From Bacillota bacterium (GTDB taxonomy: Bacteria > Bacillota > Sulfobacillia > Fermentithermobacillales > Fermentithermobacillaceae), in NCBI GenBank assembly GCA_050952065.1, contig JBMNKF010000007.1, positions 76,412 through 140,411 on the forward strand: a stretch of DNA of 64,000 nucleotides. Reading direction: 5' to 3'. Numbering within the stretch: the first letter of the stretch is position 1; each line of letters begins with the position of its first letter. The notes under the pieces are model-generated. The model was given only the letters and a program-made list of their open reading frames with translations. It was not told the DNA's origin and did not search any database. Both the position numbers and the translations under genes were made by a program. Positions 1 through 64,000 of this stretch are shown here, in pieces.

Positions 1-2
1 AT

Positions 3-857
3 CCCGCGGAGTTTTTTGCTTCGATCCTGAACAACGAACCCATGGGGTTTTACCCGGTTTCCACAGTGTGCGTTGAGGCCAAACGACACGGAGTAGGGAT
101 ACGAGGGGTTTCAGTCAATCATTCTTTCAAAGACGTTACTATCGAAGATGGAGATATACGCTTGCCGCTGAAAATGGTTAAGGGAATGTCTCAGAAAGAT
201 ATCGAGTCTCTGGTGTCGGAGCGAGACACGGGTGGGCCCTTTAGATCCTACAGCGATTTTCACAGGAGGGTATGGCTGGATTCGTCTACCGTAAAATCCC
301 TCATACTGTGCGGGGCCTTCGACGAGTTTGGCTTGCCGAGAAAAGGACTTCTTTGGGCCCTTCCTGATATAGTGCGGGATGCGTTTTGGGAGTCACAGGC
401 AGAAAGGCTCTTGGATGCTCCTGAGTCTCACGGAGTATCCGAGTTTCTTAGGAGCGAAAAGATAGCTTACGAGTGCCAGATATTAGGGTTTGGGGTATCA
501 GGTCACCCAATGGAGATCTGGCGAGGAGTCCTGAGTGGCAGAGGGTTTGTAAGGAGTGACCATCTCGGAAAGGTGCGTCCAGGCGAGTTCATAAAAGTCG
601 GGGGGATACCCGTGCGTCCTCATAGACCTCCAACAAAAAGCGGCAGGACGGTTGTCTTCATGTCATTGGAGGATGAATGCGGCTTAATAGATGTCACTTG
701 TTTCGAAAGCGTGTACAAGCGTTACGGTAAGTTCCTATTCCCCGGGGAAATTCTACCGTTGGGGATCTGGGGACAGCTGCAGAAAAGGGGCAACGCACTT
801 TCGATCAACGCCCGCACCGTGTTTCCTCTGTCTTATGTCTTGAACTCAAGGGCTTAG
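3..857 (+). CDS. dnaE: DNA polymerase III alpha subunit (DnaE-type), C-terminal ~285 aa; 5'-partial, gene continues upstream of window
   Basis: Frame is open from nt 3 (PAEFFASILNNEPMGFYP...). It contains the conserved DnaE 'NxxPMGFY' motif followed by HhH and OB-fold-like region (VEAKRHGVGIRGVSVNHS...IRLPLKMVKGMSQKDIESLV...GGPFRSYSDF). The ORF-track start at 42 is internal. Confidence 0.8.
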   Translation, partial: PAEFFASILNNEPMGFYPVSTVCVEAKRHGVGIRGVSVNHSFKDVTIEDGDIRLPLKMVKGMSQKDIESLVSERDTGGPFRSYSDFHRRVWLDSSTVKSLILCGAFDEFGLPRKGLLWALPDIVRDAFWESQAERLLDAPESHGVSEFLRSEKIAYECQILGFGVSGHPMEIWRGVLSGRGFVRSDHLGKVRPGEFIKVGGIPVRPHRPPTKSGRTVVFMSLEDECGLIDVTCFESVYKRYGKFLFPGEILPLGIWGQLQKRGNALSINARTVFPLSYVLNSRA

Positions 858-1427
858 GTATGTGGTGATCTTGGTCTCTCCGTATGAGTAGGTTCGATTC
901 ATGCGAAGGTTTCCGTAGGCTTCAAGGGTCTCTTCTCTCTTGTGCTGCTGCAACACCACAATTCCACCAGGCTCAAGTAAAGACGATGAGCCCAAAATAT
1001 CCATGGCACTCTTGTCGAGCCCTTCGAAATAGGGAGGAGCATTTATGATTATGCGAAACTTCTCTCTTGACAACTCAAGGGTTCTAGCCAATCTCAGGGC
1101 GTCGCCGAGCATAATCCGCACGCGGCTCCCTATCTTCAAAGAGCTGACGTTTTTCTTGATGACCTCTATTGCACGGGGGTTCTTGTCTATGCACACCGCA
1201 GACAGCGCGCCTCTAGACAGAAGCTCTATGGAGTAACTGCCGGTGCCCGCAAAAAGGTCCAGTATCTTGGCTCCCTCTGTGTACTCTGCAAGGATGCTTG
1301 CCACTGCGGCTCTAACCCTAGCCAAGGGGGGGCGTGTGCTCTCGCCCGGCACCGACACAAGGTTTCTGCCTCGAAACTCGCCTCCGACGACCTTAATCAG
1401 TTTCCTCACCCCGTCCCAGACTTCCAT
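846..1427 (-). CDS. rsmD: 16S rRNA (guanine966-N2)-methyltransferase RsmD
   Basis: 193 aa. N-terminal RPxxxRVREAxFxIL-like segment (RPPLARVRAAVASIL), SAM motif LDLFAGTGSYSIELLSRGA, and DPPY-like NAPPY motif. Confidence 0.8.
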   Translation of the reverse strand: MEVWDGVRKLIKVVGGEFRGRNLVSVPGESTRPPLARVRAAVASILAEYTEGAKILDLFAGTGSYSIELLSRGALSAVCIDKNPRAIEVIKKNVSSLKIGSRVRIMLGDALRLARTLELSREKFRIIINAPPYFEGLDKSAMDILGSSSLLEPGGIVVLQQHKREETLEAYGNLRMNRTYSYGETKITTYLSP

Positions 1428-1501
1428 ACAATATTACCAGATAGTCCCCAATGCTATAATCAACTTGAACTGGAAAACCCTTTGACCGGAGGAAGACCGC
1501 C

Positions 1502-2512
1502 TTGACGAGAGTCTTTGATGCTGGGAAACTCCCTCTTGATACGTTAAAACAAGTGGTGTTTAGGAGAGGCGGATCCAAAAGGCCCGAGGTGCTCGTCTAC
1601 CCATCTATAGGTGAAGACACCTCGGTAGTTGATGTTGGCTCGGAACTCTTAGTCATAAGCACCGACCCCATTACCGGAGCACAAGAAAACGCAGGTTGGC
1701 TGGGGGTGAAAGTGGCCCTGAACGATATTGGCGCTTCAGGTGCAGAGCCAATCTGCATTATGGTGACACTTCTGCTTCCGGAGGGAACGATCCATGACGA
1801 TTTCTCGGCCATTATCGACGATATCCACCGCGCATGTGTGGAAGAAAACGTGGCTATCGCAGGCGGACACAGCGAGGTCACTCCGGGTTTGTCAAAACCC
1901 ATCATCAGCGTAACCGCTGTAGGGAAGACTGTAGGAAGAAAGGTGTTGCGGGCCAGCGGTGCTAGACCCGGCGACGACATAGTGATGACCAAGTGGGCGG
2001 GCATGGAAGGCACAGCCATCCTGGCCAAGGACTTTCGAGGCGTCCTTCAAGAGAGAATTGACCTGGAACTGTTGGACCAGGCGGAGAAGCTTATGGCCTG
2101 GGTGAGCGTGACCAAAGATGGACGCATTGCTCTTCTGAATGGGGCTACAGGCTCGCACGATGCCACCGAAGGAGGCGTTCTGGGAGCCATTTACGAAGTG
2201 TGCGAAGCTTCGGGAACAGGTGCGCGGGTTGACGTCCAAGCCATCCCGGTACTCCGATGTACCCAGGAGATCTCTAGAATTGCGGGAATAGACCCGTTGA
2301 GGTTGGTTGCGTCGGGTTGTCTTGTGATAACAGCGCCAGACGGACCGAGTCTTTGCGAAGCGTATAGACAAAACGGTATCAACGCACAGGTGGTGGGCAA
2401 GATTACGTCAGGGGACAGATGCCTCGTGGTATCTGGAGAATTGTTTCCCCTGGAGTCTCCCAAGTCCGATGAGCTGTGGCGAGCAAGGCAGTTTTTCGAG
2501 GGAATGCGATAA
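1502..2512 (+). CDS. AIR synthase-related protein (PurM/HypE/SelD/ThiL superfamily), function unknown
   Basis: 336 aa. N-terminal PurM-like fold motifs (GEDTSVVD, STDPITGA, ALNDIGASGAEP) and C-terminal AIRS_C-like half. TTG start 6 nt downstream of GGAGGAAG. Confidence 0.6.
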   Translation: MTRVFDAGKLPLDTLKQVVFRRGGSKRPEVLVYPSIGEDTSVVDVGSELLVISTDPITGAQENAGWLGVKVALNDIGASGAEPICIMVTLLLPEGTIHDDFSAIIDDIHRACVEENVAIAGGHSEVTPGLSKPIISVTAVGKTVGRKVLRASGARPGDDIVMTKWAGMEGTAILAKDFRGVLQERIDLELLDQAEKLMAWVSVTKDGRIALLNGATGSHDATEGGVLGAIYEVCEASGTGARVDVQAIPVLRCTQEISRIAGIDPLRLVASGCLVITAPDGPSLCEAYRQNGINAQVVGKITSGDRCLVVSGELFPLESPKSDELWRARQFFEGMR

Positions 2513-2539
2513 TGACGAGCAGCAAGAGGTGAACCGGCC

Positions 2540-3400
2540 ATGTGGGTTACTTGGACACTGGTAGTCTTGGCGGTTCTCCTGTGGTTTGGAGTCTCCTGGC
2601 TGTCGGCGCTTGTTGAAAAATACTCCCACAGTCTCGAATCGATCTCGGTATTGGCTATCCTAGGCGTGGCTTCCCTATGGTTCGGGAGGCAAGCTGTTGG
2701 GAAACTCGCCCCTGAGTGGACGATGGGCCCTACCCTTGGAGCGTCTTTAGTGATAGGACTTGTGGTGTTTTCCCTTCTTTCGTATGTGGTGGTCAACCTA
2801 TGGCTGGCTCTTCTGACTAAGGAATACGACCAGCGTATTGCCTCTTTGGAGGAAGAAGAGGACTCTATACTGCGGACTCTTGAGTCCATGCGATGGCAGT
2901 CGCTGAGGGCAGGTGCGTCAGAAGGTCCGATGATAAAGGAGACCCCGAAGGTTTCTCCCAAACAGAACGAAGCCGACGTCCTCGCCGACTTTGTGGCCCG
3001 ATGGGAGCAAGAAGGAGGGGCCGCTCGTATTCGGTCTTTGAAAGTATTGGAGTGGAAGGATGAGGTTTCTGCCAAGTCAGAAGATGATCTGCGGCAGTTC
3101 ATCAGCCAATTGCGCCAGGTAACCGAGACGGAGACTGACGACATTAGGAAAGAGCAAGCGAGAGTAAGGCTGGCTCTTGCAGAACTTGAGGCGTTATCCA
3201 GGACTCCCGCCAGGCGGGATTCCGAGGAATCGTGGGTGTCAAAGGACGTCAGGGACCAGAGCCCCGCACCTATAGACCTAGATCAGTCAGCCTTGAGACA
3301 GCGCCTCCAAGAGATTAATCGGTGCATCAATGTCGCCAGATCCGAAAAAGCTCTCTTTCTTAGACACAAGGTCTCCTTAAGATGGGGGAGAAGGCAATGA
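2540..3400 (+). CDS. Hypothetical membrane protein: 3 predicted TM helices plus long acidic coiled-coil region
   Basis: 286 aa. Hydrophobic N-terminus (WTLVVLAVLLWFGVSWLSALV..., ILGVASLWF, LVIGLVVFSLLSYVVVNLWLALL), then E/R/K-rich heptad-like sequence. AAGAGGTG RBS before ATG 2540. Its stop overlaps the next gene start (ATGA at 3397-3400). Confidence 0.5.
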   Translation: MWVTWTLVVLAVLLWFGVSWLSALVEKYSHSLESISVLAILGVASLWFGRQAVGKLAPEWTMGPTLGASLVIGLVVFSLLSYVVVNLWLALLTKEYDQRIASLEEEEDSILRTLESMRWQSLRAGASEGPMIKETPKVSPKQNEADVLADFVARWEQEGGAARIRSLKVLEWKDEVSAKSEDDLRQFISQLRQVTETETDDIRKEQARVRLALAELEALSRTPARRDSEESWVSKDVRDQSPAPIDLDQSALRQRLQEINRCINVARSEKALFLRHKVSLRWGRRQ

Positions 3401-3837
3401 GCCACATGAGTTCATACAAGGCGGACATAAGACTTCAAAGTGCTCTCGAAGAGGGAAGGCCCGTGGAAGAAGACCCGGGGTGGGAGATTCTTGAAGAGGC
3501 GGTGATGACAGCCGCCCAGGAGATGAATCTCGACGTCAGCCACACCATACACGACTACTATGGCCGGGGAATCTTCTGTGATTGGGCTATGACCGGACCG
3601 GAAATCCCAAGAGGGCTGGGAGTCAGTGTGGACCGGAAGACCGGAGAAGTCACTTTCGTGTGCGACACATATGGAGGGTACGAGAGGATTGCGGGTGAGA
3701 TCAAGGACAGGGTCATCCAAAACTACTCGGCCCTGTGTGTGACCAAGGCTCTGTCGGCACTGAACTACACAGTCGACGTGGATGAAGTACAGCATCCTGT
3801 TCACGGCAAGAAGGTTATGGTTAGAGGAGTGCTGTGA
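3397..3837 (+). CDS. DUF1257 (Ycf35-like) family protein
   Basis: About 146 aa from ATG 3397 (MSHMSSYKADIRLQSALEEG...). The MSH-S-IKT-I-D type N-terminus and size match my recollection of the DUF1257/Ycf35 family. ATGA overlap with upstream gene. The ORF-track start at 3382 is also possible. Confidence 0.55.
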   Translation: MSHMSSYKADIRLQSALEEGRPVEEDPGWEILEEAVMTAAQEMNLDVSHTIHDYYGRGIFCDWAMTGPEIPRGLGVSVDRKTGEVTFVCDTYGGYERIAGEIKDRVIQNYSALCVTKALSALNYTVDVDEVQHPVHGKKVMVRGVL

Positions 3838-4064
3838 TGACCAGAAGAATTGACGTGGAGGTATCCCGGGGTGGCAGAGTGAAAATGGAGTTCTCAGGCT
3901 TTCCCGGGGAAGAGTGCTTTGCCGAAGCGGAGGTCCTGCAAAATGCCCTTAGGGAACTGGGTCTTTGGGCTTTGCCCGTGACGATCACTCCCAAGACAAC
4001 AAGGGAGATCGAGTCCGAATTGCCCAGAAAGACTGCGGAAAAGCAGAAGGTGCCCGTATCATGA
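3834..4064 (+). CDS. DUF2997-like small protein (copy 1)
   Basis: 76 aa (MMTRRIDVEVSRGGRVKMEFSGFPGEECFAEAEVLQNALRELGL...). Pattern I-x-V-x(4)-G-x-V-x(3)-G-F-x-G-x-x-C-x(n)-LExxLG is typical of the ~60-70 aa DUF2997 family. GTGATGA start/stop overlap with DUF1257 gene. Confidence 0.5.
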   Translation: MMTRRIDVEVSRGGRVKMEFSGFPGEECFAEAEVLQNALRELGLWALPVTITPKTTREIESELPRKTAEKQKVPVS

Positions 4065-4243
4065 CGGCCAATGGAAACGAAGCGAATTCCCAAGTTGCCA
4101 AGTCCTATTTCGAACTGGAGATCAGAGGGGATATCATAAACGTCTACGAAAGAATGGGAGACGGCGCTACATGCCTGCTGGCTAAAGCCCTAGAAAGGCT
4201 GGGGCTCAGACTGAGAGTCCGCGTGAGTTCTCCCTGCGGTTAG
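4061..4243 (+). CDS. Second DUF2997-like mini-protein (copy 2), 60 aa
   Basis: ATG 4061 overlaps the stop of the previous gene (ATGA). Sequence MTANGNEANSQVAKSYFELEIRGDIINVYERMGDGATCLLAKALERLGLRL repeats the same E-x-E/I-x-G-x(n)-G-x-G-x-x-C-x(4)-LExLG pattern. It is embedded in the longer ORF-track entry 3965..4243. Confidence 0.4.
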   Translation: MTANGNEANSQVAKSYFELEIRGDIINVYERMGDGATCLLAKALERLGLRLRVRVSSPCG

Positions 4244-4269
4244 GAACTGGGAGAGGGAGGCCCGGGTGT

Positions 4270-5976
4270 TTGATGAGGTTTCTTGACGAATCCTGGATAC
4301 AGTCTGGTATTCTCAAGCGAAGGGCGAACTACTCGCCTATTCTGTGTTTCGAGACCGTGGATCCCAAGAGGATATATCAACTGAAGTCGTTCTTGCTGTC
4401 TTCGCCTGAATTTTCCCAGACGGAGCACTTCTTCCTGTACGACCCTTGGGAAGGTCTCGGCACGCTTCGAAAAGGTGTGGACGGTCCCCTCTTTGAGCCA
4501 TACCGAAAAAGGTCTTTAAGGGATACTCCCCTGACTTCTAGAATACGCCCGGAGGGCGGCATAGAGTTTGGTGCCTTGAAGAGTGTCTTGAAAGAGGTTG
4601 ACCCGTTCCTTAAGACTTCTCAGACTGTGTTCCTCCTCCAGAACGTTTCTGACGTGAGAGAAGCCGACACGGGGTTTCAGGCCGCTATGAGGGCGTGGGC
4701 TATCGATCCCAACATCTTGTCCAGAGGTTCCACCGTGATAATCTTGACCTCAGATGCCTCTCGCATCATGGACGATTTTACAAAGGAGTATGTTGTTGTC
4801 ATTGCCATTGACCCATCCACCAGCCAGGAGCGCGAGAGCCTTATCATGTCTGTCGGGAGAGAGTTGGGGGTAAGTCTTGACGAGTCCCGCTTGGAAAGCG
4901 CCGCGGTGGCTCTGTCGGGGCTCAACCTCCATCAAGTAGAGAGCATCCTACTCGAATCGTACCAGCGCGTCAAAGATTTCGAACCTGACATTATGAAAGA
5001 GCTCAAGTCAGAATTGGTGAAGCGGTCCGGAGTGCTGGAGGTTAGGGATCCGCAGTTCAGCTTCAAGGATATTGGCGGTTATCACGCCATCAAGGATTTC
5101 GTCTCGAAGTACATCATAAACGTCCTCAAAAGACCTGAAAAGGCCAGGCGTTTTGGCCTTGGCTTGCCCAAGGGCCTCTTGTTCTTCGGTCCCCCCGGGA
5201 CAGGGAAGAGCTTGTTTTCCAACGCTTTGGCAAGCGAAGTCCAGCTCCCGTTCATAAACCTGGTCACAGAAAACATCTATTCCAAGTGGTTGGGGGAGTC
5301 GGGCCAGAACATGAAAAACGCCATAATCATGGCGGAAAAGATGTCCCCGGCTATCGTTTTTGTTGACGAAATTGACAGATTCGGCAAAAGGACCGGCAGT
5401 TCTGCCGGTTCAGCTGAAGAAGAAACCCAGCGCGTGTTCTCGCAGTTCCTGGAGTGGTTGGGGCGACCAGACAGGGAAGCCATCATTGTTGGAACGACTA
5501 ATGTGCCAGAGCACCTCGATGAAGCTTTTCTCAGAGCGGGAAGATTCGACTACAAGATCCCCTTTCTATACCCGGGGCCTGAAGCGCGTCTGGAGATACT
5601 TCTTGTGCACCTTGGACTGTCGCCCGGTGGCAGGAGACCTCCGGTGCCTCTGGACATGAAGCCCGAAGATGTGCGCGGGTTCCTGATGGAGGCAGTTGTG
5701 CCCCTCACCAAGAATTTCTCTTGCGCGGAACTGGAAGAGCTGGTGACTAGGGCCAAGAGGATAAGTTTCGACAAAGACAGAGAGCATGTATCTGGTGATG
5801 ATCTAGTAACGGCCGCGACAACTTTTCGGATTGACTATTCGGCCCGCAGGCGAACGGTTGAGACTTGCATGATCCAGGCAAGACACTTTACCGATGATCA
5901 AACGTTCCTTGATGCTATTGAAGAAGAGAACAAAGTGTATGAGAATGGTGCTACATCTTCTAGAAATGAGGGATGA
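4270..5976 (+). CDS. Classical AAA-family ATPase (single AAA domain, CDC48/Vps4/FtsH-like clade) with unique ~270 aa N-terminal domain
   Basis: 568 aa. Walker A GPPGTGKS, Walker B VFVDEIDR, SRH region TTNVPEHLDEAFLRAGRFDYKIPF. TTG/ATG start after GGGAGG. Confidence 0.85.
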   Translation: MMRFLDESWIQSGILKRRANYSPILCFETVDPKRIYQLKSFLLSSPEFSQTEHFFLYDPWEGLGTLRKGVDGPLFEPYRKRSLRDTPLTSRIRPEGGIEFGALKSVLKEVDPFLKTSQTVFLLQNVSDVREADTGFQAAMRAWAIDPNILSRGSTVIILTSDASRIMDDFTKEYVVVIAIDPSTSQERESLIMSVGRELGVSLDESRLESAAVALSGLNLHQVESILLESYQRVKDFEPDIMKELKSELVKRSGVLEVRDPQFSFKDIGGYHAIKDFVSKYIINVLKRPEKARRFGLGLPKGLLFFGPPGTGKSLFSNALASEVQLPFINLVTENIYSKWLGESGQNMKNAIIMAEKMSPAIVFVDEIDRFGKRTGSSAGSAEEETQRVFSQFLEWLGRPDREAIIVGTTNVPEHLDEAFLRAGRFDYKIPFLYPGPEARLEILLVHLGLSPGGRRPPVPLDMKPEDVRGFLMEAVVPLTKNFSCAELEELVTRAKRISFDKDREHVSGDDLVTAATTFRIDYSARRRTVETCMIQARHFTDDQTFLDAIEEENKVYENGATSSRNEG

Positions 5977-5979
5977 GGC

Positions 5980-6210
5980 GTGAAGGCTAAGATAGAAGCT
6001 GCGCTCAACCAGATTCGCCCGTCATTACAGGCGGACGGCGGAGACGTCGAACTCGTTGATGTTTCCCAAGATGGCGTAGTCAAGGTCAAGCTTACCGGGG
6101 CTTGTGGAACCTGTCCCTTTGCTACAATGACTCTGAAAGCCGGGATCGAGAGAATCTTGAAAAAGGAGATCCCGGAAGTCAAAGAAGTCGTGGCGGTAGA
6201 TCCTACATAA
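5980..6210 (+). CDS. NifU-like (Nfu-type) Fe-S cluster domain protein
   Basis: 76 aa with GACGTCPFATMTLKAGIERIL containing the CxxC motif of the NifU C-terminal/Nfu domain. GTG start only 3 nt after the AAA ATPase stop, preceded by GAGGGATGAGG. Confidence 0.7.
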   Translation: MKAKIEAALNQIRPSLQADGGDVELVDVSQDGVVKVKLTGACGTCPFATMTLKAGIERILKKEIPEVKEVVAVDPT

Positions 6211-6552
6211 GAAAACCGTCAATCGTAGCGTAGGTTCAGGCACCGGGGTGTCCTGAACAGGGAATTCAATAGGGCCTTCGAGGAGGCTCGTCTTCGGTGG
6301 ATGAGCCTTCTACATTGATCCCTCGCTTTGATCCTTCGCATACAATTTGCTTGCGTCTAGTGTTCCGATGGCTGCCCGATTGCGGAAATGCATGTCCTGA
6401 TCCGGTTAGCTACAAAGCCGCCCTTCACACCCGAGTAGAGCCTGGCATATAGATGTTCTAGCCAAACGGCATTCTTTGTCTTCAACGAAAGGAGGGTAAT
6501 TGCTCTGGATACCCTCGAAGTCAAACGCGAAGAACTGCGGCTAGAAGAAGTA

Positions 6553-8097
6553 GTGGGGGAAGGGACTTCACAAGTAATCGTCAGTGAAGCCGTAACGGTG
6601 CCTGAGGAAAAACCCCCGGTTAGGGCGGTCATTGACTTTGTGGCGAGGACTAGGATAGACAAAGTCACGGTGTTGCCCGGCAAGGTGATTGTGGACGGTA
6701 CGGTGGACTTCGCCATCATCTACGAAGCTACTGTGGAGACTCAGACGGTTCACGTGTTTCATGCGGAGGTCAAGTTCAGTACGTTTGTGGAGATCCCAGG
6801 TGTCGAGCCTGGTATGACTGCGACCCCCACGCTTGCCATTGAGCACGCGGTCTTCCAGGTTAGCCCGGATGGAAGAACAATCACCATCCGAGCGGTCGCG
6901 GCCCTCTCGGTAAGAGTGACTCAGTCGGTGGTTATCGACGTCATAACGGACGTTTCGGGCCTGCCCGGACTCCAGGTCACCAAAGAGGTTGTGAAGGCTG
7001 AAACAGTGCTGGGTGAGGGAGAAGCCCAATACGTGGTACGGGAGAACTTGCAGATTCCCGACGCTAAGCCTGACGCGGCGCGAGTGATAGACTTCGTGTC
7101 GACCATACAGGTGAACTCCACCACAGTTCTGCCCAACAAGATAATAATCAACGGCACCATCAGCCTAAGGGTCATCTACGAAGCGGCCGTGCCCAGCCAG
7201 TCGGTTCACGTGGCTCACTTCACCATCCCCTTCGAAGCGTTTGTGGAAGTCCCGGGAGCGCAGCCGGGGATGGCGGTAATCGCGGCGGCTCAGGTTGAGT
7301 TCATCTCTATCGATGTGAATGCTACTGGTCGAGTGCTTCAGGTGAGGATCATTCTTAAGGTTACGGCAAAGGTCATCCGAGTCCAGAAGGTCCAGGTTGT
7401 GACCAACGTAGCCGGTATAGCAGATTTGGTGCTCTGGAAGGAGCTAATCAGGGTCCAAGAGGTCTTGGGTGAAAACAAATCTCAGGGGATCGTTCGAGAG
7501 ATTGTGGACGTTCCTGACGAGAAGCCATCTGTGGCTATGGTGATTGATTCCAGTTCTTCTCCGGAGGTCAAGAGAGTTATCGTGGCCCCAGGGAAAGTCA
7601 TCGTTGATGGCGCCATAGCTCAGAGGATCATCTATGAACCGCTGGATTGCCCGATGCAACAAGTGCATACGCTGCACTTTACGGTTCCTTTCTCCGAGTT
7701 TGTGGTGTTGCCAGAGGCTAAACCCGGCATGGTTGCCAGAGTGGATGTTCAGGTGGAACACGCCAATTTTGAGGTACCGCCTTCGGGAGATCCCGTTATG
7801 GCCACCAAAATCATCCAGCTCGTAGCAAGAGTGTTTAAGACCAGGGTCATCAATGTAGTGGTCAAGATTCAATTAGGCAAACCGAAACCCACCTGTACCG
7901 GTACAGTCACCGGGAACCTGGTTAACGTCAGGCAAGGTCCCGGAACCACCTATGCAGTTGTTGCCCAAGTCAATGCTGGTACGGTGGTCGCGGTACTGGA
8001 GTTCTCGCCCGATTGGGTTAAGGTAAGACTACCCAACGGAGTGGTGGGATGGATTTCCTCCGCATACTTGCGGCATGACTGCAAGCCGTTGGGGTAG
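6553..8097 (+). CDS. Secreted/spore-associated repeat protein: three ~125 aa DUF3794/SipL-like repeats plus C-terminal bacterial SH3 domain
   Basis: Internal repeats (VLGEG-x-Q-x-VV-x-E-x-V-PD-KP...V-x-VLP-KVI-x-G-x-IYEA...VH...F...F-x-FVE-PGA-PGM) recur three times. C-terminus GTVTGNLVNVRQGPGTTYAVVAQVNAGTVVAVLE...WVKVRLPNGVVGWISSAYL is SH3b-like. The true start is probably upstream of 6553 (see findings). Confidence 0.7.
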   Translation: MGEGTSQVIVSEAVTVPEEKPPVRAVIDFVARTRIDKVTVLPGKVIVDGTVDFAIIYEATVETQTVHVFHAEVKFSTFVEIPGVEPGMTATPTLAIEHAVFQVSPDGRTITIRAVAALSVRVTQSVVIDVITDVSGLPGLQVTKEVVKAETVLGEGEAQYVVRENLQIPDAKPDAARVIDFVSTIQVNSTTVLPNKIIINGTISLRVIYEAAVPSQSVHVAHFTIPFEAFVEVPGAQPGMAVIAAAQVEFISIDVNATGRVLQVRIILKVTAKVIRVQKVQVVTNVAGIADLVLWKELIRVQEVLGENKSQGIVREIVDVPDEKPSVAMVIDSSSSPEVKRVIVAPGKVIVDGAIAQRIIYEPLDCPMQQVHTLHFTVPFSEFVVLPEAKPGMVARVDVQVEHANFEVPPSGDPVMATKIIQLVARVFKTRVINVVVKIQLGKPKPTCTGTVTGNLVNVRQGPGTTYAVVAQVNAGTVVAVLEFSPDWVKVRLPNGVVGWISSAYLRHDCKPLG

Positions 8098-8409
8098 TAG
8101 AGGCGCCGGGGTAGCAATAGCAAAACTGAGGAAGCGATAGGCAGACTGACTGGAAGCCGACCAACGTGGTCGGCTTGGGGCCGGGCGATGCCAACAAGGT
8201 GTCCCCGGCCTCTGGTGTCTTGCCAGATGACACCAGTGACCAGATATTCCGCGCATATGTGACAATATTAGAGAGATCATCCTGCGTCAATATCTCAGAC
8301 TACTCATCCAGACCTATTTGTCCTGCTAGACAGGTTTTTGAAAGGGCTTACGATCATATATTATGTTTATGCACTCTGGTAGTTCGACCCAGGAAAGGAG
8401 AAGCAAGAC

Positions 8410-9222
8410 ATGGGAACCAAAAGAAAGGTAGCACTTACAGCGGTCCTGGTCCTGTCTTTGGTGCTTCTATCAGGAAGTGCCCTGGCCGGCGGCTATGCGC
8501 GGTACATGACGCCGGCTCCCGATGGAGGCACACTCTTCATCTTCACTCGAGGGTCTCGTGGCCTTGACCTCATTATGAGGCTTTTCTATGGGTTTGGTGC
8601 CTACCCGTGGGACTTCCTCAAGCCTGTCAGGCCAGACACGCCGCCTCTGCCTGCGGATCCAATCGAGGCTCCGGACCCCACTCCGGAGCCGGAGCCCGCT
8701 CCCGAGCCTGATCCGGTCCCAGACCCGGTGCCGGAACCAGAACCTGAACCTGAGCCGGAGCCTGTTCCAGAGCCTGATCCGGAGCCCGACACTGAACCCG
8801 AGAAACCGGCTTCCGAAGAAGAGCCCTCAACTCCCGGCCTTACTGATATGGAGCAAGGTATGGTGGATCTGGTGAACGAGGAGAGGGCGAAGGCAGGTCT
8901 TAAGCCTTTGGCAGTAGACATGAGATTGGTGGAACTAGCTCGAAAGAAGAGTCAGGATATGATCGACAAAGGATACTTCTCTCACAACTCGCCTACCTAC
9001 GGTTCGCCCTTTGACATGATGAAGGCAGCCGGCATTTCGTACCGGATGGCAGGAGAGAACCTGGCAGGGGCGCCCAGTCTCCAATCTGCTCACAAGGGGC
9101 TGATGGAGAGCGAAGGCCACAGACGGAACATACTCAACCCGGCTTTCGACCACATAGGAATAGGCATCATTCAGGGCGGCCCTTATGGCTACATGTTCAC
9201 GCAGATGTTTACAGGGCAGTAG
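8410..9222 (+). CDS. Secreted CAP/SCP/PR-1 (YkwD-type) domain protein with Pro/Glu-rich linker
   Basis: Signal peptide (KVALTAVLVLSLVLLSGSALA), (PE)n/(PEP)n linker, C-terminal CAP domain motifs (GYFSHNSP, GENLA, GHRRNIL, HIGIG). Confidence 0.75.
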   Translation: MGTKRKVALTAVLVLSLVLLSGSALAGGYARYMTPAPDGGTLFIFTRGSRGLDLIMRLFYGFGAYPWDFLKPVRPDTPPLPADPIEAPDPTPEPEPAPEPDPVPDPVPEPEPEPEPEPVPEPDPEPDTEPEKPASEEEPSTPGLTDMEQGMVDLVNEERAKAGLKPLAVDMRLVELARKKSQDMIDKGYFSHNSPTYGSPFDMMKAAGISYRMAGENLAGAPSLQSAHKGLMESEGHRRNILNPAFDHIGIGIIQGGPYGYMFTQMFTGQ

Positions 9223-9290
9223 CCTTGGTACCCTGGAATGCAGGAAAAGTTCAGAAGAGGTGGGCTTTGGGTCCACCTCTTCCTGCCCGC

Positions 9291-9668
9291 TTAGTCTGTG
9301 CCCCGGACATAGTCTCGAAACACCCAGCCGAGTCTGCCGTCGTACAACTGCACTGCTGTCCAGTTGCCCCTCTTCTCTGTGAGGATGACAGGGGTACCCT
9401 TCTGCAGGACACTGAGCACGTAGGCCTGTGGGCTAGGAGACTCGCGGAAGTTTACATCGTCGTCGGTTATGGTGCCAAATCCTATGAACGTGTCTGGCAC
9501 TTTTCCGCTCTTCAGGAGCTTAAGCGTTTCGATCTCGAATCTTTTCTGCGTTAGAATCCGCTCCAAAAGCTGGCGACCGGTGCCTCCTGGCAGACGGCCT
9601 ATCAAGGCGTGGTACTGTTGCCTGGCATCCTCTTCTCTTTCCAGAAGTTCGGCTACAGTCTCATCCAT
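9291..9668 (-). CDS. Hypothetical protein with C-terminal bacterial SH3 domain
   Basis: 125 aa. C-terminal ...FRESPSPQAYVLSVLQKGTPVILTEKRGNWTAVQLYDGRLGWVFRDYV resembles SH3_3. N-terminal helical segment. Confidence 0.5.
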   Translation of the reverse strand: MDETVAELLEREEDARQQYHALIGRLPGGTGRQLLERILTQKRFEIETLKLLKSGKVPDTFIGFGTITDDDVNFRESPSPQAYVLSVLQKGTPVILTEKRGNWTAVQLYDGRLGWVFRDYVRGTD

Positions 9669-9819
9669 TGTCTTCGCCTCCTTACAGTCATCACACTATG
9701 CGCCCGATTTAGTAAACATGCCCAAGCTTCCGATTTGGCTTTATGACGCTGGTGGGCTGCTGATACAATCAATGTGACTGGTCACGAGTCAAAGGTTGAG
9801 GCCGGTTGACCGGGGGTGG

Positions 9820-10497
9820 ATGCGTTTGAAGATCTTAGTAGTAGACGATGATCAGGTACTGGTTAAAGGGCTCACTAGGAGCCTGTTGGCTGTTGGGCAC
9901 GAGGTTTGGGCATGCTTCGACGGGCAAGAGGCTATGACCAACATTGATTCTCTCAGCCCAGAAATGGTCATCCTGGACGTTATGCTTCCAGGCAAGGACG
10001 GGTTCGCTATATTGCAGGACATTCGCCGGCGCTATCCGGATCTTCCGGTGATCATGCTTACTGCAAGAGCCGAAGACATCGACAAAGTCCTCGGGTTGGA
10101 GATGGGGGCAGACGATTACATCTCTAAGCCATTCAGTGTCAGGGAGCTAGAGGCAAGGCTCAAGGCCTTGGCCAGGCGGCTAGGGCCAACAGGGGGTAAA
10201 GCGCAGGTTCGTAAGGGTGACCTTCTTCTGGATCTGGATGGACGGCGCGTGTGGAAAAGAGAGCGCGAGGTATACTTGACGCCTAAGGAGTTTGACGTTC
10301 TGGCTTTCTTGGTGAGGAACTCGGGTACTGTCATGACCCGGGAAAAACTGCTTGAACACTGCTGGGGTTATGATTTTTTTGGAGACACCAGGGCGGTGGA
10401 CATTCAGGTGTCGAGGCTGAGGGAGAAGATTGAGGACGATCCTCAGAAGCCGACGATTATTCTTACAAGGCGAGGAACGGGCTACTACTGTGAATAG
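9820..10497 (+). CDS. OmpR-family response regulator (REC + winged-helix)
   Basis: MRLKILVVDDD..., phospho-acceptor D in ILDVMLPGKDG, C-terminal trans_reg_C (VYLTPKEFDVLAFLVRNSGTVMTREKLLEHCWG). ATG 9820 after GGGGGTGG. The ORF-track start at TTG 9796 is less likely. Confidence 0.85.
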   Translation: MRLKILVVDDDQVLVKGLTRSLLAVGHEVWACFDGQEAMTNIDSLSPEMVILDVMLPGKDGFAILQDIRRRYPDLPVIMLTARAEDIDKVLGLEMGADDYISKPFSVRELEARLKALARRLGPTGGKAQVRKGDLLLDLDGRRVWKREREVYLTPKEFDVLAFLVRNSGTVMTREKLLEHCWGYDFFGDTRAVDIQVSRLREKIEDDPQKPTIILTRRGTGYYCE

Positions 10498-11914
10498 GTT
10501 TGTCAGGCGCCTGAGTGTAAGATGGCATCTTGCCCTGACGTATCTTCTGATTATCTGGGTTACCCTTGCTGTCCTAATGTGGGTGTTTGCCAGAAGCCTG
10601 GAAAAATCGGGGTTGGACGGGCGTAAAGCATATCTGTACGCTCAAGCTCATTTCCTGGCTTCAGCCATTGAATCCAGGGGCGGTCCCGACAGAGCATCCA
10701 TAGCCTCGGTCGGGGGAATCCCCGCGAGAGGTCGGGTCTTGGTAATAGATGATAGAGGAGTGGTGTTGCAGGATTCGGCAGCTGACCCGGATATTCTGGG
10801 AAAGGATCTATCGGGACTGTCGGAAGTTAGAGGCGCCCTGAGTGGTGAACAGATGGCCAACACCTATTACTTGGAAGACGGCACCTATGTTATGTATCTG
10901 GCTGTTCCAGGCGTTTGGGGTTCTGGCACGGGCGCCATATTCATATCCCAGGATCTGAACGACATCTTGAGCCAACATAGGAGCCTTATGAGGGCTGTGA
11001 TCTTGGGAGGGATTGCGGCTTCGCTTGCTGCACTGCTGGTGGCCTGGGTCCTGGCGGGAGTGGTAACGGGTCCTATCACCGAGATGGAGACCACTGCAAG
11101 GAGGATGTCCGCCGGTAGGCTTGACCTTAGAGTGAAGCCGGGCGGCCCCAGAGAAACCAGGATGCTGGCTGAGTCTTTCAACTCCATGGCACGAGGGATT
11201 GGGGAGTCTCTCAAGAGGCAACAGGAGTTCCTGTTGGCTGCTGCCCATGATCTCAGGTCCCCTCTGGCGGCTGTGAGGGTGCTGGTTGAGTCGATGCAGA
11301 TGAAAGCGCCTAACCAAGACGAATTGCCTGAGCTTCTATTGGATATCCGAGGCGAAGTTGACCGGACAATTAGGACCACCGAAGGCATCTTGAACTTACT
11401 CAGGACGGAAGGGCAGTTTCCGGAGGACACTGTCGACCCGCGGGAGATACTGCACGAACTGGTGGAGACGAGGTCGAAGACAGCGGTTGGGGTGACTGTC
11501 ACTCTGAAATCCGATTCGGGTAAGTGTCGCATGAGTGCTTTGGCTCTACGCCTAGTGGCCGCCAATCTACTGGAGAACGCCATAAGGTATTCGCTTCCAG
11601 GCGGACAAGTGGACGTGGAGTGCAGTATACAGGGGAGTGACCTTGTGTTGGTGGTGAAAGACTGCGGTATAGGAATAGACCCCAAGTACATACCCAGGAT
11701 ATTCGACCGTTTCTATAGGGTGGACGAGGCCCGGCAAAAGTCTACGGGCGGTGCGGGGCTGGGCTTGGCGATTGTCAAGGAGGTTTGCGACAGGACCAAT
11801 GCCACCATAAGCGTGGAGAGTGCTCCCGGCCAAGGCTCGACCTTCACTGTGAAGTGGGCCGCGTGCGGGACTGAGGAAACCCCGGAAAACCCTGACAGTC
11901 GTCTGGAACCCTGA
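10490..11914 (+). CDS. Sensor histidine kinase (TM-sensor-TM, HAMP, HisKA, HATPase_c)
   Basis: H-box AAAHDLRSPLAAV, N-box LLENAIRYS, G boxes DCGIGIDP and GGAGLGLAIVK. GTG 10490 overlaps the RR stop by 8 nt (coupled pair). Confidence 0.85.
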   Translation: MNRFVRRLSVRWHLALTYLLIIWVTLAVLMWVFARSLEKSGLDGRKAYLYAQAHFLASAIESRGGPDRASIASVGGIPARGRVLVIDDRGVVLQDSAADPDILGKDLSGLSEVRGALSGEQMANTYYLEDGTYVMYLAVPGVWGSGTGAIFISQDLNDILSQHRSLMRAVILGGIAASLAALLVAWVLAGVVTGPITEMETTARRMSAGRLDLRVKPGGPRETRMLAESFNSMARGIGESLKRQQEFLLAAAHDLRSPLAAVRVLVESMQMKAPNQDELPELLLDIRGEVDRTIRTTEGILNLLRTEGQFPEDTVDPREILHELVETRSKTAVGVTVTLKSDSGKCRMSALALRLVAANLLENAIRYSLPGGQVDVECSIQGSDLVLVVKDCGIGIDPKYIPRIFDRFYRVDEARQKSTGGAGLGLAIVKEVCDRTNATISVESAPGQGSTFTVKWAACGTEETPENPDSRLEP

Positions 11915-12051
11915 AAGTCCCACATGTCCCTTGAGATGATACACAACTGTTACGAAACGATAACGCGGCGATACGTTCAGGCGGCACAATAAGGCTAACG
12001 TCGAGGGTTTGGCATAGGTGTTGGGTCGAAACCGACCGAGGGGGTTATGTC

Positions 12052-12894
12052 GTGAAAAGCGTTAGAAGCGTGAAGAGCATCATCCCTCTATTCTTTGCTG
12101 GGCCAGTCATCTTGGCCCTGCTGATGTCCGGGTGCCTGCCCAGAGCGTCGGGAGATCCCAGTGACTCAATACCGCCTGTACCATCAAAAAGTTATGCGGA
12201 CCTGGTGCTCTTTTTTGGCGATGACCAGGCCATGGAAGTGTTGCCTGAGTACAGGCGCGTGGAGATTCCCAGTGACCCTTCACAGCGCGAGTCCGAGGCT
12301 GTCTTGGCAGTGAAGGAACTCTTATCGGGTCCCAAGGACGCCTTGTTGAGGAAGACTCTTCCGCCCGAAGCCAGACTACTCTCTCTAGAAGTGACCGACG
12401 GCGTTGCCCTGGTCAGCTTCAGTAAGGAGATTCAGACGAAGCATTGGGGTGGGTCCGCAGGGGAAACCATGACAGTGGATTCTCTGGTGCTCACTCTAAC
12501 GGGCATCGAAGGTATAGAGAAAGTTCAGATATTGGTGGAAGGCAAGACCATAGACACGATCGCAGGGCATCTGGATGTTTCAAGGCCATTCTCCCGACAG
12601 ATACGTTTGGGCCCCTTCTTTACCAGTGATTATCGGGCTGAGGAACTGCAGAAGCGGGTGGGTGGGGGTCAAGATGCTTGGCGCAAGGATTTTCTCGAAG
12701 TGGCCAACCGCGAATCCCAATCTCGAGGGCTAAGCCCGGACCTAACGTACAATCCTGTGTCCAGTGGGCAAGGAAAAGCCACCGTGGAAGCCGTGGGCGA
12801 AGATGGGGGCAAGGACTACCAGATCAACCTCGTTCAGCCCCAAAAGCAGGGCGAAGACGGAGTCTGGGTTATTTCGGAGATTAGGGAGAAGTAG
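12052..12894 (+). CDS. Lipoprotein with GerMN (germination/sporulation GerM-like) domain
   Basis: Lipobox LLMSGC, followed by sequence resembling the GerMN domain (VLFFGD...EVLPEYRRVEIP..., VKELLSGP..., LSLEVTDGVALVSFSKE...). Confidence 0.6.
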   Translation: MKSVRSVKSIIPLFFAGPVILALLMSGCLPRASGDPSDSIPPVPSKSYADLVLFFGDDQAMEVLPEYRRVEIPSDPSQRESEAVLAVKELLSGPKDALLRKTLPPEARLLSLEVTDGVALVSFSKEIQTKHWGGSAGETMTVDSLVLTLTGIEGIEKVQILVEGKTIDTIAGHLDVSRPFSRQIRLGPFFTSDYRAEELQKRVGGGQDAWRKDFLEVANRESQSRGLSPDLTYNPVSSGQGKATVEAVGEDGGKDYQINLVQPQKQGEDGVWVISEIREK

Positions 12895-12909
12895 AAGACT
12901 GGCCTTCCG

Positions 12910-14547
12910 TTACCACAGAAGACGGCAATACCTCCAGAGCATCTCACACACTTCCGCTCGGGTGATGGTGCCCTCAAGGCGAAGGGTATTGTCTGGGTAA
13001 CCTTTCAGGAGTCCTGAAGAAGTTGCCCATGAGGCTACAGCGAGCAACTGGGGGTCCAGCTCCGCCAGATCCGAGAACCTTTCTGTTGCGTTTGGGCTGC
13101 CGTCCGGAGTCGCAGGGCATCCTTTCGCCATCCACATGATTCGAGCCACATCTCCCCGACTACATGGTAGATCTGGTACCCAGGATTGGTCGGATGGTGA
13201 GATCCATCCTTGTGACGCCAGATAGCGCAGGTAGGGGTATGCCCAGTGGCCAGCCGGGCATAGGTCAAAACTTTCGGGATCTGTAGCGGATTCCAATTCT
13301 TGAGGCTCAGCCATGGCTCGAGAGAAAAGCGCCGCAAACTCGCCTTTGGTTACCTGGCGCTCCGGTCGGAACTTGCCGTCATCGTATCCCTCAACTATTC
13401 CTATCCGGGACATTCTTGCCACCGTAAACCTGGCCCAGTGTCCCCACATGTCCGCGAAAGAGATGGGGAGGACGAACCCTTCCGGATCCAGATCGGCGCC
13501 GAAAGGTCTGGATAGGACGGCAAGGGATGCTATGGCAGATGACTTCTCTTGACCGCTCACCATGTGAGTCTTGCCCCAGACGATCTTGGTGGGCAGGAAC
13601 TGTACCTCCCGGATCCCCTTACTGGACACACTGATCCTAAGAATACCTCCTGCTTGGCAAGCCGGGAAATCGTCTCGAGTAGTGAACACGAAATTGCCCA
13701 GACTATGGGCGGTTACGGTCTCGCCATCGTATCGAATGCCTTGGAGAACGTGGGGATGAGTGCCGATGATGATGTCTGCGCCTGCCTGTCTCAGAGTCTC
13801 CTCCATTCTGACCACCCAGTCTTCGAGCTGGGTCTTTCGCTCCTCTCCCCAGTGTATGAGGACAACGACTATGTCCGCTTCGTTGGACAAGTCTCTGATC
13901 CGGCTCACAATGTTGTCATTCCACTCGCTGTAATCCACAGCCATGCCCGGAGTCTGACCTTTGGCTGCCCAGGCTATCGTGGGCACCACCATGTTCGTTG
14001 CGAGGAACCCGATCTTGATTCCGTTCTTTTCCAGAATGTGCGGTGCTCTTGCTGAGGCTTCATTTTTGCCCGCGCCAATAGGCACTATTCCTGCCGCCGA
14101 GACGTGCCCGATGGTTTCTAGCATGCATTCGGTTCCAAAATCTAAAGTGTGGTTGTTAGCCAAGGACACCAAGTCGAAACCGGCTTCTACTAGACCCTGG
14201 ACCGATACTGGGTCGGCTCTGAAAGTATAGGATTTGTCAGGCGTAGGTGCGCCTGTAGTCCCCACAGCGCATTCCAAGTTGCCTACGGTGAAGTCGGCTT
14301 CGGCTAGGGTGGCCTTGACGCCTTCCCAGGGGGCCACAGGGCCTTCTCTGGCTATGAGGGTTCCAACTGAACTGGCAAGGAGGATATCGCCCACGAAGTT
14401 CAGAGTCACAGAGGGCTCTTGAGTGCAAATCTCTGCTCTTGGAGCCAGGACCATGCCCGTGAGAAGTGTGACTGACGATACGCTCGCCAAAACGAGCCAA
14501 GCCGCGCCAGTCAATCGACGACTCTTCGCCCTGGTTCCTTCAGTCAT
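12910..14547 (-). CDS. CapA-family (PGA-capsule-synthesis-like metallophosphatase) protein with C-terminal SLH domains
   Basis: N-terminal signal/TM, CapA-like core (NFVGDILL, GNLE, NNHTLDFG, HWGEE, GAD..IGTHPHV), C-terminus with about three S-layer-homology repeats (FADMWGHWARFTVARMSRIGIVEGYDDGKFRPERQVTKGEFAALFSRA...). Confidence 0.75.
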   Translation of the reverse strand: MTEGTRAKSRRLTGAAWLVLASVSSVTLLTGMVLAPRAEICTQEPSVTLNFVGDILLASSVGTLIAREGPVAPWEGVKATLAEADFTVGNLECAVGTTGAPTPDKSYTFRADPVSVQGLVEAGFDLVSLANNHTLDFGTECMLETIGHVSAAGIVPIGAGKNEASARAPHILEKNGIKIGFLATNMVVPTIAWAAKGQTPGMAVDYSEWNDNIVSRIRDLSNEADIVVVLIHWGEERKTQLEDWVVRMEETLRQAGADIIIGTHPHVLQGIRYDGETVTAHSLGNFVFTTRDDFPACQAGGILRISVSSKGIREVQFLPTKIVWGKTHMVSGQEKSSAIASLAVLSRPFGADLDPEGFVLPISFADMWGHWARFTVARMSRIGIVEGYDDGKFRPERQVTKGEFAALFSRAMAEPQELESATDPESFDLCPAGHWAYPYLRYLASQGWISPSDQSWVPDLPCSRGDVARIMWMAKGCPATPDGSPNATERFSDLAELDPQLLAVASWATSSGLLKGYPDNTLRLEGTITRAEVCEMLWRYCRLLW

Positions 14548-14758
14548 GGACAGTCACTCCTTTACACCTAAGCGAACGAGAGCCTCTCAATAGTGACCTA
14601 GATGATCGGGCGTGGAGTCTGTTGCCGGCTGATTCTACGCATCACTTGTCATCTCCTCTGTCTCGACTGTCCACCACTGTATTGTGACGTCTCTCTAGAC
14701 AAGATGGTTGCCATGCGCTGCCGGAAGCACTGCAGGCACTCAATTGCCAAAGATTCAT

Positions 14759-14787
14759 TTGACGAGGTGATTGACGTTCGCTATACT
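14759..14787 (+). promoter_or_regulatory. Candidate sigma-A promoter for tRNA cluster (TTGACG-17 nt-TATACT)
   Basis: TTGACG at 14759-14764, 17-nt spacer, TATACT at 14782-14787, about 36 nt upstream of the first tRNA. Confidence 0.45.
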
Positions 14788-14823
14788 AGGAATCGACGTC
14801 GGTCCGCAACCGGGCTGGATTCA

Positions 14824-14898
14824 GGGCGAATAGCTCAGCGGGAGAGCACCTGCCTTACACGCAGGGGGTCACAGGTTCAAACCCTGTTTCGCCCACCA
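14824..14898 (+). tRNA. tRNA-Val (anticodon TAC)
   Basis: Cloverleaf by eye: acceptor GGGCGAA/TTCGCCC, anticodon loop CTTACAC, T-loop GGTTCAAACC, encoded CCA. Confidence 0.85.
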
Positions 14899-14908
14899 TA
14901 GAGAACGC

Positions 14909-14986
14909 GGAGGCGTGGTGTAGCTGGCCTAACATACGTGCCTGTCACGCACGAGACCGTGGGTTCGAATCCCATCGCCTCCGCCA
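14909..14986 (+). tRNA. tRNA-Asp (anticodon GTC)
   Basis: Acceptor GGAGGCG/CGCCTCC, anticodon loop CTGTCAC, GGTTCGAATCC T-arm, CCA encoded. Closely parallels the canonical bacterial tRNA-Asp sequence. Confidence 0.85.
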
Positions 14987-15022
14987 CCTTAAGTTAGACA
15001 GTCTCGGTTCAGACGAGGTCTT

Positions 15023-15098
<76 letters not shown>

Positions 15099-15104
15099 TG
15101 GCTA

Positions 15105-15179
15105 GCGGAAGTGGCTCAGTGGTAGAGCATCGCCTTGCCAAGGCGAGGGCCGCGGGTTCGAATCCCGTCTTCCGCTCCA
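15105..15179 (+). tRNA. tRNA-Gly (anticodon GCC)
   Basis: GCGGAAGTGGCTCAGTGGTAGAGC, anticodon loop TTGCCAA, GGTTCGAATCC, CCA encoded. Confidence 0.85.
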
Positions 15180-15190
15180 TTTGTCATCAT

Positions 15191-15264
15191 GGCGAGATAG
15201 CCAAGCGGTAAGGCAGGGGTCTGCAAAACCCTCATCCCCGGTTCGAGTCCGGGTCTCGCCTCCA
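15191..15264 (+). tRNA. tRNA-Cys (anticodon GCA)
   Basis: GGCGAGATAGCCAAGCGGTAAGGC, anticodon loop CTGCAAA, GGTTCGAGTCC, CCA encoded. Confidence 0.85.
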
Positions 15265-15271
15265 AGGGCGT

Positions 15272-15348
<77 letters not shown>

Positions 15349-15353
15349 GAGAA

Positions 15354-15381
15354 AACAGCCGCTCGAAGAGCGGTTTTTTGT
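15354..15381 (+). terminator. Rho-independent terminator closing the tRNA cluster
   Basis: CAGCCGCTC-GAAG-AGCGG hairpin followed by TTTTTTGTTTG. Confidence 0.7.
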
Positions 15382-15557
15382 TTGTCAACTCAATGCGCCA
15401 GTACCACGAAACCACACTTCAATGCAGTCTCGCTGCAATTGGGAGTCCGTTGCTCCACGTCATGGAGAGGAAGAGGCATATTGATTAGTACGGGACGAGA
15501 AGAACCAATGGAAAGTCCTGGTCAACGCCATGGAGCGCATACTGGGGAGGGAACTAA

Positions 15558-16280
15558 GTGAGCAATCCTAAATGGATGGAGGATTACGTCAACGACATCC
15601 TTGTGGATGTAGACGACGCCTCCTATCATCGGAGAGCAAAAGCTCAGTTGACGGACCATCTGTCCGAAGAGTACCAGGTCTTGGTTGATCGGGGATATAA
15701 ACCGGAAGAAGCCAGAGCCAAGGCAATTGAGCAGATGGGTGGCGTAGAGAGTCTACGGAAGGACTACAAAGTGGCCTGCTTACATGTAGTATCTTCTCGC
15801 AGAGGGTATTACTTCTGGCATGTCTTGATCGGGTGTTTGTTAATGGCTATCACCTACGTAGCGTCCCTTTGCTGTCTTGCTGCAGCAGGTTACACTTATG
15901 ATGCACGCCCAGGAACTCCTATCATCGGTAATCCCAAGGCTCTTCTGCTGTTCAGATGCATACTGTTCATAGTTCCGTTCGGCGTAGGAGCTCTGTACTT
16001 TCGAAAGGCGTTCAGGTATCGGCCAGATCGTTCGGTAGCCATCACATCCGCGCTCTTGTTTGCTTGGGCCGGCGAGAAAGCTGCCATACTGGGGCTCAGT
16101 TCTCTTATATACGATGTAAGCATATGGAGACTGCCCGAACTGATAGACAGGATCAGCGGAGGGGGCGATCAAACAGCGCCTTGGTTCACTGTGAAGTACA
16201 TACTGGCCACAATGATTGGCTGTATTGTTCTCGGCTTGGTCTCAGACTTTGAGAAACGGAGGAGTGAGTGTCGCAGATAG
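15558..16280 (+). CDS. Hypothetical polytopic membrane protein with soluble N-terminal helical domain
   Basis: 240 aa. N-terminal approx 70 aa resemble the 'permease prefix/DUF1700-like' helical domain (HRRAKAQLTDHLSEEYQ...EEARAKAIEQMG), then 4-5 hydrophobic helices. Confidence 0.45.
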   Translation: MSNPKWMEDYVNDILVDVDDASYHRRAKAQLTDHLSEEYQVLVDRGYKPEEARAKAIEQMGGVESLRKDYKVACLHVVSSRRGYYFWHVLIGCLLMAITYVASLCCLAAAGYTYDARPGTPIIGNPKALLLFRCILFIVPFGVGALYFRKAFRYRPDRSVAITSALLFAWAGEKAAILGLSSLIYDVSIWRLPELIDRISGGGDQTAPWFTVKYILATMIGCIVLGLVSDFEKRRSECRR

Positions 16281-16464
16281 AAGTCTTTTGCCACTTTGAC
16301 TATGGCTTCCAAGGAGCGTCAGAAGCATGTGGCAACTTGTGACCTCAAATATCTCCTGATCACGGCAACGACCCAGTACCTGCAGGCTTCGTACGGTAGT
16401 ATCGATGTGTATGGACAGGCATGTGATTGCTTCAGAGCACAAGACAGACCGGAGGAGGAGCAAT

Positions 16465-17292
16465 GTGGTTTTCATCTCATGGAATATCGATTCGCTAAAT
16501 GCGGCACTAACGGGAAATTCACCACGTGCTTTGTTGTCTCGAACTGTACTGAATACTGTCAAGGAGCAAAAACCAGAGGCTATTGCCCTACAGGAGACGA
16601 AGTTGGCTAGTGATGGTCCCACCAAGAAGCACCTAGAGGTGCTTAAGGATATGTTTCCGGACTATGAGATAATCTGGAACTGCTCAGTGAAACCGGCGCG
16701 CGAGGGATATGCGGGTACTATGTTCTTGTATAGGGACTACCTGACGCCATCTGTCACTTTTCCCGTAATCGGAGCTCCAGGCACCATGGATGCCGAAGGT
16801 CGAATCATCACGCTGGAGTTTCAGGATTTTTACTTGACGCAAGTATACACGCCCAACGCAGGGGACGACTTGAGCCGCCTCGAAGAGCGCCAGATCTGGG
16901 ACATCAAGTATGCCGATTATTTGGAAGCCCTGGACAAAAACAAGCCGGTTATTGCGTCGGGTGATTTCAACGTAGCACACCGAGAGATAGACCTGGCGCA
17001 TCCCAACAATAACCGTCGTTCAGCAGGCTTTACTGATGAGGAACGTGAGGGTTTTACCAACCTTCTTGCAAGGGGGTTCACAGATACTTTTCGTCACCTA
17101 CACGGGGAGGTAACCGGGGTTTATTCTTGGTGGGCTCAACGTGCTAAGACAAGCAAGATCAACAACTCCGGCTGGAGAATCGACTACTGGATAGTGAGCA
17201 ACCGCATCGTCGGTAGGGTGATCAGATCTGAAATGCTTGATTCAGGTCCAAGACAAGACCACACTCCGGTGTTACTTGAGATCGACCTATAG
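16465..17292 (+). CDS. xth: Exodeoxyribonuclease III (Xth/ExoA family AP endonuclease)
   Basis: GTG 16465 four nt after GGAGGAGGAG gives MVFISWNIDSLNA... Conserved QETK, SGDFN, the catalytic H in DHTPVLLEIDL, WWAQRAK... The ORF-track start at 16405 adds an unlikely leader. Confidence 0.8.
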   Translation: MVFISWNIDSLNAALTGNSPRALLSRTVLNTVKEQKPEAIALQETKLASDGPTKKHLEVLKDMFPDYEIIWNCSVKPAREGYAGTMFLYRDYLTPSVTFPVIGAPGTMDAEGRIITLEFQDFYLTQVYTPNAGDDLSRLEERQIWDIKYADYLEALDKNKPVIASGDFNVAHREIDLAHPNNNRRSAGFTDEEREGFTNLLARGFTDTFRHLHGEVTGVYSWWAQRAKTSKINNSGWRIDYWIVSNRIVGRVIRSEMLDSGPRQDHTPVLLEIDL

Positions 17293-17398
17293 AACGAGTT
17301 GGACGTTGACAGTGATGGTAGGCTGGCACTCCAGAAAGGCCGTCTCTAACTTGACAGACAGGTTCGTTTTTCATAGCTGTTAGCGTCTCGGAGGGCGT

Positions 17399-17959
17399 TC
17401 AGCGAAAGTCTCGTGGTGCCATGGACCGCAATTGTTCCAGATCTTCTAAGGTCGTTGGCCAGTCGTCCTTCAGGAGCCGCGACAGTGATCGGTCGGCGAG
17501 TGCCCTCCCTCTCGTTTGGCACTCGGGGCAGTAGTTTGCCTCGTTTTCGGCGTAAACGATCCGTTGGACCGGTGAACCGCAGATAGGGCAGGGTTGCCCG
17601 TATTTGCCGTGGACAGCCATCTCGAGATGAAAAGCGGTGACCTTTTCGGGGATGGTCGCACCTGCTTGCTCCCGCAGCCTGCCTATCCACTCAGACAGCA
17701 CTTCCTTGCATGCCCCATGGAGCCCCACGATTTCGTGCGCTTCGAGGCTACGTGTAAGCGCAAACGGAGAGAGCCTCGCCCTGTGCAGGATTTCATCAGA
17801 GTAGGCGTTTCCGATTCCGTCTACGACCGTAGAGTCGGTCAGAGCCCGCTTCAAAGTACGATTCTGACGCGTCATGGCTTTGCGGAAGCCATCGGAGCTG
17901 CAACTGAAGATGTCAATCCCTCCCCGATCGAACACCTTAAGTCCGTTTCTGCCCTTCAC
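17399..17959 (-). pseudogene. fpg: Fpg/Nei-family DNA glycosylase remnant: only H2TH and zinc-finger (C-terminal ~185 aa) retained
   Basis: H2TH (VVDGIGNAYSDEILHRARLSPF) and C4 zinc finger (CPICGS...YCPECQ) are present. The N-terminal catalytic domain (PELPEVE...) is absent. Upstream minus-strand frames carry stops within ~100 nt before the IS21 end. Confidence 0.55.
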
Positions 17960-18178
17960 GAGGTGAAGCGAGGCACGGCGTCTCGGCTAGCTCGGCCCTT
18001 CCCTTCTTGGTTGCACATGCCTCTAGCAGCGCTTCGACCGACTTCACCCCTGCGGTGTTACGGCCGGTTGTAAAATCCGCCATTAGGGCCGGATGAAAAA
18101 TCCCCCACCCCCTCGAAGAAGCACTCCGTAACGAGCCAAGTTTCGGAGGTGCGATTCTTGCTAGGAGGCGGGGAAACT

Positions 18179-19384
18179 TTGGATATCAAACTCATGCGCA
18201 GCCAAGGACTCAGCATCAGGGAGATCTCTAGGCGGACCGGCAGAGACCGGAAGACCATCGCCAAGTATCTCCAGTGCCAAGAACTGCCCAAGTACAAACC
18301 CAGGCCACCGCGGCCGTCCAAACTGGATCCCTACAAAGACTACCTTAGAGCCAGGATGGCCGAGGGCGTGTTCAACGCCAACCGCCTGTTTAACGAGATC
18401 AAGTCTCTCGGGTACTCCGGCGGTAAGACAATTCTCAAAGACTTCCTAAAACCCTTCCGTCCTTTGCAAAAAGCCCAGGCTGTCTCACGGTTTGAGACCA
18501 AGCCCGGGGAGCAAGCCCAAGTAGACTTCGGTGTGTTCAAGTACGAAGAACAGGGCCGTGAGCGGAAGATCTACGCCTTTATCATGGTGATGAGTTACTC
18601 GAGGGCGATGTATGTGGAGTTTGTGGACAGGCAGGACACAGCTACACTGATACGGTGCCACATCCATGCCTTCGAGTACTTCGGAGGGGTGCCTGAACAC
18701 ATCCTGTACGACAACCTCAAGCCGGTAGTGCTTGGACGGGATGAAGGTGGTCAACCGGTGTGGAACCAGAGGTTTCTAGACTTTGCCCTGGTAGCCGGCT
18801 TCTACCCTAAAGCCTGCCGGCCTTACAGGGCCCAGACCAAAGGCCGGGTCGAAAGAGCGATCCGTTACCTCAGGCAGAGTTTCTGGCCGGGGCTTAGGTT
18901 TTTCGGCCTGGAAGACTTGAACGCTCAAGTTAGGGCATGGTGTGATGCCGTTGCAAACAAGAGAGTCCACGGTACTACTCAGAAGAGACCTTGCGACCTC
19001 TTGGCTGAGGAAAACCTTCATGCCTTGCCAGATAGGGCAGCGTTGGTGGTTTTTCTCGCTGAGGAGCGCAAGGTCAGTCGGGACGGGTTCGTGAGTTTCG
19101 GCGGAAGCAGGTACGGAGTGCCTTGGGCTTTCGCTGGGAAGACGGTGGAAGTCAGGGAGAACGGCTACCACGTTGAGGTGTACTCGGGAGGGGCAAGAGT
19201 GGCTGTCCACCCCAAGGCGCTGGTACCGGGGACCGTTGTGCCCCTAGCAGGCCAGTGGGACGGCGTACCTCTCGGTACCGACCGAAAGCCAAGACAAGTG
19301 TTGGCCACACGAGTAGAGAGCCCCGAGGTTGAAGTGAGGCCTCTCAGAACCTACGAAGTCTTGGCGGAGGTGAGCAGCACGTGA
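18179..19384 (+). CDS. istA: IS21 transposase IstA (HTH + DDE integrase core)
   Basis: N-terminal HTH (RSQGLSIREISRRTGRDRKTIAKYL), DDE-type core (QVDFG...YDNLK...), typical approx 400 aa size. TTG 18179 lies 10 nt after AGGAGG; the ORF-track start at GTG 18149 is also possible. Confidence 0.85.
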   Translation: MDIKLMRSQGLSIREISRRTGRDRKTIAKYLQCQELPKYKPRPPRPSKLDPYKDYLRARMAEGVFNANRLFNEIKSLGYSGGKTILKDFLKPFRPLQKAQAVSRFETKPGEQAQVDFGVFKYEEQGRERKIYAFIMVMSYSRAMYVEFVDRQDTATLIRCHIHAFEYFGGVPEHILYDNLKPVVLGRDEGGQPVWNQRFLDFALVAGFYPKACRPYRAQTKGRVERAIRYLRQSFWPGLRFFGLEDLNAQVRAWCDAVANKRVHGTTQKRPCDLLAEENLHALPDRAALVVFLAEERKVSRDGFVSFGGSRYGVPWAFAGKTVEVRENGYHVEVYSGGARVAVHPKALVPGTVVPLAGQWDGVPLGTDRKPRQVLATRVESPEVEVRPLRTYEVLAEVSST

Positions 19385-20214
19385 TAGCCGTCGAAAAAGC
19401 CCGCCAGCAACTACTTGATTTAGGTCTAAGCCAGGCCGCGAGCATCTTGGACAGCAGGTTGGAAGCTGCCTCTCAGAAAGACCTCACATACGCGGACTTC
19501 CTGACTGACCTTCTTGACACCGAACTGGCTGCTCGAAGAGAGAGGTACATAACAGCGAGAACCAGGCTAGCCCACCTGCCCTTTCACAAAACGCTGGACC
19601 AATTCGATTTCTCCTTCCAGCCCTCCATCGACGAGAGGCAGGTGAGGGAACTCGCGACACTCACCTTTGTGCAGGAAGCGTCCAACATCATTCTGCTGGG
19701 ACCTCCCGGGGTTGGGAAAACCCATTTGGCAGTCGCTCTAGGCATCGAGGCCATCCGACAAGGAGTCGGTGTGTACTTCGTCACTGCTCACACTTTAGTG
19801 GAAGACCTGAAGAGAGCTTACGCCGACAACAGGCTCGACAGGAGGATGAGAGTCTACATCGCGCCCAAAGTGCTGATCATTGACGAGGTAGGTTACCGGC
19901 CCTTCGATTCTGTGGGCGCAGCCATGCTCTTTCAGCTGGTGTCTGCCAGGTACGAACGCGGGGCGATTATCTTGACCTCAAACAAAGGGTTTGGAGAGTG
20001 GGGTGAGATATTCGGAGACACAGTAGTGGCCACAGCGATCCTGGACCGCCTGCTTCATCACTCCCACATCATCAACATCCGAGGCGAGAGTTGGCGGCTC
20101 AGGGAGAAGAAGCGAGCCGGTCTGTTCGGAACCACCTATTCACGACCGGCCGTGAAGTCTGGGGTGGGGGAAAATTCAACCGGCCAAAGTGGAGGAATTT
20201 TCGACCGGCCTTGA
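19381..20214 (+). CDS. istB: IS21 helper ATPase IstB
   Basis: Walker A GPPGVGKTHLAVALG, Walker B VLIIDEVGY, IstB-typical C-terminus. Start overlaps the istA stop (GTGA). Confidence 0.9.
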   Translation: MIAVEKARQQLLDLGLSQAASILDSRLEAASQKDLTYADFLTDLLDTELAARRERYITARTRLAHLPFHKTLDQFDFSFQPSIDERQVRELATLTFVQEASNIILLGPPGVGKTHLAVALGIEAIRQGVGVYFVTAHTLVEDLKRAYADNRLDRRMRVYIAPKVLIIDEVGYRPFDSVGAAMLFQLVSARYERGAIILTSNKGFGEWGEIFGDTVVATAILDRLLHHSHIINIRGESWRLREKKRAGLFGTTYSRPAVKSGVGENSTGQSGGIFDRP

Positions 20215-20466
20215 CAGCGGCAACGAGCTTCGATTCATATGCCTCTCCAATTCCTTCAATGGTGCTAAGCTTTGACACGTTTTTCACTCCTTTCCGGTTT
20301 GGAACGCCCCTACTTATACACATCAGTGCGTCTGTGTGTTTCATAGTATAGCATCAGCGCCCGTTGGGAAATCGGGACGGTTGTGGAGATAGGTTGGAGG
20401 TTCTCAGAGAGATGCTCGGCCCGTCTAACACACTATCGATGCTTCCTTAGACGTGGGAATCGAGTC

Positions 20467-21354
20467 CTAGAGTCCTGGAAGTTCCTCGAACAAACTCATT
20501 TGCTCCGCTCGCTCATGCGACTCGTACGTTCGCAGGTACTTGAAAACCTCATCGCTATTGTGCAGAATGCCATGTTTCTCGCACTCCGTGTGGAAAATGT
20601 CCATGAGCCGGTCGTTGTCGTCGCTCACGACCTCATAGCGGTACCCGTACTTCATCTGGTATCTTTCCCTAAGGCCGGGGAAATGCTCATCCAGTCTCTC
20701 GTAGAAATATTCTCGGTTCCCCTCGCGCAAAGTGAGACCCATGCAGAAACAAATGATGCCGTACACGCGTGCTTCAAAGCAATACCCCAGTACACCCCTG
20801 AGGTTTTCCTCCGTGTCATTAATGAAAGGGAGGATCGGGTCGAGCCAAACTACAGTCGGGATGCCGTTGTCCAGGAGGGTTTTCAGGACCTCGAAACGCG
20901 CCCTGGTCGTGGATACATTGGGCTCTATGAGTCTGCACAGATCTTCGTCATAGGTGGTGAGCGTCATCTGAACCACGCACTTCGATTTCGCGTTTATTCT
21001 CTTGAGAAGATCTAGGTCCCTCAGGATTCGTGCCGACTTGGTCTGTATGGCGAGTCCAAACCCGTGCTTCTCTATGATTTCGAGACACCTTCTTGTATGA
21101 TTTAGCTGGAGTTCAGCGTGGATATACGGGTCGCACATCGCTCCCGTACCGATCATGCACTTCTTACGCTTCTTTGAGAGAGCGAGTTCAAGTAGCTCCG
21201 GGGCATTGCTCTTGACCTCAACGTCTTCGAAGTCGTGGTCCATGCCGTAACACTTGCTGCGGCTGTCGCAGTAGATACATCCGTGAGTGCAGCCACGATA
21301 GATGTTCATCCCGTTTTTCGGCGACAGTATTGACTTCGCTTGTCTGAAATGCAT
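20467..21354 (-). CDS. Radical SAM protein, SplB/DNA-photolyase-like (COG1533 type)
   Basis: CxxxCxxC cluster (GCTHGCIYCDS) near the N-terminus, then TIM-barrel-like radical SAM core; size 295 aa. Confidence 0.65.
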   Translation of the reverse strand: MHFRQAKSILSPKNGMNIYRGCTHGCIYCDSRSKCYGMDHDFEDVEVKSNAPELLELALSKKRKKCMIGTGAMCDPYIHAELQLNHTRRCLEIIEKHGFGLAIQTKSARILRDLDLLKRINAKSKCVVQMTLTTYDEDLCRLIEPNVSTTRARFEVLKTLLDNGIPTVVWLDPILPFINDTEENLRGVLGYCFEARVYGIICFCMGLTLREGNREYFYERLDEHFPGLRERYQMKYGYRYEVVSDDNDRLMDIFHTECEKHGILHNSDEVFKYLRTYESHERAEQMSLFEELPGL

Positions 21355-21671
21355 GATGTCACCTCTGAATCACTACAGCCTCGCGAAGGTTCAAGCGACT
21401 CAGTTTGTGGTGCAGGCCCTTATAATGTACGAGGTGTTTGTATCGGTTTTTCGTACAGAAGGCTTTTTCCTGCAGCCATGACGGCGCCACTTTGACTCAC
21501 AACTTACAAAAGGCGTGAAGCCTTTCCGCCGATTTCAGCCAAGCGCTAAGTATTGTAGAACGGTACGTTTGCACCTATGATTGTTCTCAAGAGGGATGAC
21601 ATCTTTGGGAGGGGAACACCGCGATAACGAACATATTAGTTGCTCTAGACAATTCCGCTTACGCGGACAAG

Positions 21672-22052
21672 GTGATGGAAGAGGCGGTAGGACTTGCCAA
21701 GGTATTTGGGGCAAAGCTGACTGCCTTGTCTGTGGTCGATTATTCCGCTGTAGCCTGGATCCACGACTCCGGGGTCATGGTAGTTCCCGAAATCCTCGAC
21801 GGAATGAGGGATTCCTTCAAGGCGTGCCTCGAGAGGTGCAGCGTACTGGCAAAAGAAGCCGGTGTGGCTTTTGAGCAGGTGCTCTTGACAGGTAGTCCGG
21901 CACACTCAATCGTTGAGTACGCGGATAAGAATGATATCGACCTCATCGTTCTGGGCCACATCGGTAGAACCGCGGCAGCGACTCTCCTTCTCGGAAGTGT
22001 CGCGTACAAAGTCACGAATCAAGCCAAATGCAGCGTGTTCGTGGTGAAATGA
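21672..22052 (+). CDS. Universal stress protein (UspA family)
   Basis: C-terminal ATP-binding motif (DLIVLGHIGRTAAATLLLGSVAYKVTNQAKCSVFVV). The conserved N-terminal strand (ILVALDNS) lies in frame upstream of the first canonical start (see findings). Confidence 0.7.
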   Translation: MMEEAVGLAKVFGAKLTALSVVDYSAVAWIHDSGVMVVPEILDGMRDSFKACLERCSVLAKEAGVAFEQVLLTGSPAHSIVEYADKNDIDLIVLGHIGRTAAATLLLGSVAYKVTNQAKCSVFVVK

Positions 22053-23056
22053 TGCTTTGTTAATGCGAGACGAAAAACACCGGGAGTTGCGCGACGGCTG
22101 AAACCCCTCTGGCCAACGTGGCTTTGAACGCTGGGTTGAATAACGGAAGAGTGATTCTTTGACAGTGTTCTTCCCGGCCTGGGGTTTCGGCGTTCCTTGG
22201 GTAGTGGCCATATTGTCCCTCGTAGGTACGGAGGAACCCGCCATGTTGCTGTGGGTGGATAGGGAGTACCTACGCTCCAGAGCTCACTTCCAGAGTCAGC
22301 AATCATAGATAAGTGATGGGGATTGAGTCCCAACTCATGAAGCTTCCAGTGTGGGGAGTATTCTATCGATTAGTGACAGAAGATGCCTATTGAGGCCAAC
22401 ACCACCGGGTGGCCGCATATCATACAGCCGAACGCGGAGGGAGTGATTGGTATGGCAGCTCAGTTTAGAGTGAGAATTGGTGCCGGAGCTCAGGCGGTTC
22501 ATCACACGCTGAGGGAATGCATGGCTCACGTGGAGCTCGTTAGCGAGGATGTCTATCGGAGCGCCGGCGGAAAGGACTACATCGCCGTTCTCCTTTACCA
22601 GCAGTACTTCATCCGAGTCGGGAACCAGGTGGCCCTCATGCTGCTAATCTCAGGAGACTCTCAGACGACCACAGTGAAGTCTGTGGCTTGCGCGTCAAGC
22701 AGGGATATCTTGCTAAGCTTCGATCTGGGTGCCGCAGGCGACTTTGCCGCGGAGCCCATCAACCTACTGCGAGACCTCTATCCGGGGAGAGTCTACGAAG
22801 TCCCTTCTCAAGGGTAAGGCAAGGCTCTATGAGAGCACTTGGCGACCTCATAGGTTGAACGTCACCTTCAGCGCCAACAGCGTCAATGCAGAGACAGACC
22901 TATAGATACCACCACGACAAGATTTCAATAAGGCGGCGTAGTGGGACTTGTGGTGTTCAGAGAACCAACCTTGTCTCGACTCCGGTGTTCCAACAATCGG
23001 GGTTTATCTGTACATTAGGTCTGAGGCAGGATACGAACAGGAACGGAGAGGTAGAC

Positions 23057-23977
23057 ATGAATCTACTCAAGAGACGTTGTGTTGGTTTCGGCAGGCAGGT
23101 TCTGCTCAATGGAGCATTTGTTGGAATGGCAGCGTTATTCGTCGTCGGGAAGACGGCATTGAATGTGCTGGTTGGAGCCAGGCCGGCGACTGCTGCGCGT
23201 AGCGGACTCATGGGTCTAGCCATGTACGTGCTTGGTGCGTTTGTCATTCACCTGCTATCAGAGGAACGTGCAATTCATAATAACGACGGTGGTGTCGCAA
23301 GCAGAGGCTCGACTAATGTCTATTTAGCTCTAGCCCTATTTAGCTTGATCGGAGTCGTCCTAACATGGACTGTCCTTCACAGCATTGGCTCAATTGGATC
23401 CGGGGTTCCATTATGGAGCGGAATCCGAGCCGCTTGGGAAGAGTGGGTAAGGGGTTTGACGGCCAGCAGTCCGCATTTCGAGGGAACCGGCCTTATCGGG
23501 TTCCCCAATTTGCTGCTCTATGTGGCCCTGCCGGCTTTGGTATACGTCGCATCGCGGCGTTCGCTTCCTAACGTCGGAGGACTAAAACCAGCCATTCCGT
23601 CCATGCCATTTGTCATACTGTATATAGTGGCGTTTTGCGTTGTCCGAGGCATCTCGACGACAAGCCTCCTTACTTTGTTCTTTGTAATGTTGTGGCCCGC
23701 TCTGGGGGAGGAATTCCTGTACAGAGGGATCCTTCAGAACACTCTGACTGACTTCTTTGGCAACGCCGTTACTGGGATCGTGACCACCTCGTTTCTCTTT
23801 GCTGCCAGCCACATTCCCGCATACGTCATAGCAGGGAGCGGCCCGGTTGTACTCAGGTGGTCAGCGCTTCTGCCGGTCCTACTGACGTCTTTTTTCTGGG
23901 GTTACGGTTACCACCGCACAGGCGTGCTGTGGCCGTGGGTCTTCATCCACGCCGCCAGCAATCTTGTGGGGTTCTAG
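23057..23977 (+). CDS. CPBP-family (CAAX/Abi) intramembrane metalloprotease
   Basis: Polytopic membrane protein with the three CPBP motifs: EEFLYRG (EExxxR), FAASHIP (FxxxH), HAASN. ATG 23057 after GGAGAGG; the ORF-track start at 22886 adds a non-membrane leader. Confidence 0.7.
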   Translation: MNLLKRRCVGFGRQVLLNGAFVGMAALFVVGKTALNVLVGARPATAARSGLMGLAMYVLGAFVIHLLSEERAIHNNDGGVASRGSTNVYLALALFSLIGVVLTWTVLHSIGSIGSGVPLWSGIRAAWEEWVRGLTASSPHFEGTGLIGFPNLLLYVALPALVYVASRRSLPNVGGLKPAIPSMPFVILYIVAFCVVRGISTTSLLTLFFVMLWPALGEEFLYRGILQNTLTDFFGNAVTGIVTTSFLFAASHIPAYVIAGSGPVVLRWSALLPVLLTSFFWGYGYHRTGVLWPWVFIHAASNLVGF

Positions 23978-24031
23978 CCGCGCCCGAAGCATCGCAATTG
24001 GTATGGTGTTCTGGCGTGTCGCGCCTTGGCC

Positions 24032-24973
24032 CTACTTGGGTGCGAAAGACTCGTTGTTGACAGTACGACCCTTGTCTCCCCGATAGGGGGTAGGGACGTA
24101 CTGAACAGATGGTCTTGTCTGGGCAGGCTGCGGGTACAGGTCCATCAGTTCGAACACTTCCCTAGGCATTTCCTTACAAATGGGCGGGAACCCCAGTTTG
24201 CTCAGCTCCTCGCAAGTGAGGGGGTAATCGTGGGTCCAAACGCCCGAAGTGAGTTTTGTTGCCAGTCTCCTTGCGTCCTCAGCGTCCATTCTCTGGCTAA
24301 GCATGTCGGTTACTGTCTGGGCTACCTGTCTCACAGCCTTTTCAGCCATATCTGCCAGGATAATTGTCTCGTCATCAATGTCTTTCGGGTCTTTCTGTCT
24401 CAGAACCCTCAAGATAGACGATGCGGCATACTTACCTACCTGCGGGTCTACCGGTCCAAGGACTGCATTGGGATCCATGACTATCTCGTCTGCTGACAAG
24501 GCTATAAGCGACCCGCCTGACATCGCATAGTGGGGGACGAACACGGTTACCTTGGCCTTATGGCGGAGGAGAGCCCGTGCGATCTGCTCCGATGCAAGTA
24601 CCAGTCCGCCGGGTGTATGCAAGATGATGTCGATGGGCATGTCATCGGGCGTGAGCCTGATGGCGCGGAGCACTTGTTCAGAGTCTTCGATGCTAATGTA
24701 GCGAGTAAGCTGCACTCCAAGAAAGTTGACGGATTCCTGGCGGTGTATAAGAGTGATCAGACGAGATTTACGCTTCCTTTCGAAGGCCCTGATCAGGTTA
24801 ACCCTGGAAGAATCCAGAAACCTTTTCTGGAGTGCCGGAACGAACATAGAAATCAGGAATAGGCTCCAGATGATGGTGGATAGGTCCAGTTTGATTCCCT
24901 CCTCTGGAAGAAGTCTGTCTGGTATTGGCCAATAACATGTCCCGGTCGGCACATCTATTGTATATTGATTCAT
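24032..24973 (-). CDS. ClpP-class serine protease of the SDH ('serine dehydrogenase proteinase') family, membrane-anchored
   Basis: N-terminal TM segment, then LITLIHRQESVNF...IDIILHTPGGLVLASEQIARAL...YAMSGGSLIALSADEIVMDPNAVLGPVDP (ClpP/crotonase-fold Ser-protease signature). Confidence 0.6.
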   Translation of the reverse strand: MNQYTIDVPTGTCYWPIPDRLLPEEGIKLDLSTIIWSLFLISMFVPALQKRFLDSSRVNLIRAFERKRKSRLITLIHRQESVNFLGVQLTRYISIEDSEQVLRAIRLTPDDMPIDIILHTPGGLVLASEQIARALLRHKAKVTVFVPHYAMSGGSLIALSADEIVMDPNAVLGPVDPQVGKYAASSILRVLRQKDPKDIDDETIILADMAEKAVRQVAQTVTDMLSQRMDAEDARRLATKLTSGVWTHDYPLTCEELSKLGFPPICKEMPREVFELMDLYPQPAQTRPSVQYVPTPYRGDKGRTVNNESFAPK

Positions 24974-26277
24974 CGCGCCACAAAGAGAAACCCTAATACC
25001 ACAAACATGATCCGTAAGATGTTGCCGGTTAGTCTCCCAAGTTTCATCCTCTTGGCCTTGACAAATAGATCAAACGCAAAAAGGCCACAGGACAGCACGT
25101 AGAATACCAGAACAAAAAGCCATTTGCTGGCCATTAACCATCCGGTCAAAACGGTTGCAGCGGCGTAAAGGAGGCACCCCCAAAAGACGTAGCTCATAGC
25201 GATATGGTGGTCTCCGACAGGCAGAAACAGACCCTTTCGGCGCTTTTCCAGCAAAGTGCCAAGCTGTCGTTTCAGCATTTCGCCAATGTTTGCATACGCG
25301 GTCATGATGAGAATGACGCTGATAGGGGCCGCTGTCGCTGGATCTCCAATGAAAGGTATTTCAGCGAACACAGGTGTTCGGAAGACCAGTACGCCCAAAA
25401 GCTGCAACCCAAAAAGGACAATCCAAATCTGTCCGCCCGCCCTAATGGTTTCTATGGCCCCTTTAAGAAAGATGGCGTTTTCTCTCTTGAGGGGGAGATT
25501 ATGTAGGAGAAGACTGCGCTTCCGATTGGCGTTATGTTCGGCGGTTATTCGGATCATCTGCGCTATGTCAAAACGGCTTGCCGCCGCTGTGGTTTCGTCT
25601 ATCAGAGCCATGTCTCGGCTGTACCTCAAGAGATTGAGATCGTGTATCCCTACAAAGATTGAATGTGTCGCCCACAATAAAGCGCTCCAGACGAGAACGT
25701 GGCGTACGGCCTGGGTTTTTGCCAATATGCCCATTGAAGACAGGATGTAGCCTGCACCTGTTACAAAACTCGCGTTTCCAATGCGATGATAGTTTATCCA
25801 CGACAACGTGCTGCCTGAGAACATGTATCCTCCAAGTAGCAACGCGTTCAGCAAAGTCAAACCGGAGTATCGAAACCCATCCATCAATCCCGATAGAAGC
25901 AAGGCCGTTAGAAGGCTTTTCACCAAAACCCATGCATACTCAGCTATTAGGATTTTGTTGAAGTGAGATGTGCCGCGCAGATAATGAACAGTCGCGGCGT
26001 TTACCGCTATTGCGGGCGTCCTTGTGATGAACACACGATAGCCGTTGAGGATGACGCAAGCCAAGAGCACGTAGCAGACGGATTTGGGCCCTAGAGTGAT
26101 GCCGATCCCGCCGCCCAGGACCGCGACTAGGAACCGATAGCCGAGGTAGGCAAAGCCCAATGACATCCCAAGAAACGAAGGCCAGTAATGCTTAAGCATG
26201 TTCTTTGTCGTTCGGAGTCTATGCCTGATAATTGCGCCATACACTGCGGTATTCACGACGGGCCTCCCACGAGCCAC
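24970..26277 (-). CDS. ecsB: ABC-transporter membrane component, EcsB-like (multi-TM, approx 435 aa)
   Basis: About 8 hydrophobic helices and no ATPase motifs. 4-nt overlap with the downstream protease gene and 25-nt overlap with the upstream ABC ATPase. Size and context fit EcsB. Name is inferred. Confidence 0.45.
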   Translation of the reverse strand: MARGRPVVNTAVYGAIIRHRLRTTKNMLKHYWPSFLGMSLGFAYLGYRFLVAVLGGGIGITLGPKSVCYVLLACVILNGYRVFITRTPAIAVNAATVHYLRGTSHFNKILIAEYAWVLVKSLLTALLLSGLMDGFRYSGLTLLNALLLGGYMFSGSTLSWINYHRIGNASFVTGAGYILSSMGILAKTQAVRHVLVWSALLWATHSIFVGIHDLNLLRYSRDMALIDETTAAASRFDIAQMIRITAEHNANRKRSLLLHNLPLKRENAIFLKGAIETIRAGGQIWIVLFGLQLLGVLVFRTPVFAEIPFIGDPATAAPISVILIMTAYANIGEMLKRQLGTLLEKRRKGLFLPVGDHHIAMSYVFWGCLLYAAATVLTGWLMASKWLFVLVFYVLSCGLFAFDLFVKAKRMKLGRLTGNILRIMFVVLGFLFVAR

Positions 26278-26978
26278 AGATAGACTTTCTCCAACGTGCT
26301 GTCGAGGCTCAATGAGTGGCTTTGGATGATTTCCTGTTTTGTGCCGTTGGCCATGACTCTGCCCTGATGCAGCACTACATAGCGGTCACACAATCCGTCC
26401 ACCACATCTAAGAGGTGTGTGGACAGCAAGACGGCCATTTGGCTCTTTCTGCATTCCCTCAGAATTTGTTTGAAGACGCTGATTTGCTTTGGGTCAAGTC
26501 CTGTGAAAGGTTCATCGGCAATCAGTAGTTCGAACTCTCTAAGAAGAGACAATGCGATCATGAGTTTCTGTTTGGTGCCTCTGGAGAGCGCTGCCGGCAC
26601 TTTATGCAGATGACCGTGGAGCTCAAGCACATCAATTATCTTTTCAATAGACACCTTGTTATTGGGGTATAGCGCCTTCAGGAAGTGCAGATGCTCTAGC
26701 AGGGTAAGCTCCTCATAGAAGATGGGCTCGTCTGGTATATACGAAACCGGGAAGTCCTCGCCCTTGAATCTGGAGATATCCTGTCCATTTACTCGTATAG
26801 AGCCTTCCTGAGGTCGCACATAACCGATGGCGTTGAGGATGGCTGTACTCTTACCGGCACCGTTTGCCCCTATCAGGCCGACGATTTCGCCTCGCTGCAG
26901 GCGAAACGAGACATTGTCCAGCGCCAGTACGTGTGGATCAGAATATGAGAAGGAGACCCGCTGAAACTCAAGCAGCAT
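26253..26978 (-). CDS. ecsA: ABC transporter ATP-binding protein, EcsA-like
   Basis: 241 aa. Walker A GANGAGKST, signature LSRGTKQKL, Walker B LLIADEPFTGLD, H-loop STHLL. Confidence 0.8.
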   Translation of the reverse strand: MLLEFQRVSFSYSDPHVLALDNVSFRLQRGEIVGLIGANGAGKSTAILNAIGYVRPQEGSIRVNGQDISRFKGEDFPVSYIPDEPIFYEELTLLEHLHFLKALYPNNKVSIEKIIDVLELHGHLHKVPAALSRGTKQKLMIALSLLREFELLIADEPFTGLDPKQISVFKQILRECRKSQMAVLLSTHLLDVVDGLCDRYVVLHQGRVMANGTKQEIIQSHSLSLDSTLEKVYLWLVGGPS

Positions 26979-27095
26979 TCTGTCACCTCGAAGCCGTACA
27001 TTTCAGCATGCTTGTTTTCCGTGTTTATTCTTTTGTAGATGTGCGGACCAATTGGCCAAGTATAAGTATACTTGATCGTGAGCGGCTTTCCAAAA

Positions 27096-28040
27096 CTATC
27101 CTTCATGAAGGTGACACCATACAATGTGGCCGGGGTCGTGTCTTACGCGTGATGGTCCCGGTGTCTCGCTCTCACACATACTTATCTTCCTATGACATCG
27201 CGACTGGTATTTGCACCCGGGTGGAGGACTTACAGCTGTTGGCACCTGCTCCAGCGTTGTTCCGGAAAACGACCTTTTCTCGCCTAGCCTTGGAATAGAT
27301 GACAGAAGAGCCTGAGTATAAGGGTGTCGCGGATCTCGGAAAATCGATTCTGTAGGCCCCATCTCCATAATTCTTCCAAGGTACATGATCGCGATCCGAT
27401 CGCTTAGGTGATGCACCACGGCTAGGTCGTGGGAGATCAAGAGGTACGATAGACCTAGTTCTGCCTTGAGCTCCTCAAGCAGATTTAGTATTTGAGCCTG
27501 CACTGACACATCCAAAGCCGAGACAGGTTCATCGGCCACAATGAAAGACGGCCTGGTGGCCAACGCTCTGGCGATTCCGATTCTTTGCCGCTGTCCGCCG
27601 CTGAATTGCCTCGGATATTGATCAATGTGTCCGGGGCGCAGTCCTACTCGATTCAGGAGATGCAGAGTCTCCTCACGGACTCTTTTCCCCGTCACGCCAC
27701 GTTTTCTGAGGGCCGTCCCGATGATCTGCCCTACGGTGTGCTGGGGATTCAGAGAGCTGTAAGGGTTTTGGAAAATCATTTGCATATTGTCCCCGTAGAA
27801 ATCCACCCTTCCTTCTGTTGGAGGGTACAGCCCCGTTATCACTCGCCCCAGAGTGCTCTTGCCGCAGCCTGATTCACCTACCAGTCCCAGGGTCTCACCC
27901 TTGTGGATGAGCAGGTTCACGCCGTCAACGGCTTTGGTTACCTTCGTAGCCGCGCCTGCCAAGTATCGCTCCAGAAATGTGGGTTGGACCCAGAAATACT
28001 TCTTTAGGTCCTTGACTGACACAATAACAGTTGACTCCAT
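27096..28040 (-). CDS. oppF: Oligo/dipeptide ABC transporter ATP-binding protein (OppF/DppF type)
   Basis: Walker A GESGCGKST, signature FSGGQRQRIGIARAL, Walker B IVADEPVSALD, C-terminal oligopeptide-ABC extension. Start chosen at internal ATG (MESTVIVSVKDLKKYF) just downstream of the oppD stop. Confidence 0.8.
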   Translation of the reverse strand: MESTVIVSVKDLKKYFWVQPTFLERYLAGAATKVTKAVDGVNLLIHKGETLGLVGESGCGKSTLGRVITGLYPPTEGRVDFYGDNMQMIFQNPYSSLNPQHTVGQIIGTALRKRGVTGKRVREETLHLLNRVGLRPGHIDQYPRQFSGGQRQRIGIARALATRPSFIVADEPVSALDVSVQAQILNLLEELKAELGLSYLLISHDLAVVHHLSDRIAIMYLGRIMEMGPTESIFRDPRHPYTQALLSSIPRLGEKRSFSGTTLEQVPTAVSPPPGCKYQSRCHRKISMCESETPGPSRVRHDPGHIVWCHLHEG

Positions 28041-28044
28041 AGAT

Positions 28045-29112
28045 TTAGCCTCTGCCGTAATCATAGTCCACCGCCACTTCTTCGCCAGATTCAACCATCT
28101 CTTGAGGAGGGCTGGTTATTGCCCAGCGCCAGCACCTTACCGAGCGCCCGTCAAACGTCTCGACCACGCTATCCTTTCCGGCCCGTTTGCACTGGGGGGT
28201 TCCCTTGAAACACCTTGGGTAGAACCAGCACCCTTCATGCTCCGACATGAGATCAGGCACATCCCCGGGTATGGGGGTTAGGATGCCGCCTCTCTCCATC
28301 CGGGGAACGCAGTTCAGGAGGCCCCGAGTGTAAGGATGCAGCGGGTCCCGAAGCACAAGGTCAACGGGCCCTTCTTCAACTATATGCCCTGCATACATCA
28401 CTGCAATCCTGTGGCAGAACTGAGAAGCCACCGCGAGGTTGTGGGTCACAAACAGTATTGCGGTCCCGTTTCGCCTGTTGATCCGGCGGAAAAGGTTCAG
28501 TATTTGGGCCTCAATAGTCACATCTAGGGCCGTTGTGGGCTCGTCCGCTAAGAGTAGATTTGGCCTGCACGCCAGAGCGATTGCAATGAGCACTCGCTGC
28601 TGCATGCCTCCGCTCAGTTGATGAGGGTAGTAGTCCAGGATGTCTTTGGGAGACGGTATACCCACTTCCCGGAGCAACTTGATGAGAGTCTCTTCTCGGC
28701 CTTCTGTAGGGATTTGCTGCCAAAGCCCGTGCACCTGTAGCGCTTCGCGAATCTGTGCGCCAATCTTATGAGCAGGGTTAAGCGTTGACATGGGGTCCTG
28801 AAATACCATAGATACAACACGTCCGCGAAGGCGTTCCATGCAAGCGCGGTTGAGATTGGTCGTTTCTTGGCCCAGTATCTCAATTCTGCCTGATGTGATT
28901 ATGCCAGGGTGGGGGAGAAGGTTCATTGTTGCCAAGAGCAGGGCGCTCTTGCCGCAGCCGGATTCGCCTACCAGCCCAACTATCTCTCCTTGTCTGACCG
29001 AGAGATTGACGCCGCGCAAGGCGCGCACCGTCCCGCGTTTGGTCGGATAGTGCACCTCAAGATCCTCTATGGTCAACACATCGTGAGCGAGTGGATTGTT
29101 CATAAGAGCCAC
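28045..29112 (-). CDS. oppD: Oligo/dipeptide ABC transporter ATP-binding protein (OppD/DppD type)
   Basis: GESGCGKS, LSGGMQQRVLIAIAL, LLADEPTTALD, C-terminal Cys-containing TOBE-like tail. Confidence 0.85.
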   Translation of the reverse strand: MALMNNPLAHDVLTIEDLEVHYPTKRGTVRALRGVNLSVRQGEIVGLVGESGCGKSALLLATMNLLPHPGIITSGRIEILGQETTNLNRACMERLRGRVVSMVFQDPMSTLNPAHKIGAQIREALQVHGLWQQIPTEGREETLIKLLREVGIPSPKDILDYYPHQLSGGMQQRVLIAIALACRPNLLLADEPTTALDVTIEAQILNLFRRINRRNGTAILFVTHNLAVASQFCHRIAVMYAGHIVEEGPVDLVLRDPLHPYTRGLLNCVPRMERGGILTPIPGDVPDLMSEHEGCWFYPRCFKGTPQCKRAGKDSVVETFDGRSVRCWRWAITSPPQEMVESGEEVAVDYDYGRG

Positions 29113-29116
29113 CTCC

Positions 29117-29977
29117 TCATTTTGAGCCGTCTTCCTTCCAAAAGGCCTTGAGCTCGGGGTTCACCGCCTCTCTGAGGGTCTCCCCGAACACGTTGAGCGA
29201 GAGGACTAGAATTACCAGGAAAAGCCCAGGAAGAGCAGAGAGCCACCAAGCATTCAGTAGAAAGCGGTAACCATCCTGTATCATCGACCCCCATGCGGGT
29301 ATCCGAGGAGGGATGCCGATCCCCAAGAAACTCAGGGAGGCTTCCATAACCATCATCGAGCCAACCCTAAGGGTTCCCACCACAAGCAAAGGGTTGATGA
29401 TGTTAGGGAGGATCTCGATGAGAAGAATCTCAGGGCCTGTTCTATTGAGGATCTTTGCGGCTTCAACGTACTCTTTGGTTTTCTCCTGCAGCACTCCCGC
29501 TCTTGCCAACCTGTAAAACTCCACCCAGCCTTTGAACGAGAGAGCCCAGACTAGGTTCCAGAATCCTGGTCCCAGCATGGCCATGGCGCCAATAGCGAAT
29601 ATGAGGTAAGGAAAAGCCAGAAGAATCTCGGTAAGACGGCCCAAGACGGCGTCCAGTAGTCCTCCGTAATACCCTGCAGTCATGCCCAAAATGCAGCCAA
29701 TCACCATTGAGATAGCCACGGTAGTGACACCGATCAGAATCGAAACTCTGGCTCCGTGCACGATTCGGGTCAAGATGTCCCGTCCCAAGTGGTCAGTTCC
29801 CAAGGGGTGACTTCCTACCCAGGAAGGGGGCAAGAGCCTTTCCGAAAGGCTTGTGCTATCGGGTTCCGATGGTGTGATAAAGGGTGCGAACACCGCGCCC
29901 AGGATGTATACGAGTACTACTATCCCTGCAACCACGGCGGGCTTGTTGCCCTTGAGATCTTCCGCAAGCTCCTTCAT
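29117..29977 (-). CDS. oppC: Oligo/dipeptide ABC permease (OppC/DppC type)
   Basis: BPD_transp_1 permease with EAA-like loop. ATG 29977 (MKELAEDLKG...) overlaps the oppB stop (ATGA). The ORF-track start at 30148 adds an implausible leader. Confidence 0.8.
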   Translation of the reverse strand: MKELAEDLKGNKPAVVAGIVVLVYILGAVFAPFITPSEPDSTSLSERLLPPSWVGSHPLGTDHLGRDILTRIVHGARVSILIGVTTVAISMVIGCILGMTAGYYGGLLDAVLGRLTEILLAFPYLIFAIGAMAMLGPGFWNLVWALSFKGWVEFYRLARAGVLQEKTKEYVEAAKILNRTGPEILLIEILPNIINPLLVVGTLRVGSMMVMEASLSFLGIGIPPRIPAWGSMIQDGYRFLLNAWWLSALPGLFLVILVLSLNVFGETLREAVNPELKAFWKEDGSK

Positions 29978-31002
29978 GGCTGCACCTCTCTTCCCAGTGT
30001 GATCCTGGGGTTCAGCCACGTGTACAAGACGTCGGCAGAGAGGTTGGCTATGACGAAGGTGAGGGCATACACCATAACTGCCCCTTGCACTAGAGGGTAG
30101 TCTCTTCCGAAGATCCCGTCTACCACAAGTCGTCCCATGCCTGGCCAACCAAAGATAGTCTCAACGATCATATTGCCCCCCAACAACCCGCCGATCTCGA
30201 GACCCGCTATAGTAACGGCTGGTATAAGGGCGTTCCTCAGGGCATGCCGGACGATCACAGAGAACTCTCTGACCCCCTTTGCCCTGGCAAAGGTGACATA
30301 GTCTTTCTTCATGACTTCAACCATGCTTGACCGAACAACTCTCGTCATTACAGCCAAAGGCCCTGCTGACAACGTGATCGCCGGGAGGATCAGGTGTTTG
30401 AGACTTGCCTTGAGCGCTGGCAGATTTCCCGCAAGGATGGAGTCCAGAACGTACAACCCGGTAATGTGTTCAGGGATGAAGCCGTAAGGCGCCCTACCGG
30501 ATGTCGGGAGCCACCCCAGGTAGACAGAGAAGACCATCATGAGCACGATCCCAAACCAGAAGGCGGGCATGGATATGCCCAAGAAGGCACCCGACAGACT
30601 GAGCCTATCCAGGATCGAGTTGTGTTTGACAGCCGACGCGACGCCCAAAGGTACGGCCACCACAATCGCCAACAGAGTCGCGGCCAAAGCCAATTCTACA
30701 GTGGCGGGGAATGCCTCACGGATCAGTCTTGAAACGCTTTGCGACCGGGTTATGGAATGTCCAAGGTCACCTCGGAACACCCGCGAAAGATAGCTGGTAA
30801 GCTGATGGAGAATCGGCTTATCCAAATCGAATTGCCTCTTCAGTGCATCGATCTCCGCCTGAGTCACACTTGAGGCTTCGCCAAGCATGATATCAACCGG
30901 GTCCCCCGGCAAGAGGCGCATGAATAGAAACACCACTATGGCTACGCCCAGCATTATGGGTAAAGCCGCCAATACTCTTTCTAAGATCCGTACAGATCGC
31001 AA
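29974..31002 (-). CDS. oppB: Oligo/dipeptide ABC permease (OppB/DppB type)
   Basis: N-terminus RILERVLAALPIMLGVAIVVFLFMRLLPGDP is canonical OppB. Likely TTG start at 31002; alternatives are ATG 31029 or the ORF-track 31104. Confidence 0.75.
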   Translation of the reverse strand: MRSVRILERVLAALPIMLGVAIVVFLFMRLLPGDPVDIMLGEASSVTQAEIDALKRQFDLDKPILHQLTSYLSRVFRGDLGHSITRSQSVSRLIREAFPATVELALAATLLAIVVAVPLGVASAVKHNSILDRLSLSGAFLGISMPAFWFGIVLMMVFSVYLGWLPTSGRAPYGFIPEHITGLYVLDSILAGNLPALKASLKHLILPAITLSAGPLAVMTRVVRSSMVEVMKKDYVTFARAKGVREFSVIVRHALRNALIPAVTIAGLEIGGLLGGNMIVETIFGWPGMGRLVVDGIFGRDYPLVQGAVMVYALTFVIANLSADVLYTWLNPRITLGREVQP

Positions 31003-31177
31003 ATGACACCGGTCCCTTCCAGATACCATAGGCCGAAGCACTATGCATTTACTTCCGCGCTTTGCGCTGCTGTTTGGCAGGATATGGGGGCAGTCCGCAA
31101 GCAAGACCCATGCGGTCTGCCCCGGCTTCTAATGGGGATCACCGAGACCTCAAGAGGTTCCCCGAGACCTGCCCATA

Positions 31178-32761
31178 CTACTTCGGAAGCGATGCTTGAA
31201 TTCCGGCTTCTTGGAGCAATTCCACCGCTTTGGCCGGATCGTAGGGGTAAGGCTCCAGGTTTTCGCTATAGCCAAAACCGCTGGGTATCAAGGCTGTTGA
31301 TACTCTCTCGCCATACCCTCCGTAGATCGATGAGAGGATAGAATCCCAGTCGATAGCGTAGTTCAGGGCTTTTCTCACTCGCACGTCGTCAAAAGGAGGT
31401 TTTGTATTGCAGATTTCTATAGCGTAGACTCTCGTGCCGGGTACTGAATCCACTGTTACATTCTGGTCGCTTTTCAGGACCTCGGCGATATCGGGAGGCA
31501 GTTTGTCTATTATGTGTACTTCGCCGGCCTTCAAGGCCGCTACCCTTGTGGCAGGGTCCGGCATCAGGCGGAAAATCGCGGTCTTGATGGCAGCGGGGCC
31601 CACAGGAGGAAGGTCGGGCGACCCACCGTAGTAGTCATCGAATCGCTCCAGGACTACTTGGTCATCCAGCCTACCTTCTTTGAACTTGAAAGGTCCTGTT
31701 CCAATGGGTTTCTCGGCGAATACCTCATCGCCTACTTCTTCCACATAGGCCTTTGGGACAATTTGAAAGTGACACAGTGCCTGTAAGAACACGGGGAATG
31801 GGTTTTCTAGGACAAATTCTACGGTGCTTTCATCCACTTTTCGAACTTCCTTTAGGGGTCCCAAAAGCCCTTGACGCGGCGAGGTATTGCCGCCTATACC
31901 GTTTTCCTTTAGGACGCGGTCAAAGGTGAAGACCACATCGTCTGCGGTTAGGACTTCTCCGTTATGGAACTTTACTCCGTCACGAATCTTAAAAACGTAG
32001 GTTGTCGGGTCAGGGATCTCCCACGACTCGGCGATTTCCGCCACCACTTCTCCCTCATGGGTGCGGGTTACCAAAGCGTCAAATATGTTCCGGATCAGTG
32101 TTTCGGTATCTCTGTCTCTGTAGTTACCAGGATCTAGAGTGATAAACTTGTCCGTGCCCATTCCCACGGTTATGGTGTCACCGTCATCGAGGGTTACGTC
32201 GTGCAGGTTGATCCGGGAGTCCATAGCGACCTTCCAGTTGCCCACGCTCTTGGATGCCGCTCCGGTTTCTTGGAGGCAGTAACCGAAAACCCAGGGCGCG
32301 TCCTCATACAGAATATCCTGGACCCGGCGGTACAGATTCCTGCGGGACTCCTCGTCGGTGGTGGTTGTCACCTGATCCAAAAGGCTGTCAAGCTCGCTGT
32401 TGGAGTAGTGGGAGTAGTTGCCCCTATCGCCCGTCTTAAGTTTGGGAATCACCAGGTCGAAGGGGTCGAAATATGAGCTTCCCCAATCGGTCATATACAG
32501 TTGGCGGTTTCCTTCCATGAACTCGGCCTTCAGTGCGCTCCATTCCCAAGTTCGGGCTTCCGCCTGTATGCCGATTTTGCGCAAATCAGCGGCAACTGCC
32601 TCAGCTTCGTCCTTTCGGTTGGCTTCGCAGTCGATGACCACTGACAAGGTCTGAAGCTCCGGAGCAGGTTCGTCTTTGCATCCTGCCAGAGACAAGACTA
32701 GAAGCGATACCAAAAACGCGGCCAAGACGGCAAACCCACGGCTCCTCCTAGACATAAACAC
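31178..32761 (-). CDS. oppA: ABC transporter substrate-binding lipoprotein, family 5 (OppA/DppA/NikA-like)
   Basis: Signal peptide plus lipobox (LSLAGC), SBP_bac_5-like core. AGGAGG RBS on the minus strand before ATG 32761. Confidence 0.85.
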   Translation of the reverse strand: MFMSRRSRGFAVLAAFLVSLLVLSLAGCKDEPAPELQTLSVVIDCEANRKDEAEAVAADLRKIGIQAEARTWEWSALKAEFMEGNRQLYMTDWGSSYFDPFDLVIPKLKTGDRGNYSHYSNSELDSLLDQVTTTTDEESRRNLYRRVQDILYEDAPWVFGYCLQETGAASKSVGNWKVAMDSRINLHDVTLDDGDTITVGMGTDKFITLDPGNYRDRDTETLIRNIFDALVTRTHEGEVVAEIAESWEIPDPTTYVFKIRDGVKFHNGEVLTADDVVFTFDRVLKENGIGGNTSPRQGLLGPLKEVRKVDESTVEFVLENPFPVFLQALCHFQIVPKAYVEEVGDEVFAEKPIGTGPFKFKEGRLDDQVVLERFDDYYGGSPDLPPVGPAAIKTAIFRLMPDPATRVAALKAGEVHIIDKLPPDIAEVLKSDQNVTVDSVPGTRVYAIEICNTKPPFDDVRVRKALNYAIDWDSILSSIYGGYGERVSTALIPSGFGYSENLEPYPYDPAKAVELLQEAGIQASLPK

Positions 32762-33270
32762 GCCTCCTATTATTGTTGTGGTCGGTCGAAGAGTCGGTTT
32801 TCGAATGAAACGTGCCTATGACCCTGTACCGCAGGATCGCGGCAGGGTATAGAGAAAAAGCGATACAGGGTTCTTCGAGACAACCGGAATGACAGGGGTG
32901 AAACGCAGAGTCTACTCCGGAGCACTTGCTTACCGGGCATTTACCTCCGCTTCTTTATGCTCTTGCGCGCGCTTATCGGCAAGGGCCCCCATCAACGCTT
33001 GCGAGGTTAGCTGACGGGCTCGGGCCGATGAAGTAGCCCTACCCTGGGAAGGATTAGCCCCAAAGAATGGGTCCCCCGCTCCTCATTTGAGGATTCAGCG
33101 CAAAACGGAACTCCGGGTGCCGACGGCTTGTTGAAAACCGTGTAAACTCGACCAAATAAATCCTATCATTTGTGTCAAGCCGGAGTCAAGGAAATGTGCC
33201 GACCACAGAGGGAACGGAGGAGTGGATGCCGCTTAGGTGATAGGATATTAGTGTTCAGGAGGGGATCCGC

Positions 33271-34038
33271 ATGTCAGCTAAGTACCTTCAGAATATGACC
33301 TGGGAAGAATTTGGCGAAGAGGTTTGGCGCGGGACTGTGTTGATTTTGCCGGTCGGAAGTACCGAGCAGCATGGGCCGCACTTGCCTGTAGGAACCGATA
33401 CCATGGTGGCCGTTTCCCTCGCCGAAGCTGCGTCGGAGGAGACCGGCGCAGTAGTCGCCCCGCCCCTATGGTTCGGATGGAGCCCGCATCACATGGTCTT
33501 GCCCGGGACAATCACGGTCCGCCCAGAAATTCTCATAGAACTCCTCTACGACGTGATTGAGTCCCTAGCCAAACACGGATGCACCAAGATGGTGATAGTC
33601 AACGGCCACAGGCTGGTCAACATACCCTGGCTCCAGATCGCTTGCGAGAGAGCCAGGCGCGTGTTGGGAATCCATGTTGTCGTGTTCGACCCGGCATACA
33701 TGTCGAAGGAGATAGTCGATAAGCTGGGCTTTGGTCCGATTGGGCATGCCGAGGAGATCGAATCTTCTCACATGTGGTATTGTCGTCCGGAGCTCTATCG
33801 CGAGGATCGCGCCAGGGACTACGTCCCGCCGGCGAGGGAATTGTACAGCGTGGATCCCAGGTATCCCGGAGACACTTTGTGCTATGTTCCAGCCACGGCG
33901 AAAGAGATGGCCAAGTCGGTGGAAGCCTCCGGCGGCACAACCGGCAGCCCCTCAAGAGCTTCTCGCGAGAGGGGCAGGGAGTACCACGACTACTTGGTTC
34001 GTCGGTTAGTGGAAGTGGTGGAGAAAGGGGTTCAGTAG
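33271..34038 (+). CDS. Creatininase-family amidohydrolase (creatinine amidohydrolase/ArfB-like)
   Basis: LPVGSTEQHGPHLPVGTD, WFGWSPHH, IVNGH motifs. GGAGGGG RBS. Confidence 0.8.
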   Translation: MSAKYLQNMTWEEFGEEVWRGTVLILPVGSTEQHGPHLPVGTDTMVAVSLAEAASEETGAVVAPPLWFGWSPHHMVLPGTITVRPEILIELLYDVIESLAKHGCTKMVIVNGHRLVNIPWLQIACERARRVLGIHVVVFDPAYMSKEIVDKLGFGPIGHAEEIESSHMWYCRPELYREDRARDYVPPARELYSVDPRYPGDTLCYVPATAKEMAKSVEASGGTTGSPSRASRERGREYHDYLVRRLVEVVEKGVQ

Positions 34039-34234
34039 GTCGTGGGGTTTTTCGGCTACTGGCCGTGACGCAGCATGTGTCTGAGACTACTCTCCATCGC
34101 AAGTCAACGTTCTTGACACCGGGGCTGCGTTGCACCGTCGTGTTTCACGATCTGGCATCGCGTGGCCCAGTGTATCATAAGCCTGGAGAGGCGAAACATG
34201 GATCCGACGCACTCTGCCGAGGGCCTCGCTGGGA

Positions 34235-36259
34235 GTGGATACCATGGATTCTGTGGTGAATCGGGCGCTCCGCAAAGTCCCGCCTTCCGTGGGTGTGGCG
34301 AGAATCCTAAGTGTTGTCGTTGGGGCACTCGTGCTATGGGCCGTGTATGCCGAACACTCCTACGTAGAAGAACGGCAGATCCTTGACGCTCTAAGAACCG
34401 TCGGAGTTCTAGCGTGGCCTGCGGTTCTTGCCCCATGGCTGGGAGAGAGGTTTACTCTGGGTGTCCGATTCGTTCTAGGGCTACTGGGGATCGTGGCGGG
34501 TTATTGGTTCACGGGCCAGCCGTTGCTTATCTTCACCTATTATACAACGCTTTCCAACGTAAAGTTGTTGCCCTATCTGGGAGGGGCAGCAATCGTTCTA
34601 CTAGTCTTGTTGGCTATGGCGCCACAGCCCAAGGCCTTTTCGACAAGAACTCCTCGTGTCGCTTCTCGTATCGCAGTGTGGCTTCCCTGTGTTGTCCTGT
34701 CCGCCTCTCTTGGATGGACGCTGAGCATCCTGACGCCTGTCATGGGTTTTGCCAGAGTGAAGCCGGGCGAAGTGGCCCTTTCCACACTTATGGTGGTGGA
34801 GACTTACCTCATGGAAGCCCCGGATAACACGGATCTCGTAGGTTACGCTACGGACGAGGTAATCGTTGTTTGCAGCGCCAACGAAGCGCTCATTCGTTTG
34901 CCTGACGGGACTGCCAAGGTTGTTGACTTGAGCCTCAACCTTGAAGCGCTGGAGATCGTTGAAGTCGGTAGTCAAGTCTTCATCCTCGACAAAGAGGCCG
35001 GTGAGTTGCACTGCTTTGATTCGGGGACCGGTGATCGACTGTGGACTGCGGTCGACCTGGGAACGGTACATCAGGTCAGATGGTCTCTTGACGGCTGGTT
35101 CCTCAATTACCCTGAAGAAAGTGATTTCGACCCAGCGGTCGGTGAGGTATCCCTGACCAAGGTGGACCTATTGTCTGGAACCTCAATGACTTGGGCTCTG
35201 ACGCCTCCAGACAACTGGTTTTGGCCGGAGGCGACGGAGTCCCACCTTGGCGATTGGTTTGGTGCGGAACTGGGGCTTTCTGGCGATCAGGCATTTGTGC
35301 GAATGGGACTTCGATCTGACGCTCATTCCGAAGTCTCCAAGTATAGCATGTTCCTGGCCCTGCCATCAGAAGACCTCGGCCGTTCGTGGTCTTTGGTGCA
35401 GCTACCCGGAAGTCGCTCGAGCACCGAACTCATGGGCGTAGCCAAGGCAATGGCAGTCTACTTGAGTTACCGCGATGATGGGTTGTGGCTTGTTGCTCGG
35501 GATATAGCCAGCGGAATAGAGGTGTGGAATATCCACATCGGGGCCGGTAGTCATAGGGCTAAGCCCCTGAAGGTGCTTCCAGACAGAATTCTGTTGGACT
35601 GGGACAGTCTCGACACTCCTATTGAAACCGGTTTGGCATGCCTAGATCCAGTTACCGGCCGCGAAATGTGGCGATACCGTGAATCAGAGCGCTGGATTCG
35701 CTCTATGGTGTCGGTGGGGGCAAACACGGTCATACTTGCCCAAGACTATGTTTTCTCTGAAGACCCACGAGATACTCTGATCTTTCTGGACGCGGATGGG
35801 AAGCCCGTGTGGTCTTATGAGTTCAAGAACTTGGCACATATAGTGGAGATTGACGCCGAGAAAGACCGCATCAGACTTCTAGAAGGGGTCGATTCCCAAC
35901 TATCGACATGGTCCGGTATGTGGGGAACCGAGACCGTGCTTAGCCTCTCGAACGGGCAACCGATAACGCTGCCGGATGAGGGGCCACGTGGGAAATCGGG
36001 CGATGGATTCGGTCGAGAAGATCTAGGGAACTACCGGTATCTTGTCATCGACAATGCGCTTTATCGAACAAGGGAAAAGATTACCGGGGACTATGCCAGG
36101 TACCGACCGGTGATGAGGCTGGAAGGGAGAGGCGTAGGCATTCGTGATCTGGTGCGTGGCACCGACAGTGTTCTAGCCCGGCCTGACATGGTCGTTGTCG
36201 CGTGCAGGGTTGCCTCGGGTGTGAAGGTGTCTTTGCTGAAACCAGTGTCTCCCAAGTAA
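34235..36259 (+). CDS. Membrane-anchored PQQ-like beta-propeller repeat protein
   Basis: About 5 N-terminal TM helices, then repeated motifs of the PQQ/BamB-like propeller type (TGDRLWTAVDLG, SGIEVWNIHIG, DPVTGREMWRY, DADGKPVWSYEF). Confidence 0.55.
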   Translation: MDTMDSVVNRALRKVPPSVGVARILSVVVGALVLWAVYAEHSYVEERQILDALRTVGVLAWPAVLAPWLGERFTLGVRFVLGLLGIVAGYWFTGQPLLIFTYYTTLSNVKLLPYLGGAAIVLLVLLAMAPQPKAFSTRTPRVASRIAVWLPCVVLSASLGWTLSILTPVMGFARVKPGEVALSTLMVVETYLMEAPDNTDLVGYATDEVIVVCSANEALIRLPDGTAKVVDLSLNLEALEIVEVGSQVFILDKEAGELHCFDSGTGDRLWTAVDLGTVHQVRWSLDGWFLNYPEESDFDPAVGEVSLTKVDLLSGTSMTWALTPPDNWFWPEATESHLGDWFGAELGLSGDQAFVRMGLRSDAHSEVSKYSMFLALPSEDLGRSWSLVQLPGSRSSTELMGVAKAMAVYLSYRDDGLWLVARDIASGIEVWNIHIGAGSHRAKPLKVLPDRILLDWDSLDTPIETGLACLDPVTGREMWRYRESERWIRSMVSVGANTVILAQDYVFSEDPRDTLIFLDADGKPVWSYEFKNLAHIVEIDAEKDRIRLLEGVDSQLSTWSGMWGTETVLSLSNGQPITLPDEGPRGKSGDGFGREDLGNYRYLVIDNALYRTREKITGDYARYRPVMRLEGRGVGIRDLVRGTDSVLARPDMVVVACRVASGVKVSLLKPVSPK

Positions 36260-36485
36260 TCTGTCAAGTAGTCTGTCCAATAGTCTGTGACCCCATCCAG
36301 GCATGGCGGGACTATTCATCAAACGTTTGAGCGCAGTCTTCACGGAGACTGCCCAGTGGAACTGGAGGTGGTCGGGGAATCGCGTCAATACCGATCATCA
36401 AAACAGACCATGTTGAGATCGCATCGTAATGATAGCATGGTGGTTGGCTGAGAATCGAGAATCTAGGATTGGTAGAGGGTAAAGC

Positions 36486-37799
36486 ATGGCCAGACGAGGT
36501 GGTTCCGGGGGAAGGAGCAGTGGCGGCTCTTTTGGAGGGAGTCGCAGCAGCGGCGGGAGGAGCGGCGGTTCCTTCGGTGGAGGCAGGAGCGGTGGCTTTG
36601 GCGGAAAGCCGCCCGGTAGATCGGGCGGTTCAGGTGGTGGCATTTTCGGCGGCGGCGTTTTTGGCGGAGGCAGGAGCGGTGGTTCGGGCGGCGGCGTTTT
36701 CGGCGGAGGTGGAGCCACCAGGCCGGGTGGAGGTTGGTTCGTCCCCAGAAGGCCGCCGGTGGTTCTCGTACCTACTCCCATATCTGGGAGGCCTGAACAG
36801 CCTCAATCCCAGGGGATGGCGCAAGAACGAAATATGAATTCAGGCGGTCGCGGAGGCTCTGTGCATCGATCAACCCCAGGAAATACCGGGAAGGCAAGGT
36901 CAGGCGCAGGTTGCGGAACGGTCTTGCTCGTCCTTGCGATCCTCGTTATCTTGGGCGTAGTCGTGAGCGCCGTAATGGGGCAGGGGTTCTTTTTCAGAGG
37001 GTACAGGAGCGACAGGGGGATTACGTGGTCCACTATACAACGTAAGCCTCTCCCGGCGGGTTCGGTCAACGAAACCGAATACTACACCGACACTCTCGGT
37101 TGGATCGGCAACCGGACCCAGATGTTGTCAGGGCTCAAGCATTTTTACAAGAAGACCGGGGTGCAGCCGCATGTCTACATTACGGATAAGGTTAGCGGGC
37201 TCTACAGCCCCACGGCGGATGATCTGGATGAGTTCGCCAACGGTCTTTACGATGAGTTGTTTACCGATGAGGCGCATCTATTGTTGGTGTTTTTCGAGTA
37301 CGGTGACGGACGATATCAGACTCGATATGTCTGCGGTACACAAGCCAAGACGGTGATCGATCAAGAGGCGGCAGACATTCTCCTTGATTATCTTGACAGA
37401 TACTACTACGATAAGAGCCTCACCGACGAACAGTTTTTCAGCGTGTCTTTCGCCGATGCGGCGGATCGCATAATGACTGTTACTCGGTCGCCATGGATTC
37501 CGGTTCTTGTGTGGATTAGTATCGCCACGGTGGTAATAGTGGTGTTTGTCTGGTGGAGGCAGGCTAAAGACCGGAAGATGTTGGAGGCTCAGAAGACAGA
37601 GGAAATCCTAAAGACCCCGCTAGAGCGGTTCGGTACCACCGAAGCGGAGCAACTTGCCAAGAAATACGAGAGTCTCGATGCCAAGGGTGGTGCAAAACCC
37701 GATCCTAAATCAGAGATGGCAGAGATCGAAGAGCCCAAGATAGATTCTGATCCCGGTCAAGAGGAACTGGATCCGAGCAAGAGGGGTCCCAGTTTGTGA
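36486..37799 (+). CDS. Bitopic membrane protein: N-terminal Gly/Arg/Ser-rich (RGG/FGG) low-complexity region, TM, TPM-like domain, second TM, acidic C-tail
   Basis: GGRSGGSFGGG-type repeats in residues 1-100. TM (VLLVLAILVILGVVVSAV). Domain KKTGVQPHVYITD...LDEFANGLYDELF...HLLLVFFEYGDGRYQTRYVCGTQAKTVIDQEAADILLDYL resembles the TPM (TLP18.3/Psb32/MOLO-1) fold. Second TM (WIPVLVWISIATVVIVVFVWW). Confidence 0.5.
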   Translation: MARRGGSGGRSSGGSFGGSRSSGGRSGGSFGGGRSGGFGGKPPGRSGGSGGGIFGGGVFGGGRSGGSGGGVFGGGGATRPGGGWFVPRRPPVVLVPTPISGRPEQPQSQGMAQERNMNSGGRGGSVHRSTPGNTGKARSGAGCGTVLLVLAILVILGVVVSAVMGQGFFFRGYRSDRGITWSTIQRKPLPAGSVNETEYYTDTLGWIGNRTQMLSGLKHFYKKTGVQPHVYITDKVSGLYSPTADDLDEFANGLYDELFTDEAHLLLVFFEYGDGRYQTRYVCGTQAKTVIDQEAADILLDYLDRYYYDKSLTDEQFFSVSFADAADRIMTVTRSPWIPVLVWISIATVVIVVFVWWRQAKDRKMLEAQKTEEILKTPLERFGTTEAEQLAKKYESLDAKGGAKPDPKSEMAEIEEPKIDSDPGQEELDPSKRGPSL

Positions 37800-37842
37800 A
37801 ATTGAATGCCACAAGAAGCGAAACATGTGAGGAGGAGAACGC

Positions 37843-38538
37843 ATGGGAATCCTAGATAGATTCAGTGACATCATCAAGGCCAATATCAATGCTGTGCTCG
37901 ACAAGCTTGAAGACCCATCGAAGATGATCGATCAGTATCTGGTCCAGATGTCCGAGGACCTGGCCGAGGTCAAGCGCAGTACCGCGGGGGTCATGGCCGA
38001 GGAAGCGCGCACCAAACGCTTGGTGGATGCCAACCAAGCAGAGGTAGCCAAGTATGAGGCTTTTGCTAAGAAGGCTCTCGCCGCAGGTAACGAAGGCGAT
38101 GCTCGGGTTTTCATCGCAAAGAAACAGGAATTGGAGAACGTAGGAGCAGGTCTGATGACGGCCTATGCCGCAGCCCACGAGAACGCAGTGAAAATGCGGC
38201 AGATGCACGACAAGTTGGTTGCCGACATCGAGGCTCTTAAGGCCCGCCGAGAGATGATCAAGGCCAAAATAGCCGTGGCCAAGACTCAGCAGACCATTAG
38301 CGACATCGGTGCTGCCGCGGCTAAGGCTCAGGGTACCATGGGCGCCTTCACGCGAATGGAGGAGAAAGCCGCAAGGATGCTCGATCAGGCCAACGCCATG
38401 GCAGAACTCAACGCCGAACCCGTGGACGCCGCTAAGGCATTGGAGGAGAAGTACTCCGGGAGGGACTCGGCTTCTGTGGACGAAGAGATTGACAGGCTTA
38501 AGGCAGAAATGGGTCTTCTGGAGAAGAAACCCGAGTAG
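37843..38538 (+). CDS. pspA: PspA/IM30 family protein (phage-shock protein A / LiaH / Vipp1-like)
   Basis: 231 aa all-helical protein. MGILDRFSDIIKANINAVLDKLEDP...IDQYLVQM..., long coiled-coil characteristic of PspA/IM30. GGAGGAG RBS. Confidence 0.85.
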   Translation: MGILDRFSDIIKANINAVLDKLEDPSKMIDQYLVQMSEDLAEVKRSTAGVMAEEARTKRLVDANQAEVAKYEAFAKKALAAGNEGDARVFIAKKQELENVGAGLMTAYAAAHENAVKMRQMHDKLVADIEALKARREMIKAKIAVAKTQQTISDIGAAAAKAQGTMGAFTRMEEKAARMLDQANAMAELNAEPVDAAKALEEKYSGRDSASVDEEIDRLKAEMGLLEKKPE

Positions 38539-38567
38539 CATTGTAGGTAGCACGCGTAGAGTGAAGA

Positions 38568-38605
38568 CCTCCCCGGGCCTTGCGACCATCCGGGGAGGTT
38601 TTTTG
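38568..38605 (+). terminator. Rho-independent terminator after pspA
   Basis: CCTCCCCGG...CCGGGGAGG hairpin followed by TTTTTTG. Confidence 0.65.
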
Positions 38606-38672
38606 TCGAACTTCGCTTGCCTGGCCACATTTGCAGTATGATTAAGGATATAAAGATGCCGGAGGCCCTGAC

Positions 38673-39893
38673 ATGAGAGATCGAAAGCAGGTATTCATGT
38701 TTTTCGCCGTATCATTTCTGTTCTACATGGCTGCGAACTTCGCTCATCCGGTTACTCCAACGATTATCAAACACCGAGGCTTTGGCGACTATATCTTTGG
38801 AGTTGCCCTTGCTTCTATGATGACTGCGAACTTCCTTGTTTCTCCGTTCTGGGGGAAAGCCATCACCGTCTTCTCTAGCCGAAAGACTCTGCTGATCTGC
38901 AGCATAGGGTACGCGATAGGTCAACTAATGTTTGGACTTGCAAAGGCCGAGACGATGATATTGGCTGCTAGGGTTTTCGCGGGCGCTTTCACGGGCGGCC
39001 TTTTCACCGCATGCCTAACGTACGTGGTCAATACCTCCCCAGAGGATGTAAGAGGAAGCTATCTGACTGCGTCTGCGACGCTCCACTTGGTGGGCGGTAG
39101 TTTCGGTTACTTCATTGGGGGTATGCTGGGAGAGATTCATGAAAACGTGGCGGTAGGGGTCCAAGTGGTCACCTTGATGGTGGTTGGGGTTCTGTTCTAC
39201 CTGGTCTGTGAAGATGACTCCATACAGGACATGCCAAATGTGGGTCGTGGATCGTTCTTCAGGGAAGCCAACCCGTTGGCTGCTTTTATCGCGGCCAGAC
39301 ACATAATGACGCCCCTGTTCATCGCCATATTCGCCGTCAGTGCTCTGTCGAACCTGGGCGGCATAGCCTTTGACCAAAGCCTAAACTACTACATGAAAGC
39401 GCAACTGGGCTTTTCGTCAGGCTATAACGGGGTAATCAAGGCTATCACTGGTTTTGTGGCGCTGCTCGTAAACAGCACCATCGGAATCAGACTCATCAAC
39501 AACTCCGATGCTCGCAAGTCTTCCATCTGGGTGTATTCGCTTTGCTCGATCGCCATGGCTGCAATCGTTCTTCTCAATTCCATAGTGCCGCTTGGGATCG
39601 TTGTTGTAGTCTATTTTGGGCTGTATGCAGTGTCAGTTCCGCTTACTCAGAGCATCGTTGCGGATAAATCCAGTGGGTATGACAGTAATCTTGTTATGGG
39701 CTGCTACAATGGGCTTAGATCCCTCGGCGGCATTTTCGGGGCGCTGGCTTCCGGTCTTCTGTACACGGTGAACCCGAAAGGCCCGTTTGTCCTCGCGTTT
39801 GTGGCTTTTTCCCTAACCACAGCCGCTTCTGTTCACTACTATTCCGCAAGCGTAAGGGAAGATTTTGAGGTTCAGAACGGGGCAGATGATTGA
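38673..39893 (+). CDS. MFS transporter
   Basis: 406 aa, about 12 TM helices, MFS-type cytoplasmic loop after TM2 (FWGKAI...SRK). Confidence 0.75.
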   Translation: MRDRKQVFMFFAVSFLFYMAANFAHPVTPTIIKHRGFGDYIFGVALASMMTANFLVSPFWGKAITVFSSRKTLLICSIGYAIGQLMFGLAKAETMILAARVFAGAFTGGLFTACLTYVVNTSPEDVRGSYLTASATLHLVGGSFGYFIGGMLGEIHENVAVGVQVVTLMVVGVLFYLVCEDDSIQDMPNVGRGSFFREANPLAAFIAARHIMTPLFIAIFAVSALSNLGGIAFDQSLNYYMKAQLGFSSGYNGVIKAITGFVALLVNSTIGIRLINNSDARKSSIWVYSLCSIAMAAIVLLNSIVPLGIVVVVYFGLYAVSVPLTQSIVADKSSGYDSNLVMGCYNGLRSLGGIFGALASGLLYTVNPKGPFVLAFVAFSLTTAASVHYYSASVREDFEVQNGADD

Positions 39894-39958
39894 CTCCAGC
39901 AGATGATTGACTCCCAGCAGATGAACGACTCCCGACTAGGAGGGAGGTTGCAGCATGT

Positions 39959-40723
39959 CTACTGCTGCGGCAGACTCTTTTCTATTAGTCGCATGCTTGC
40001 CCGGTACTTGGCCGATTCCTGCTCAAGGCATTGGATGTATGGGTCTTTGGGGTTGATAGGGCGTCTAGGCAAGTCTTTGGGTATCTTGTTGGACATTCCT
40101 CTGAGAGACAGATCTCGCCATGTGATGGTCACGAGTTCGATGTCGTTCCAATGGCTCATCCCGAGTTTGGCCCAATCGCGTAGTCTCTGTTCTTTGGCTT
40201 GCTTCGGATCTGGGTATTTATAAGTGGGGCCGAAATGTTGCAGTCCCTGATTCTCAAAGGCTTTTCTGTATCGCGGGTAGAATCGATCATATTCCATGGG
40301 CTGGCCAGTGACTGGATTCGTGAGCAGACTCGGCCTTGCGTGGTCGACATAGTCCAGGCATGGTATCAGCTCATCCAGCCAACTAAATGAGAGGAATTCG
40401 CCAATGAACGGCTTCATGGGCAAGACTTGTTTGAACCAGCAAGCTTTGCGTTTTCGCACTTCAGGTGGCTCGGTGGGACAGAGTCGCCTTCCTTCTGTAT
40501 AGACAACCCATCCTGCGTCTTTAAGGGCTCTGACGTGAATGGATACCGTCTCTCTATGCGCATGCAGTAGTTCACCTAGTTCAGAGATTGACAAGTTTGG
40601 CCTAACAAGAATCGCCATGTAGATTGCTTTGGCAGTCAATCTCAGTTTGGGTTCAAGGACGATGTCCGGATAAAGGATGGTAGATTGTGTCTGTACCCAT
40701 TCGGACTCAGTTTTCATAGACAT
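39959..40723 (-). CDS. Hypothetical winged-HTH protein with uncharacterised C-terminal domain
   Basis: N-terminal MarR/Lrp-like wHTH (LSISELGELLHAHRETVSIHVRALKDAGWV). C-terminal approx 150 aa with no recognised motifs. Confidence 0.45.
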   Translation of the reverse strand: MSMKTESEWVQTQSTILYPDIVLEPKLRLTAKAIYMAILVRPNLSISELGELLHAHRETVSIHVRALKDAGWVVYTEGRRLCPTEPPEVRKRKACWFKQVLPMKPFIGEFLSFSWLDELIPCLDYVDHARPSLLTNPVTGQPMEYDRFYPRYRKAFENQGLQHFGPTYKYPDPKQAKEQRLRDWAKLGMSHWNDIELVTITWRDLSLRGMSNKIPKDLPRRPINPKDPYIQCLEQESAKYRASMRLIEKSLPQQ

Positions 40724-40892
40724 ATTTTACCATACCCACCGAATTCCCGCCAGATGTCGGCTTTTTCGACATGTATCCATGTTGCTATCGCAAATCCCGA
40801 CGCGGTCGGCGATCTTTCATCGTTTTTTCCGGCATGGGTTAGGTAAACCCGTCGGATAGTCCGACAGGCCGGGATTATGTCGCCCTTGGCCT

Positions 40893-40945
40893 ACGCAGAC
40901 TAGGCAGATCAGGCAGCCTAGACAGACCAGGCAGCTCATACAGAG
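40893..40945. repeat. Short imperfect tandem repeat (CAGAC[T/C]AGGCAG / AGGCAG units) in the intergenic region
   Basis: CAGACTAGGCAGATCAGGCAGCCTAGACAGACCAGGCAGCTC seen directly, upstream of the HTH gene on the minus strand. Confidence 0.3.
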
Positions 40946-41011
40946 GAGGATTTCTCGACACCCGAACAGAATCTGCTGGCAAAATCAAGGCGAGAATGGG
41001 AGTGGTGGAGT

Positions 41012-42409
41012 ATGGAGTCCAGGATCCGGGAAGCTGAGAAAGACATCATCGTCGAACTGGCAACCTCGACCGAAGGCTACAAAAACCTCGCTGTGCTCTG
41101 CGAGGAGTATGGAAGCAGATTCGGAGGCACCGAGGAAGATAGGCGGGCTGTGGATTTTCTGGTATCCAAATTCCGAGAATACGGGTTGGAGAACGCCCAC
41201 AAAGAAGAGTTCATGCACAGCGCATGGACCCGCGGTCCTGCAGTTCTCCGCACCATAGCACCGAGTTCTCAGGAGTTCAAATGCATCTCCTTACCCTACA
41301 ACGTGGCGTCAACCGTCGAAGGCGAACTGATATACGTTGGTCACGGTACTCCCGATGAGTACGAAGCCCTGGGTGATGCGATCCGGGGGAAGATTGTAAT
41401 GGCCAATGCCAAATCCCCGTCTTACTATCCGAGAGGTGTGCACAGGGCGGAGAAGATCGGGAGAGCCATAGCCGGAGGCGCTATAGGTTTCATCTGGATG
41501 CGGTGGGATCCAGGCTTGCTGGAGGAAACCGGGTCTGCGCGCTGGGGGATGCCGGTTGAGATACCTTGCATTGGGGTTTCCCGCGAGGTAGGTGAAAGTA
41601 TGATCAGGATGCAGGCCAAAGGCCCCGTGCGAGTCCGTATAGAAACAAGCGATTCAGTGAGACCTGCCCCCGTGTGGAATGTTGTCTCGGAGATTAAAGG
41701 ACGCACCAACCCTGACAAGGTTATTCTCATAGGAGCCCATTACGATGGCCACGATATTGCTCCAGGCGCCATGGATGATGGAGCAGGGGCCATGGTTGTC
41801 ATGGAGACTGCCAGAGCCTTGGCTAGGCACAAAGATCTCCTCGGCAAGACTCTCAGGTTCGTGCTTTTCCCCATCGAAGAGATAGGTCTCGGCGGGTCCT
41901 ACAACTACGTAGATATGCACCGGGACGAACTGGACAATATCGAGATGATGTTTAACTTGGACGGCGCGGGCAGGAGCTACTCTCAGCCCGGCATAGTTTT
42001 GTACGGCAAATGGACCCAACTGTTTCGGTATTTCTGGGATTTGGGAAAGGCCATGGGACAGCCAATTCAGGTTGCAAATGCAATTAGCATGTACAGCGAC
42101 CATTTTCCTTTCCAGCTAATGGGCATACCCGCCGGCGGCGTCGCCGAGTTTAGCGACACCGCCAGAGGCACACGTGGATGGGGTCACTCCGCTGCCGACA
42201 CCCTGGATAAGGTCTCAGCCAGGGCTTTAGAGGCGACAGCGACTTTCATGGCCAGGCTGCTTCTGCACATGTCCAACAGAGACTTGCCTGCAAAACGAAT
42301 AAGCGAAGAAAAGGCACAGGAGATCTTGGGGCCGGTCTACTTGGAAGTCCTTAGACTGGAGAAGCGATGGCCTTTCGCTGACTGGATACCGAAGCTGGTC
42401 ACTATGTAA
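41012..42409 (+). CDS. M28-family Zn aminopeptidase with PA domain
   Basis: AHYDGHDIAPGAMDDGAG (metal ligands), EE pair in VLFPIEEIGLGGS, DHFPFQ motif. 465 aa. Confidence 0.8.
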   Translation: MESRIREAEKDIIVELATSTEGYKNLAVLCEEYGSRFGGTEEDRRAVDFLVSKFREYGLENAHKEEFMHSAWTRGPAVLRTIAPSSQEFKCISLPYNVASTVEGELIYVGHGTPDEYEALGDAIRGKIVMANAKSPSYYPRGVHRAEKIGRAIAGGAIGFIWMRWDPGLLEETGSARWGMPVEIPCIGVSREVGESMIRMQAKGPVRVRIETSDSVRPAPVWNVVSEIKGRTNPDKVILIGAHYDGHDIAPGAMDDGAGAMVVMETARALARHKDLLGKTLRFVLFPIEEIGLGGSYNYVDMHRDELDNIEMMFNLDGAGRSYSQPGIVLYGKWTQLFRYFWDLGKAMGQPIQVANAISMYSDHFPFQLMGIPAGGVAEFSDTARGTRGWGHSAADTLDKVSARALEATATFMARLLLHMSNRDLPAKRISEEKAQEILGPVYLEVLRLEKRWPFADWIPKLVTM

Positions 42410-42542
42410 CTTGATAGATTGAGTCCCTCTAGTTAGCGCAAACCGGGGTTTTGACATCTGTGAAACAGAAACCAGAAGCGGCGGCGCATCGGGGCTGGCA
42501 ATGACAGCCCTCGCGTTGCCGCTACGATTTTCTGGGAAGGTG

Positions 42543-43544
42543 CTAGTCCTGACCCCGGTGAGTAGATTCGGGGCGCAATTCCTCCACGAGCCTCAGTATT
42601 GCAGGCGCACTCTGTTCTGCCGCGATTTCGCCTAATTCGATCAGCCTTGCAGCCCAATAAAACTGATGGCCGTGAAATCTCTTGACCGCGGGACGCACTA
42701 GGACATCGGAGGATTCTTCGATCCGGTGCACAACCTCCTGAGACTCAATGGCGAGCCACGAATTCATGACGTCCATTGCCCGAAATAGCGACGTAAGGGT
42801 AGTCCACTTCTGCCGGGCGTCCGGTTGGCCCGATTCACGGTGCTGCTTTCTTCCATTCTGGACCACCTTGGAGAGGAACGAGCGGATGGGTCCCTGCCTG
42901 CCATCGACAACCAGTTCTCTCAGGCGGGTCCGCAGCTCCCTTGCCCCGGCTACTGAAAGCCGCAGCCCGTCTGCGGCCCGCATCCAAATGTCCTTTGGGT
43001 GGTAAACGTCCACCGCCACAACTCTTGATGCACCCATGGCCCTGGCGGCGTCGACCGGCACCAGGTCCACAAGTCCTCCGTCTACGAGCAGGCGATTATC
43101 CGTAGATACGGGTTTGAAAATGCCCGGAATAGACATGCTTGCTCTCACAGCTTCGGCCACCGAACCCTTATTGAGCCACACCGGTTCTCCTGTGTTGAGA
43201 TCGCACGCCAAGACAGTCAATGAGATGCCGCGTTCCCGGAGTTCTTCGAAAGTCATATCCCCAGTTAACCTGCGTAGAATGGCCGCTATGGCATCACCTT
43301 TGAAAAGACCGCATTCAAAGTCAATGTCTGCCCATTCTGCCATACTCGCAGGCGTAACCGACCTCGCGATCTCCTCGGCTTTGCCAAGTTGCCCGCAAGC
43401 GTAGGCTGCCCCAATAATGGCTCCGATGCTGGTTCCTGATACTACGCGGAATCCTATGCCGTGAGACTCCATGCTCTTAAGAAAACCGATGTGGCTTAGT
43501 CCTCTGGCTCCTCCCGCTCCCAGTGCAATTCCCAACTGGTTCAC
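42543..43544 (-). CDS. Patatin-like phospholipase
   Basis: GGARG oxyanion motif, GTSIG nucleophile elbow (GxSxG), DGG (VDGGLVD) catalytic dyad Asp. GTG start. Confidence 0.8.
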   Translation of the reverse strand: MNQLGIALGAGGARGLSHIGFLKSMESHGIGFRVVSGTSIGAIIGAAYACGQLGKAEEIARSVTPASMAEWADIDFECGLFKGDAIAAILRRLTGDMTFEELRERGISLTVLACDLNTGEPVWLNKGSVAEAVRASMSIPGIFKPVSTDNRLLVDGGLVDLVPVDAARAMGASRVVAVDVYHPKDIWMRAADGLRLSVAGARELRTRLRELVVDGRQGPIRSFLSKVVQNGRKQHRESGQPDARQKWTTLTSLFRAMDVMNSWLAIESQEVVHRIEESSDVLVRPAVKRFHGHQFYWAARLIELGEIAAEQSAPAILRLVEELRPESTHRGQD

Positions 43545-44300
43545 AGGTAATGACGAGTTCTTCGTACTGCATGCACCTCAGGCCCATGTTATGGGAGTTT
43601 CCTTTGGAGATCAACCAAGGGGAGATCACCCTAGAGCCTGCCACTAGATCCCATATGAGATTCTTGTTGCACAGGCCGTTTGTTTTTGTTACCATGCAAT
43701 CTAATATCCTTAGTAGGTAAGGTAGGGCAAGAGGTTTCAGGGAAGAGTACCTTAGGGTTCCGTTCCAGAAGAAGTCGCGTGCCCGATGGCTTGGCCTTCT
43801 ACACTGGGAGTCTGGACCGAGCGGTACTAGCTTTGCCAGACAGAGGCAGAGCACACCGTGGGTGTAAGAGACCCGAGCGGCAAGTTCCTTGTACCAAACT
43901 GGTGCTGGGTTGTCGCGCGGGTTTTTGTTTAATTCCAGCCTCCTACCGGGGGAAGGTGGTAGAAGTGGGGATTACCGAGATGTCGGCATACCTCGTGGGT
44001 CTTGCGGGAGTCATCTTGCGGGCGGAAAGTGGGGGAGAAAGGAAAGCCTGCATCAAGTAGTGAACTTGTTTGTGCCTTCCATAGACGCGCTTTTCCTCGT
44101 CCCAGGCCTTCCAACTGACACAATGCTTGTGTCTGGGTTACCCTCTTCCATTTACGCCACATCCTGCTTTTAGGCTCCCAATCGCGATAATCTGAACGTC
44201 AAAATGCCGTGCTGCAATGGCAAACGATAGCTTTGCTATATCCCTCGTGGCGCGTAGGGCATTTAGCAATGTGGATCTACAATTAGGGAGGGTTAACAGT

Positions 44301-45443
44301 ATGTCTGGAAAACGGGCTTGGATGGCTGTGGTAGTCGCAGCGTTCCTAATCGCGCTTCTATCAGGGTGTGGAACTCAGGCCGGTAGCGATAATCAGGGCA
44401 ACGGTGAGAAAACCATAAAGATCGGTATGGTTGGACCCTTAACGGGCGACTATGCCACATACGGAAACAGCGTGAAGAACGGCATCCAGGTTGCCATTGA
44501 TGAAGTCAACGCCCAAGGCGGCGTGCAGGGATACAAACTGCAACTTATAGCCGAAGACAGCAAAGGTGATTCCACTGAGGCGGCCAACGCAGTTCAAAAG
44601 CTCATCGACCAAGACAGGGTGACAGCCATCGTTGGCGCAGTCTTGAGCGGGGAGACTGCTACCGCTGCACCCATCGCTCAGGATTCGGGAGTACTCATGA
44701 TAACCCCTTCTGCCACTGCTCCCGGGATTGCGGATATCGGCGACTTCATATTCCGCAACGTGATTACTGACGATATCCAGTCGGCTCAGATGGCAGAGTA
44801 TGCAGTTACCACCCTCGGTATAAAGAAATTCGGGATTCTGTATGCCAACAACGATTACGGGGTAGCTCTCAAAGACAACTTCGTCCAAAGAGCCGAATCC
44901 ATGGATGCCCAAGTCATCGGCATAGAATCGTACCTGGATGGCGACGAGGACTTCCGGGCTCAACTCACCAAGTTGGGCAACGACATTGAGGGACTCTACA
45001 TCGCCGGTTATTACACTGAGGCCTCCAAGATCGCCCAGCAGGCAAGGCGGCAGGGCATGAACGCTCAGATCCTTGGGGCTGACGGGTTCTTTTCCGAGAA
45101 ACTTGTTGAGCTAGGCGGAGACTCAGTTGAAGGCGCTTACTTCACGGCCGGGTTCTACTCGGGAGACGAGTCGGAAGCGGTCAGATCTTTCGTTGAGACA
45201 TACAAAAACGCATACAAGTCAGAGCCCGACATGTTTGCAGCCAATGCCTACGACTCAATGAAGATAGTAGCACAGGCTTTGGAGCAGTCGGGTGACGACA
45301 GAGCCAAGCTCAAAGACGTCATGGCCACAATCCTAGATTACCCTGGAATCACCGGGGTTACGTCGTTCACAGAAAGCGGCGAAGCTCTGAAAGAAGTCAT
45401 CATCCTCAGAGTCGAGGGAGGCAAGTTCAACCGGGCTCGCTAG
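44301..45443 (+). CDS. livJ: Branched-chain amino-acid ABC transporter substrate-binding lipoprotein (LivJ/K-type, PBP type 1)
   Basis: Signal plus lipobox (LLSGC), Peripla_BP_6-like core. ATG 44301 after AGGGAGG; the ORF-track start at 44217 is too early. Confidence 0.85.
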   Translation: MSGKRAWMAVVVAAFLIALLSGCGTQAGSDNQGNGEKTIKIGMVGPLTGDYATYGNSVKNGIQVAIDEVNAQGGVQGYKLQLIAEDSKGDSTEAANAVQKLIDQDRVTAIVGAVLSGETATAAPIAQDSGVLMITPSATAPGIADIGDFIFRNVITDDIQSAQMAEYAVTTLGIKKFGILYANNDYGVALKDNFVQRAESMDAQVIGIESYLDGDEDFRAQLTKLGNDIEGLYIAGYYTEASKIAQQARRQGMNAQILGADGFFSEKLVELGGDSVEGAYFTAGFYSGDESEAVRSFVETYKNAYKSEPDMFAANAYDSMKIVAQALEQSGDDRAKLKDVMATILDYPGITGVTSFTESGEALKEVIILRVEGGKFNRAR

Positions 45444-45563
45444 AATGCTCGGGACAAGGGCCTCCAAAGGCGAAGGCCGAGCGCAGAAACGGCAGGAGTG
45501 GGGACGAATTGCCCTCTCTCCTGCCCAGAACCGAAACCAGTTGATTTTTGGGGGTGACGGCTT

Positions 45564-46433
45564 GTGTTGCAGCAAGTTCTAAACGGCCTTACTCTGGGAA
45601 GCACCTATGCGTTGATAGCCTTGGGATACACCATGGTTTATGGCGTGCTTCAGTTGATCAATTTCGCTCATGGCGAGGTCTATATGGCAGGGGCGTTCAT
45701 GGGGCTCCTTCTCATACAGTCTGGGGGTGTTCCGTTTCCTTTGGCGCTTGTCCTCGCTATGGGCGGCGCTGCTCTTCTTGGAATGGTTATCGAGAGGGTA
45801 GCCTACAGACCTCTTAGGAAGTCGTCGCGACTGGCCTGCCTAATCAGCGCCATAGGAATGTCAATCTTGTTGCAGAATCTCTTCCTAGTTATCATGGGAC
45901 CCGAGACAAGAAGATTTCCGGTCCCTTTCAAGGTTGTGCAATACTCTCTGGGTGGCTTGCGGATTGGTTCCCTGGACATTCTCATCCTATTGGTTTCTTT
46001 AGGTCTCATGATCGGACTTCATCTATTGGTCCACAGAACCATGATTGGAAAAGCCATGAGGGCCACCGCCCAGGACAGTAATACCGCAGGGCTGATGGGG
46101 ATAAGCGTCAATGGTGTGATTTCTGTCACCTTTGCAGTTGGTTCGGCTCTTGCTGCAGCAGGCGGAGTGTTCGTGGGTATGAACTTCAACGCAGTTGAAC
46201 CGGGCATGGGTACGATGCCGGGGTTGAAAGGGTTCGTTGCTGCGGTCCTGGGAGGGATAGGCAGCATCCCCGGGGCCATGGCGGGAGGCGTTCTTCTCGG
46301 TATGGCTGAGGTGATGGGGGTAGCCCTGCTTCGTTCCGAGTGGAGAGATGCCATTGCCTTCGGAATCTTGACGGCAGTCTTGCTGCTGAAACCATCCGGC
46401 ATCTTCGGAAGAACAACCCAGGAGAAGGTATAG
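45564..46433 (+). CDS. livH: Branched-chain amino-acid ABC permease LivH
   Basis: MLQQVLNGLTLGSTYALIALGYTMVYGVLQLINFAHGEVYM... canonical LivH. Confidence 0.85.
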   Translation: MLQQVLNGLTLGSTYALIALGYTMVYGVLQLINFAHGEVYMAGAFMGLLLIQSGGVPFPLALVLAMGGAALLGMVIERVAYRPLRKSSRLACLISAIGMSILLQNLFLVIMGPETRRFPVPFKVVQYSLGGLRIGSLDILILLVSLGLMIGLHLLVHRTMIGKAMRATAQDSNTAGLMGISVNGVISVTFAVGSALAAAGGVFVGMNFNAVEPGMGTMPGLKGFVAAVLGGIGSIPGAMAGGVLLGMAEVMGVALLRSEWRDAIAFGILTAVLLLKPSGIFGRTTQEKV

Positions 46434-46436
46434 ACC

Positions 46437-47318
46437 ATGTTAAGCCCTTACTATTACCAGATAATGGTCATCATCTGCATCAATGTTATCTTGGCTCTCA
46501 GTCTGAATCTGATTACGGGCTTCGCAGGCCAACTGTCGCTGGGACATGCCGCATTCATGGGAATTGGGGCATATACTTCGGGAATCCTCACGTCGATCTT
46601 GGGAGCGCCATTCCCATTGGCTCTCTTGGCAGGCGGCGTGGCCTCGGCTGCATGCGGATTGGGGATCGGCCTACCGACACTGCGATTGAAGGGAGATTAC
46701 CTGGCCATCGCGACCCTGGGATTTGGGGAGATAATCAGAGTGGCCATTCTAAACATGAAGATAACCGGCGGACCATTCGGTCTGCGTAGCATACCCAAAT
46801 CTACCAACTTGCCAATATCGCTGGTGCTCGCGGTCTTGGCGTGTATTGTGCTTCGGAGGATCGCCGCATCTCGCTTCGGGCGTGCGCTTGTAGCCATAAG
46901 AGAAGATGAGGTTGCCGCTCAGGCTATGGGTATCGACACCACCAGACACAAAGTCATCGCGTTCATGATAGGGGCGTTTTGGGCGGGGATAGCAGGTGTT
47001 CTCTTTGCCCATTGGTTCCGATACCTAAACCCGTCATCTTTCACGTTTGTGAAGTCAGTGGAGATTCTCAGTATGGTCGTGTTGGGCGGGATGGGGAACC
47101 TCGCCGGTTCCGTGCTGGGGGCGCTTGTCCTCACGTATGCGCCCGAGTTCTTACGAAACATCTCACCCTTTGTGTCTCAGTACAGGATGCTTTTCTACGG
47201 TGCCCTCTTGGTGATCATGATGCTAGTCCGTCCCCAGGGGTTACTGGGAAGAAGCAAAAAGAAAGGCGCTCGTCACGATGATGACAGAAAAGTAGGTGGT
47301 TGCAGTGTCGTTTCTTGA
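46437..47318 (+). CDS. livM: Branched-chain amino-acid ABC permease LivM
   Basis: [21 protein letters not shown]... canonical LivM. Confidence 0.85.
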
Positions 47319-48078
47319 GATCACCCAGGTCACAAAGTCTTTCGGTGGGATCGTCGCCGTACGCGATGTCGACTTGTCCATAGGCAAGGGGGAGATACTT
47401 GGGCTGATCGGTCCCAACGGCGCGGGCAAGACCACCTTGTTCAACCTTGTCACAGGAATCTACCGCCCCACAGTGGGGGAGATCTCATACCGCGGAAGAA
47501 GCCTATCCCGACTCAAGCCCCATGAGATAACCAGACTTGGAATGGCTCGAACCTTTCAGAACATCCGGCTGTTCGGCGAAATGTCCGCGTTGGAGAATGT
47601 CATGATCGGCAGACACTGTCGCACTACGGCTGGGGCGTGGGGCTCGGTCTTCCGCTTCCCTTGGGTTTTTCGGGAGGAGAAAGCGTCGCTTGAGCTATCC
47701 TTGGAGCTTCTGGACTTTGTGGGGCTTCACGTCGACCCGGACGAGAGAGCAGCGAACCTTTCCTATGGTCAACAGCGCCAGCTGGAGATCGCAAGGGCAT
47801 TGGCCACAGAGCCCGATCTGTTGCTCTTGGATGAACCGGCTGCCGGTATGAACCCCCAAGAGACCAAGGAACTGATCAGTCTCATCGGTAGGGTACGAGA
47901 CACGGGCAGAACCATACTTCTCATCGAGCACGACATGAAGGTGGTCATGGGGACTGCAGACAGGGTTGCTGTCTTGGAGTACGGAATCAAAATAGCGGAT
48001 GGTACTCCCTCTGAGATTCGCCGGAACGAGAAGGTCATCAAGGCCTACCTGGGAGATGATTCGGATTTTAGTGCTTAA
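47296..48078 (+). CDS. livG: Branched-chain amino-acid ABC ATPase LivG
   Basis: [39 protein letters not shown]. Confidence 0.85.
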
Positions 48079-48769
48079 GGGATTAGTGACCCACTATGGT
48101 GCAATCAAGGCTCTTAAGGGCATTTCCCTTGAAGTAAGGCAAGGGGAAATCGTGGCTCTTATCGGCGCAAACGGCGCCGGAAAGACAACGACCCTGAACG
48201 CCATCTCGGGGCTCATTCCCCCGTCTGAGGGTGACATTGTGTTTCAAGGACGGAGTATCGGCGGCGTCTCTCCAGAAAACATCGTGAAGATGGGGATCTC
48301 TCATGTGCCAGAAGGACGAAGGGTGTTTTCGCAGATGACCGTCATGGAGAACCTGGAGCTGGGAGCGTATTCACGGTCCGACACTAGGGAAGTGAAACAT
48401 GATCTGGACCAGGTTTTCCAAAGGTTTCCCCAGCTGGCCGACCGCAGGAGACAAGCCGCGGGCACCTTGAGCGGGGGAGAACAGCAGATGCTGGCTATCG
48501 GACGGGCGCTCATGGCGCGTCCCAGACTTCTTTTGATGGATGAGCCTTCTATGGGTTTGGCGCCCAAGATCGTTCAGACCATATTCGAGATTATCAGAGA
48601 CATCAACCGTGCGGGTACAACAATCCTTCTGGTTGAGCAAAACGCACATCTTGCTCTGGCTACCGCCGGGCGCGCCTACGTGTTGGAGACTGGAGCCATA
48701 GCGCTTCACGGCGATACCAGAGAATTGGCCAAGAACGAGCGAGTCCGTGAGGCGTACCTGGGTGAGTGA
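48056..48769 (+). CDS. livF: Branched-chain amino-acid ABC ATPase LivF
   Basis: GANGAGKTTTLN, LSGGEQQMLAIGRAL, LLLMDEPSMGLAP. ATG 48056 ([10 protein letters not shown]...) overlaps the livG 3' end. Confidence 0.85.
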   Translation: MIRILVLKGLVTHYGAIKALKGISLEVRQGEIVALIGANGAGKTTTLNAISGLIPPSEGDIVFQGRSIGGVSPENIVKMGISHVPEGRRVFSQMTVMENLELGAYSRSDTREVKHDLDQVFQRFPQLADRRRQAAGTLSGGEQQMLAIGRALMARPRLLLMDEPSMGLAPKIVQTIFEIIRDINRAGTTILLVEQNAHLALATAGRAYVLETGAIALHGDTRELAKNERVREAYLGE

Positions 48770-48876
48770 ACTCAGGTTTACTGAGCAGGTTCACTGAGTT
48801 TTCAAAAGGGAAGGCAGACTGTGGTAAGAGATGCGGACAAACTGGTAAGATGGGCGCACAAGGCAGGTGGTACCGG

Positions 48877-50145
48877 GTGATTCTCTCAAGCCAAGAGCGG
48901 GACATGTTGGAAGGCAAGTTCGGTGAAGGCGCGAGACTTGCTATGCAGGTCGTCACCGAAGTCGGTCAGCTGTATGGGGCGGAAAGACTAGTCGCAGTCA
49001 GTCAGGTGCACATTGATGGGTGTCTCTACGGGGCGGTGGGAGACGCGGGGTTGGAATTTGCAGAAAAACTGGCTGCCGTGGGAGCCAAAGTTAGAGTGCC
49101 CACCACTTTGAACGTTACGTCACGAGATATTGAACGGTGGCGAGAATTTCGGATACCAGAGGATTTCTCCGAAAAGTCCCGGCGAATGGAAAAGGCGTAC
49201 TTGGCGATGGGCTGCATTCCCACATGGACTTGTGCACCTTATCAGGTGGGTATCGTCCCCAGATTCGGAGAGCAGATCGCCTGGGCCGAGTCTAACGCCA
49301 TATGCTTCGCAAACTCAGTGTTGGGGGCCCGCACCAATCGCTACGCGGACCTTGTGGATATTTGCTGTGCAGTGGTTGGGAAGGCACCCTACTTTGGGCT
49401 TCATATTGCGGCCAACAGAAGGAGTCAGGTTCTCATAGAGTTTGACTTGTCTTGTCGAGAGATCTTGACAAACGATAGAGCGTACTCAGCAGCCGGTTAC
49501 CTGGTGGGTGAGATAGCTGGGAGCCGGATACCCGCCATACTTGGTATACCCCACGACGTCTCAACTGACCATCTCAAGGTTTTTAGCGCTGCCGCGGCTT
49601 CATCCGGCGCTGTAGGTCTGGTTCACATCGTCGGCGTAACTCCTGAGGCCAGAACCTTGGATGAGGCGTTTCATGGGGGTGTGCCGGAGGAGACAGTAAA
49701 GGTTGACCGAGCGGCTTTGGAAGATGCCTGTCGAAGACTGGATCGGCCCAGTCTTGCTCCCGGGGCGAGGATAAGCGTGGACGTGATCATGATGGGCTGT
49801 CCTCACGCTTCTTACAGTGAGATCTGCAGCGTGGTTTCTGCCATGGGTGATAGGAAAGTCAAGCCCGGGGTTGAGTTTTGGATTCAGACCAGCAAAGCAT
49901 GCTACGACCTTCTCGAGAGATCAGGAGTCTTGGAAAAGGCGGAAAGGGCCGGTATCAAGCTACTTCGGGACTCTTGCATGCTGGAGTTTCCACTTGAGGA
50001 GTGGGGCTTTTCCACCCTAGTCACTAACTCGGGAAAGGCCGCTCATTACGCACCGGGGCATGTCGGTCTCGACACCTACTTACGAGACACTCTGGGTTGT
50101 GTGGAAGCGGCGGTTACTGGGGAGGTGGCTTCATGGATCCCATGA
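48877..50145 (+). CDS. Aconitase X catalytic subunit (AcnX, DUF521), type IIb large subunit
   Basis: ML-GEYGEA-like N-terminus (MILSSQERDMLEGKFGEGARLAM...), aconitase-like Cys/Ser-containing core. GTG 48877 after GGTGG; the ORF-track start at 48766 is less likely. Confidence 0.7.
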   Translation: MILSSQERDMLEGKFGEGARLAMQVVTEVGQLYGAERLVAVSQVHIDGCLYGAVGDAGLEFAEKLAAVGAKVRVPTTLNVTSRDIERWREFRIPEDFSEKSRRMEKAYLAMGCIPTWTCAPYQVGIVPRFGEQIAWAESNAICFANSVLGARTNRYADLVDICCAVVGKAPYFGLHIAANRRSQVLIEFDLSCREILTNDRAYSAAGYLVGEIAGSRIPAILGIPHDVSTDHLKVFSAAAASSGAVGLVHIVGVTPEARTLDEAFHGGVPEETVKVDRAALEDACRRLDRPSLAPGARISVDVIMMGCPHASYSEICSVVSAMGDRKVKPGVEFWIQTSKACYDLLERSGVLEKAERAGIKLLRDSCMLEFPLEEWGFSTLVTNSGKAAHYAPGHVGLDTYLRDTLGCVEAAVTGEVASWIP

Positions 50146-50582
50146 GAGAGTGTTTCAATGCCAGAGCGACAGTAGCAGGTGAAGCCTGTGGCGAAGCTTT
50201 GGTATCTCGTATGCCCCTCAGTCTGTGGGGAGGGTTAGATCCCAAATCCGGAAAGGTCACAGACGTGAGGCATGATCTTTTCGGTCAATGTGTATCGGGC
50301 AAGGTCTTGTTTGTACCCGAGGGTAAGGGGTCCAGCAGCAGTTCAAGCGTGTTGTTGGAGACCATACGCGCGGGAACCGCGCCTGCCGCCATAGTGAACG
50401 TGGTCACTGAGCCCATATTGGCCACCGGTTCCATCATTGGCCGTGTTCTATATGGAAGGACTGTGCCGATCTTTACGTTAGATCGGGAGGATTACGCCCG
50501 CGTCAATACGGGAGACCGGGTTACCGTTACGATGCTCCGTTCCCATCTCGCCGCGCTCATTGTAGATCGCCTGGCACAGTGA
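50133..50582 (+). CDS. Aconitase X swivel-domain subunit (DUF126), type IIb small subunit
   Basis: About 150 aa with GKVLFVPEGKGSSSSS...AIV swivel-domain pattern. ATG 50133 overlaps the large-subunit stop. Confidence 0.65.
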   Translation: MDPMRECFNARATVAGEACGEALVSRMPLSLWGGLDPKSGKVTDVRHDLFGQCVSGKVLFVPEGKGSSSSSSVLLETIRAGTAPAAIVNVVTEPILATGSIIGRVLYGRTVPIFTLDREDYARVNTGDRVTVTMLRSHLAALIVDRLAQ

Positions 50583-50647
50583 GACCGAGACCCCATCTAA
50601 AGAACTAGGAAGTTTAAGGAGACCATGAGTGTGGGACATCGCATTCT

Positions 50648-51640
50648 GTGACGATGATTCCCCTTTGTAAAGATAACCCACATGTTTGCCTGGAATTTCC
50701 CTCAAAACGGCCAACACATACTACTTTCGGAGGTGCGACCCGACTGCAAACCTTTTCCGTAGCATCCGGCAAAGCCCTGGACTCAATAAGGCACCTCGTG
50801 AATCAAGAGATACAGTTGTGGGAGACCCGCGGGGTAAAGATAGGTGTTACCGAGAATCGAGCAGGCGATTTGCTGGTCTTGCGCTGTGAAGTGCCCAAGG
50901 TCAGAGAGTGGGAAGCCCACGAAATTCTCAAAACCATCAAGGCGTCTATCGCAAATGGCTTGTCCCACGTCATCATAGACGAGTACGAGAAACTCCTGGT
51001 TGGGCGAATCATCGACGACAACTATGCATATTTGTCTGACCTCGATCGAGCGATCCTTAAGCGTAAAGTGTCTTCAAAGCTCTCGGGTCAAGACAGCCCT
51101 TCGCCATCCCAAAGGCACGATGGGGAAAGCCAGAGAAAGAGCAGAGTCTGGGCCAAACTAGCCGAATACTTGGAAAGGGAAGACGAGATAGTTGTTGAGG
51201 GATTCATCACTTTTCGCTTGAAAGAGTACCTGGAGAGTCTTTTCGATACTGTGGAGGATGTAGTCGAAGACTATCTCACAGAGCGTGAATACCGGGAATT
51301 CCTGAGGCTTCTACGGCATTTTATGTCAAGGCAGAAGAACCCCATCCGGTCAGTCAACGTGGTGCGCATAGAAGACCAGTATCGGTTGCTTGATGACAGG
51401 CAAGAATCTGTGAAAGGTGATGTGGCTAGATTCTTGCAGAAGCCTCCAAGGGGCATGGACTTGAGCCTAGATGATCTGATAGTAAGCGCAGTGGTGACTT
51501 TGGCGCCTGAGACCGTCATCTGGCACGGGGATATCGGCGGTTCGCCGTGCCATGATCTGCTTCGCGATCTATTTCTTGATCACTTTTTGATTTGTCAAGG
51601 ATGCCATCTGGAGGCCAAAGACCCGGTTCAAGAAGAGTAG
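50648..51640 (+). CDS. ytxC: YtxC-like sporulation protein (start uncertain)
   Basis: Sequence resembles the YtxC family and sits immediately upstream of thrS, as ytxC does in Bacillus. The N-terminal approx 60 aa of the ORF-track model may be spurious. Confidence 0.5.
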   Translation: MTMIPLCKDNPHVCLEFPSKRPTHTTFGGATRLQTFSVASGKALDSIRHLVNQEIQLWETRGVKIGVTENRAGDLLVLRCEVPKVREWEAHEILKTIKASIANGLSHVIIDEYEKLLVGRIIDDNYAYLSDLDRAILKRKVSSKLSGQDSPSPSQRHDGESQRKSRVWAKLAEYLEREDEIVVEGFITFRLKEYLESLFDTVEDVVEDYLTEREYREFLRLLRHFMSRQKNPIRSVNVVRIEDQYRLLDDRQESVKGDVARFLQKPPRGMDLSLDDLIVSAVVTLAPETVIWHGDIGGSPCHDLLRDLFLDHFLICQGCHLEAKDPVQEE

Positions 51641-51658
51641 ACAACGGCTCGCTCTCTA

Positions 51659-51687
51659 TTGATCTACATTTCTCCTCACGATATAAT
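51659..51687 (+). promoter_or_regulatory. Candidate sigma-A promoter of the thrS T-box leader (TTGATC-17-TATAAT)
   Basis: TTGATC at 51659-51664, 17-nt spacer, TATAAT at 51682-51687. Confidence 0.5.
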
Positions 51688-51699
51688 CCGTGAAAGTCT

Positions 51700-51985
51700 A
51701 ATCGTAGTGGCATTGAAGAGGACAGTACCGAAAGGTTCAGTCTCAGAGAGGGAAGGTCACAGGTGAGAGCCTCCTACGAGCCCTAAGGGAACACCACCTC
51801 GGAGCCTCCGGCGGAGACAGTAACGCCGGCGCAAGGAGCCCGATAGAGCTTCGCTTGAGGATGAGCATGAGAATTGAACGTGCCCTACAGGCATAAGGGC
51901 ATCCTTGCCTAACATGAGGCAGAGGCTCACTCATCGATAAGGGTGGAATCGCGGTACCCCGCCCCTTAAGGGCGGGGTTTTTGTT
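51700..51985 (+). promoter_or_regulatory. T-box riboswitch leader of thrS (tRNA-Thr responsive)
   Basis: AGAGAG stem-I motif around 51744-51749, ACCA candidate specifier in GAACACCACC, conserved T-box sequence AAGGGTGGAATCGCGG (51938-51954), immediately followed by the terminator. Confidence 0.75.
51956..51985 (+). terminator. Intrinsic terminator of the thrS T-box (attenuator)
   Basis: CCCCGCCCC-TTAA-GGGCGGGG followed by TTTTTGTTTG. Confidence 0.75.
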
Positions 51986-52027
51986 TGTGTGTACTTGGCT
52001 TTCTACTTCGGAGGGAGGAGTCGCGAG

Positions 52028-53983
52028 ATGGACAAGAATCCGGAATACAAAGTGTCATGGCTAGAATCGATATGTTCAGTGCCTGCCGACAGCACCTATC
52101 TGGACGTCAAGGAGTCCTTTGGATGGAAGAACGATGTCCTGATGGTCGATTTGGGCAGTGAAGTGAAGGAACTCAGGTCTAAAGTATGCGGAGACTGCGA
52201 TGTAGTTCCTCTCACATTTGATGACACCAGGGCCCGATGGGCTTTGAGGCATACAGCCGCCCACATACTAGCTCAGGCCGTTCTGCGTTTGTACCCTGAG
52301 GTGCGCCTGGGTATCGGCCCGGCTATTGAGGATGGTTTCTATTACGATTTCGACTCGCCTGTGCCCTTTGGACCTGACGCACTGGTCAAGATCGAAGAAG
52401 AGATGAAGAAAATAGTCTCGGAGAACCTTCCGGTCAATAGAGAAGAAGTCGACAGGGAGACGGCTCGGGCCATATTCGCCCAAAGCAATCAAACCTACAA
52501 ACTTGAGCTTCTGGAGGATTTGCCTCAAGGAGAGACCATTTCTTTATACAGGCAAGGGGAGTTTGTCGACTTGTGTGCCGGGCCTCACGTGCCCTCAACG
52601 GGCTATGTGAAAGCTTTCAAACTTCTGAGCGTGGCGGGTGCCTACTGGCGTGGAGACGAGAAACAGGCCATGTTGCAGCGCATTTACGGAACCGCCTTTG
52701 TTAAACAACATGACCTCAAGGAGTATCTGGAACGCCTCGAGGAGATCAAGAAGCGCGATCACAGACGACTGGCCAAAGAACTTGACTTGTTCAGTCTGCA
52801 GGAAGAAGGCGGGCCCGGTCTCGTGTACTGGCATCCTAAGGGCAGTATTATCAGAGAAGAAGTCGAGAACTTCTGGCGGCAGGAGCACCGCAAAAGAGGC
52901 TACGACATCGTGTATTCACCTCACATAGCCAAGATTGACCTGTGGAAAACCTCTGGCCACTGGGATTGGTACCGGGAAAGCATGTACTCGCCAATGGCAG
53001 TTGAGGAGGTGGAGTACCTTCTCAAACCTATGAATTGCCCGTTTCATATTTTGATGTTCAAGAACGACACCCGGAGCTACCGCGACCTGCCAATCAGGAC
53101 AGCCGAACTGGGCACGGTCTACCGCTACGAGAGATCCGGCGTGCTCCATGGAGCGCTCCGCGTGCGAGGATTCACTCAGGACGATGCTCACCTCTTTGTG
53201 AGGCCGGACCAGCTTGTGGATGAACTTGTGGGGGTCTTGGATCTCACTCAGTTCATGATGGAGGCTTTCGGGTACAAAGAGTATGAATATATGTTGTCGC
53301 TTAGAGATCCCCACGATAAGTCCAAGTATGTGGGCGACGACGATGTATGGGAGTCTGCCCAAGAAGCATGCGAGACTGCCCTCAGACATAAGGGGATTTC
53401 CTACAAGGTGGACTTGGGCGAGGCCAAGTTCTATGGGCCCGCCATCGATGTGAAAATCAAAGACGCGTTGGGAAGGATGTGGCAAGGGCCCACAATTCAG
53501 GTGGATTTCAACCTACCTGAACGATTTGACATAGCCTATATCGGTGAGGATGGGGCGCGTCATCGTCCTGTCATGATTCACCGGACGGTCCTTGGGAGTA
53601 TGGAAAGGTTTATTGCCGGATTGGTTGAACACTATGGCGGCGCTTTCCCGCTGTGGCTTGCACCTGTGCAAGTTCAGGTGATTCCCATATCCGAGAAACA
53701 AGCGTCCTATGCCGAAGAAGTTGCCGCTGCGCTGAAGGATGCCGGTCTCCGGGCGATCGCGGATTTGGGATCGGCCAAGATGGGATACAAGATTAGGCAG
53801 GCTCAGCTGCAGAAAGTTCCGTATATGCTTGTTGTTGGCGCAAGAGAGGCCGAAACAGGCACTGTATCGGTAAGGCATAGGGCCAGAGGTGACATAGGTG
53901 CCGTAGCCCTGGAATCTTTCATCAGGCAGGCGACGGAGGAAGCTCGAACAAAGGCTCTTGACCCTATGGTGACTCAGGCGTAG
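52028..53983 (+). CDS. thrS: Threonine--tRNA ligase
   Basis: Class II aaRS motifs, HxxxH editing motif (LRHTAAHILAQA), GPAIEDGFYYDF, C-terminal anticodon-binding domain. ATG 52028 after GGAGGGAGGAG. Confidence 0.9.
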   Translation: MDKNPEYKVSWLESICSVPADSTYLDVKESFGWKNDVLMVDLGSEVKELRSKVCGDCDVVPLTFDDTRARWALRHTAAHILAQAVLRLYPEVRLGIGPAIEDGFYYDFDSPVPFGPDALVKIEEEMKKIVSENLPVNREEVDRETARAIFAQSNQTYKLELLEDLPQGETISLYRQGEFVDLCAGPHVPSTGYVKAFKLLSVAGAYWRGDEKQAMLQRIYGTAFVKQHDLKEYLERLEEIKKRDHRRLAKELDLFSLQEEGGPGLVYWHPKGSIIREEVENFWRQEHRKRGYDIVYSPHIAKIDLWKTSGHWDWYRESMYSPMAVEEVEYLLKPMNCPFHILMFKNDTRSYRDLPIRTAELGTVYRYERSGVLHGALRVRGFTQDDAHLFVRPDQLVDELVGVLDLTQFMMEAFGYKEYEYMLSLRDPHDKSKYVGDDDVWESAQEACETALRHKGISYKVDLGEAKFYGPAIDVKIKDALGRMWQGPTIQVDFNLPERFDIAYIGEDGARHRPVMIHRTVLGSMERFIAGLVEHYGGAFPLWLAPVQVQVIPISEKQASYAEEVAAALKDAGLRAIADLGSAKMGYKIRQAQLQKVPYMLVVGAREAETGTVSVRHRARGDIGAVALESFIRQATEEARTKALDPMVTQA

Positions 53984-54182
53984 AACTGGTGGAAAGTGAC
54001 AGGCTAATGACATCTGTGCTATACTAGGCGCGCGAAGTAGAAGCCATCCGCTTCTCACCTTACGGTCAAATAGGGCTGGTAAGGTTACATGACTAAGCGT
54101 TCATGCGAAGAACATGCGTATTGTCGTGGGCGGGTGGATTACCTGCCCACGATTCTTATGTTTGAAAGGAAGGTGGCACGCA

Positions 54183-54758
54183 ATCAGCCAGGACCAAAGA
54201 ATTAACGAGTACATTCGTGTCCGAGAAGTGAGGCTGGTTTCCCAAGACGGGGAACAGCTTGGGATAAAACCTACTCATGAAGCGCTGCGGATTGCCAGAG
54301 AATTGGGCTTAGACCTAGTGGAAGTGGCGGCTCAAGCCAAGCCTCCAGTATGCAGGCTTATGGATTATTCCAGATGGAAGTACGAGCAGTCAAAGCGGAT
54401 GAAAGAGGCCCGAAAGAAGCAGAAGATGCAAGATGTGAAAGAAGTCAAGATGAGGCCCACCATCGATGATCACGATTTCGAAGTCAAAGTCAGAGCCGCA
54501 GAGAGGTTTCTTCGAAGCGGCGACAAAGTCAAGGCTACTATTATGTTCCGTGGTAGGGAAATGTCTCATCTGGACATCGGCCAGAGAGTTCTAGAGAGAC
54601 TGCTTGAGCGGGTCAAGAGTATTTCCGTCGTTGAGAGGGCCCCCCGGATCGAGGGCCGGAACATGATCATGGTTCTCTCTCCTAAGCCCCAGCCTCAAGC
54701 TCAATCCGGAGCACAGAAGTCTCTAGACGTAGGACCAGCACAAGATATCGGGGTTTAA
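54183..54758 (+). CDS. infC: Translation initiation factor IF-3
   Basis: INEYIRVREVRLVSQDGEQLGI... canonical IF3. No ATG/GTG/TTG at the conserved N-terminus; a probable AUC start at 54183 lies 7 nt after AAAGGAAGGTGG (see findings). The ORF-track 54114..54758 adds a non-conserved leader. Confidence 0.7.
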   Translation: MSQDQRINEYIRVREVRLVSQDGEQLGIKPTHEALRIARELGLDLVEVAAQAKPPVCRLMDYSRWKYEQSKRMKEARKKQKMQDVKEVKMRPTIDDHDFEVKVRAAERFLRSGDKVKATIMFRGREMSHLDIGQRVLERLLERVKSISVVERAPRIEGRNMIMVLSPKPQPQAQSGAQKSLDVGPAQDIGV

Positions 54759-54772
54759 GGAGATGTTTTGAC

Positions 54773-54976
54773 GTGGCCAAGAACAAGATGAAAACTCACA
54801 GCGGGGCCAAAAAGCGCTTCTTTGTGACCGGTACCGGGAAGATCCGACATTTCCACTCGGGACACAGCCACAGGCTGGCGGGCAAGGATGCCGCCCGCCG
54901 ACGCAGACTGAGGAAAGACTCCGGGATCAACGAAGTCTCGACGAGGAGAATCCGGACTCTCATCCCTTACAAGTAG
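54773..54976 (+). CDS. rpmI: 50S ribosomal protein L35
   Basis: KMKTHSGAKKRF...GKIRHFHSGHSHRLAGK. Confidence 0.9.
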   Translation: MAKNKMKTHSGAKKRFFVTGTGKIRHFHSGHSHRLAGKDAARRRRLRKDSGINEVSTRRIRTLIPYK

Positions 54977-55009
54977 GTACATTAAAGAAGCTGAAAGAGG
55001 GTAACGCAA

Positions 55010-55369
55010 ATGCCTCGCGTAAAAACCGGTATGACCAACAGACACCGGCATAAGAAGATACTGAAGCTCGCCAAAGGCTATTGGGGCAAGAGATCGAAGT
55101 CGTTCCGCATGGCCAACGAGACCGTGATGAAAGCTCTTCATTACGCCAGACGTCACAGGCGTGAGAAGAAAAGGGAGTTTCGCAGCTTGTGGATTGCACG
55201 CATTAACGCGGCCGCAAGGGTCAACGGCATGAACTACAACACCTTCATAAGCGGTCTGAAGAAGGCCGGAATCGATATCAACAGACAGATGCTTGCAGAT
55301 TTGGCTGTCGCCGACGCCAAGTCTTTTGCGGATTTGGTGTCGGTAGCCAAGAGCCAATCTTCGCTCTAG
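55010..55369 (+). CDS. rplT: 50S ribosomal protein L20
   Basis: [37 protein letters not shown]... canonical L20. Confidence 0.9.
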
Positions 55370-55373
55370 TCAG

Positions 55374-56183
55374 TTGACGATGGACGTACCGTGGCGGCTC
55401 ATAAGCAGTCTGCAGGCCAAGAAGGAACGGACTAAGTCGCGCCTTACAGTGGCTGAGGGGCCGCCTTCGGTGCTCTTGGGCTTACTCTCTCAGGCGGTAT
55501 TTGAGTTTTTGATCCTAGATACCGAGATGGAAGCCACGGCTAGGGGGCGTGAGATAAGAGAAGCTTTAGCCCAGCACCCTAAGCCGGGCAAGGTATTGAC
55601 GGTTAAGCCGTCTTTGTATCGCAAGATGTCTGGGACGAAGACTCCTCAGGGCGCCCTTCTGGTGCTGCCTTTCCCTTTTGAGTTTGTGTCCCCGCTTCCC
55701 AAAAGTCCCTGGCTCGAACCGCTGTCAGTAGTTGGGGTTGACCTGCAAGACCCTGGCAACGCCGGTACTCTCATCAGGAACGCCGCAAGCGTGGGAGCAT
55801 GGGAAGTCTCGTTTACCGGCGATGCGGTGGATCCGTATTCCCCCAAATGCATTCGGGCATCTGCGGGGGCAGTTTTCCAAGTGCCCGTCACTTACCACAA
55901 AGACCCAGTACTCTACATTCGCGATCTCCTGGACACGGGGTCAACTGTCTACAAGACGCTTCCTGAAGGCGGAATTGTGCCGTGGGAAGCTCGTCTGGAT
56001 AAAGGCTGTGCCTTGGTGCTGGGAAACGAAGGACAAGGCTTACCCTGGAAAGTCGATTCACTCATAACTCAGGCCATATCTATCCCCATGCCCGGAGGCA
56101 CTCAATCCCTCAATGTTGCCGCGGCTTCAGCCGTGGTATTGTACGAGGCCGCCAGACAAAGGATGACCTGCCCCTCTCAGTGA
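55374..56183 (+). CDS. TrmH/SpoU-family RNA 2'-O-methyltransferase (with N-terminal substrate-binding domain)
   Basis: SpoU motifs VDLQDPGNAGTLIRNAASVGA, LVLGNEGQGL, IPMPGGTQSLNVAAASAVVLYE. Confidence 0.75.
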   Translation: MTMDVPWRLISSLQAKKERTKSRLTVAEGPPSVLLGLLSQAVFEFLILDTEMEATARGREIREALAQHPKPGKVLTVKPSLYRKMSGTKTPQGALLVLPFPFEFVSPLPKSPWLEPLSVVGVDLQDPGNAGTLIRNAASVGAWEVSFTGDAVDPYSPKCIRASAGAVFQVPVTYHKDPVLYIRDLLDTGSTVYKTLPEGGIVPWEARLDKGCALVLGNEGQGLPWKVDSLITQAISIPMPGGTQSLNVAAASAVVLYEAARQRMTCPSQ

Positions 56184-56189
56184 ACGTTT

Positions 56190-56217
56190 TTGTGACCAGT
56201 GTTTGACGTGCTATAAT
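56190..56217 (+). promoter_or_regulatory. Candidate promoter with extended -10 (TTGTGA-16-TGcTATAAT) for pheST leader
   Basis: TTGTGA at 56190-56195, TGCTATAAT at 56209-56217. Confidence 0.45.
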
Positions 56218-56224
56218 ACGAAAA

Positions 56225-56625
56225 AGGGAACTGAGAAAGCGGGGGCTAGTCTTGAAGCTGGCAAAGGCGTTCTGGTCTGTCTTTGAGAAGACCGGTTCAG
56301 TGATGGCTTACTTGCTCTACCGCCACTACCTCGAGCTCTCCACACGCTTTGAGAAGAGCGAGGTTCAGTAATACCCTAACCGCATAAGGGGTCATGAAAG
56401 AGAACGTGGGTCGGAGGAAGCGGACAGAGAGGGGAAGGTGCGGTGGAACTTCCCTACGATAGACCGGCCGGAATTCGCTCCGGAACCCCCGGGCTGATAC
56501 TGTAGGTCCGGCGTGATCTTCGCGATAAGAAGACCTTGAGAGGGTCAAGACTTGACCAAAATGTGGTGGTAACGCGGAAGCGAGAGCTTTCGTCCCGTTG
56601 TTTGGGGCGAAAGCTCATTTTGTTT
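56225..56625 (+). promoter_or_regulatory. T-box riboswitch leader of pheST
   Basis: Conserved T-box sequence AATGTGGTGGTAACGCGG (56560-56577) overlapping the 5' arm of terminator GAGCTTTCGTCCC...GGGGCGAAAGCTC followed by ATTTTGTTT (56583-56625). Confidence 0.7.
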
Positions 56626-56651
56626 ACGACTATGGAGGAGGACTGAGCGCC

Positions 56652-57689
56652 ATGGACAAGAGTCGCATGGATGCCCTTTTAGAAGAAGCACGAGAAGAAA
56701 TGGCCAGTGCTTCTACTTTGGCCGAACTCGACCAGGTGAGACTTCGTTTCTTGGGAAAGAAGGGCCAAGTTACGGCACTTCTTAAGACCATTGGCTCGTT
56801 ACCCGCCCATGTCCGGCCGGCTTTCGGCTCCGAAGTGAACTCTTTGCGGGCCACTATGGAAAAAGAACTGGAGGATAGGCGAAAATGCATAGAGACCGAA
56901 GCGCTCTTGGACAAAGTCAAGAGTGAGTCTTTGGACGTCACCTTGCCCGGCACAAAAGTCGAAGTAGGAGGGCTTCATCCCATCACCAAAGCTCTCCGGG
57001 AAGTCCAGGCGATATTCTACGGCATGGGTTTCACCGTCTACGAGAGCCGGGAGACGGAGACCGACGAGATGAACTTCGTCCTGCTCAATCTTGCACCTGG
57101 TCACCCTGCTAGAGATATGCAGGATACCATGTATCTTACAGAATCCACGCTGTTGAGAACTCATACGTCTCCTGGACAGATTCGGGCCATGCGAGATAAG
57201 AAGGGTGCGCTCCCGGTCAGGATCATCGTTCCCGGTAGAGTGTACAGGCGAGACCCTGCGGACGCATCCCATTCGCCCGTTTTCCATCAGGTAGAAGGGC
57301 TAGCCGTTGACAGGGGAGTCACGTTTCGCCACTTAAGAGGGGTGTTTGGGGCATTTGCCCGCAAGTTTTTCGGCGAGGATACAGAAATCCGAATGCGCCC
57401 AAGCTACTTTCCGTTTACCGAACCTTCCGTGGAGATCGATGTTTCCTGCGTTCTTTGTCGCGGAAAAGGCTGTTCGGTATGCGGTCAATCGGGATGGTTG
57501 GAGCTGTCCGGCGCAGGCATGGTTCACCCCAGAGTCATTCGAAACGGCGGATACGATCCTAAGGAGGTAACGGGGTTCGCGTTTGGTTTCGGCCTGGACA
57601 GGGCGGCTATGTTGAAATACGGTATCGACGACATGAGAGTGTTCTTAGGTAACGACAAGCGTTTTCTTTCGGAATGGCGCGGCCTCTAG
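56652..57689 (+). CDS. pheS: Phenylalanine--tRNA ligase alpha subunit
   Basis: ATG 56652 after GGAGGAGG. Class II motifs (FRHLRG, YFPFTEPS, GAGMVHP). Confidence 0.9.
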   Translation: MDKSRMDALLEEAREEMASASTLAELDQVRLRFLGKKGQVTALLKTIGSLPAHVRPAFGSEVNSLRATMEKELEDRRKCIETEALLDKVKSESLDVTLPGTKVEVGGLHPITKALREVQAIFYGMGFTVYESRETETDEMNFVLLNLAPGHPARDMQDTMYLTESTLLRTHTSPGQIRAMRDKKGALPVRIIVPGRVYRRDPADASHSPVFHQVEGLAVDRGVTFRHLRGVFGAFARKFFGEDTEIRMRPSYFPFTEPSVEIDVSCVLCRGKGCSVCGQSGWLELSGAGMVHPRVIRNGGYDPKEVTGFAFGFGLDRAAMLKYGIDDMRVFLGNDKRFLSEWRGL

Positions 57690-57768
57690 GCATGGCCCCA
57701 ATCCGTTCTAATCCTGGCGAGGAGGGAAGGGTCTCGTCTCACATCCAGTGGGGCGCAGGCGTGCTTAC

Positions 57769-60222
57769 ATGAACGTAGTATGGAAATGGCTAAACGATTA
57801 CGTAGATATCCCCTGGGACCCCCAAGAGGCAGCAAAGAGGTTTACGATGGCGGGGCTCAAAGTTGAGTCCCTGACTCACCAGCGTCTGGAGATATCGGGG
57901 GTTGTATCCGCAAGAGTGCTGGAAGTGGAGCGACACCCCCACAGGCCAGATCTTAAGGTGGGCATTCTCCACGACGGGAGCCAACGTCTTTCTGTGGTCA
58001 GCGGGGCGCCCGGGTTCGCCCAGGGCAACGTAGTATTCCTGGCCAGGCCGGGTTCGAGGCTTCCTGGAGGGCTCGCCATTTCGGCCATGGAAATCGACGG
58101 AGTTCCATCTCAAGGGATGGTCGTGTGTTCCAACGAGATACTGGCAGGGGAGCCTCACAGACCTGGCGAAGACATAATCGTCCTGTCGGGAGAAACGCGC
58201 CTTGGCAAGAGCATTCAGGAGCTTCTGGATCTAGACGATTACGTGATCGAACTCGAACTGACTGTCAATTATTCCCACTGCCTCTCCATGCTAGGGGTGG
58301 CAATAGAGGCTGCGGCTCTCACAGGAAGACCCCTCAAGCTGCCTAGAGTCCTGGAATCATGGGATTTCGCAGGGCCTTTGGGAAGTCGTCCGCCTGCCGA
58401 ACACTCCGATTACACCGGGAGACTCAGAATCGAGTTGCCCGACCCCGACCTTTGTCCTAGGTACATTGGCAAAGAGGTTAGGGATGTCGCTTTCGGGTAT
58501 TCCCCTATATGGATGGAAAGGCGCCTAATGCTTGCCGGGATGAGACCGATTAACGCTGTGGTGGATATAACCAACTACGTAATGCTAGAAACCGGGCAAC
58601 CTCTTCACGCTTTTGACCTCGACAAGATTCAAGGTGAGACCATAAGCGCCCGCCGGTCACGGCCCAAAGAGACCATACTCACGCTTGATGGAGAGACAAG
58701 AGATCTTGTTCCCGGCACTCTCGTCGTAGCCGATGAAAGCGGTCCGGTGGCTGTAGCTGGGGTTATGGGGAACCTGACTACAGAAGTCACTGCTTCAACA
58801 AGGAACATTCTATTGGAATCGGCATATTTCGATCCGCTCTCGGTGAGACGAACCTACCGCCAGATGAAACTCCGCACTGAAGCGGCCATTAGGTTCGAAA
58901 AGGGTATTGACCCGTCGGCTCAACCTGCAGTTGCCGAGAGAGCCGCATGTCTCATGGCTGAAATCGCCAACGGAAGACTAGGTCAGGGTTACGCGGAAGC
59001 GGATCACATGGATCACGCCGCAAAGTGCCTCAGGTTCCACGTAGGCGAGTTGCGGAGGACCCTTGGTATGGACATAGGTCAAGAAGCCTGCAGGCACATT
59101 TTGGAGTCCCTCAGATTCGGTGTGACTCCCATCAAAGAACGAGGAGGTCTTGTACTGGATGTGCGTGTTCCCCCCAGAAGGGTTGACATCGAGGAGGAGA
59201 TCGATCTTACCGAAGAGATAGCCCGGTACTATGGAGTCAACTATTTTGAGCCCCTTGATCTGGACAGAGCTGTACCCGGCGGACCGCCTGACAGGAGCTT
59301 TGTGAGAAAAGAGCGCATAAAAGACGTTCTGGTCTCTTTGGGCGGACTGGAGTGCGTCACCAATTCGCTCCTGGCGCCATCTGATGTTCAGGGGATGGGG
59401 TGGGACGAGGATGACCCAAGACGGAAACCTGTCCAGTTAATGAACCCATTGTCCTCCAACGAGTCTCTGTTGAGACCCAGTCTTCTGCCGGGGCTTCTCA
59501 AGGTAGCAGTCTCAAACCAACGTTCTAAGGTAGAAGGAGGACTGTTCTGGGAAATCGGGCGTGTGTTCTTCGACTCTTTGGGAGAGGAGTTACCCAGAGA
59601 AACCACTCAGCTTGCCATAATGGCCTACGGTGTCACTAGGCGCAAGACGTGGATACAAGACCAAGATGAAGCGTCCTTTTTTGGCATGAAGGGCATACTG
59701 GAGTCGTTTCTGTCTCTGATGGGAATGAGTGACGTCGTCTACATGCCCCGGGCAGGAATGCCGTTCCATCCCGGAAAATCTGCTAAGATCGCCGTAGGAG
59801 GGTCCACTCTAGGCGAGATGGGCGAGATTCACCCTTTGTGCTTGAAGAATTTCGATGCACAGGGGCCCTTGGTAATGGCATGGTTCTCGGTGGATGCTCT
59901 GTTGGCTCTCGCGACCGAGCCTTCCTATGTAGAGATCTCACGATTTATGCCGGTGGAAAGAGACTTGGCTGTGGTAGTGAGCGATGATACCCCGGTTGGA
60001 GACATCCTTCAGTGCATCCGGGCAACGAGCGAGAACCTGGTGTTGTTGGAGGTCTTCGATATTTGGAGAAAGCCTCCGGTGCCGGCAGGTAAGAAGAGCG
60101 TGGCCATGCGCCTTGTGTATCAGTCAAAGGAGAAAACTCTGACCGAAGAAGAGCTTGCAGGGGATAGAAAGAGGGTGCTGCAGGCCTTGTCCGCGGAGTT
60201 CGGCGCGGAGCAAAGGCTGTGA
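57769..60222 (+). CDS. pheT: Phenylalanine--tRNA ligase beta subunit
   Basis: MNVVWKWLNDYVDI... N-terminal tRNA-binding domain, B3/B4 and B5 domains, C-terminal FDX-ACB domain. Approx 817 aa from ATG 57769. Confidence 0.9.
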   Translation: MNVVWKWLNDYVDIPWDPQEAAKRFTMAGLKVESLTHQRLEISGVVSARVLEVERHPHRPDLKVGILHDGSQRLSVVSGAPGFAQGNVVFLARPGSRLPGGLAISAMEIDGVPSQGMVVCSNEILAGEPHRPGEDIIVLSGETRLGKSIQELLDLDDYVIELELTVNYSHCLSMLGVAIEAAALTGRPLKLPRVLESWDFAGPLGSRPPAEHSDYTGRLRIELPDPDLCPRYIGKEVRDVAFGYSPIWMERRLMLAGMRPINAVVDITNYVMLETGQPLHAFDLDKIQGETISARRSRPKETILTLDGETRDLVPGTLVVADESGPVAVAGVMGNLTTEVTASTRNILLESAYFDPLSVRRTYRQMKLRTEAAIRFEKGIDPSAQPAVAERAACLMAEIANGRLGQGYAEADHMDHAAKCLRFHVGELRRTLGMDIGQEACRHILESLRFGVTPIKERGGLVLDVRVPPRRVDIEEEIDLTEEIARYYGVNYFEPLDLDRAVPGGPPDRSFVRKERIKDVLVSLGGLECVTNSLLAPSDVQGMGWDEDDPRRKPVQLMNPLSSNESLLRPSLLPGLLKVAVSNQRSKVEGGLFWEIGRVFFDSLGEELPRETTQLAIMAYGVTRRKTWIQDQDEASFFGMKGILESFLSLMGMSDVVYMPRAGMPFHPGKSAKIAVGGSTLGEMGEIHPLCLKNFDAQGPLVMAWFSVDALLALATEPSYVEISRFMPVERDLAVVVSDDTPVGDILQCIRATSENLVLLEVFDIWRKPPVPAGKKSVAMRLVYQSKEKTLTEEELAGDRKRVLQALSAEFGAEQRL

Positions 60223-60225
60223 CAT

Positions 60226-61953
60226 ATGCACAAACGGGAAGTCGCTCAGTTGCTTCGGGCTATGGGAGCCCTTCTTGAGATAAAGGGTGAAGCAGGTTTC
60301 AAGGTTAGGGCTTACGATAGGGCTGCCCGGACTATCGAGCGCGGCGACTTTCCGCTTCTGGAGATGGCCACATCAGGCAGGCTTTCGGACATCCCCAATG
60401 TAGGCAAGAACCTTGAGCCAAAGATACGAGAACTCATCTTAACGGGGAGTTCTTCGTATCTGGAGAACCTCACAAGAGAGGTACCTTTGAGTTTGCTGGA
60501 CCTTCTCAAGGTTCCGGGCATTGGGCCAAAGACTGCAAGGATTCTGTACGAACGCTTGGGTGTGGCCGGCTTGGACGATCTTCAGGAGGCTCTAGAGACC
60601 CAAAAAGTGCAGTTCTTGCCTGGAATGGGTAAGAAGCGGCAAGATGAGATAGCCGCCGGTTTGCGGGAGATCCGCGAAAATGCGGGCAGCCTTAGTCTAG
60701 GGATAGCGCTGCCCGTGGCCGAAGACATCTTGGCTTCGTTGGCATCCAAAGACGTATCGGGAATCCTCGTGGGTGAACTGGGGCGCGGCCTGGAGACCGT
60801 TTCAGCCTTGGAGATCCTACTGGAACTCCGACCTGAGGATACCCCTGTGTCACTAGTGAGACGCTCTGGTATCATCCCTGTCCGAGATGGAGACATGCTG
60901 GAACGATCTTGGGATGCTGCGGGGGAGAAGCTTGTGTTCAGCACCGGACTTGGCATACCCCTGGTATTCCACTTCGCCCAGAAGGAAGATTTTTGGCCCA
61001 GGGCCATTTGGCTTACGGGGCCAAAGGAATACATCGAGCGTCTTGTACATAGGGGGTCACTGCGAGGACTGTGTTTTGATTCAAGGGGACTATTTCGTGA
61101 CTCATGTCGAGTTTTCGTTGAAGACGAAGAATCTTTCTTCGAGTTGATGGATTCTTCTCGGGTCCCGCCAGAAGTCAGGCATAGGGAGGAATTCCTGGCT
61201 TTGGCAGAAGCCGGAGAGAGTATCCACCTTGTTGGCCCACAAGACTTAAAGGGAGATCTGCACACTCACACGGTATGGTCCGATGGGATGGACTCCGTTG
61301 AGGCAATGGTCATCAAGGGCATCACAATGGGATACTCGTATATGGCCATCACTGATCACGCCACTTTCATGAAGATGATAGGTGGGGTTACTCCCGAAAA
61401 CATTGACGCTTACCTCGAGGACATCACCGAAGTTCAAGAGAGGCACCCGGATTTTCGGGTTCTGGCAGGGGTGGAGGTCGACGTGGCCAAGGATGGATCG
61501 CTTTATCTCGGTTCAGACGACTTGGCCCGTTTTGACCTGGTTGTTGCTTCAGTCCATCAAGATATCTCGAACGCAGGAGATCTCGTGGGGCGGTTAACAA
61601 AAGCTTGCGAGAACCCTCACGTTGACATCATTGGGCACCCTACCGGACGGCTCCTGGGAAGCCGTCCCGGAGTCACTTCGGGCCTTGAGCCCGTTTTTGA
61701 GGCGGCCGCAAGATGTGGCACCATGTTGGAGATCAACGCATCTCCTGATAGAATTGATCTTCCCGAAACCCTTGTGCGCCGCGCCTACGATCTAGGTGCG
61801 GGACTTGTAGTCTCATCAGACGCACACGGACCGGGCACCTTGGAGAATGTACGGTACGGTGTGGTTGCGTCACCAAGACGGGCAGGCCTGCCTCCAAAAG
61901 GAATAAAGAACACCCTTAAGCGGTTACCCCGGCTTCTGTGCAAGTTTTCATAA
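60226..61953 (+). CDS. polX: DNA polymerase/3'-5' exonuclease PolX (Pol-beta-like N-terminus + PHP domain)
   Basis: HhH motifs (GIGPKTA), Pol-beta palm, C-terminal PHP metal motifs (HTHTVWSDG, ITDH, SDAHG). Confidence 0.85.
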   Translation: MHKREVAQLLRAMGALLEIKGEAGFKVRAYDRAARTIERGDFPLLEMATSGRLSDIPNVGKNLEPKIRELILTGSSSYLENLTREVPLSLLDLLKVPGIGPKTARILYERLGVAGLDDLQEALETQKVQFLPGMGKKRQDEIAAGLREIRENAGSLSLGIALPVAEDILASLASKDVSGILVGELGRGLETVSALEILLELRPEDTPVSLVRRSGIIPVRDGDMLERSWDAAGEKLVFSTGLGIPLVFHFAQKEDFWPRAIWLTGPKEYIERLVHRGSLRGLCFDSRGLFRDSCRVFVEDEESFFELMDSSRVPPEVRHREEFLALAEAGESIHLVGPQDLKGDLHTHTVWSDGMDSVEAMVIKGITMGYSYMAITDHATFMKMIGGVTPENIDAYLEDITEVQERHPDFRVLAGVEVDVAKDGSLYLGSDDLARFDLVVASVHQDISNAGDLVGRLTKACENPHVDIIGHPTGRLLGSRPGVTSGLEPVFEAAARCGTMLEINASPDRIDLPETLVRRAYDLGAGLVVSSDAHGPGTLENVRYGVVASPRRAGLPPKGIKNTLKRLPRLLCKFS

Positions 61954-62004
61954 ACCTCTTAAGCCCGACATAGTCTACCTACGTGACTTCAGCGCACAAG
62001 AGGT

Positions 62005-62955
62005 GTGAGAGAGTTGCCTGCAAGACGGTTGGCGCTCACGATACTTGCCGTATTTGTGGCGTTTACTGCCTTTTTTTCCTTGGCGGTCTCTGATAGAGTG
62101 CCCGACTACCTTAGAGCACACGAGTCAGACGACCCTCTGCTTCCCGAAGATCCCCCTATGAGGCGCAGAGATGTGTACGAGTTAAAGTTGCGCTTGAGAG
62201 ACCTCGGTTTCTTCGATGGGGATATGGACGAGGAGTACGATGCAGAAGCCGTTCTGGCTGTGAAGGAATTCCAGAGTTCCTTCTGGCTTGCCCCTACGGG
62301 AATCGTAGACCAGGCCACTTGGAGGGCTTTGGGATACGGGGTTACGAGGGATGTAAGCGTTGCTACGGGCCCGCTTCCCGAAGGCGTAGTCCATCTTGAG
62401 GTGGATACCGACAGGCTTGAACTGACCGTGTATGTGGATTCGAAACCTTGGAAGACATATCCCGTGGCAGGAGGCAAATGGAGTGCTCTCACTCCCGTAG
62501 GAGAGTGGAAAATAGTCGATAAAGGTTACGAACAAGGTGGAGCTTTCGGAAGTCGTTGGATGGGTCTGGATGTACCGTGGGGCGGGTATGGGATACACGG
62601 TACAAATCGCCCTTGGTCCATAGGGACTTATGCCAGCGTAGGTTGCATTCGGATGTTCAACGAGGATGTGGAAGAACTCTACGAAATAGTTGAGATCGGC
62701 ACAAGAGTGGTAATCCGGGGACCTAGACCTTACCTCACTCTTGAGGCTCCTTTGGGAAAGGGAGCGATAGGACCTGAAGTGGTCATGCTGCAGGAGTGTC
62801 TAAAAGCTGCCGGCTTCGACCCAGGGGCCTGCGACGGCAGACTGGGAACCTTGACCGAATCGCAAATAGAAGAGGCAAGTTGGCTGTTCGGGTTGGGAGA
62901 CTCCCGTGTAGCCACAGCGGACCTCTACACGCTTTTGGGGATGAAAGGGAGGTAG
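62005..62955 (+). CDS. L,D-transpeptidase (YkuD) with PG_binding_1 domains
   Basis: N-terminal TM/signal, PG-binding domain (LGFFDGDMDEEYDAEAVLAVKEFQ), YkuD catalytic motif (HGT...SVGCIRM), second PG-binding-like segment. True start may be TTG 62014. Confidence 0.8.
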   Translation: MRELPARRLALTILAVFVAFTAFFSLAVSDRVPDYLRAHESDDPLLPEDPPMRRRDVYELKLRLRDLGFFDGDMDEEYDAEAVLAVKEFQSSFWLAPTGIVDQATWRALGYGVTRDVSVATGPLPEGVVHLEVDTDRLELTVYVDSKPWKTYPVAGGKWSALTPVGEWKIVDKGYEQGGAFGSRWMGLDVPWGGYGIHGTNRPWSIGTYASVGCIRMFNEDVEELYEIVEIGTRVVIRGPRPYLTLEAPLGKGAIGPEVVMLQECLKAAGFDPGACDGRLGTLTESQIEEASWLFGLGDSRVATADLYTLLGMKGR

Positions 62956-62957
62956 CT

Positions 62958-64000
62958 ATGGCGAAGAATCTAGCCCTCCGTAGAAGGTGCCTGATGACAC
63001 TTGTCGGTGCCGTGTTTTTCGCGCTCCCATTTGCGCTCTCAAGTTGCACATTGCGGCGCCAGGTCTTGCCTCAAGAACTTTCTTTTCAAGGACTCGTCCT
63101 TACGGTTTGGGACTGTATGGAACCATCGTTTCAGGGAACCGATGCATACCAGACCCGGGTCAAATCGGTGGTGGACAGGTTTTCCGAAGAGTACCAGGTC
63201 AAGGTCGAAGTCGAGTTCAAGGAAAGACGAGAAATACTCAGTCTCCTTATGGGCGAAAGCCAAGAACTGGATCCTCCGTGTCTGTCATATTCCACGGAAT
63301 GGCCTGTCATCTCCGACGACGCTCAAGGTCTTACAGAGCTTTTGAGCGCCGATGACTATTTGGATGGAGCGGCGACGTATTGGATGCTTGACGGCAAGCT
63401 CATGGGTGTCCCGTCTTACGTTCATTGGGTGGGCATGGCCGCTAGGTCGTCTATCTTGCCTCTCACGGGCATTCCGTCTGACTCGGGCTACTGGTACGAT
63501 TCCCAATGGTTTCTCCCCTCGGCCATAGAAGGCCCCGGAACTGATTACAGTGCTGCGTCGGCCATCTCGTATCTTGAATACCTGAAGTCGTCGTGCAAAG
63601 AAGCGCTGAGCGATCCTCTGGATGCGTGGGATCGTGGTGTTGTTTCAACCTTGTTTCCGGTGACGCCGCACCTATACAGATGGCTTCGGACATCCTATGA
63701 GGATGAAGTTGGCCTCAGTCCAATTCCCGGCGCCTCGGGCGAGATGCGTTTTCACTGTACCGTACCGGGGTACATGGTCTTTTCAGAGGAGGAGCCCCAT
63801 CGTTCTTGTGCTTTATTATTGGCCAAAGAGCTAGCCGCCAACCGAGGGGTCTGGGTAGCAAGAAGCATAGGGGGAGTGCCTGCGGCCGTCCAGGATATGC
63901 CCGTCTACGATCTGGAAGCAGGTATCCCAGAGGACTACAGACAGATCATTCGCGGCCTCGATAGCCAGATCGCACAAGCGGCTTTGACTTCGGGAGAGGG
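62958..64000 (+). CDS. ABC-transporter solute-binding lipoprotein (family-1-like), 3'-partial; not in supplied ORF track
   Basis: ATG 62958 preceded by AGGGAGG. Open frame continues to the window end without a stop. Signal plus lipobox (FALPFALSSC), then LVLTVWDCMEPSFQGTDAYQTRVKSVVDRFSEEYQVKVEV typical of SBP_bac_1 N-terminus. Confidence 0.6.
   Translation, partial: MAKNLALRRRCLMTLVGAVFFALPFALSSCTLRRQVLPQELSFQGLVLTVWDCMEPSFQGTDAYQTRVKSVVDRFSEEYQVKVEVEFKERREILSLLMGESQELDPPCLSYSTEWPVISDDAQGLTELLSADDYLDGAATYWMLDGKLMGVPSYVHWVGMAARSSILPLTGIPSDSGYWYDSQWFLPSAIEGPGTDYSAASAISYLEYLKSSCKEALSDPLDAWDRGVVSTLFPVTPHLYRWLRTSYEDEVGLSPIPGASGEMRFHCTVPGYMVFSEEEPHRSCALLLAKELAANRGVWVARSIGGVPAAVQDMPVYDLEAGIPEDYRQIIRGLDSQIAQAALTSGE

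Follow-up and report, generated by a model that had tools for sequence, protein, structure and literature searches.

A conserved five-gene operon of Bacillota combining DUF1257/Ycf35-like and DUF2997-family proteins with an AAA ATPase

A run of overlapping genes encoding small proteins and an AAA ATPase in a 64,000-nucleotide stretch of DNA from a Bacillota bacterium (GCA_050952065.1 JBMNKF010000007.1:76412-140411; hereafter the window) raised the question of whether these genes form a functional unit and what such a unit would do in the cell. An initial annotation had regarded them as an uncharacterised module of DUF1257 (Ycf35-like), DUF2997 and AAA ATPase genes, comparable to slr0373-slr0374-slr0376 of Synechocystis, which it took to be a DUF1257/AAA/DUF2997 trio in a multi-stress-induced operon.

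Operon layout and conservation

The window carries a single operon of five genes, g1 to g5, on the forward strand at positions 2540-5976 (Table 1). The module had been reported to begin at 3397, whereas its true start lies at 2540, because the upstream gene g1 belongs to the unit. The stop/start overlaps on which translational coupling had been proposed are all present in the sequence, although the GTGATGA motif, given as 3834-3839, comprises seven bases and ends at 3840. Overlaps of this kind were frequent at each operon junction of the complete loci, with an NTGA-type overlap between g3 and g4 in 68 of 88. The ATPase start lies 27-30 nt beyond g4 and is preceded by a GGGAGAGGGAGG Shine-Dalgarno-like stretch.

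Table 1. Features of the operon, in window coordinates.
Feature	Position	Strand	Description and basis
g1	2540-3400	+	286-aa membrane protein; 3 N-terminal hydrophobic helices and a coiled coil (hydropathy and conservation)
ATGA overlap, g1 stop/g2 ATG start	3397-3400	+	Read directly in the sequence
g2	3397-3837	+	146 aa, divergent DUF1257/Ycf35-family protein; alpha+beta, predicted fold TBP-like/KA1-like
GTGATGA overlap, g2/g3	3834-3840	+	TGA stop 3835-3837 overlaps g3 start, ATG 3837 or GTG 3834
g3	3837-4064	+	75 aa, DUF2997-family protein; beta-beta-(G-F-x-G-x-x-C loop)-helix-beta, a layout read by eye from the residue pattern, not a prediction
ATGA overlap, g3 stop/g4 start	4061-4064	+	Read directly in the sequence
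g4	4061-4243	+	60-aa mini-protein, DUF2997-like paralogue with a Cys-Gly-stop end (orthologue alignment)
g5, entire ATPase gene	4273-5976	+	Start TTG 4270 or ATG 4273
g5, N-terminal half (aa 1-258)	4273-5046	+	Degenerate AAA module
g5, C-terminal half	5047-5976	+	Complete classical AAA motor (PF00004, PDB matches and invariant motifs)

Among 128 unique related loci (113 unique orthologues in the case of g4), 88 contained all five genes, and order and strand were identical in 88/88, with variable flanks. Each of the genes g1 to g4 was conserved at the protein level over 113-128 unique loci, with invariant residues. With conservation extending to all the genes, even the 60-aa ORF, and with constant order and strand, the arrangement is far beyond chance. 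The contrary reading, that there is no system and the small ORFs are spurious or adjacent by accident, could appeal to the absence of a database family for the 60-aa ORF and of a direct Pfam match for the 146-aa protein; nevertheless, it is almost certainly wrong, being ruled out by the protein-level conservation, the invariant residues, the fixed order and the occurrence of gene fusions. In six loci (L075, L076, L086, L149, L151, L152), g2 and g3 form a single polypeptide, while in L091 one 818-aa ORF comprises g2, g3 and the ATPase, with g2 and g3 forming the ATPase N-terminus. These natural fusions are compatible with the earlier guess that the small proteins act as adaptors.

The synteny of the DUF1257/DUF2997/AAA trio was borne out by the 88 complete loci and likewise by very distant DUF1257 relatives, which adjoined a DUF2997-like gene and an AAA ATPase in 9/9 sampled cases; the ATPases of 7 of these 9 matched the N-domain profile of the window protein. 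The g4 gene is missing from some lineages (L052, L075, L076, L086, L091, L140) and is therefore not essential to the core. The five-gene operon is widely conserved yet uncharacterised. The system has no PDB relatives, PDB and Pfam searches returned no relative of established function for g1 or for the putative g2/g3 adaptor, and Ycf35 itself is termed uncharacterised in the literature (PMC13060386).

The partner proteins g1 to g4

According to its hydropathy, g1 has hydrophobic helices at approximately aa 1-25, 31-49 and 62-93, followed by a cytoplasmic coiled coil of ~190 aa that includes the conserved motif W-x4-G-x-A-R-I-R-S-L-K-V-x-E-W (aa 155-172). Its orthologues are situated directly upstream of g2 in 88/88 complete loci. 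No recurrent Pfam family was found, any single family being matched by at most 2 of 47 members, and comparison with the PDB returned generic coiled-coil similarity only. Proteins resembling g1, which combine a membrane part with a coiled coil, also lie beside distant modules; they were recognised by profile match in L151 and L152 and by eye in L142.

The 146-aa g2 protein is a remote DUF1257/Ycf35 homologue, visible by family profile and not by Pfam. A direct hmmscan against PF06868 (gathering score 22.2 bits) gave no match even at E <= 0.1, and the precomputed Pfam assignments were empty for 31/31 orthologues. Nevertheless, the profile built from these 31 orthologues matched the relatives P0180, P0182, P0185, P0197 and P0213 (E 9e-16 to 3e-10), which themselves exceeded the PF06868 cut-off with 23.4-29.7 bits; Pfam-positive members accounted for 20 of 139 relatives. 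The assignment to DUF1257 therefore stands at the level of the family profile and fails as a direct Pfam match. The protein begins with MSHMSSYK, M1 and S2 being nearly invariant in the 139 relatives, and both its Met-Ser-His N-terminus and its length agree with DUF1257 traits (size ~120-150 aa). The MSH motif is a hallmark of Ycf35 (PMC13060386).

The 75-aa g3 protein was assigned to DUF2997 at family level: 37/51 orthologues matched PF11211 at E <= 0.01 (best 1.6e-7) with no competing family, while the window protein itself remained below threshold (E 0.0025, 18.1 bits against a gathering cut-off of 24.1; hmmscan). Weak DUF2997 matches were also precomputed for neighbours in L001 and L145. 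The invariant residues of g3 are G21, C27, L38, G42 and K53; judging by the residue pattern, Cys27 (codon 3915-3917) would lie at the start of the helix, after the G-F-x-G-x-x-C loop. As for the third small ORF, also placed in the DUF1257/DUF2997 families by the initial annotation, g4 lacks any match in Pfam, NCBIfam, PADLOC or PHROG, but its profile aligned with that of g3 (hhalign probability 88%, E 3.1e-6), which makes it a DUF2997-like paralogue without the GFxGxxC loop. Its C-terminus is Cys-Gly-stop (TGC GGT TAG, 4235-4243), the last two residues being CG in 112/113 unique orthologues, and ORFs ending in CG also occur in the very distant modules L142, L147, L149, L151 and L153.

The AAA ATPase and its genomic surroundings

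In g5, an AAA-like module that has no nucleotide site precedes a complete classical AAA motor, whose threading pore loop is of the Cdc48-D2/Vps4 type. The intact Walker A, Walker B and SRH noted earlier were confirmed by a PF00004 match (E 1.3e-30) and by the motor motifs, namely Walker A GPPGTGKS (5188-5211), the pore loop KWLG (5284-5295; KWLGES in homologues), Walker B DE (5365-5370), sensor-1 TTN and the SRH arginines R421/R424 (5533-5544), which are invariant in 60 homologues. A lid is present, with AAA_lid_3 scoring below its cut-off (21.8 against 27.2 bits), and the best PDB sequence matches of the motor were the D2 domains of VAT/Cdc48/p97 (E ~1e-67). The ~270-aa N-terminal domain had been described as unique; it is instead the degenerate first module of a tandem-AAA fold, in which an alpha/beta core is joined by a four-helix lid, with no P-loop and with ILCFETVDPKR at the Walker A position. 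Confidence of the structure model is only moderate over the motor half (pTM 0.53, mean pLDDT 76). The signature motifs of the N-terminal module are YSPxxxFETxDPKR and GLNLHQxES, and the N-terminal motif may resemble Ycf46. The name SpoVK/Ycf46/Vps4 in JGI records is a COG label only. No plasmid or viral copy of the N-domain was found, and a genome scan with its motifs retrieved no locus labelled cyanobacterial.

The housekeeping context ascribed to the operon applies to the family of the window, where ~30 loci share a stable chromosomal neighbourhood of dnaE, rsmD, an AIR-synthase-like gene and sipL, but it is not general. Distant modules adjoin, for example, BREX genes and a NACHT-caspase (L145/L146), HNH and MazG-like genes (L149), integrase/transposase genes (L143), LPD29 and DUF488 genes (L144), or STIV_B116-like and LAGLIDADG genes (L147/L148). 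Additionally, ubiquitin-like conjugation genes, identified by Pfam matches and local profiles, adjoin the same ATPase family in four lineages (~4/128 loci). In L077/L079/L080 and L081, the order is ATPase, Multi_ubiq, Multi_ubiq, Prok-E2_E and a ThiF E1 with a JAB-like motif, with no g1-g4, while L078 interleaves the g-set with the Multi_ubiq/E2/E1 set and L126 has the E1 upstream; E1/E2/Multi_ubiq genes lay beside this ATPase only in L077-L081 and L126. No adenylating or ligating enzyme is encoded in the window module or in nearly all Bacillota loci, and no protease is encoded in or beside the window module.

Candidate functions and comparison with known systems

On balance, the operon probably encodes a membrane-tethered AAA+ protein-remodelling machine (an unfoldase or segregase) in which DUF1257 and DUF2997 proteins form the adaptor and thiol chemistry takes part. 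The dead first ring of g5 would serve as a docking platform, on which a heteromer of g2, g3 and possibly g4 may act as the client-recognition adaptor, by analogy with Ufd1-Npl4 on Cdc48 or SspB on ClpX, while g1, through its coiled coil, would hold or gate the assembly at the membrane. The second ring, by hydrolysing ATP, could then thread and unfold or extract the client, and Cys27 of g3 together with the Cys-Gly arm of g4 may capture or process it through a disulfide, persulfide, thioester or metal. Since the operon contains no protease, the expected output is disassembly or extraction and not degradation. This reading is supported by the invariant motor motifs with Cdc48/VAT D2 as nearest solved relatives, the constant gene order, the stop/start overlaps, the fusions, the distant trios with their g1-like proteins and the conserved cysteines of g3 and g4, and also by 127 red-algal plastomes in which ycf35 (DUF1257) and ycf46 (AAA) were kept or lost together (PMC5940233). 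Against it count the moderate confidence of the ATPase model, the absence of g4 from some lineages and the lack of functionally known relatives of g1 and the adaptor; moreover, clients or regulators, instead of adaptors, are possible roles for the small proteins, and the conserved thiols hint at chemistry beyond a plain adaptor model. A widely conserved five-gene operon offers a concrete way to learn what the Ycf35-type proteins, long a mystery, do.

We consider it unlikely that the operon is instead a chaperone for metal, iron-sulfur or sulfur trafficking, in which a metal, cluster or persulfide would be bound by the Cys of g3 and the Cys-Gly tail of g4, and the ATPase would drive it into or out of a client. 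AAA proteins such as Bcs1, CbbQ and NorQ do assist cofactor-containing proteins, and a terminal Cys-Gly is chemically like the Cys-Gly end of glutathione; however, cofactor insertion usually relies on MoxR-type ATPases, which form a different AAA+ clade. The start of a NifU-like gene (PF01106 E 3.4e-30) lies 4 nt beyond the ATPase stop, but this adjacency is lineage-specific (only ~8 loci). Likewise, the G-F-x-G-x-x-C loop and helix resemble the HMA metal loop (tool match non-significant, E 0.91), yet no metal-binding family gave a significant match and each small protein has a single conserved Cys. Cyanobacteria have a conserved cluster of DUF2997, ycf35 (DUF1257) and the ferredoxin gene fed7 (PMC4284462), and in red-algal plastids the loss of ycf35 and ycf46 goes together with that of ycf34, pbsA and grx (PMC5940233), both of which would suit trafficking.

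About as unlikely is that g4 serves as a tag or thiol-relay arm whose Cys-Gly is linked to clients by a thioester, disulfide or isopeptide bond, the reactive g3 Cys being the carrier and the ATPase recognising and unfolding the tagged proteins, in a pathway that would parallel ubiquitin-Cdc48 or Pup-Mpa but need no E1. The proximity of the same ATPase family to ubiquitin-like genes in four independent lineages, including the interleaved L078 and the E1 of L126, the invariant terminal glycine of g4 on a flexible tail, as in ubiquitin-like proteins, and the probable position of the g3 Cys at a helix N-terminus, typical of reactive thiols, argue for such a scheme. Against it stand the scarcity of that adjacency, the missing adenylating and ligating enzymes, the absence of g4 in several lineages, a Cys-Gly terminus where Gly-Gly would be expected, and a predicted beta-beta-alpha-beta core smaller than a beta-grasp domain. 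It is similarly doubtful that g4 is a covalent, thiol-linked tag or swinging thiol arm and that the five genes constitute an E1-independent pathway evolutionarily interchangeable with the Multi_ubiq/E2/E1-JAB cassettes; if true, it would provide a bacterial counterpart of ubiquitin-Cdc48 and a biochemical role for plastid and cyanobacterial Ycf35. These cassettes look like defence operons of the Bil type (bioRxiv 10.1101/2023.09.04.556158), a likeness that also bears on a conflict system, in which the ATPase and its partners would sense or disable a phage or mobile element with accessory proteins as effectors. The BREX, NACHT-caspase, HNH, MazG-like, integrase/transposase, STIV_B116-like and LAGLIDADG neighbours of the distant modules point the same way, as do the match of typical DUF1257 relatives to phrog_20456, one viral protein in BFVD with the g2 fold (E 4e-5) and the scores of the AAA domain on IetA/IteA models (PADLOC 1.6e-28; NCBIfam 8e-24). 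Nevertheless, the IetA match reflects the generic AAA core and its IetS protease partner is absent, g1-g4 have no PADLOC match, the window-family neighbourhood is stable, no plasmid or viral copy of the ATPase N-domain was found, and cyanobacteria and plastids conserve ycf35 and ycf46 as stress or core genes, so that a defensive role seems improbable to us.

When the putative membrane-tethered remodelling machine is compared with tandem (type II) AAA systems (Cdc48/p97/VAT with Ufd1-Npl4, Rix7/NVL, Pex1/Pex6), only the tandem-AAA fold is common. The first module of g5 has lost Walker A and B and the model shows no double-psi-barrel N-domain, which excludes Cdc48/p97/VAT membership (131.8 bits on the NCBIfam CDC48 model, cut-off 802); moreover, the cofactors come from unrelated uncharacterised families and the predicted membrane tether is a separate coiled-coil protein. 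Pup-Mpa/ARC and ubiquitin-like operons share a small Gly-C-terminal protein encoded beside a classical AAA unfoldase, and members of the window's ATPase family occur inside Multi_ubiq/E2/E1 operons in four lineages. In contrast, the window has no E1, E2, JAB or PafA-like ligase, its terminus is Cys-Gly and not Gly-Gly or Gly-Gly-Gln, and the g5 model has no coiled-coil/OB N-domain. A prokaryotic Ub-like conjugation system (Bil-like) was rejected, the window module and the Bacillota loci lacking ThiF, E2, Ub-like protein and JAB. With IetAS, the module shares the scoring AAA core, while its N-domain and partner genes differ; membership was rejected (NF042959 84.5 bits, cut-off 510).

The remaining comparison is with the Ycf35/DUF2997/Ycf46 genes of cyanobacteria and red-lineage plastids, among them the stress operon slr0373-slr0374(ycf46)-slr0376 and Synpcc7942_0416-0418. 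In cyanobacteria, DUF2997 and ycf35 are adjacent (PMC4284462), and slr0373 and slr0376 are described only as hypothetical proteins, encoded together with Ycf46 in a stress operon (PMC7496141; bioRxiv 10.1101/2025.07.21.665879). Both sets are functionally uncharacterised, and they share the remote DUF1257 protein with its MSH start (g2) and the DUF2997 protein (g3). In contrast to the cyanobacterial and plastid genes, the proteins of the window do not reach the Pfam thresholds, and the module adds the conserved g1 (membrane coiled coil) and g4 (Cys-Gly tail) and is hosted by anaerobic, non-photosynthetic Bacillota.

Gene organization in the window

The module consists of five genes (g1 to g5) encoding a membrane coiled-coil protein, a DUF1257/Ycf35-family protein, a DUF2997-family protein, a DUF2997-like mini-protein ending in Cys-Gly, and an AAA ATPase. 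As read from the sequence, g1 and g2 meet in an ATGA at 3397-3400, g2 and g3 in a GTGATGA at 3834-3840, and g3 and g4 in an ATGA at 4061-4064, and g5 is set off from g4 by a spacer of 27-30 nt that includes a strong Shine-Dalgarno-like run. The coordinates and overlaps reported in the initial annotation were thus correct, except that the GTGATGA, having seven bases, ends at 3840 and not at 3839. The core of the extent proposed there also stands, whereas its start at 3397 does not: the overlap at 3397-3400 already implies that g1, upstream, is part of the unit, and the real module is larger. No convincing promoter or terminator was found inside the row with a simple scan.

Coordinates of the module, its neighbors in the window, and the related operons (L077, L079, L080, and L081 are loci of other genomes or metagenome contigs)
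Feature	Position	Strand	Length	Remark
AIR-synthase-superfamily gene	1502-2512	+		HypE/SelD/ThiL-like
g1	2540-3400	+	286 aa	
g2	3397-3837	+	146 aa	
g3	3837-4064	+	75 aa	
g4	4061-4243	+	60 aa	
g5	4273-5976	+	567 aa	
NifU-like (Nfu) gene	5980-6210		76 aa	PF01106, E 3.4e-30
SipL/SPOCS-repeat gene	6553-8097			three repeats, C-terminal SH3 domain
YkwD-family gene	8410-9222			long Pro-Glu-rich linker
ATPase-Multi_ubiq-E2-E1 operon	L077:7878-12218 (also L079, L080)			pseudo-D1 AAA ATPase subfamily
ATPase-Multi_ubiq-E2-E1 operon	L081:9-4451			pseudo-D1 AAA ATPase subfamily

Regarding the surroundings, the AIR-synthase-superfamily gene ends 27 nt ahead of g1; its product scores under all NCBIfam cut-offs, and the gene is kept upstream in about 32 related loci. 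The NifU-like gene begins 4 nt past the ATPase stop and is probably co-transcribed with the module in the window, while a NifU-like gene downstream of g5 occurs in only about 8 loci. The SipL/SPOCS-repeat and YkwD-family neighbors suggest a spore-former.

Conservation and variation among related loci

Related loci were taken from one genome per species (75 loci) and from metagenome contigs (63 loci), both scanned with motifs of the g5 N-terminal domain, and profile searches were run locally on their ORFs, giving 128 unique loci. All five genes were present in 88 of these, with identical order and strand in every case, which bears out both the synteny of the trio with an AAA ATPase and the core reading of a conserved, uncharacterised AAA module. 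The carriers are mostly Bacillota (Fermentithermobacillaceae, Symbiobacterium, Thermaerobacter, and Clostridia MAGs), with a few loci from Chloroflexota, Acetothermia, Nitrospirae, and Dehalococcoidales; the labels Acetobacteraceae, Pseudomonadota, and Nitratifractor may be binning errors. The flanks vary by clade, comprising an opp transporter, histidine biosynthesis, or, as in the window, dnaE/rsmD. Flank analysis revealed no sixth conserved gene, and NifU, the AIR-synthase-like gene, and SipL were rejected as members, being lineage-specific neighbors only.

Some loci depart from this arrangement. The g2 and g3 genes form one ORF in L075, L076, and L086, and an 818-aa ORF (L091:1264-3720) is an apparent fusion of DUF1257, DUF2997, and the ATPase. 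The g4 gene is missing from these four loci as well as from L052 and L140. In one Clostridiales MAG (L034), the operon is split by an IS-like element separating g4 from g5; by eye, this insert (6202-7854) contains two resolvase-like ORFs and a TnpB/OrfB-like ORF, resembling an IS. Upstream of the module in L075 (4757-5900), the peptide ERPRNPIGDGN / GKAEKPHRGWK is repeated in all frames, which points to DNA repeats at regular spacing, possibly a CRISPR array.

Features of the encoded proteins

For decades, the DUF1257/Ycf35 and DUF2997 proteins of cyanobacteria and algal plastids have carried the label "conserved hypothetical". Scans of g1-g4 against Pfam, NCBIfam, PADLOC, and PHROGs returned only a sub-threshold DUF2997 match, leaving g4 without any database family; g1, which combines three hydrophobic helices with a long coiled coil bearing one conserved motif, was likewise assigned to none by these scans and a PDB profile search, and no PDB relatives of g1, g2, or g3 were found in profile searches. 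The match was that of g3, with 18.1 bits under a cut-off of 24.1. Among its orthologues, 37 of 51 matched the DUF2997 model and no other, and the motif G-[FY]-x-G-x-x-C is invariant. The proposed assignment of the small ORFs to DUF1257 and DUF2997 therefore fails at direct Pfam thresholds and holds at the family level, for DUF2997 in g3 and, through a profile of its orthologues, for DUF1257 in the remote relative g2. The g4 profile aligns to that of g3 (hhalign probability 88%, E 3e-6), and 112 of 113 unique orthologues end in Cys-Gly-stop; g4 with this end is the most distinctive part of the module. For g2, an HslV-like N-terminal-nucleophile (Ntn) hydrolase was considered from the conserved Ser2 and discarded because neither its size nor its predicted fold suits such an enzyme.

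The g5 protein belongs to the classical AAA ATPases (PF00004, E 1.3e-30), with the D2 modules of VAT/Cdc48/p97 as its closest solved relatives by sequence (E ~1e-67). Walker A (GPPGTGKS), Walker B (DE), the threading pore loop (KWLGES), sensor 1 (TTN), and the SRH arginines are invariant in 60 homologues. The N-terminal half, described in the initial annotation as unique, appears in the structure model as AAA-like, a dead AAA module; comparison of the two halves by hhalign detected no sequence similarity that would indicate internal duplication.

Distant modules were inspected on the contigs of nine DUF1257 relatives with 23-30% identity; a search with a diverse DUF1257 alignment had mostly returned the window's own family (word prefilter), and relatives that looked cyanobacterial proved by cluster look-up to be Ktedonobacteria or metagenome proteins. 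In all nine, the DUF1257 relative is accompanied by an adjoining small gene of DUF2997 type, either separate or fused, and in eight by an AAA ATPase with a length of 531-640 aa, the gene of the ninth (L152) being cut by the contig end. The window's N-domain profile matches seven of these ATPases in their N-halves, including that of L152 (E 5e-66 to 7e-6), and had no match in those of L144 and L153. Cys-Gly-ended mini-ORFs occur in five modules (WCG, MCG, PCG, ICG, and an uncalled GLCG), and membrane plus coiled-coil partners in three. In the Ktedonobacteria-type modules, a longer small protein at the g4 position (L143:6720-7028, L144:6185-6472) has a C-x-H-C-V motif and another C-terminus (YVCP or ...AQGGE), the latter recalling the GGE end of Pup. 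In a further module, an AmmeMemoRadiSam-type radical SAM gene (L151:4617-5714; TIGR04337, E 7e-98) overlaps the ATPase stop.

Proposed working and relation to known systems

According to the best-supported generic model, which we favor by a slight balance of probability, g5 would assemble into a ring of two tiers, with ATP use and polypeptide threading confined to the second, and the dead first tier would be a platform holding a g2-g3(-g4) adaptor; the fusions of g2, g3, and the ATPase point to these proteins working at the N-terminal face. The g1 protein could tether or gate the assembly at the membrane. Because of two invariant thiols, namely the g3 Cys just ahead of a predicted helix and that of the flexible terminal Cys-Gly of g4, clients may be captured or processed through thiol chemistry.

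More specific explanations are partly compatible with this generic model, and not all are exclusive. In L077, L079, L080, and L081, a member of this same ATPase family stands first in an operon that continues with two Multi_ubiq genes, Prok-E2_E, and a ThiF E1 (bearing, by eye only, a JAB-like HxHx7Sx2D motif), without g1-g4. In a Nitrospirae MAG (L078:5916-11924), a small gene of beta-grasp-like type, a gene resembling E2, and one for a ThiF protein of 582 aa are interspersed among g1-g5, and in L126 (101-4263) a ThiF-like E1 and, by eye, a membrane-helix/SH3-like protein precede g2-g5. The literature searched on bacterial ubiquitin-like systems makes no mention of an AAA partner. We regard a covalent tag-and-unfold pathway as quite unlikely. 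Metal, iron-sulfur, or sulfur trafficking would agree with a DUF2997-ycf35-fed7 cluster (PMC4284462) and with the finding that ycf35 and ycf46 are lost together with ycf34, pbsA, and grx (PMC5940233); we consider it unlikely. The distant modules often lie in mobile or defensive contexts (BREX and NACHT, HNH and MazG-like, transposases, and STIV_B116-like genes). A conflict system is, however, rather improbable for the window's module, given its stable chromosomal neighborhood and the absence of matches both in a plasmid collection (tblastn with g2 and the ATPase N-domain) and in viral contigs (ATPase N-domain alignment).

We conclude that g1-g5 make up a genuine AAA machine of five components, conserved and uncharacterised, on the theme of a cofactor-guided unfoldase. 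DUF1257/Ycf35 and DUF2997 are now placed in a fixed gene cassette together with a membrane protein that has a coiled coil, the mini-protein with its Cys-Gly tail, and a predicted AAA unfoldase of pseudo-D1/D2 type, and the cassette, its fusions, and the link to ubiquitin-like operons make this annotation gap experimentally approachable. The cassette may reveal a new bacterial mechanism that ties ATP-driven unfolding to small-protein or thiol chemistry. Its nearest known counterparts are the Ycf35/DUF2997/Ycf46 genes found in cyanobacteria and plastids, themselves uncharacterised; in cyanobacteria, stress and ppGpp induce the ycf46 operon, and a Ycf46-KaiC interaction has been reported (PMC7496141; bioRxiv 10.1101/2025.07.21.665879). 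The five-gene system belongs to none of the Cdc48, Pup-Mpa, Bil, and IetAS families, because it does not share the defining features of each, and its predicted working is like that of a Cdc48-type cofactor-guided unfoldase.

Follow-up and report, generated by a model that had tools for sequence, protein, structure and literature searches.

The window, by which we mean the whole 64,000-nucleotide stretch of Bacillota DNA that was analysed, carries on its forward strand a compact run of five genes. The first (2540..3400) encodes a 286-aa protein without a Pfam or NCBIfam family, and the second (3397..3837, starting at ATG 3397) a protein of about 146 aa. These are followed by two tiny genes, namely ORF1 (3837-4064), which codes for a 75-aa DUF2997-like protein, and ORF2 (4061-4243), which codes for a 60-aa member of a small-protein family ending in Cys-Gly. 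The last gene (4273..5976) encodes an AAA+ ATPase. Overlapping stops and starts join the first four genes: an ATGA at 3397-3400, where the stop of the 286-aa gene overlaps the start of the ~146-aa gene; a TGATG at 3835-3839, where the start ATG 3837 of ORF1 overlaps the stop of the gene before it; and a further ATGA at 4061-4064, where the TGA of ORF1 (4062-4064) overlaps the ATG of ORF2 (4061-4063). A candidate Shine-Dalgarno-like element, GAAGGTG (4046-4052), lies inside ORF1, 8 nt upstream of the ORF2 ATG. The arrangement described in the first-pass annotation, two consecutive forward-strand mini-ORFs coupled by an ATGA, is thus borne out at the last of these junctions, which may allow translational coupling. 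On the same strand, the run is preceded directly by a gene of the AIR-synthase superfamily (1502..2512; HypE/SelD/ThiL-like), and the ATPase gene is followed by one for an Nfu/NifU-like Fe-S carrier (5980..6210; PF01106, E 3.4e-30).

A conserved five-gene operon

Seven loci were obtained by querying a genome collection with the ATPase, and wider sampling came from a metagenome scan and context look-ups. The conserved unit is a five-gene operon comprising a membrane/coiled-coil protein, the ~146-aa protein, the DUF2997 protein, the Cys-Gly protein and a classical AAA+ ATPase. In our synteny table this core is retained down to 50% AAA identity, and three very divergent members of the ORF2 family show an identical gene order. 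The stop/start overlap between ORF1 and ORF2, of either 1 or 4 nt, is kept in eight of the nine distinct called gene pairs from related loci (L001, L003, L004, L013, L015, L016, L018 and L020), with the ninth (L022) showing a 20-nt gap. An Rfam scan and a promoter/terminator scan of the operon gave nothing above background.

In the 286-aa protein the N-terminal segments are hydrophobic and probably span the membrane, whereas the C-terminal half is charged and coiled-coil-like, both features being read from the sequence rather than computed. Related loci (L001, L003, L013-L016, L020 and L022) have at this place a product of 268-303 aa without a Pfam match, with an identity across loci of 22-73% by tblastn. 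The ~146-aa protein is conserved in all loci (40-88% identity), with a characteristic N-terminus, MSH(I/M)SSY, and a C-terminus ending in KGVL; an alignment of 26 orthologues places its start at M6 of the listed ORF, i.e., ATG 3397. This protein may resemble DUF1257/Ycf35, although PF06868, the model of that family, matched neither the window protein nor five divergent orthologues at E-values up to 1. Genes for ycf35 and ycf46 have been reported in algal plastid genomes. The ~146-aa protein was also considered as a source of Cys ligands for a shared four-Cys cluster and rejected, there being no invariant Cys in the 26 orthologues; likewise, a DUF2997-like hairpin-helix unit within it was not significant (hhalign E 0.03, probability 1.6%).

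The product of the last gene is a classical AAA+ ATPase (PF00004, E 1.3e-30, 106.9 bits), with an AAA_lid_3 match of 21.8 bits, below the cut-off. It combines a family-specific N-terminal region of about 250 aa with a CDC48/PAN/FtsH-like module at residues ~255-520. In NCBIfam and the PDB it is matched best by ATPases of the PAN, FtsH, CDC48 and VCP-like kinds, with PDB matches to the VCP/CDC48 D2 domain reaching E 1e-68. We recovered 581 homologues, the best 120 of which align along most of the query at 57-100% identity, and the ATPase gene lies downstream of ORF2 in every sufficiently long locus. Against PADLOC, the ATPase gave only generic AAA matches (IetA, TRIP13) and the four other operon proteins gave no match.

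The two flanking genes follow a narrower phyletic pattern. The Nfu gene adjoins the AAA gene only in the clade whose AAA proteins are about 70% or more identical; it lies 2.7 kb away in L014, none is found within about 4 kb in L015 and L016, and none in the 1.6 kb after the AAA gene in L042. The AIRS-like gene is upstream in the closer clade only and is missing from the distant clade, which keeps ORF2; its NCBIfam matches to hypE (the best), selD and thiL all fall far below their cut-offs, and the Pfam AIRS and AIRS_C domains were found in related loci. Nfu and the AIRS-like gene are clade-specific neighbours and not parts of the core operon, and their adjacency is weak evidence because the flanking housekeeping genes are also syntenic in that one lineage. 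As a core feature, the link to Nfu drawn in the first-pass annotation is thus not supported; it comes down to an adjacency in a single clade.

The Cys-Gly protein family

ORF2 forms the last 60 codons of a longer ORF-track entry (3965..4243), and it closes with the codons for Pro58-Cys59-Gly60 and the stop (4232..4243), the hallmark of its family. An identical 60-aa product is present in NCBI as a hypothetical protein (MGI6643554.1, ACOX3V_06120), adjoining ACOX3V_06115. The prediction that standard gene callers would miss ORF2 did not hold: its product is called in the NCBI, JGI and Logan annotations, and one related locus (L014) was found in which annotators left it uncalled. For pairs with unsaturated dS, ORF2 has a dN/dS of 0.09-0.29; pS is above pN in all pairs, and the frame, stop and position are kept in every AAA-linked locus recovered (about 40). 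ORF2 is a real gene that codes for a protein and evolves under purifying selection, and the proposal of real mini-genes next to an AAA ATPase stands. That ORF2 is no gene, being a chance ORF or the leader region of the ATPase gene, as its shortness, its place inside a longer ORF-track entry and its omission in L014 might suggest, is next to impossible and already refuted by the conservation pattern, i.e., the strong purifying selection, the invariant residues over 69 divergent sequences and the frame and stop position held in some 40 loci.

A first homologue search with ORF2 returned five clusters. When 1.84 billion representatives were searched exhaustively with a profile, 48 matches resulted, of which about 44 are small proteins aligned at the extreme C-terminus. 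Two long proteins among the candidates (P0159 and P0174) proved spurious, being repeat proteins with TPR and PPC domains. The resulting family set of 69 distinct core sequences has three invariant positions, G48, C59 and G60 (69/69), alongside a P58 conserved in 62 of them, and no member continues beyond the terminal Gly. The Cys in the middle of the protein (C38), which had been singled out as the lone conserved one, is variable, the position being mostly occupied by A, E, R or G across the 69 members; the invariant Cys is instead the penultimate residue, C59. The invariant C-terminal Cys-Gly, the trait that stands out most, is absent from the first-pass annotation.

The family shares a core of about 46 residues, in which a beta-hairpin is followed by the loop E-R-x-G-D-G and then by a helix with L-G-L at its end. 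This core leads into an extended C-terminal tail; the N-terminal tail is variable and probably disordered. In the AlphaFold2 model of ORF2 (pLDDT 75.6) two strands (E16-22 and E25-32) precede a helix (H37-46), and the C-terminal tail is extended and not packed. A Foldseek search of the PDB with this model yielded a best E of 0.56, with non-significant matches to VapB chains at the top, and a profile search of PDB sequences retrieved designed helical repeats only. Neither ORF2 nor its family matched any family in Pfam, NCBIfam, PADLOC or PHROGs, and PHROGs gave no match for either of the small proteins. ORF2 defines an undescribed small-protein family covered by no library scanned, and it has been found so far only in uncultured Bacillota MAGs, e.g., those of Ca. 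Fermentithermobacillaceae. The gain for annotation is a small-protein family outside these four collections, some of whose members are skipped by gene callers; as long as a function is lacking, the finding is a modest one.

The DUF2997-like protein and the ancestry of the pair

ORF1 corresponds to ACOX3V_06115 of the NCBI annotation, and the product P0006 is identical to it. Its start is most likely ATG 3837, giving 75 aa, and not GTG 3834, which would give the 76 aa originally listed, since all homologues begin with M-[TAS]-R and P0006 is the 75-aa form. The protein displays an invariant loop, S-G-F-x-G-x-x-C, whose invariant Cys is C27. Against PF11211 (DUF2997) the copy in the window reaches 18.0-18.1 bits (E 0.0025), below the gathering score of 24.1 bits, and six of eight close homologues likewise match below threshold. 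Nevertheless, ORF1 appears to belong to a true DUF2997 clade, because distant orthologues at the same operon position exceed the gathering score (29.2 bits in L014, 27.0 in L038 and 25.4 in L015), in keeping with the DUF2997-like assignment first made by eye. The AlphaFold2 model of ORF1, built on eight sequences and of low confidence (pLDDT 62), shows E4-9, E15-20, H26-40, E48-50 and H55-61; a profile search of PDB sequences with ORF1 gave only E-values above 0.4.

In 20 of 21 loci retrieved by a pattern based on ORF1 only, an ORF2 ending in Cys-Gly and a stop directly follows ORF1, and the AAA gene then comes next wherever the contig is long enough. The pairing of ORF2 with ORF1 and the ATPase is obligate in these 20 of 21 loci and in every AAA-linked locus examined. 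In Bacillota the DUF2997 gene is thus accompanied by genes for another mini-protein and for an AAA+ unfoldase. In cyanobacteria, by contrast, it is reported to belong to a conserved cluster, duf2997 - ycf35 - fed7, in which fed7 encodes a [4Fe-4S] ferredoxin (PMC4284462).

The tandem duplication first suggested for the two mini-genes is contradicted, in any recent sense, at several levels. Pairwise BLASTP of ORF1 against ORF2 gave no match, a direct-repeat search over 3800-4280 found a 13-nt chance match only and no nucleotide repeat between the genes, and even the most divergent loci have the pair. Nor can ORF2 be counted as a DUF2997 member as had been proposed: PF11211 matches none of 46 members of its family at E-values up to 10, and in place of the G-F-x-G-x-x-C loop with its Cys it has E-R-x-G-D-G-x-T. 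Checked by hand, the motif by which the two peptides had been equated fits neither of them exactly, the Cys spacing of ORF1 being off by one and the first gap of ORF2 being 7 residues and not 3-6. ORF2 further differs from DUF2997 in its variable N-terminal tail and invariant Cys-Gly end, and resembles it in size class and in the strand-strand-helix order with a helix ending in L-G-L.

Where BLASTP found nothing, comparison of the two family profiles with hhalign gave a score of 26.4 (P 2.5e-5, probability 75%) over 38 columns, which span the hairpin, the helix and the L-G-L, with a 6-residue gap in the ORF2 family opposite the GFPGEE of ORF1; an earlier run with shallow alignments had reached a probability of 28.8% over 14 columns. 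The score exceeds those of 300 column shuffles (mean 9.7, sd 2.0, maximum 17.4), which lose secondary-structure periodicity so that any hairpin-plus-helix peptide may exceed them, and also those of 30 comparisons in which the segments came from real but unrelated families (maximum 15.9). All 17 ORF1 sequences score positively against the ORF2 HMM (3.8-12.6 bits), as do all twelve listed ORF2 members against the ORF1 HMM (4.8-11.6 bits), and the strand-strand-helix order is common to both AlphaFold2 models, that of ORF1 having a pLDDT of 62. The similarity of ORF1 and ORF2 thus appears weak but above chance, and a duplication is plausible, not demonstrated; if ORF2 is related to DUF2997 at all, the kinship would be very old and the divergence heavy, and it is not a recent duplicate. 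On balance, the evidence leans slightly toward both genes descending from one ancient hairpin-plus-helix mini-gene, after whose split ORF2 would have lost the DUF2997 G-F-x-G-x-x-C loop and gained the Cys-Gly tail.

The strongest competing view is that ORF2 is a real partner of ORF1 that did not derive from DUF2997, the shared pattern reflecting convergence or the generic build of a tiny alpha/beta peptide. The failure of BLASTP, the absence of PF11211 matches among the 46 members, the missing loop together with a hallmark of its own at the C-terminus, and an hhalign probability of 75% only all speak for such an origin, and we regard it as a serious contender, if the less probable of the two. 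It accords poorly with a profile score that none of the 300 shuffles and none of the 30 comparisons with real families reached, with cross-HMM scores that are positive both ways for every ORF1 and every listed ORF2 sequence, with the same order of secondary-structure elements in both models, and with the constant adjacency of the genes, which is what an old tandem pair should show.

Possible roles of the Cys-Gly protein

The overall explanation that we favour, and consider fairly probable, is that of a real Cys-Gly family gene in a five-gene operon, with ancient kinship to ORF1 and a place in an ATPase-linked complex. Within it, ORF2 would most likely belong to a complex of small proteins acting with the ATPase, its terminal Cys-Gly serving as the functional group. 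The hetero-oligomer of paired paralogues envisaged in the first-pass annotation survives here in part: a partnership is plausible from the co-occurrence of the genes, and their paralogy is unproven. Since the genes overlap, the small proteins would be co-expressed with the AAA+ ATPase, and the tight coupling of ORF2-type genes to a CDC48/PAN-like AAA module recalls the cofactors of CDC48/VCP and the partners of PAN/Mpa. However, Foldseek and profile searches of the PDB related ORF2 by neither sequence nor fold to known AAA+ adaptors, and, unlike AAA+ unfoldase systems of that kind, the locus is without a protease or proteasome gene.

A more specific mechanism can be offered only tentatively, and we think it more apt to be wrong than right in its particulars. 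The coupled small proteins would be made in matched amounts and, probably as an ORF1/ORF2 heterodimer joined by the ~146-aa protein, would form a complex that serves a membrane-associated AAA+ unfoldase as adaptor, regulator or client. The thiol of ORF2, beside the free C-terminal carboxylate, would be the group that reacts or acts as a ligand. It could hold a metal or an Fe-S cluster, or enter into a disulfide or persulfide, for which Cys27 of ORF1 is a possible partner. The invariant terminal Cys-Gly of the second mini-protein offers a concrete experimental target. Hints of Fe-S biology at such loci are the adjacent Nfu gene in the window and the clustering of cyanobacterial duf2997 with a ferredoxin gene (PMC4284462). 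Our literature searches on DUF2997, DUF1257, ycf35/ycf46, slr0373-0376 and C-terminal Cys-Gly carriers retrieved no functional study.

A bolder and improbable version would make the Cys-Gly mini-protein the working part of a new AAA+-linked system. Its protein-borne thiol, beside a free carboxylate in the terminal dipeptide that glutathione also has, would be the carrier or ligand of a cofactor such as an Fe-S cluster, a metal or a persulfide, or would attach covalently to targets. The DUF2997 paralogue would pair with it in pseudo-symmetric fashion, and its loading, unloading or recycling would fall to the ATPase.

Less probable again is a carrier or modifier with a chemically activated C-terminus, whose loaded or conjugated form would be processed by the AAA+ ATPase and for which the AIRS-like enzyme might perform ATP-dependent chemistry. 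ThiS, MoaD and the SAMPs are small sulfur-carrier/ubiquitin-like proteins in which an invariant C-terminal Gly-Gly is the reactive group, and ORF2 shares with them its small size and an absolutely conserved terminal dipeptide on an extended tail with nothing after it. That the reading frame ends at Cys-Gly in 69/69 sequences suggests that the free carboxylate matters. The predicted unpacked tail fits this reading, as does the AIRS-superfamily gene with HypE as its best NCBIfam match directly upstream in the closer clade, HypE being an enzyme that modifies its own C-terminal Cys. However, ORF2 ends in Cys-Gly (69/69) and not Gly-Gly, and its model is not a beta-grasp fold, consisting of two strands and one helix followed by an extended tail. 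No E1-like adenylyltransferase (ThiF/MoeB) occurs among the operon proteins or called neighbours, and the scanned neighbours likewise include no JAB peptidase or ligase. Moreover, the HypE, SelD and ThiL scores are far below cut-offs, and the distant clade has ORF2 without the AIRS gene.

The original proposal, if read as a recent tandem duplication in which each copy lends its mid-protein Cys to a site for Fe-S or metal that the downstream Nfu would serve, must now be considered very improbable. The invariance of Cys27 in ORF1, the Nfu gene that follows the ATPase in the window and close relatives, and the ferredoxin gene neighbouring cyanobacterial DUF2997 genes (PMC4284462) are in its favour; yet the substitutions at C38 already contradict it, the two genes lack DNA-level and pairwise protein similarity, the pair is present in the most divergent loci, and Nfu is not adjacent in the distant clade.

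ORF2 and its protein family

ORF2 is a genuine gene. Its 60-codon frame extends on the plus strand from ATG 4061-4063 to TAG 4241-4243, with an SD-like GAAGGTG 8 nt 5' of the ATG, and inspection of the sequence confirmed that its start overlaps the ORF1 stop (TGA 4062-4064, plus strand) as ATGA. A word-indexed search recovered five clusters of homologues (58-81 aa), on contigs with the gene order of the window, and translation of further related loci revealed the same frame in L007 and L009-L011, as well as in L014, where it lies inside an uncalled gap. Across the 46-codon core, synonymous differences greatly exceed non-synonymous ones in every pair compared (dN/dS 0.09-0.29 in pairs with unsaturated dS). 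The first-pass annotation was right that two coupled mini-genes exist; its expectation that gene callers would miss the second is wrong for the window genome, because NCBI already holds the exact 60-aa sequence (MGI6643554.1, locus tag ACOX3V_06120, "hypothetical protein", from a Bacillota MAG) adjoining ORF1 (ACOX3V_06115), but does apply to L014. Since the L014 copy was left uncalled, the family is probably under-annotated.

An exhaustive HMMER search with the ORF2 alignment as query, covering 1.84 billion representatives, returned 48 matches, of which approximately 44 are proteins of 55-118 aa aligned through their final residue; the four long matches are repeat proteins carrying TPR or PPC domains and were rejected as spurious. 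Combining the HMMER matches with translations from the fetched loci gave 69 distinct cores, in which G48, C59 and G60 are invariant, S15, E18, E30, G35 and L44 nearly so, and P58 is kept in 62; the N-terminal part varies in both length and sequence. A stop directly follows Cys-Gly in all 69. In the divergent clade of L014 (4808-5001) and L040-L042 (ATPase ~62% identical), the homologues end in ...QS(I/M)CG. The motif and "conserved Cys" differ from their description in the first-pass annotation; the ORF2 residue aligned to the ORF1 Cys, C38, occupies a variable position, mostly A, E, R or G across the 69 cores. The source names are all "hypothetical protein", the organisms, where named, are Bacillota MAGs, and the Pfam, NCBIfam, PHROGs and PADLOC libraries scanned contain no model of the family. 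ORF2 belongs to a family of small proteins, not described before, whose Cys-Gly terminus is striking. The alignments omit one homologue, P0014 (96 aa, on an ENA contig of 3368 nt), which resembles a frameshifted read-through from ORF1 to the region of ORF2 and is probably the result of an error in assembly or sequencing.

An AAA-linked operon with an obligate gene pair

Using tblastn with the window proteins against all fetched loci, we found a five-gene core kept down to 50% ATPase identity, comprising a ~280-aa membrane/coiled-coil protein, a ~146-aa protein, ORF1, ORF2 and an AAA+ ATPase (4273-5976), which joins a CDC48/PAN/FtsH-type module to an N-terminal region of ~250 aa specific to its family. 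On the plus strand, the 286-aa and 146-aa genes overlap by ATGA (3397-3400), and the 146-aa gene and ORF1 by TGATG (3835-3839). The listed 151-aa ORF (3382-3837) probably starts at ATG 3397, giving 146 aa, as all 26 aligned orthologues open with MSH(I/M)SSY. ORF1 (3837-4064) most likely starts at ATG 3837 (75 aa) and not GTG 3834, since its homologues all open with M-[TAS]-R and P0006, a public protein of identical sequence, has 75 aa. A minus-strand 90-aa ORF antisense to ORF1 (3821-4093) was treated as a shadow ORF. The region shows a uniform base composition, promoter and terminator counts in the operon are at background, an Rfam scan of the operon found nothing, and PADLOC and PHROGs scans gave no defence-system or phage signals there.

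On the matter of one versus two copies at homologous loci, a metagenome scan with the ORF1 motif alone as query yielded 21 loci, in 20 of which a CG*-ending ORF2 directly follows ORF1, and the AAA gene comes next on every contig long enough to reach it. The sole exception, L043, has an ORF1 homologue of 34% identity in another context, lacking both ORF2 and the ATPase. As the very divergent ORF2 members P0179, P0165 and P0175 also keep the gene order, the pairing of ORF1 and ORF2 in this operon is old and obligate. The DUF2997-like gene of L043 (1-2700) is preceded by genes for a 222-aa and a 190-aa protein, the latter 27% identical to the 146-aa protein (tblastn), and followed by one for a 391-aa protein containing Cys-rich repeat units. 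In L017 (1885-5846), whose contig is cut at the ATPase start and thus does not show the upstream small genes, two small genes (138 and 72 aa) and then three radical-SAM genes come after the ATPase orthologue, which is 58% identical. In cyanobacteria, DUF2997 genes are reported in clusters with ycf35/DUF1257 and the gene of the ferredoxin fed7, and no second copy is mentioned (PMC4284462).

Two downstream genes, Nfu (5980-6210), which in the first-pass annotation would fit metal or Fe-S binding by the Cys, and the SipL-like gene, are confined, like the upstream AIRS-like gene, to loci with an ATPase identity of ~65-70% or more. The neighbouring housekeeping genes of that lineage (DNA polymerase III alpha, a methyltransferase) are syntenic too, and hence adjacency to Nfu is weak evidence of a functional link, and a core role of Nfu is not supported. 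The SipL-like gene (6553-8097) is of sporulation type and, in the closer clade, syntenic with the operon; its 514-aa product has three internal repeats plus SH3 domains at the C-terminus, and orthologues of this protein match Pfam SipL, SH3_3 and SH3_4.

Possible common descent of ORF1 and ORF2

By sequence, ORF1 falls within the DUF2997 clade. Against PF11211 the copy in the window reaches 18 bits, below the 24.1-bit threshold, and orthologues at its operon position reach 29.2, 27.0 and 25.4 bits. The tandem duplication originally proposed, if recent, is excluded by the blank pairwise BLASTP and the lack of any DNA repeat between the two genes. Nor is ORF2 a recognizable DUF2997 member: PF11211 matches 0 of 46 family members, and ORF2 lacks the signature loop G-F-x-G-x-x-C.

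For a more distant relationship the evidence is mixed. An earlier hhalign comparison with shallow alignments gave a probability of only 28.8%; with 17 ORF1 and 49 ORF2 sequences, 38 columns spanning the hairpin, helix, L-G-L and next strand align with a score of 26.4 (P 2.5e-5, probability 75%). The maximum was 17.4 when the columns of the ORF2 alignment were shuffled 300 times (mean 9.7, sd 2.0) and 15.9 in 30 comparisons with unrelated real families, for which 60-column segments of the ATPase and 146-aa protein were used. All 17 ORF1 sequences score positively against the ORF2 HMM (3.8-12.6 bits), as do all twelve listed ORF2 members against the ORF1 HMM (4.8-11.6 bits). In the AlphaFold2 models, both ORF1 (pLDDT 62; E4-9, E15-20, H26-40, E48-50) and ORF2 (pLDDT 75.6; E16-22, E25-32, H37-46) have two strands, then a helix, then an extended C-terminal part. 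On balance, we lean slightly towards ancient common descent.

Residues ~72-122 of the 146-aa protein (window ~3610-3760; GLGVSVDRKTGEVTFVCDTYGGY...ALSALNY) resemble the hairpin, Gly-rich loop and helix of ORF1; a DUF2997-like unit here was rejected as not significant (hhalign E 0.03, probability 1.6%). The orthologue alignment of this protein has no invariant Cys.

Possible function

The tight co-occurrence and overlapping reading frames imply matched expression. Partnership of ORF1 and ORF2 with the ATPase, as first suggested, is plausible. The small proteins probably assemble into a complex, at its simplest an ORF1/ORF2 pair of two similar hairpin-helix units, which may act alongside the membrane-associated unfoldase. 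That no residue follows Cys-Gly in any family member points to the thiol plus free carboxylate as the functional group of ORF2. The tail might serve as a metal or Fe-S ligand, possibly with Cys27 of ORF1, as a redox or persulfide site, or as an activated carrier terminus. The target of HypE-type enzymes is a C-terminal Cys, which makes the product of the AIR-synthase-superfamily gene (1502-2512, plus strand), 28 nt 5' of the operon, a candidate partner for the tail; its best matches, HypE, SelD and ThiL, are all far below cut-offs, and the gene keeps its position in the closer clade only.

Follow-up and report, generated by a model that had tools for sequence, protein, structure and literature searches.

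Why should a gene for an Fe-S cluster carrier sit directly behind the gene for an AAA+ ATPase, and does its presence there reveal the nature of the ATPase's client? This question is raised by an nfu gene in the window, the whole stretch of 64,000 nucleotides analysed here. An earlier note on this DNA had read the arrangement as a dedicated coupling of Nfu to the AAA operon, pointing to an Fe-S or metal-containing client. The operon consists of seven same-strand, tightly packed genes, which are as follows.

1502..2512 (+), gene of the AIRS superfamily (PF00586, PF02769), 27-nt gap to the TMcc gene
2540..3400 (+), TMcc, a membrane and coiled-coil protein with HMM matches in 71 of 78 loci; ATGA overlap with the p151 gene
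3397..3837 (+), p151, a remote member of the DUF1257 superfamily; GTGA overlap with the p76 gene
3834..4064 (+), p76, DUF2997-type, with an invariant Cys28; ATGA overlap with the p60 gene
4061..4243 (+), p60, 60 aa, with HMM matches in 70 of 78 loci; 26-nt gap to the AAA gene
4270..5976 (+), AAA+ ATPase, 568 aa (PF00004, E 1.3e-30); 3-nt gap to nfu
5980..6210 (+), nfu, the final gene

No Pfam or NCBIfam family matched TMcc, and p60 was likewise without a family match. The p60 ORF is easy to miss, lying between the DUF2997 and AAA genes. Orthologs of p151 are 146 aa long, and the true start of this gene is probably the ATG at 3397, which would give a product of 146 aa here too. The ATPase combines a family-specific N-domain of ~255 aa with a classical AAA core, in which Walker A (5188–5211), an aromatic pore loop (KWLGESG, 5284–5304), Walker B (5356–5376), sensor 1 and arginine fingers were all recognised. 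This set of motifs makes the sequence compatible with a substrate-threading ATPase.

The nfu ORF opens with GTG and encodes a 76-aa product made up of a single Nfu domain (NifU C-terminal type), which matched the whole of Pfam NifU (PF01106, model 1–67/67) at 104.4 bits (cut-off 27, E 3.4e-30). The cluster-ligand motif of the domain, CxxC, is present as C42-G-T-C45 (nt 6103–6114, + strand); it is kept in 100% of 40 orthologs and aligns with the cluster-ligand cysteines (CGSC/CGTC) of the solved Nfu domains 2z51 and 1xhj. The nearest solved structures were Arabidopsis NFU2 (2z51, E 1.4e-24), Staphylococcus epidermidis NifU (1xhj) and human NFU1 (2m5o). The motif GACGTCPF given in the earlier note is found exactly as written, and the PF01106 match and junction sequence bear out its description of a stand-alone 76-aa Nfu gene with its own Shine-Dalgarno sequence, 3 nt past the AAA stop. 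Its heading, which had the gene fused to AAA at the 3′ end of the latter, was right as to the adjoining position but not as to a gene fusion, as there are two separate reading frames.

Two larger Nfu-containing proteins were considered and ruled out. The NfuA model (TIGR03341) scored 51.4 bits, far short of its 269-bit cut-off, matching via the common domain, and the 76-aa product is the Nfu domain alone, without the degenerate A-type N-domain of the E. coli type. The model for NifU proper (TIGR02000) likewise stayed far under its threshold (62.4 bits, cut-off 273) and matched over model positions 222–290 only; the IscU-like N-domain and central [2Fe-2S] domain are missing. Hence the window protein has the Nfu domain in common with E. 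coli and Azotobacter NfuA and with NifU proper but lacks their extra domains, whereas it resembles the single-domain carriers (Staphylococcus Nfu, 1xhj; Synechococcus NfuA; Helicobacter Nfu) as well as the first Nfu domain of plant chloroplast NFU2 (2z51), all of which consist of one NifU C-terminal domain of ~75 aa with CxxC. No sequence difference separates it from the single-domain carriers; what sets it apart is only its place at the end of an AAA operon, a lineage-specific trait.

Homologs of the nfu product are abundant (>7985 at E<=1e-10), and it is 75–80% identical to the 73-aa Nfu of Omnitrophica, Spirochaetes, Syntrophorhabdales and Elusimicrobiota, no less than it shares with the Nfu of a member of its own family (Ca. 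Fermentithermobacillus), the two values being equal. Judged by these comparisons, the Nfu sequence here is generic and without specialisation. No second Nfu was found within the 64-kb window. Single-domain Nfu proteins are dimeric Fe-S cluster carriers (PMC8593673) and, by homology, the window protein would form a homodimer whose CxxC cysteines hold a [4Fe-4S] or [2Fe-2S] cluster as a bridge, for transfer to apo-proteins. Such a role would be general (housekeeping or stress-repair) rather than module-specific.

At the junction itself, the AAA stop (TGA, 5974–5976) is followed by GGC and then by the nfu GTG at 5980, leaving a gap of 3 nt. The Shine-Dalgarno sequence of nfu (GAGGGA, 5968–5973, + strand) lies 6–7 nt before the start, within the last AAA codons, and the start GTGAAGG is invariant across seven aligned orthologous loci. 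A consensus scan of the + strand from 5015 to 5980 flagged no sigma-70-like promoter, and there is no terminator between the two genes because the gap is too small for one. The earlier note had named a separate promoter and terminator for nfu as evidence that would tell against its reading; in the window no such signal separates AAA from nfu, and for a terminator there is no room. The tight gap, without promoter or terminator signal, makes co-transcription of nfu and AAA likely, and in this lineage nfu is probably the final cistron of the AAA operon. Could nfu instead be expressed mainly from a promoter of its own inside the AAA 3′ end, so that the adjacency has no effect on expression? Promoter-like hexamers near the AAA 3′ end in two relatives (L019 and L026) would allow this, as would a clade described below in which nfu must have its own promoter. 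However, no consistent signal emerged when the junction was scanned for promoters and terminators in the window and in 14 relatives, a sigma-70-like site is absent from most relatives as it is from the window, and we regard an independently expressed gene as improbable.

Downstream of nfu, two hairpins (6234–6258 and 6281–6311, + strand; RNA fold −44 kcal/mol, z −2.2), which lack a U-tract, possibly close the transcription unit. With these hairpins behind it, nfu probably stands last in the operon. The gap to the next gene is 343 nt, and Rfam found no RNA family in the operon region, including these 343 nt. At the other end, TGCTATAAT at 1452..1460 (+), before the AIRS gene, was read by eye as a candidate extended −10 element and may be part of the operon promoter; it was not among the sites flagged by the consensus scan. 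The gene that follows nfu (6553–8097, + strand), which is kept downstream in the clade, encodes a sporulation-type protein with three SipL/SPOCS repeats and, at its C-terminus, an SH3 domain. In several relatives nfu and this SipL/SPOCS-SH3 gene are separated by a convergent glycosyltransferase gene, which is missing from the window. Further along, a c-di-AMP riboswitch (RF00379, 100 bits) was detected at 32981–33110 on the minus strand, upstream of an ORF at 31178–32761 (−).

The junction was compared with that of relatives by DNA alignment. In two of these (L005 and L006) the AAA gene ends 24 nt before nfu, and a conserved, Shine-Dalgarno-bearing AGAAATGAGGGAT stretch is intergenic, whereas in the window and its nearest relative, L004, the AAA frame runs through this AGAAATGAGGGAT stretch (window 5940–5979 versus L005:2110–2134). 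The C-terminal tail of AAA in the latter two (...GATSSRNEG) corresponds to a read-through of the 24-nt spacer of L005 and L006, and it is this read-through of a former spacer that leaves a gap of 3 nt to nfu. On this alignment, the 3-nt spacing is a recent local change and not an ancient translational coupling.

To determine how far Nfu follows the other genes, one genome per species (GTDB) was scanned with an alignment of the family-specific AAA N-domain, yielding 75 loci, and HMMs of the window proteins were run against the six-frame ORFs of the loci (the set used for the TMcc and p60 counts comprised 78 loci). AAA was present in all 75 related loci. Where both flanks were available (n = 42), the genes for TMcc, the DUF1257-like p151 and the DUF2997-type p76 stood beside AAA every time, and Nfu was found within 3 kb of AAA in 28. 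Among all 75 loci, Nfu was directly downstream of AAA in 31 (gap −4 to 127 nt, with a Shine-Dalgarno sequence in every case) and 1.3–2.9 kb downstream in a further eight, beyond unrelated genes. These intervening genes encode an opposite-strand FBPase_3 (5 loci), a CLP1-type P-loop protein (CLP1_P), a Germane protein plus a flavoprotein, and a transporter-like protein. No Nfu was found in 18 loci whose downstream sequence extends for 3 kb or more, nor in a further seven where it covers 1–3 kb. The co-occurrence proposed as a check in the earlier note therefore gives a divided result: Nfu accompanies the module in 28 of 42 loci, but the 18 loci without it show that it is not conserved with the module everywhere.

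In loci of the Symbiobacterium type the neighbours of the module are genes for methylmalonyl-CoA mutase and acyl-CoA dehydrogenase, and the 8-kb flanks contain neither Nfu nor an AIRS gene. The conserved unit is thus the five genes for TMcc, the DUF1257-like protein, the DUF2997 protein, p60 and AAA, which are found together at different chromosomal sites, and Nfu is a lineage-specific neighbour rather than a conserved component of this module. One locus (L034:6112-8004) has ~1.9 kb between p60 and AAA compared with ~30 nt elsewhere, which suggests an insertion splitting the module. In the fbp clade (clade B), AAA and fbp are convergent, and fbp and nfu are divergent, sharing an intergenic region of 135 nt. 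The intervening convergent fbp excludes a single transcription unit in clade B, and here nfu must have its own promoter.

The distribution of Nfu follows the phylogeny and surroundings of the loci. In a neighbour-joining tree of AAA proteins, the state with Nfu immediately downstream was essentially confined to one large clade, comprising the Fermentithermobacillaceae plus L037 and L041, and this clade also shares dnaE, an opposite-strand rsmD, the AIRS gene and SipL. Across the 42 loci, Nfu and rsmD were both present in 23, Nfu only in five, rsmD only in one and neither in 13 (Fisher p 4e-6), with rsmD orthology called at HMM E<1e-40. At a looser threshold (E<1e-3) the rsmD HMM also hit proteins of 438–453 aa in clade B; these are RumA-like methyltransferases, not RsmD, and the conclusion is the same at E<1e-40. 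As rsmD, an rRNA methyltransferase gene, stays beside the module roughly as often as Nfu does, although unrelated and divergently oriented, synteny would explain both. Clusters of 4–6 tRNA genes lead in the same direction. The window has six such genes at 14824–15345 (+), and similar clusters lie 1.6–5.9 kb past AAA in two distant clades, always in loci with Nfu and never in the Nfu-lacking ones. The second Nfu-bearing clade has another upstream flank and has only the module, Nfu and the downstream tRNA cluster in common with the window. The simplest reading is an old neighbourhood of module, nfu and tRNAs, decayed by insertions in some lineages, with the module lying elsewhere in others.

Overall, we consider it likely that the gene encodes an ordinary stand-alone Nfu carrier whose placement is a matter of lineage-specific gene order, outside the conserved module. 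Nfu occupies the last place of a seven-gene unit here and in family-level relatives (Fermentithermobacillaceae-like Bacillota). Among the points that speak against synteny as the whole explanation are that the likely co-expression of AAA and nfu could be adaptive, and that Nfu is still within 3 kb of AAA in the second, distant clade despite its different upstream flank.

The AIRS-superfamily gene at the front of the operon shows the same pattern, being found only in the clade that keeps rsmD beside the module; like Nfu, it is an accessory and clade-restricted gene. The earlier note had called it HypE-like and saw in it a further link to metallocentre maturation. HypE bears a carbamoyl or cyano group on a C-terminal cysteine. 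The product in the window ends in ...FFEGMR, without a cysteine, and none was present in the 12 ortholog C-termini inspected either. The HypE model (TIGR02124) scored 93.2 bits where 251.6 are required, all NCBIfam equivalogs fell under their cut-offs, and HypE, SelD and ThiL scores were about equal. With scores below cut-off and the C-terminal cysteine missing, an identity as HypE, SelD or ThiL was ruled out, and the gene appears to represent a distinct subfamily.

The family labels of the small proteins, as proposed in the earlier note, hold approximately. Although p76 itself scored 18.0 bits against DUF2997 (PF11211, cut-off 24.1), orthologs pass the cut-off, such as that of L068 at 26.3 bits. 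The connection of p151 to DUF1257/Ycf35 (PF06868) is only through profile-linked proteins: the window protein gave no match, its orthologs gave E 0.016–0.045, and a p151-ortholog profile run over 1.84 billion representatives found proteins, at E 1e-13 to 1e-16, which pass the DUF1257 cut-off at 23–30 bits. An AF2 model of p151 (pLDDT 87) returned nothing significant from a Foldseek search of the PDB (best E 0.05). In PADLOC the module matched no known anti-phage system, as AAA gave only generic similarity (IetA, TRIP13) and the other six operon proteins had no match; the small proteins were also without a match in PHROGs.

A homolog of the AAA gene was observed in a Dehalococcoidales MAG (L077:7878-12218), with 30% identity in the N-domain and without the small DUF proteins. 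It is followed by genes for a Multiubiquitin protein (PF14452), a Prok-E2_E protein (23.9 bits, just under the 25-bit cut-off) and a ThiF-type E1 (PF00899) with, by eye, a JAB-like N-terminal region. Judged by these domain matches, a ubiquitin-like conjugation set adjoins this AAA family in the MAG.

If Nfu served the module directly, it would have been recruited to load, or to repair, a metal centre (Fe-S or Cys-ligated) on p76, p60 or a client that the AAA protein unfolds. The tight same-strand adjacency in 31 loci, with a Shine-Dalgarno sequence and no terminator, is consistent with such an accessory, as is the persistence of the AAA-Nfu adjacency in the large clade while the downstream neighbour varies (SipL, a convergent glycosyltransferase, LPG synthase). 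The cysteines of the module proteins provide a further argument. Cys28 of p76 is conserved in 100% of 71 sequences, and C59 of p60, within a terminal SPCG, in 91% of 68 orthologs. These two single conserved cysteines may keep a functional link alive. C66 of p151 is also present in 91% of module orthologs, but in the wider DUF1257 family the position is variable (Cys in 49/128, Val in 41/128, i.e. a third), and Thermaerobacter (L055) likewise has Val in its place; a role of the p151 cysteine as Fe-S ligand was rejected on this account. Neither TMcc nor AAA orthologs have a strongly conserved cysteine, and no CxxC, multi-Cys or other Fe-S-type motif was found in any module protein.

A comparable neighbourhood is found in cyanobacteria, where DUF2997, DUF1257 (ycf35) and the ferredoxin gene fed7 form a cluster (PMC4284462). 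The window resembles this cluster and the operons with Ycf46-type AAA in combining DUF2997, a remote DUF1257 relative and an AAA protein of the classical clade, and in both the window and the fed7 cluster a gene for an Fe-S protein adjoins the DUF pair. By analogy, the cyanobacterial cluster would be a second link between DUF1257/DUF2997 and an Fe-S protein. The two differ, however, in that the neighbour in the window is a cluster carrier and not a ferredoxin, and that the module adds TMcc and the 60-aa SPCG protein.

Set against these points, at least 18 species have the core module but no Nfu beside it, and in those examined the module occupies another chromosomal site; the convergent fbp splits AAA and nfu in one clade; the Nfu sequence is unspecialised; the module proteins have no CxxC or multi-Cys motif; and co-variation with rsmD and the tRNAs accounts for the association without a shared function. 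We therefore think a dedicated accessory rather unlikely, and the earlier note's coupling to an Fe-S client stands up poorly against the co-occurrence, the generic Nfu sequence and the cysteine motifs. A more specific version, to which we give slightly less credence still, is that in Fermentithermobacillaceae-like Bacillota Nfu was recruited as a module accessory which would deliver or repair an inter-subunit Fe-S cluster on the cysteines of DUF2997 and the p60 SPCG, or would re-metallate a client extracted by AAA. If this were true, the recruitment of Nfu and the DUF2997-ycf35-fed7 cluster would together be the first functional handle on Ycf35/DUF2997 proteins.

The surroundings of Nfu in other phyla bear on its general role. 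Stand-alone Nfu genes of other phyla (L079:5001-5222, L083:5001-5222 and L089:7001-7222), whose products share 75–80% identity with the window protein, have no AAA nearby. Their neighbours encode ferritin, rubrerythrin, rubredoxin, desulfoferrodoxin and flavodiiron proteins, are Rrf2- or Fur-linked and, in the case of L083, also lie near IscS/IscU. This setting amid iron and oxidative-stress genes fits a carrier role in Fe-S maturation, including under oxidative stress. It also raises the possibility that the coupling is regulatory only, i.e. that the place of nfu in the operon is adaptive because Nfu is then made whenever the AAA module is induced (for example under oxidative or iron stress), with no physical interaction between Nfu and the module. 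Nfu-type carriers act in Fe-S protein maturation and are linked to oxidative stress (PMC8593673), and the cyanobacterial ycf46 AAA operon has been reported to be induced by severe oxidative stress (bioRxiv 10.1101/2025.07.21.665879), which by analogy may apply to the AAA operon here. However, no regulator gene or operator was identified within the window and many lineages are without the association, hence purely regulatory coupling is also unlikely, if the least so of these alternatives.

Our preferred reading of the locus is therefore of a standard Fe-S carrier gene, with its position behind AAA explained by lineage-specific gene order. For the family this means that an Nfu neighbour is poor ground for inferring an Fe-S client of DUF1257/DUF2997/AAA loci. 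As a by-product, the analysis cleanly delimits a conserved, uncharacterised module of five genes, to which Nfu and the AIRS-like enzyme are accessory neighbours.

Follow-up and report, generated by a model that had tools for sequence, protein, structure and literature searches.

The window, the whole stretch of DNA that was analysed (64 kb), carries on its forward strand a reading frame that is open from 6439 to a TAG stop codon at 8095–8097, and the preceding TAG lies at 6436–6438. The frame encodes three SPOCS repeats (SpoVID-CotE-SipL; bioRxiv 10.64898/2026.09.03.749163) followed by a C-terminal SH3b domain, and no in-frame ATG, GTG or TTG is found between its Shine–Dalgarno (SD) sequence and the conserved coding sequence. 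The features of the locus and its neighbours are:

4270–5976, upstream neighbour: AAA+ ATPase, synteny kept in L110–L112.
5980–6210, upstream neighbour: NifU-domain protein, synteny kept in L110–L112.
6424–6429, + strand: predicted −35 element TTCACA of a mother-cell, sigma-K-like promoter; across 35 orthologous upstream regions (G/T)TCACA stands, with few exceptions, at a fixed distance.
6445–6454, + strand: predicted −10 element GCATATAGAT; the columns GCATAT, A and AT do not vary among 35 orthologues.
6487–6496, + strand: Shine–Dalgarno sequence GAAAGGAGGG, near-invariant across the 17 sequences of clade A (defined below).
6497–6504, + strand: 8-nt spacer TAATTGCT, which holds ATT 6499 (in frame) and TTG 6500 (+1 frame).
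6505–6507, + strand: proposed initiation codon CTG, read as fMet; a single codon in 17 clade-A sequences.
6505–8097, + strand: proposed coding sequence, 530 codons plus the stop codon TAG 8095–8097, according to orthologue coverage of the N terminus and clade-A ORF lengths.
6505–6969, + strand: SPOCS repeat 1 (Pfam PF12673; repeat alignment).
6553–6555, + strand: GTG of the 514-aa gene-finder model (P0001, P0002), rejected here as the start.
6970–7431, + strand: SPOCS repeat 2 (Pfam PF12673; repeat alignment).
7432–7890, + strand: SPOCS repeat 3 (Pfam PF12673; repeat alignment).
7921–8070, + strand: C-terminal SH3b domain (SH3_3/SH3_4; Pfam, solved SH3b relatives).
8410–9222, downstream: CAP-domain protein of the TIGR02909 spore_YkwD family (180.9 bits, cut-off 171).

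The SD core AGGAGGG occupies 6490–6496 within the full match GAAAGGAGGG, a perfect SD of 9–10 nt, and the frame continues with the codons GTA 6496, ATT 6499, GCT 6502, CTG 6505 and GAT. The earliest in-frame ATG, GTG or TTG is GTG 6553, and the SD lies 57 nt upstream of it. The ORF that begins at TTG 6500, in the +1 frame, is only 14 codons long. An earlier note on this DNA, made from the letters alone, had described a frame open from 6439, a strong SD, a first canonical start at GTG 6553 and a TTG at 6500 out of frame; that description is accurate, since the frame, the SD and the first GTG were re-read and Pfam agrees. This sporulation-type gene is truly without an ATG, GTG or TTG start, and the near-cognate CTG 6505 is conserved in orthologues at a functional SD spacing.

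The same gene was recovered in two independent assemblies, a 7.3-kb contig of Logan SRR13001968 and a 4.7-kb contig of JGI 3300064082, each with one mismatch over approximately 2.2 kb and with an identical start region. Because both assemblies are identical here and 16 other loci share the feature, it is not an assembly error, and the sequencing or frameshift issue that the earlier note had considered is thereby ruled out.

Pfam analysis assigned three stretches of the protein to PF12673 (SipL/SPOCS, DUF3794; 182 bits against a cut-off of 23.6) and residues 475–524, counted from 6499, to SH3_3 (60.7 bits, E = 1.6e-16); no match to LysM was obtained in the protein, the C terminus of which is SH3_3/SH3_4. 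The repeats are approximately 153–155 aa long with 37–43% mutual identity, and in the alignment LEVKREELRLEEVVGEG of repeat 1 faces LQVTKEVVKAETVLGEG and LWKELIRVQEVLGEN of repeats 2 and 3, respectively. A PGxxPGM motif is located approximately 100 residues into each repeat (nt 6796, 7252 and 7711; PEAKPGM in repeat 3). Three repeats and an SH3b tail had been recognised before, and as triple SPOCS plus SH3b they stand; the repeat length of approximately 125 aa and the placing of the motif at the repeat ends do not.

An AlphaFold2 model (41 sequences) had a mean pLDDT of 84. In this model residues 7–33 (counted from 6499) form one long beta-strand of 27 residues, which matches strands 159–185 and 310–336, and GTG 6553, residue 19 in the same numbering, falls in mid-strand; as modelled, the first long beta-strand loses 16 conserved residues in the 514-aa protein. 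The expectation that the N-terminal LDTLEVKREELRLEEV must be translated, and that GTG 6553 cuts the first repeat, was borne out by the repeat alignment and by this strand. Solved relatives were found for the SH3b domain alone (the cell wall hydrolase 2kq8, E = 2.6e-8; 2krs, TMt 0.70); neither sequence searching nor Foldseek gave a solved structure for the SPOCS part.

Homologues numbered 85 at E ≤ 1e-10. MAGs of Candidatus Fermentithermobacillaceae and of class DTU015, recovered for the most part from anaerobic digesters, account for the close ones; like the window, they belong to an uncultured, thermophilic lineage of the Bacillota. That lineage is predicted to sporulate (PMC10215811). Orthologues are 528–542 aa long and reach across the N terminus of the query. 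Related loci were fetched (109, plus five by exact protein look-up), and the start regions were aligned by codon. A neighbour-joining tree divided the close orthologues into clade A on one side and clade B plus L112 on the other. Clade A (n = 17: the window, L001–L006, L008–L011, L019, L037, L079, L083, L084 and L111) is monophyletic in this tree, with 16 loci in addition to the window.

In clade B and L112 the start region has the layout GGAGGG TAACGG TTG xxx CTG GAT ACC CTC, and the TTG (GTG in L022) is conserved 7 nt after GGAGG. The clade-A layout, GAAAGGAGGG (AGGAGGG) followed by NN, 6 nt and CTG GAT ACC, is 4 nt shorter. At the position of the clade-B TTG, clade A has ATT (window, L019), ATA (L001, L004–L006, L077), ATC (L037), ACG (L008–L010, L079), ACT (L084), TTA (L002, L003) or AAC (L111), and ATG is found in one nested subclade only (L011, L083, L023, L024, L030, L078). 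In all of the more distant SH3-type orthologues an ATG, GTG or TTG stands 6–8 nt past the SD. No conserved canonical start, upstream or downstream, was found among the orthologous loci compared: upstream starts in relatives are non-homologous in position and are absent in the window, L004 and L037, and the first downstream canonical start differs by locus, from codon +10 to codon +29. An upstream in-frame extension was rejected, as TAG 6436 in the window has no later start behind it and the starts of relatives would span the promoter and the SD. Since sixteen clade-A loci share the missing canonical start, its absence is, by this alignment, a heritable trait of the whole clade, in at least ten species-level genomes.

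Per-site entropy across the 17 clade-A sequences separates the start region into blocks. Positions −18 to −9 from the CTG, that is, the SD, are near-invariant (one G-for-A, in L037), and all eight spacer positions are variable (0.5–1.9 bits, second codon positions included), without three-base periodicity. The CTG column has an entropy of 0 at each of its three positions (17/17 sequences). Coding periodicity begins directly past it: the next 15 codons, all of which lie before the GTG 6553 column, give 0.41 bits at first, 0.19 at second and 0.93 at third codon positions, so coding constraint is present upstream of 6553. Fourteen columns are invariant for Leu in clade A; 6505 is the one with a single codon, and the other 13 use three to six Leu codons. 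Over the whole protein, single-codon columns make up two of 224 invariant degenerate columns, 6505 being one of the two. Clade B and L112 served as a control: there the TTG/GTG is kept, and the CTG column is CTG, CTC, ATA or GTG. The spacing from GGAGG to the start codon peaks at 7–10 nt in the window; the distance is 9 nt for CTG 6505, 3 nt for ATT 6499 and 4 nt for the out-of-frame TTG.

In the light of these comparisons, CTG 6505 is probably the initiator and the most likely of the candidates, giving a protein of 530 aa. The rare initiator that the earlier note had called for is supported here, CTG 6505 being one of the two codons that it named. The ACC CTC next to the CTG is also unusually conserved at the synonymous level; a 5′ mRNA constraint unrelated to initiation, acting on the nucleotide sequence, could therefore add to the invariance of the CTG. 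Among the non-canonical initiators measured in E. coli, CUG, AUA, AUC and AUU perform best, with approximately 1–2% of the AUG level (Hecht et al., bioRxiv 10.1101/063800). In that species CUG initiates poorly, a property that may not apply to the present lineage.

The other codon that had been named, ATT 6499 (AUU, as in infC), would give a protein of 532 aa with the N terminus MALDTLEV. Nine of the 17 clade-A sequences have ATT, ATA or ATC at this column, which is homologous to the TTG/ATG start of the sister groups, and in E. coli AUU, AUA and AUC likewise reach 1–2% of AUG (Hecht et al., bioRxiv 10.1101/063800). As the nested subclade has ATG in this place, a position 3 nt after AGGAGG may be usable as a start. 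However, ATT 6499 is only 3 nt from GGAGG and so outside the 7–10-nt peak of the window, and relatives have AAC, ACT, TTA and ACG in its column. All three codon positions of the column are variable, as is the second position of the codon after it; therefore there is no coding or initiator constraint at this point, and a start at ATT 6499 is unlikely.

It is very unlikely that the gene finders are right, with a 514-aa protein starting at GTG 6553 and non-coding conservation upstream of it. GTG 6553 is the first canonical in-frame start, and the public gene models P0001 and P0002 begin there. Yet in codons 6508–6552 the third positions vary while the first and second are conserved, and the same codons match the first part of repeats 2 and 3 in the alignment and lie inside a confidently modelled beta-strand. 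Furthermore, GTG 6553 has no SD before it, the invariant SD being 57 nt upstream, and the first downstream start shifts from locus to locus over the range given above. The comparison proposed in the earlier note, whether orthologues start at the equivalent of GTG 6553, was run, and none conserves a start there: besides GTG, the column is GTA, GTT or CTG.

Less probable still is a decaying gene, the expression of which ended when its start was lost. The canonical start has indeed gone; against decay, the 16 full-length clade-A ORFs are intact at 530–533 aa from the CTG column (L037 is partial in its locus), purifying selection acts throughout at within-clade identities down to approximately 70%, and the promoter and SD are still invariant. 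That a true TTG 6500 start has been displaced from the frame, whether by an indel in assembly or sequencing or by a programmed frameshift, is hardly credible and was rejected: TTG 6500 sits 4 nt after the SD and one added G would yield TTG GCT CTG, reading MALDTLEV, but the two independent assemblies are identical at this point, a slippery sequence is absent from the start region, and the out-of-frame TTG is not conserved, being present in the window and L019 only and missing there from the other clade-A loci.

Gene finders cannot call CTG, and so the public models of the orthologues are wrong in several ways and disagree with each other. Some begin M-x-LDTLEV, some are truncated (VGEG..., MEEVVGEG...), and many run upstream through the ribosome-binding site. 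The upstream-extended models read '...ERRVTNLDTLEV', in which ERRV, encoded by GAA AGG AGG GTA, is the translated ribosome-binding site. The annotation failure is systematic, with models that are 10–29 codons short or extended past the ribosome-binding site, and it corrupts the N terminus of a structural repeat protein in databases and in structure predictions.

The predicted promoter has the layout TTCACA-N15-GCATATAGAT with the consensus −10 GCATATA(G/A)AT. The AC-N17-CATA layout of B. subtilis sigma-K promoters holds for its spacing, and outside the −35 and −10 blocks the upstream regions of the orthologues are unalignable. In C. difficile, SigK promoters have CTCACA or GTAACA −35 boxes and CATATA-type −10 boxes, and SigE promoters have GAATA-type −35 boxes (PMC7438776, Table S6). 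A CATATA-type −10 is typical of mother-cell sigma factors, and the −35 TTCACA resembles SigK rather than SigE boxes, as measured against C. difficile and B. subtilis consensus sequences. From the sequence, a mother-cell sporulation promoter is the safer statement, and the preference for sigma-K over sigma-E is tentative. Transcription is predicted to start near 6460–6463, which would leave a 5′ UTR of approximately 42–45 nt up to the CTG. No sigma-70-like promoter was found upstream of the gene. The motif occurs once in the 64-kb window, so no regulon can be inferred locally.

Folding of 6440–6560 as a single sequence gave a 121-nt stem-loop around the SD and the start (−40.5 kcal/mol, z = −3.16), and the local hairpin GAGGGTA 6492–6498/TACCCTC 6510–6516 reached z = −0.58 only. 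RNAalifold returned no consensus structure on 35 orthologues, in which base-pair and covariation counts equal those of shuffled controls, and an SD-sequestering hairpin or 121-nt stem-loop was rejected as a conserved element on these grounds. No Rfam match was obtained in 6150–6650. Among the neighbours, the upstream AAA+ ATPase was considered as SpoVK and rejected, as it matches PAN, FtsH and CDC48-type models instead.

We infer the use of CTG, the sigma factor, the level of expression and the function from the comparisons above, and the simplest history would be as follows. In the ancestor of the clade, a deletion of approximately 4 nt between the SD and the third codon would have removed the old TTG start; the same deletion would have cut the distance between the SD and the in-frame CTG from 13 nt to 9 nt, an optimal spacing, and the CTG would have been retained since, across at least ten species-level lineages. 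The conserved mother-cell promoter, sigma-K-like, would drive transcription, GAAAGGAGGG 9 nt upstream would place the 30S subunit, and the initiator tRNA would decode CTG 6505 as fMet. A strong SD ahead of a weak CUG would presumably give modest protein output, because CUG is a weak initiator (approximately 1–2% of AUG in E. coli reporters), and may be IF3-sensitive. The encoded protein probably serves in the assembly or the structure of the spore envelope, as a SipL-like single-chain pseudo-trimer in which SH3b, in place of LysM, would be the anchor.

It is conceivable, if rather doubtful, that the CUG is a selected regulatory device and more than a tolerated scar. By analogy with the AUU of infC, a weak start discriminated by IF3 and placed behind a maximal SD might tie synthesis to the translational state of the late mother cell, or it might fix a low stoichiometry relative to partners; with SH3b exchanged for LysM as well, this would make the protein a distinct, late, sigma-K-dependent spore-envelope organiser in DTU015.

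The result is one of ordinary scale and points to no new kind of mechanism: a probable natural CUG start that has been conserved and whose origin can be traced, together with a systematic annotation error in a sporulation protein family that has had little study. The locus nevertheless offers a clean natural case in which a canonical start was lost and CUG appears to have served over a long persistence, with intermediates visible in sister lineages. A SipL-like protein with SH3b for LysM would also bear on how spore-envelope scaffolds are anchored in little-studied classes of the Bacillota.

Of the known systems, the nearest is C. difficile SipL (CD3567), a spore-coat morphogenetic protein of a type that is marked by physical interaction with SpoIVA, a role in coat localisation and sigma-E-dependent expression in the mother cell. 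SipL is described with three tandem DUF3794 domains, which form a single-chain pseudo-trimer shaped as a pseudo-threefold tripod (bioRxiv 10.64898/2026.09.03.749163), and its LysM domain binds SpoIVA and is essential (PMC6436350). Both proteins have three tandem SPOCS domains in one chain of approximately 520–530 aa and a small C-terminal binding domain (predicted here), and both are apparently expressed in the mother cell. Homologues with three SPOCS domains plus LysM share approximately 30% identity over approximately 93–95% of the window protein. They differ in that the window protein has SH3b where SipL has the SpoIVA-binding LysM, its −35 box looks sigma-K-like rather than sigma-E-like, and its start codon is non-canonical. 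As SH3b stands in place of the essential LysM, the window protein is not to be filed as SipL; it is a SipL-like SPOCS scaffold whose anchoring module differs and whose expression is possibly later.

With SpoVID and CotE of B. subtilis and the clostridial CsxA/CsxC/CdeC the window protein has the SPOCS fold family (PF12673) and, probably, spore-envelope association in common. CsxA and CsxC are single-domain, cysteine-rich, predicted trimers (bioRxiv 10.64898/2026.09.03.749163); the window protein, in contrast, is a fused triple repeat with few cysteines. The earlier label of SipL/SpoVID type is right for the SPOCS fold and the three-repeat layout, both seen by Pfam, and not for the defining LysM of SipL, which is replaced by SH3b. 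B. subtilis SpoVID has a single N-terminal SPOCS domain, a region A and a C-terminal LysM, an architecture from which the window protein departs with its three SPOCS domains and SH3b and without LysM.

Natural near-cognate starts include the AUU of infC in E. coli and annotated CTG, ATT, ATC and ATA starts. The present gene resembles infC and the other genes of this kind in its lack of a canonical start and in a near-cognate codon that follows a strong SD and is conserved in orthologues. It differs from infC in that no autoregulatory logic is known for it and in that its CTG start appears to have been born by deletion from an ancestral TTG.

Public gene models for the orthologues of the SPOCS-SH3b gene (proposed CDS 6505-8097, +) within clade A, that is, the window and 16 orthologous loci in Fermentithermobacillaceae, were compared at the start codon. 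Several mutually incompatible gene-caller models were found among them (P0001-P0027): some are cut short because a GTG or TTG further downstream was taken as the start, others run upstream across the Shine-Dalgarno sequence ('..ERRV..'), and one starts at a GTG directly adjoining AGGAGG. Several clade-A orthologues carry 50-98 open codons upstream of the alignment position of the proposed start, CTG 6505, spanning the predicted promoter, which exceeds a rough chance expectation of about 20 codons; in the clade-A loci, a conserved start and coding periodicity were both absent from this open stretch. One further short frame begins beside the proposed start:

6500-6544, + strand, +1 frame: out-of-frame ORF of 14 codons from TTG 6500, product MLWIPSKSNAKNCG, then stop

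This TTG lies 4 nt past GGAGG and is probably incidental, as judged from the aligned sequences, because TTG occurs at this position only in the window and in one related locus (L019). A long stem-loop was predicted around the Shine-Dalgarno sequence and start codon (6440-6560; -40.5 kcal/mol, z = -3.16). Among the orthologues this structure is not kept: RNAalifold returned no consensus for them, and covariation equalled that of shuffled controls.

The following features were listed past the stop codon, the inverted repeats by eye:

8154-8176, + strand: hairpin-forming inverted repeat, AAGCCGACC/GGTCGGCTT
about 8212-8237, + strand: hairpin-forming inverted repeat, CTGGTGTC/GACACCAG
8410-9222, + strand: YkwD-family CAP-domain protein (TIGR02909, spore-former associated)
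9291-9668, - strand: small 125-aa protein, SH3_3 domain at the C-terminus
9796-10497, + strand: response-regulator ORF
10430-11914 as listed, + strand: histidine-kinase ORF, longest-ORF start

No U tract was seen by eye after the inverted repeats (8154-8238), so they are at most putative terminators. The YkwD-family protein has a hydrophobic N-terminal segment and also contains a long linker rich in Pro, Glu and Asp (PEPEPEPEP...). The 125-aa protein is a second SH3b protein at most 1.2 kb from the SPOCS-SH3b gene. The response-regulator and histidine-kinase ORFs overlap by 68 nt when the kinase is taken from its longest-ORF start, and its true start probably lies downstream of 10430.

On the 5' side, the neighbours are:

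4270-6210, + strand: AAA+ ATPase (568 aa, classical-clade) and NifU-domain protein (76 aa)

Their synteny with the SPOCS-SH3b gene was kept in all three related loci checked (L110-L112). Assignment of the ATPase as SpoVK was rejected, its matches being PAN, FtsH and CDC48-type models.
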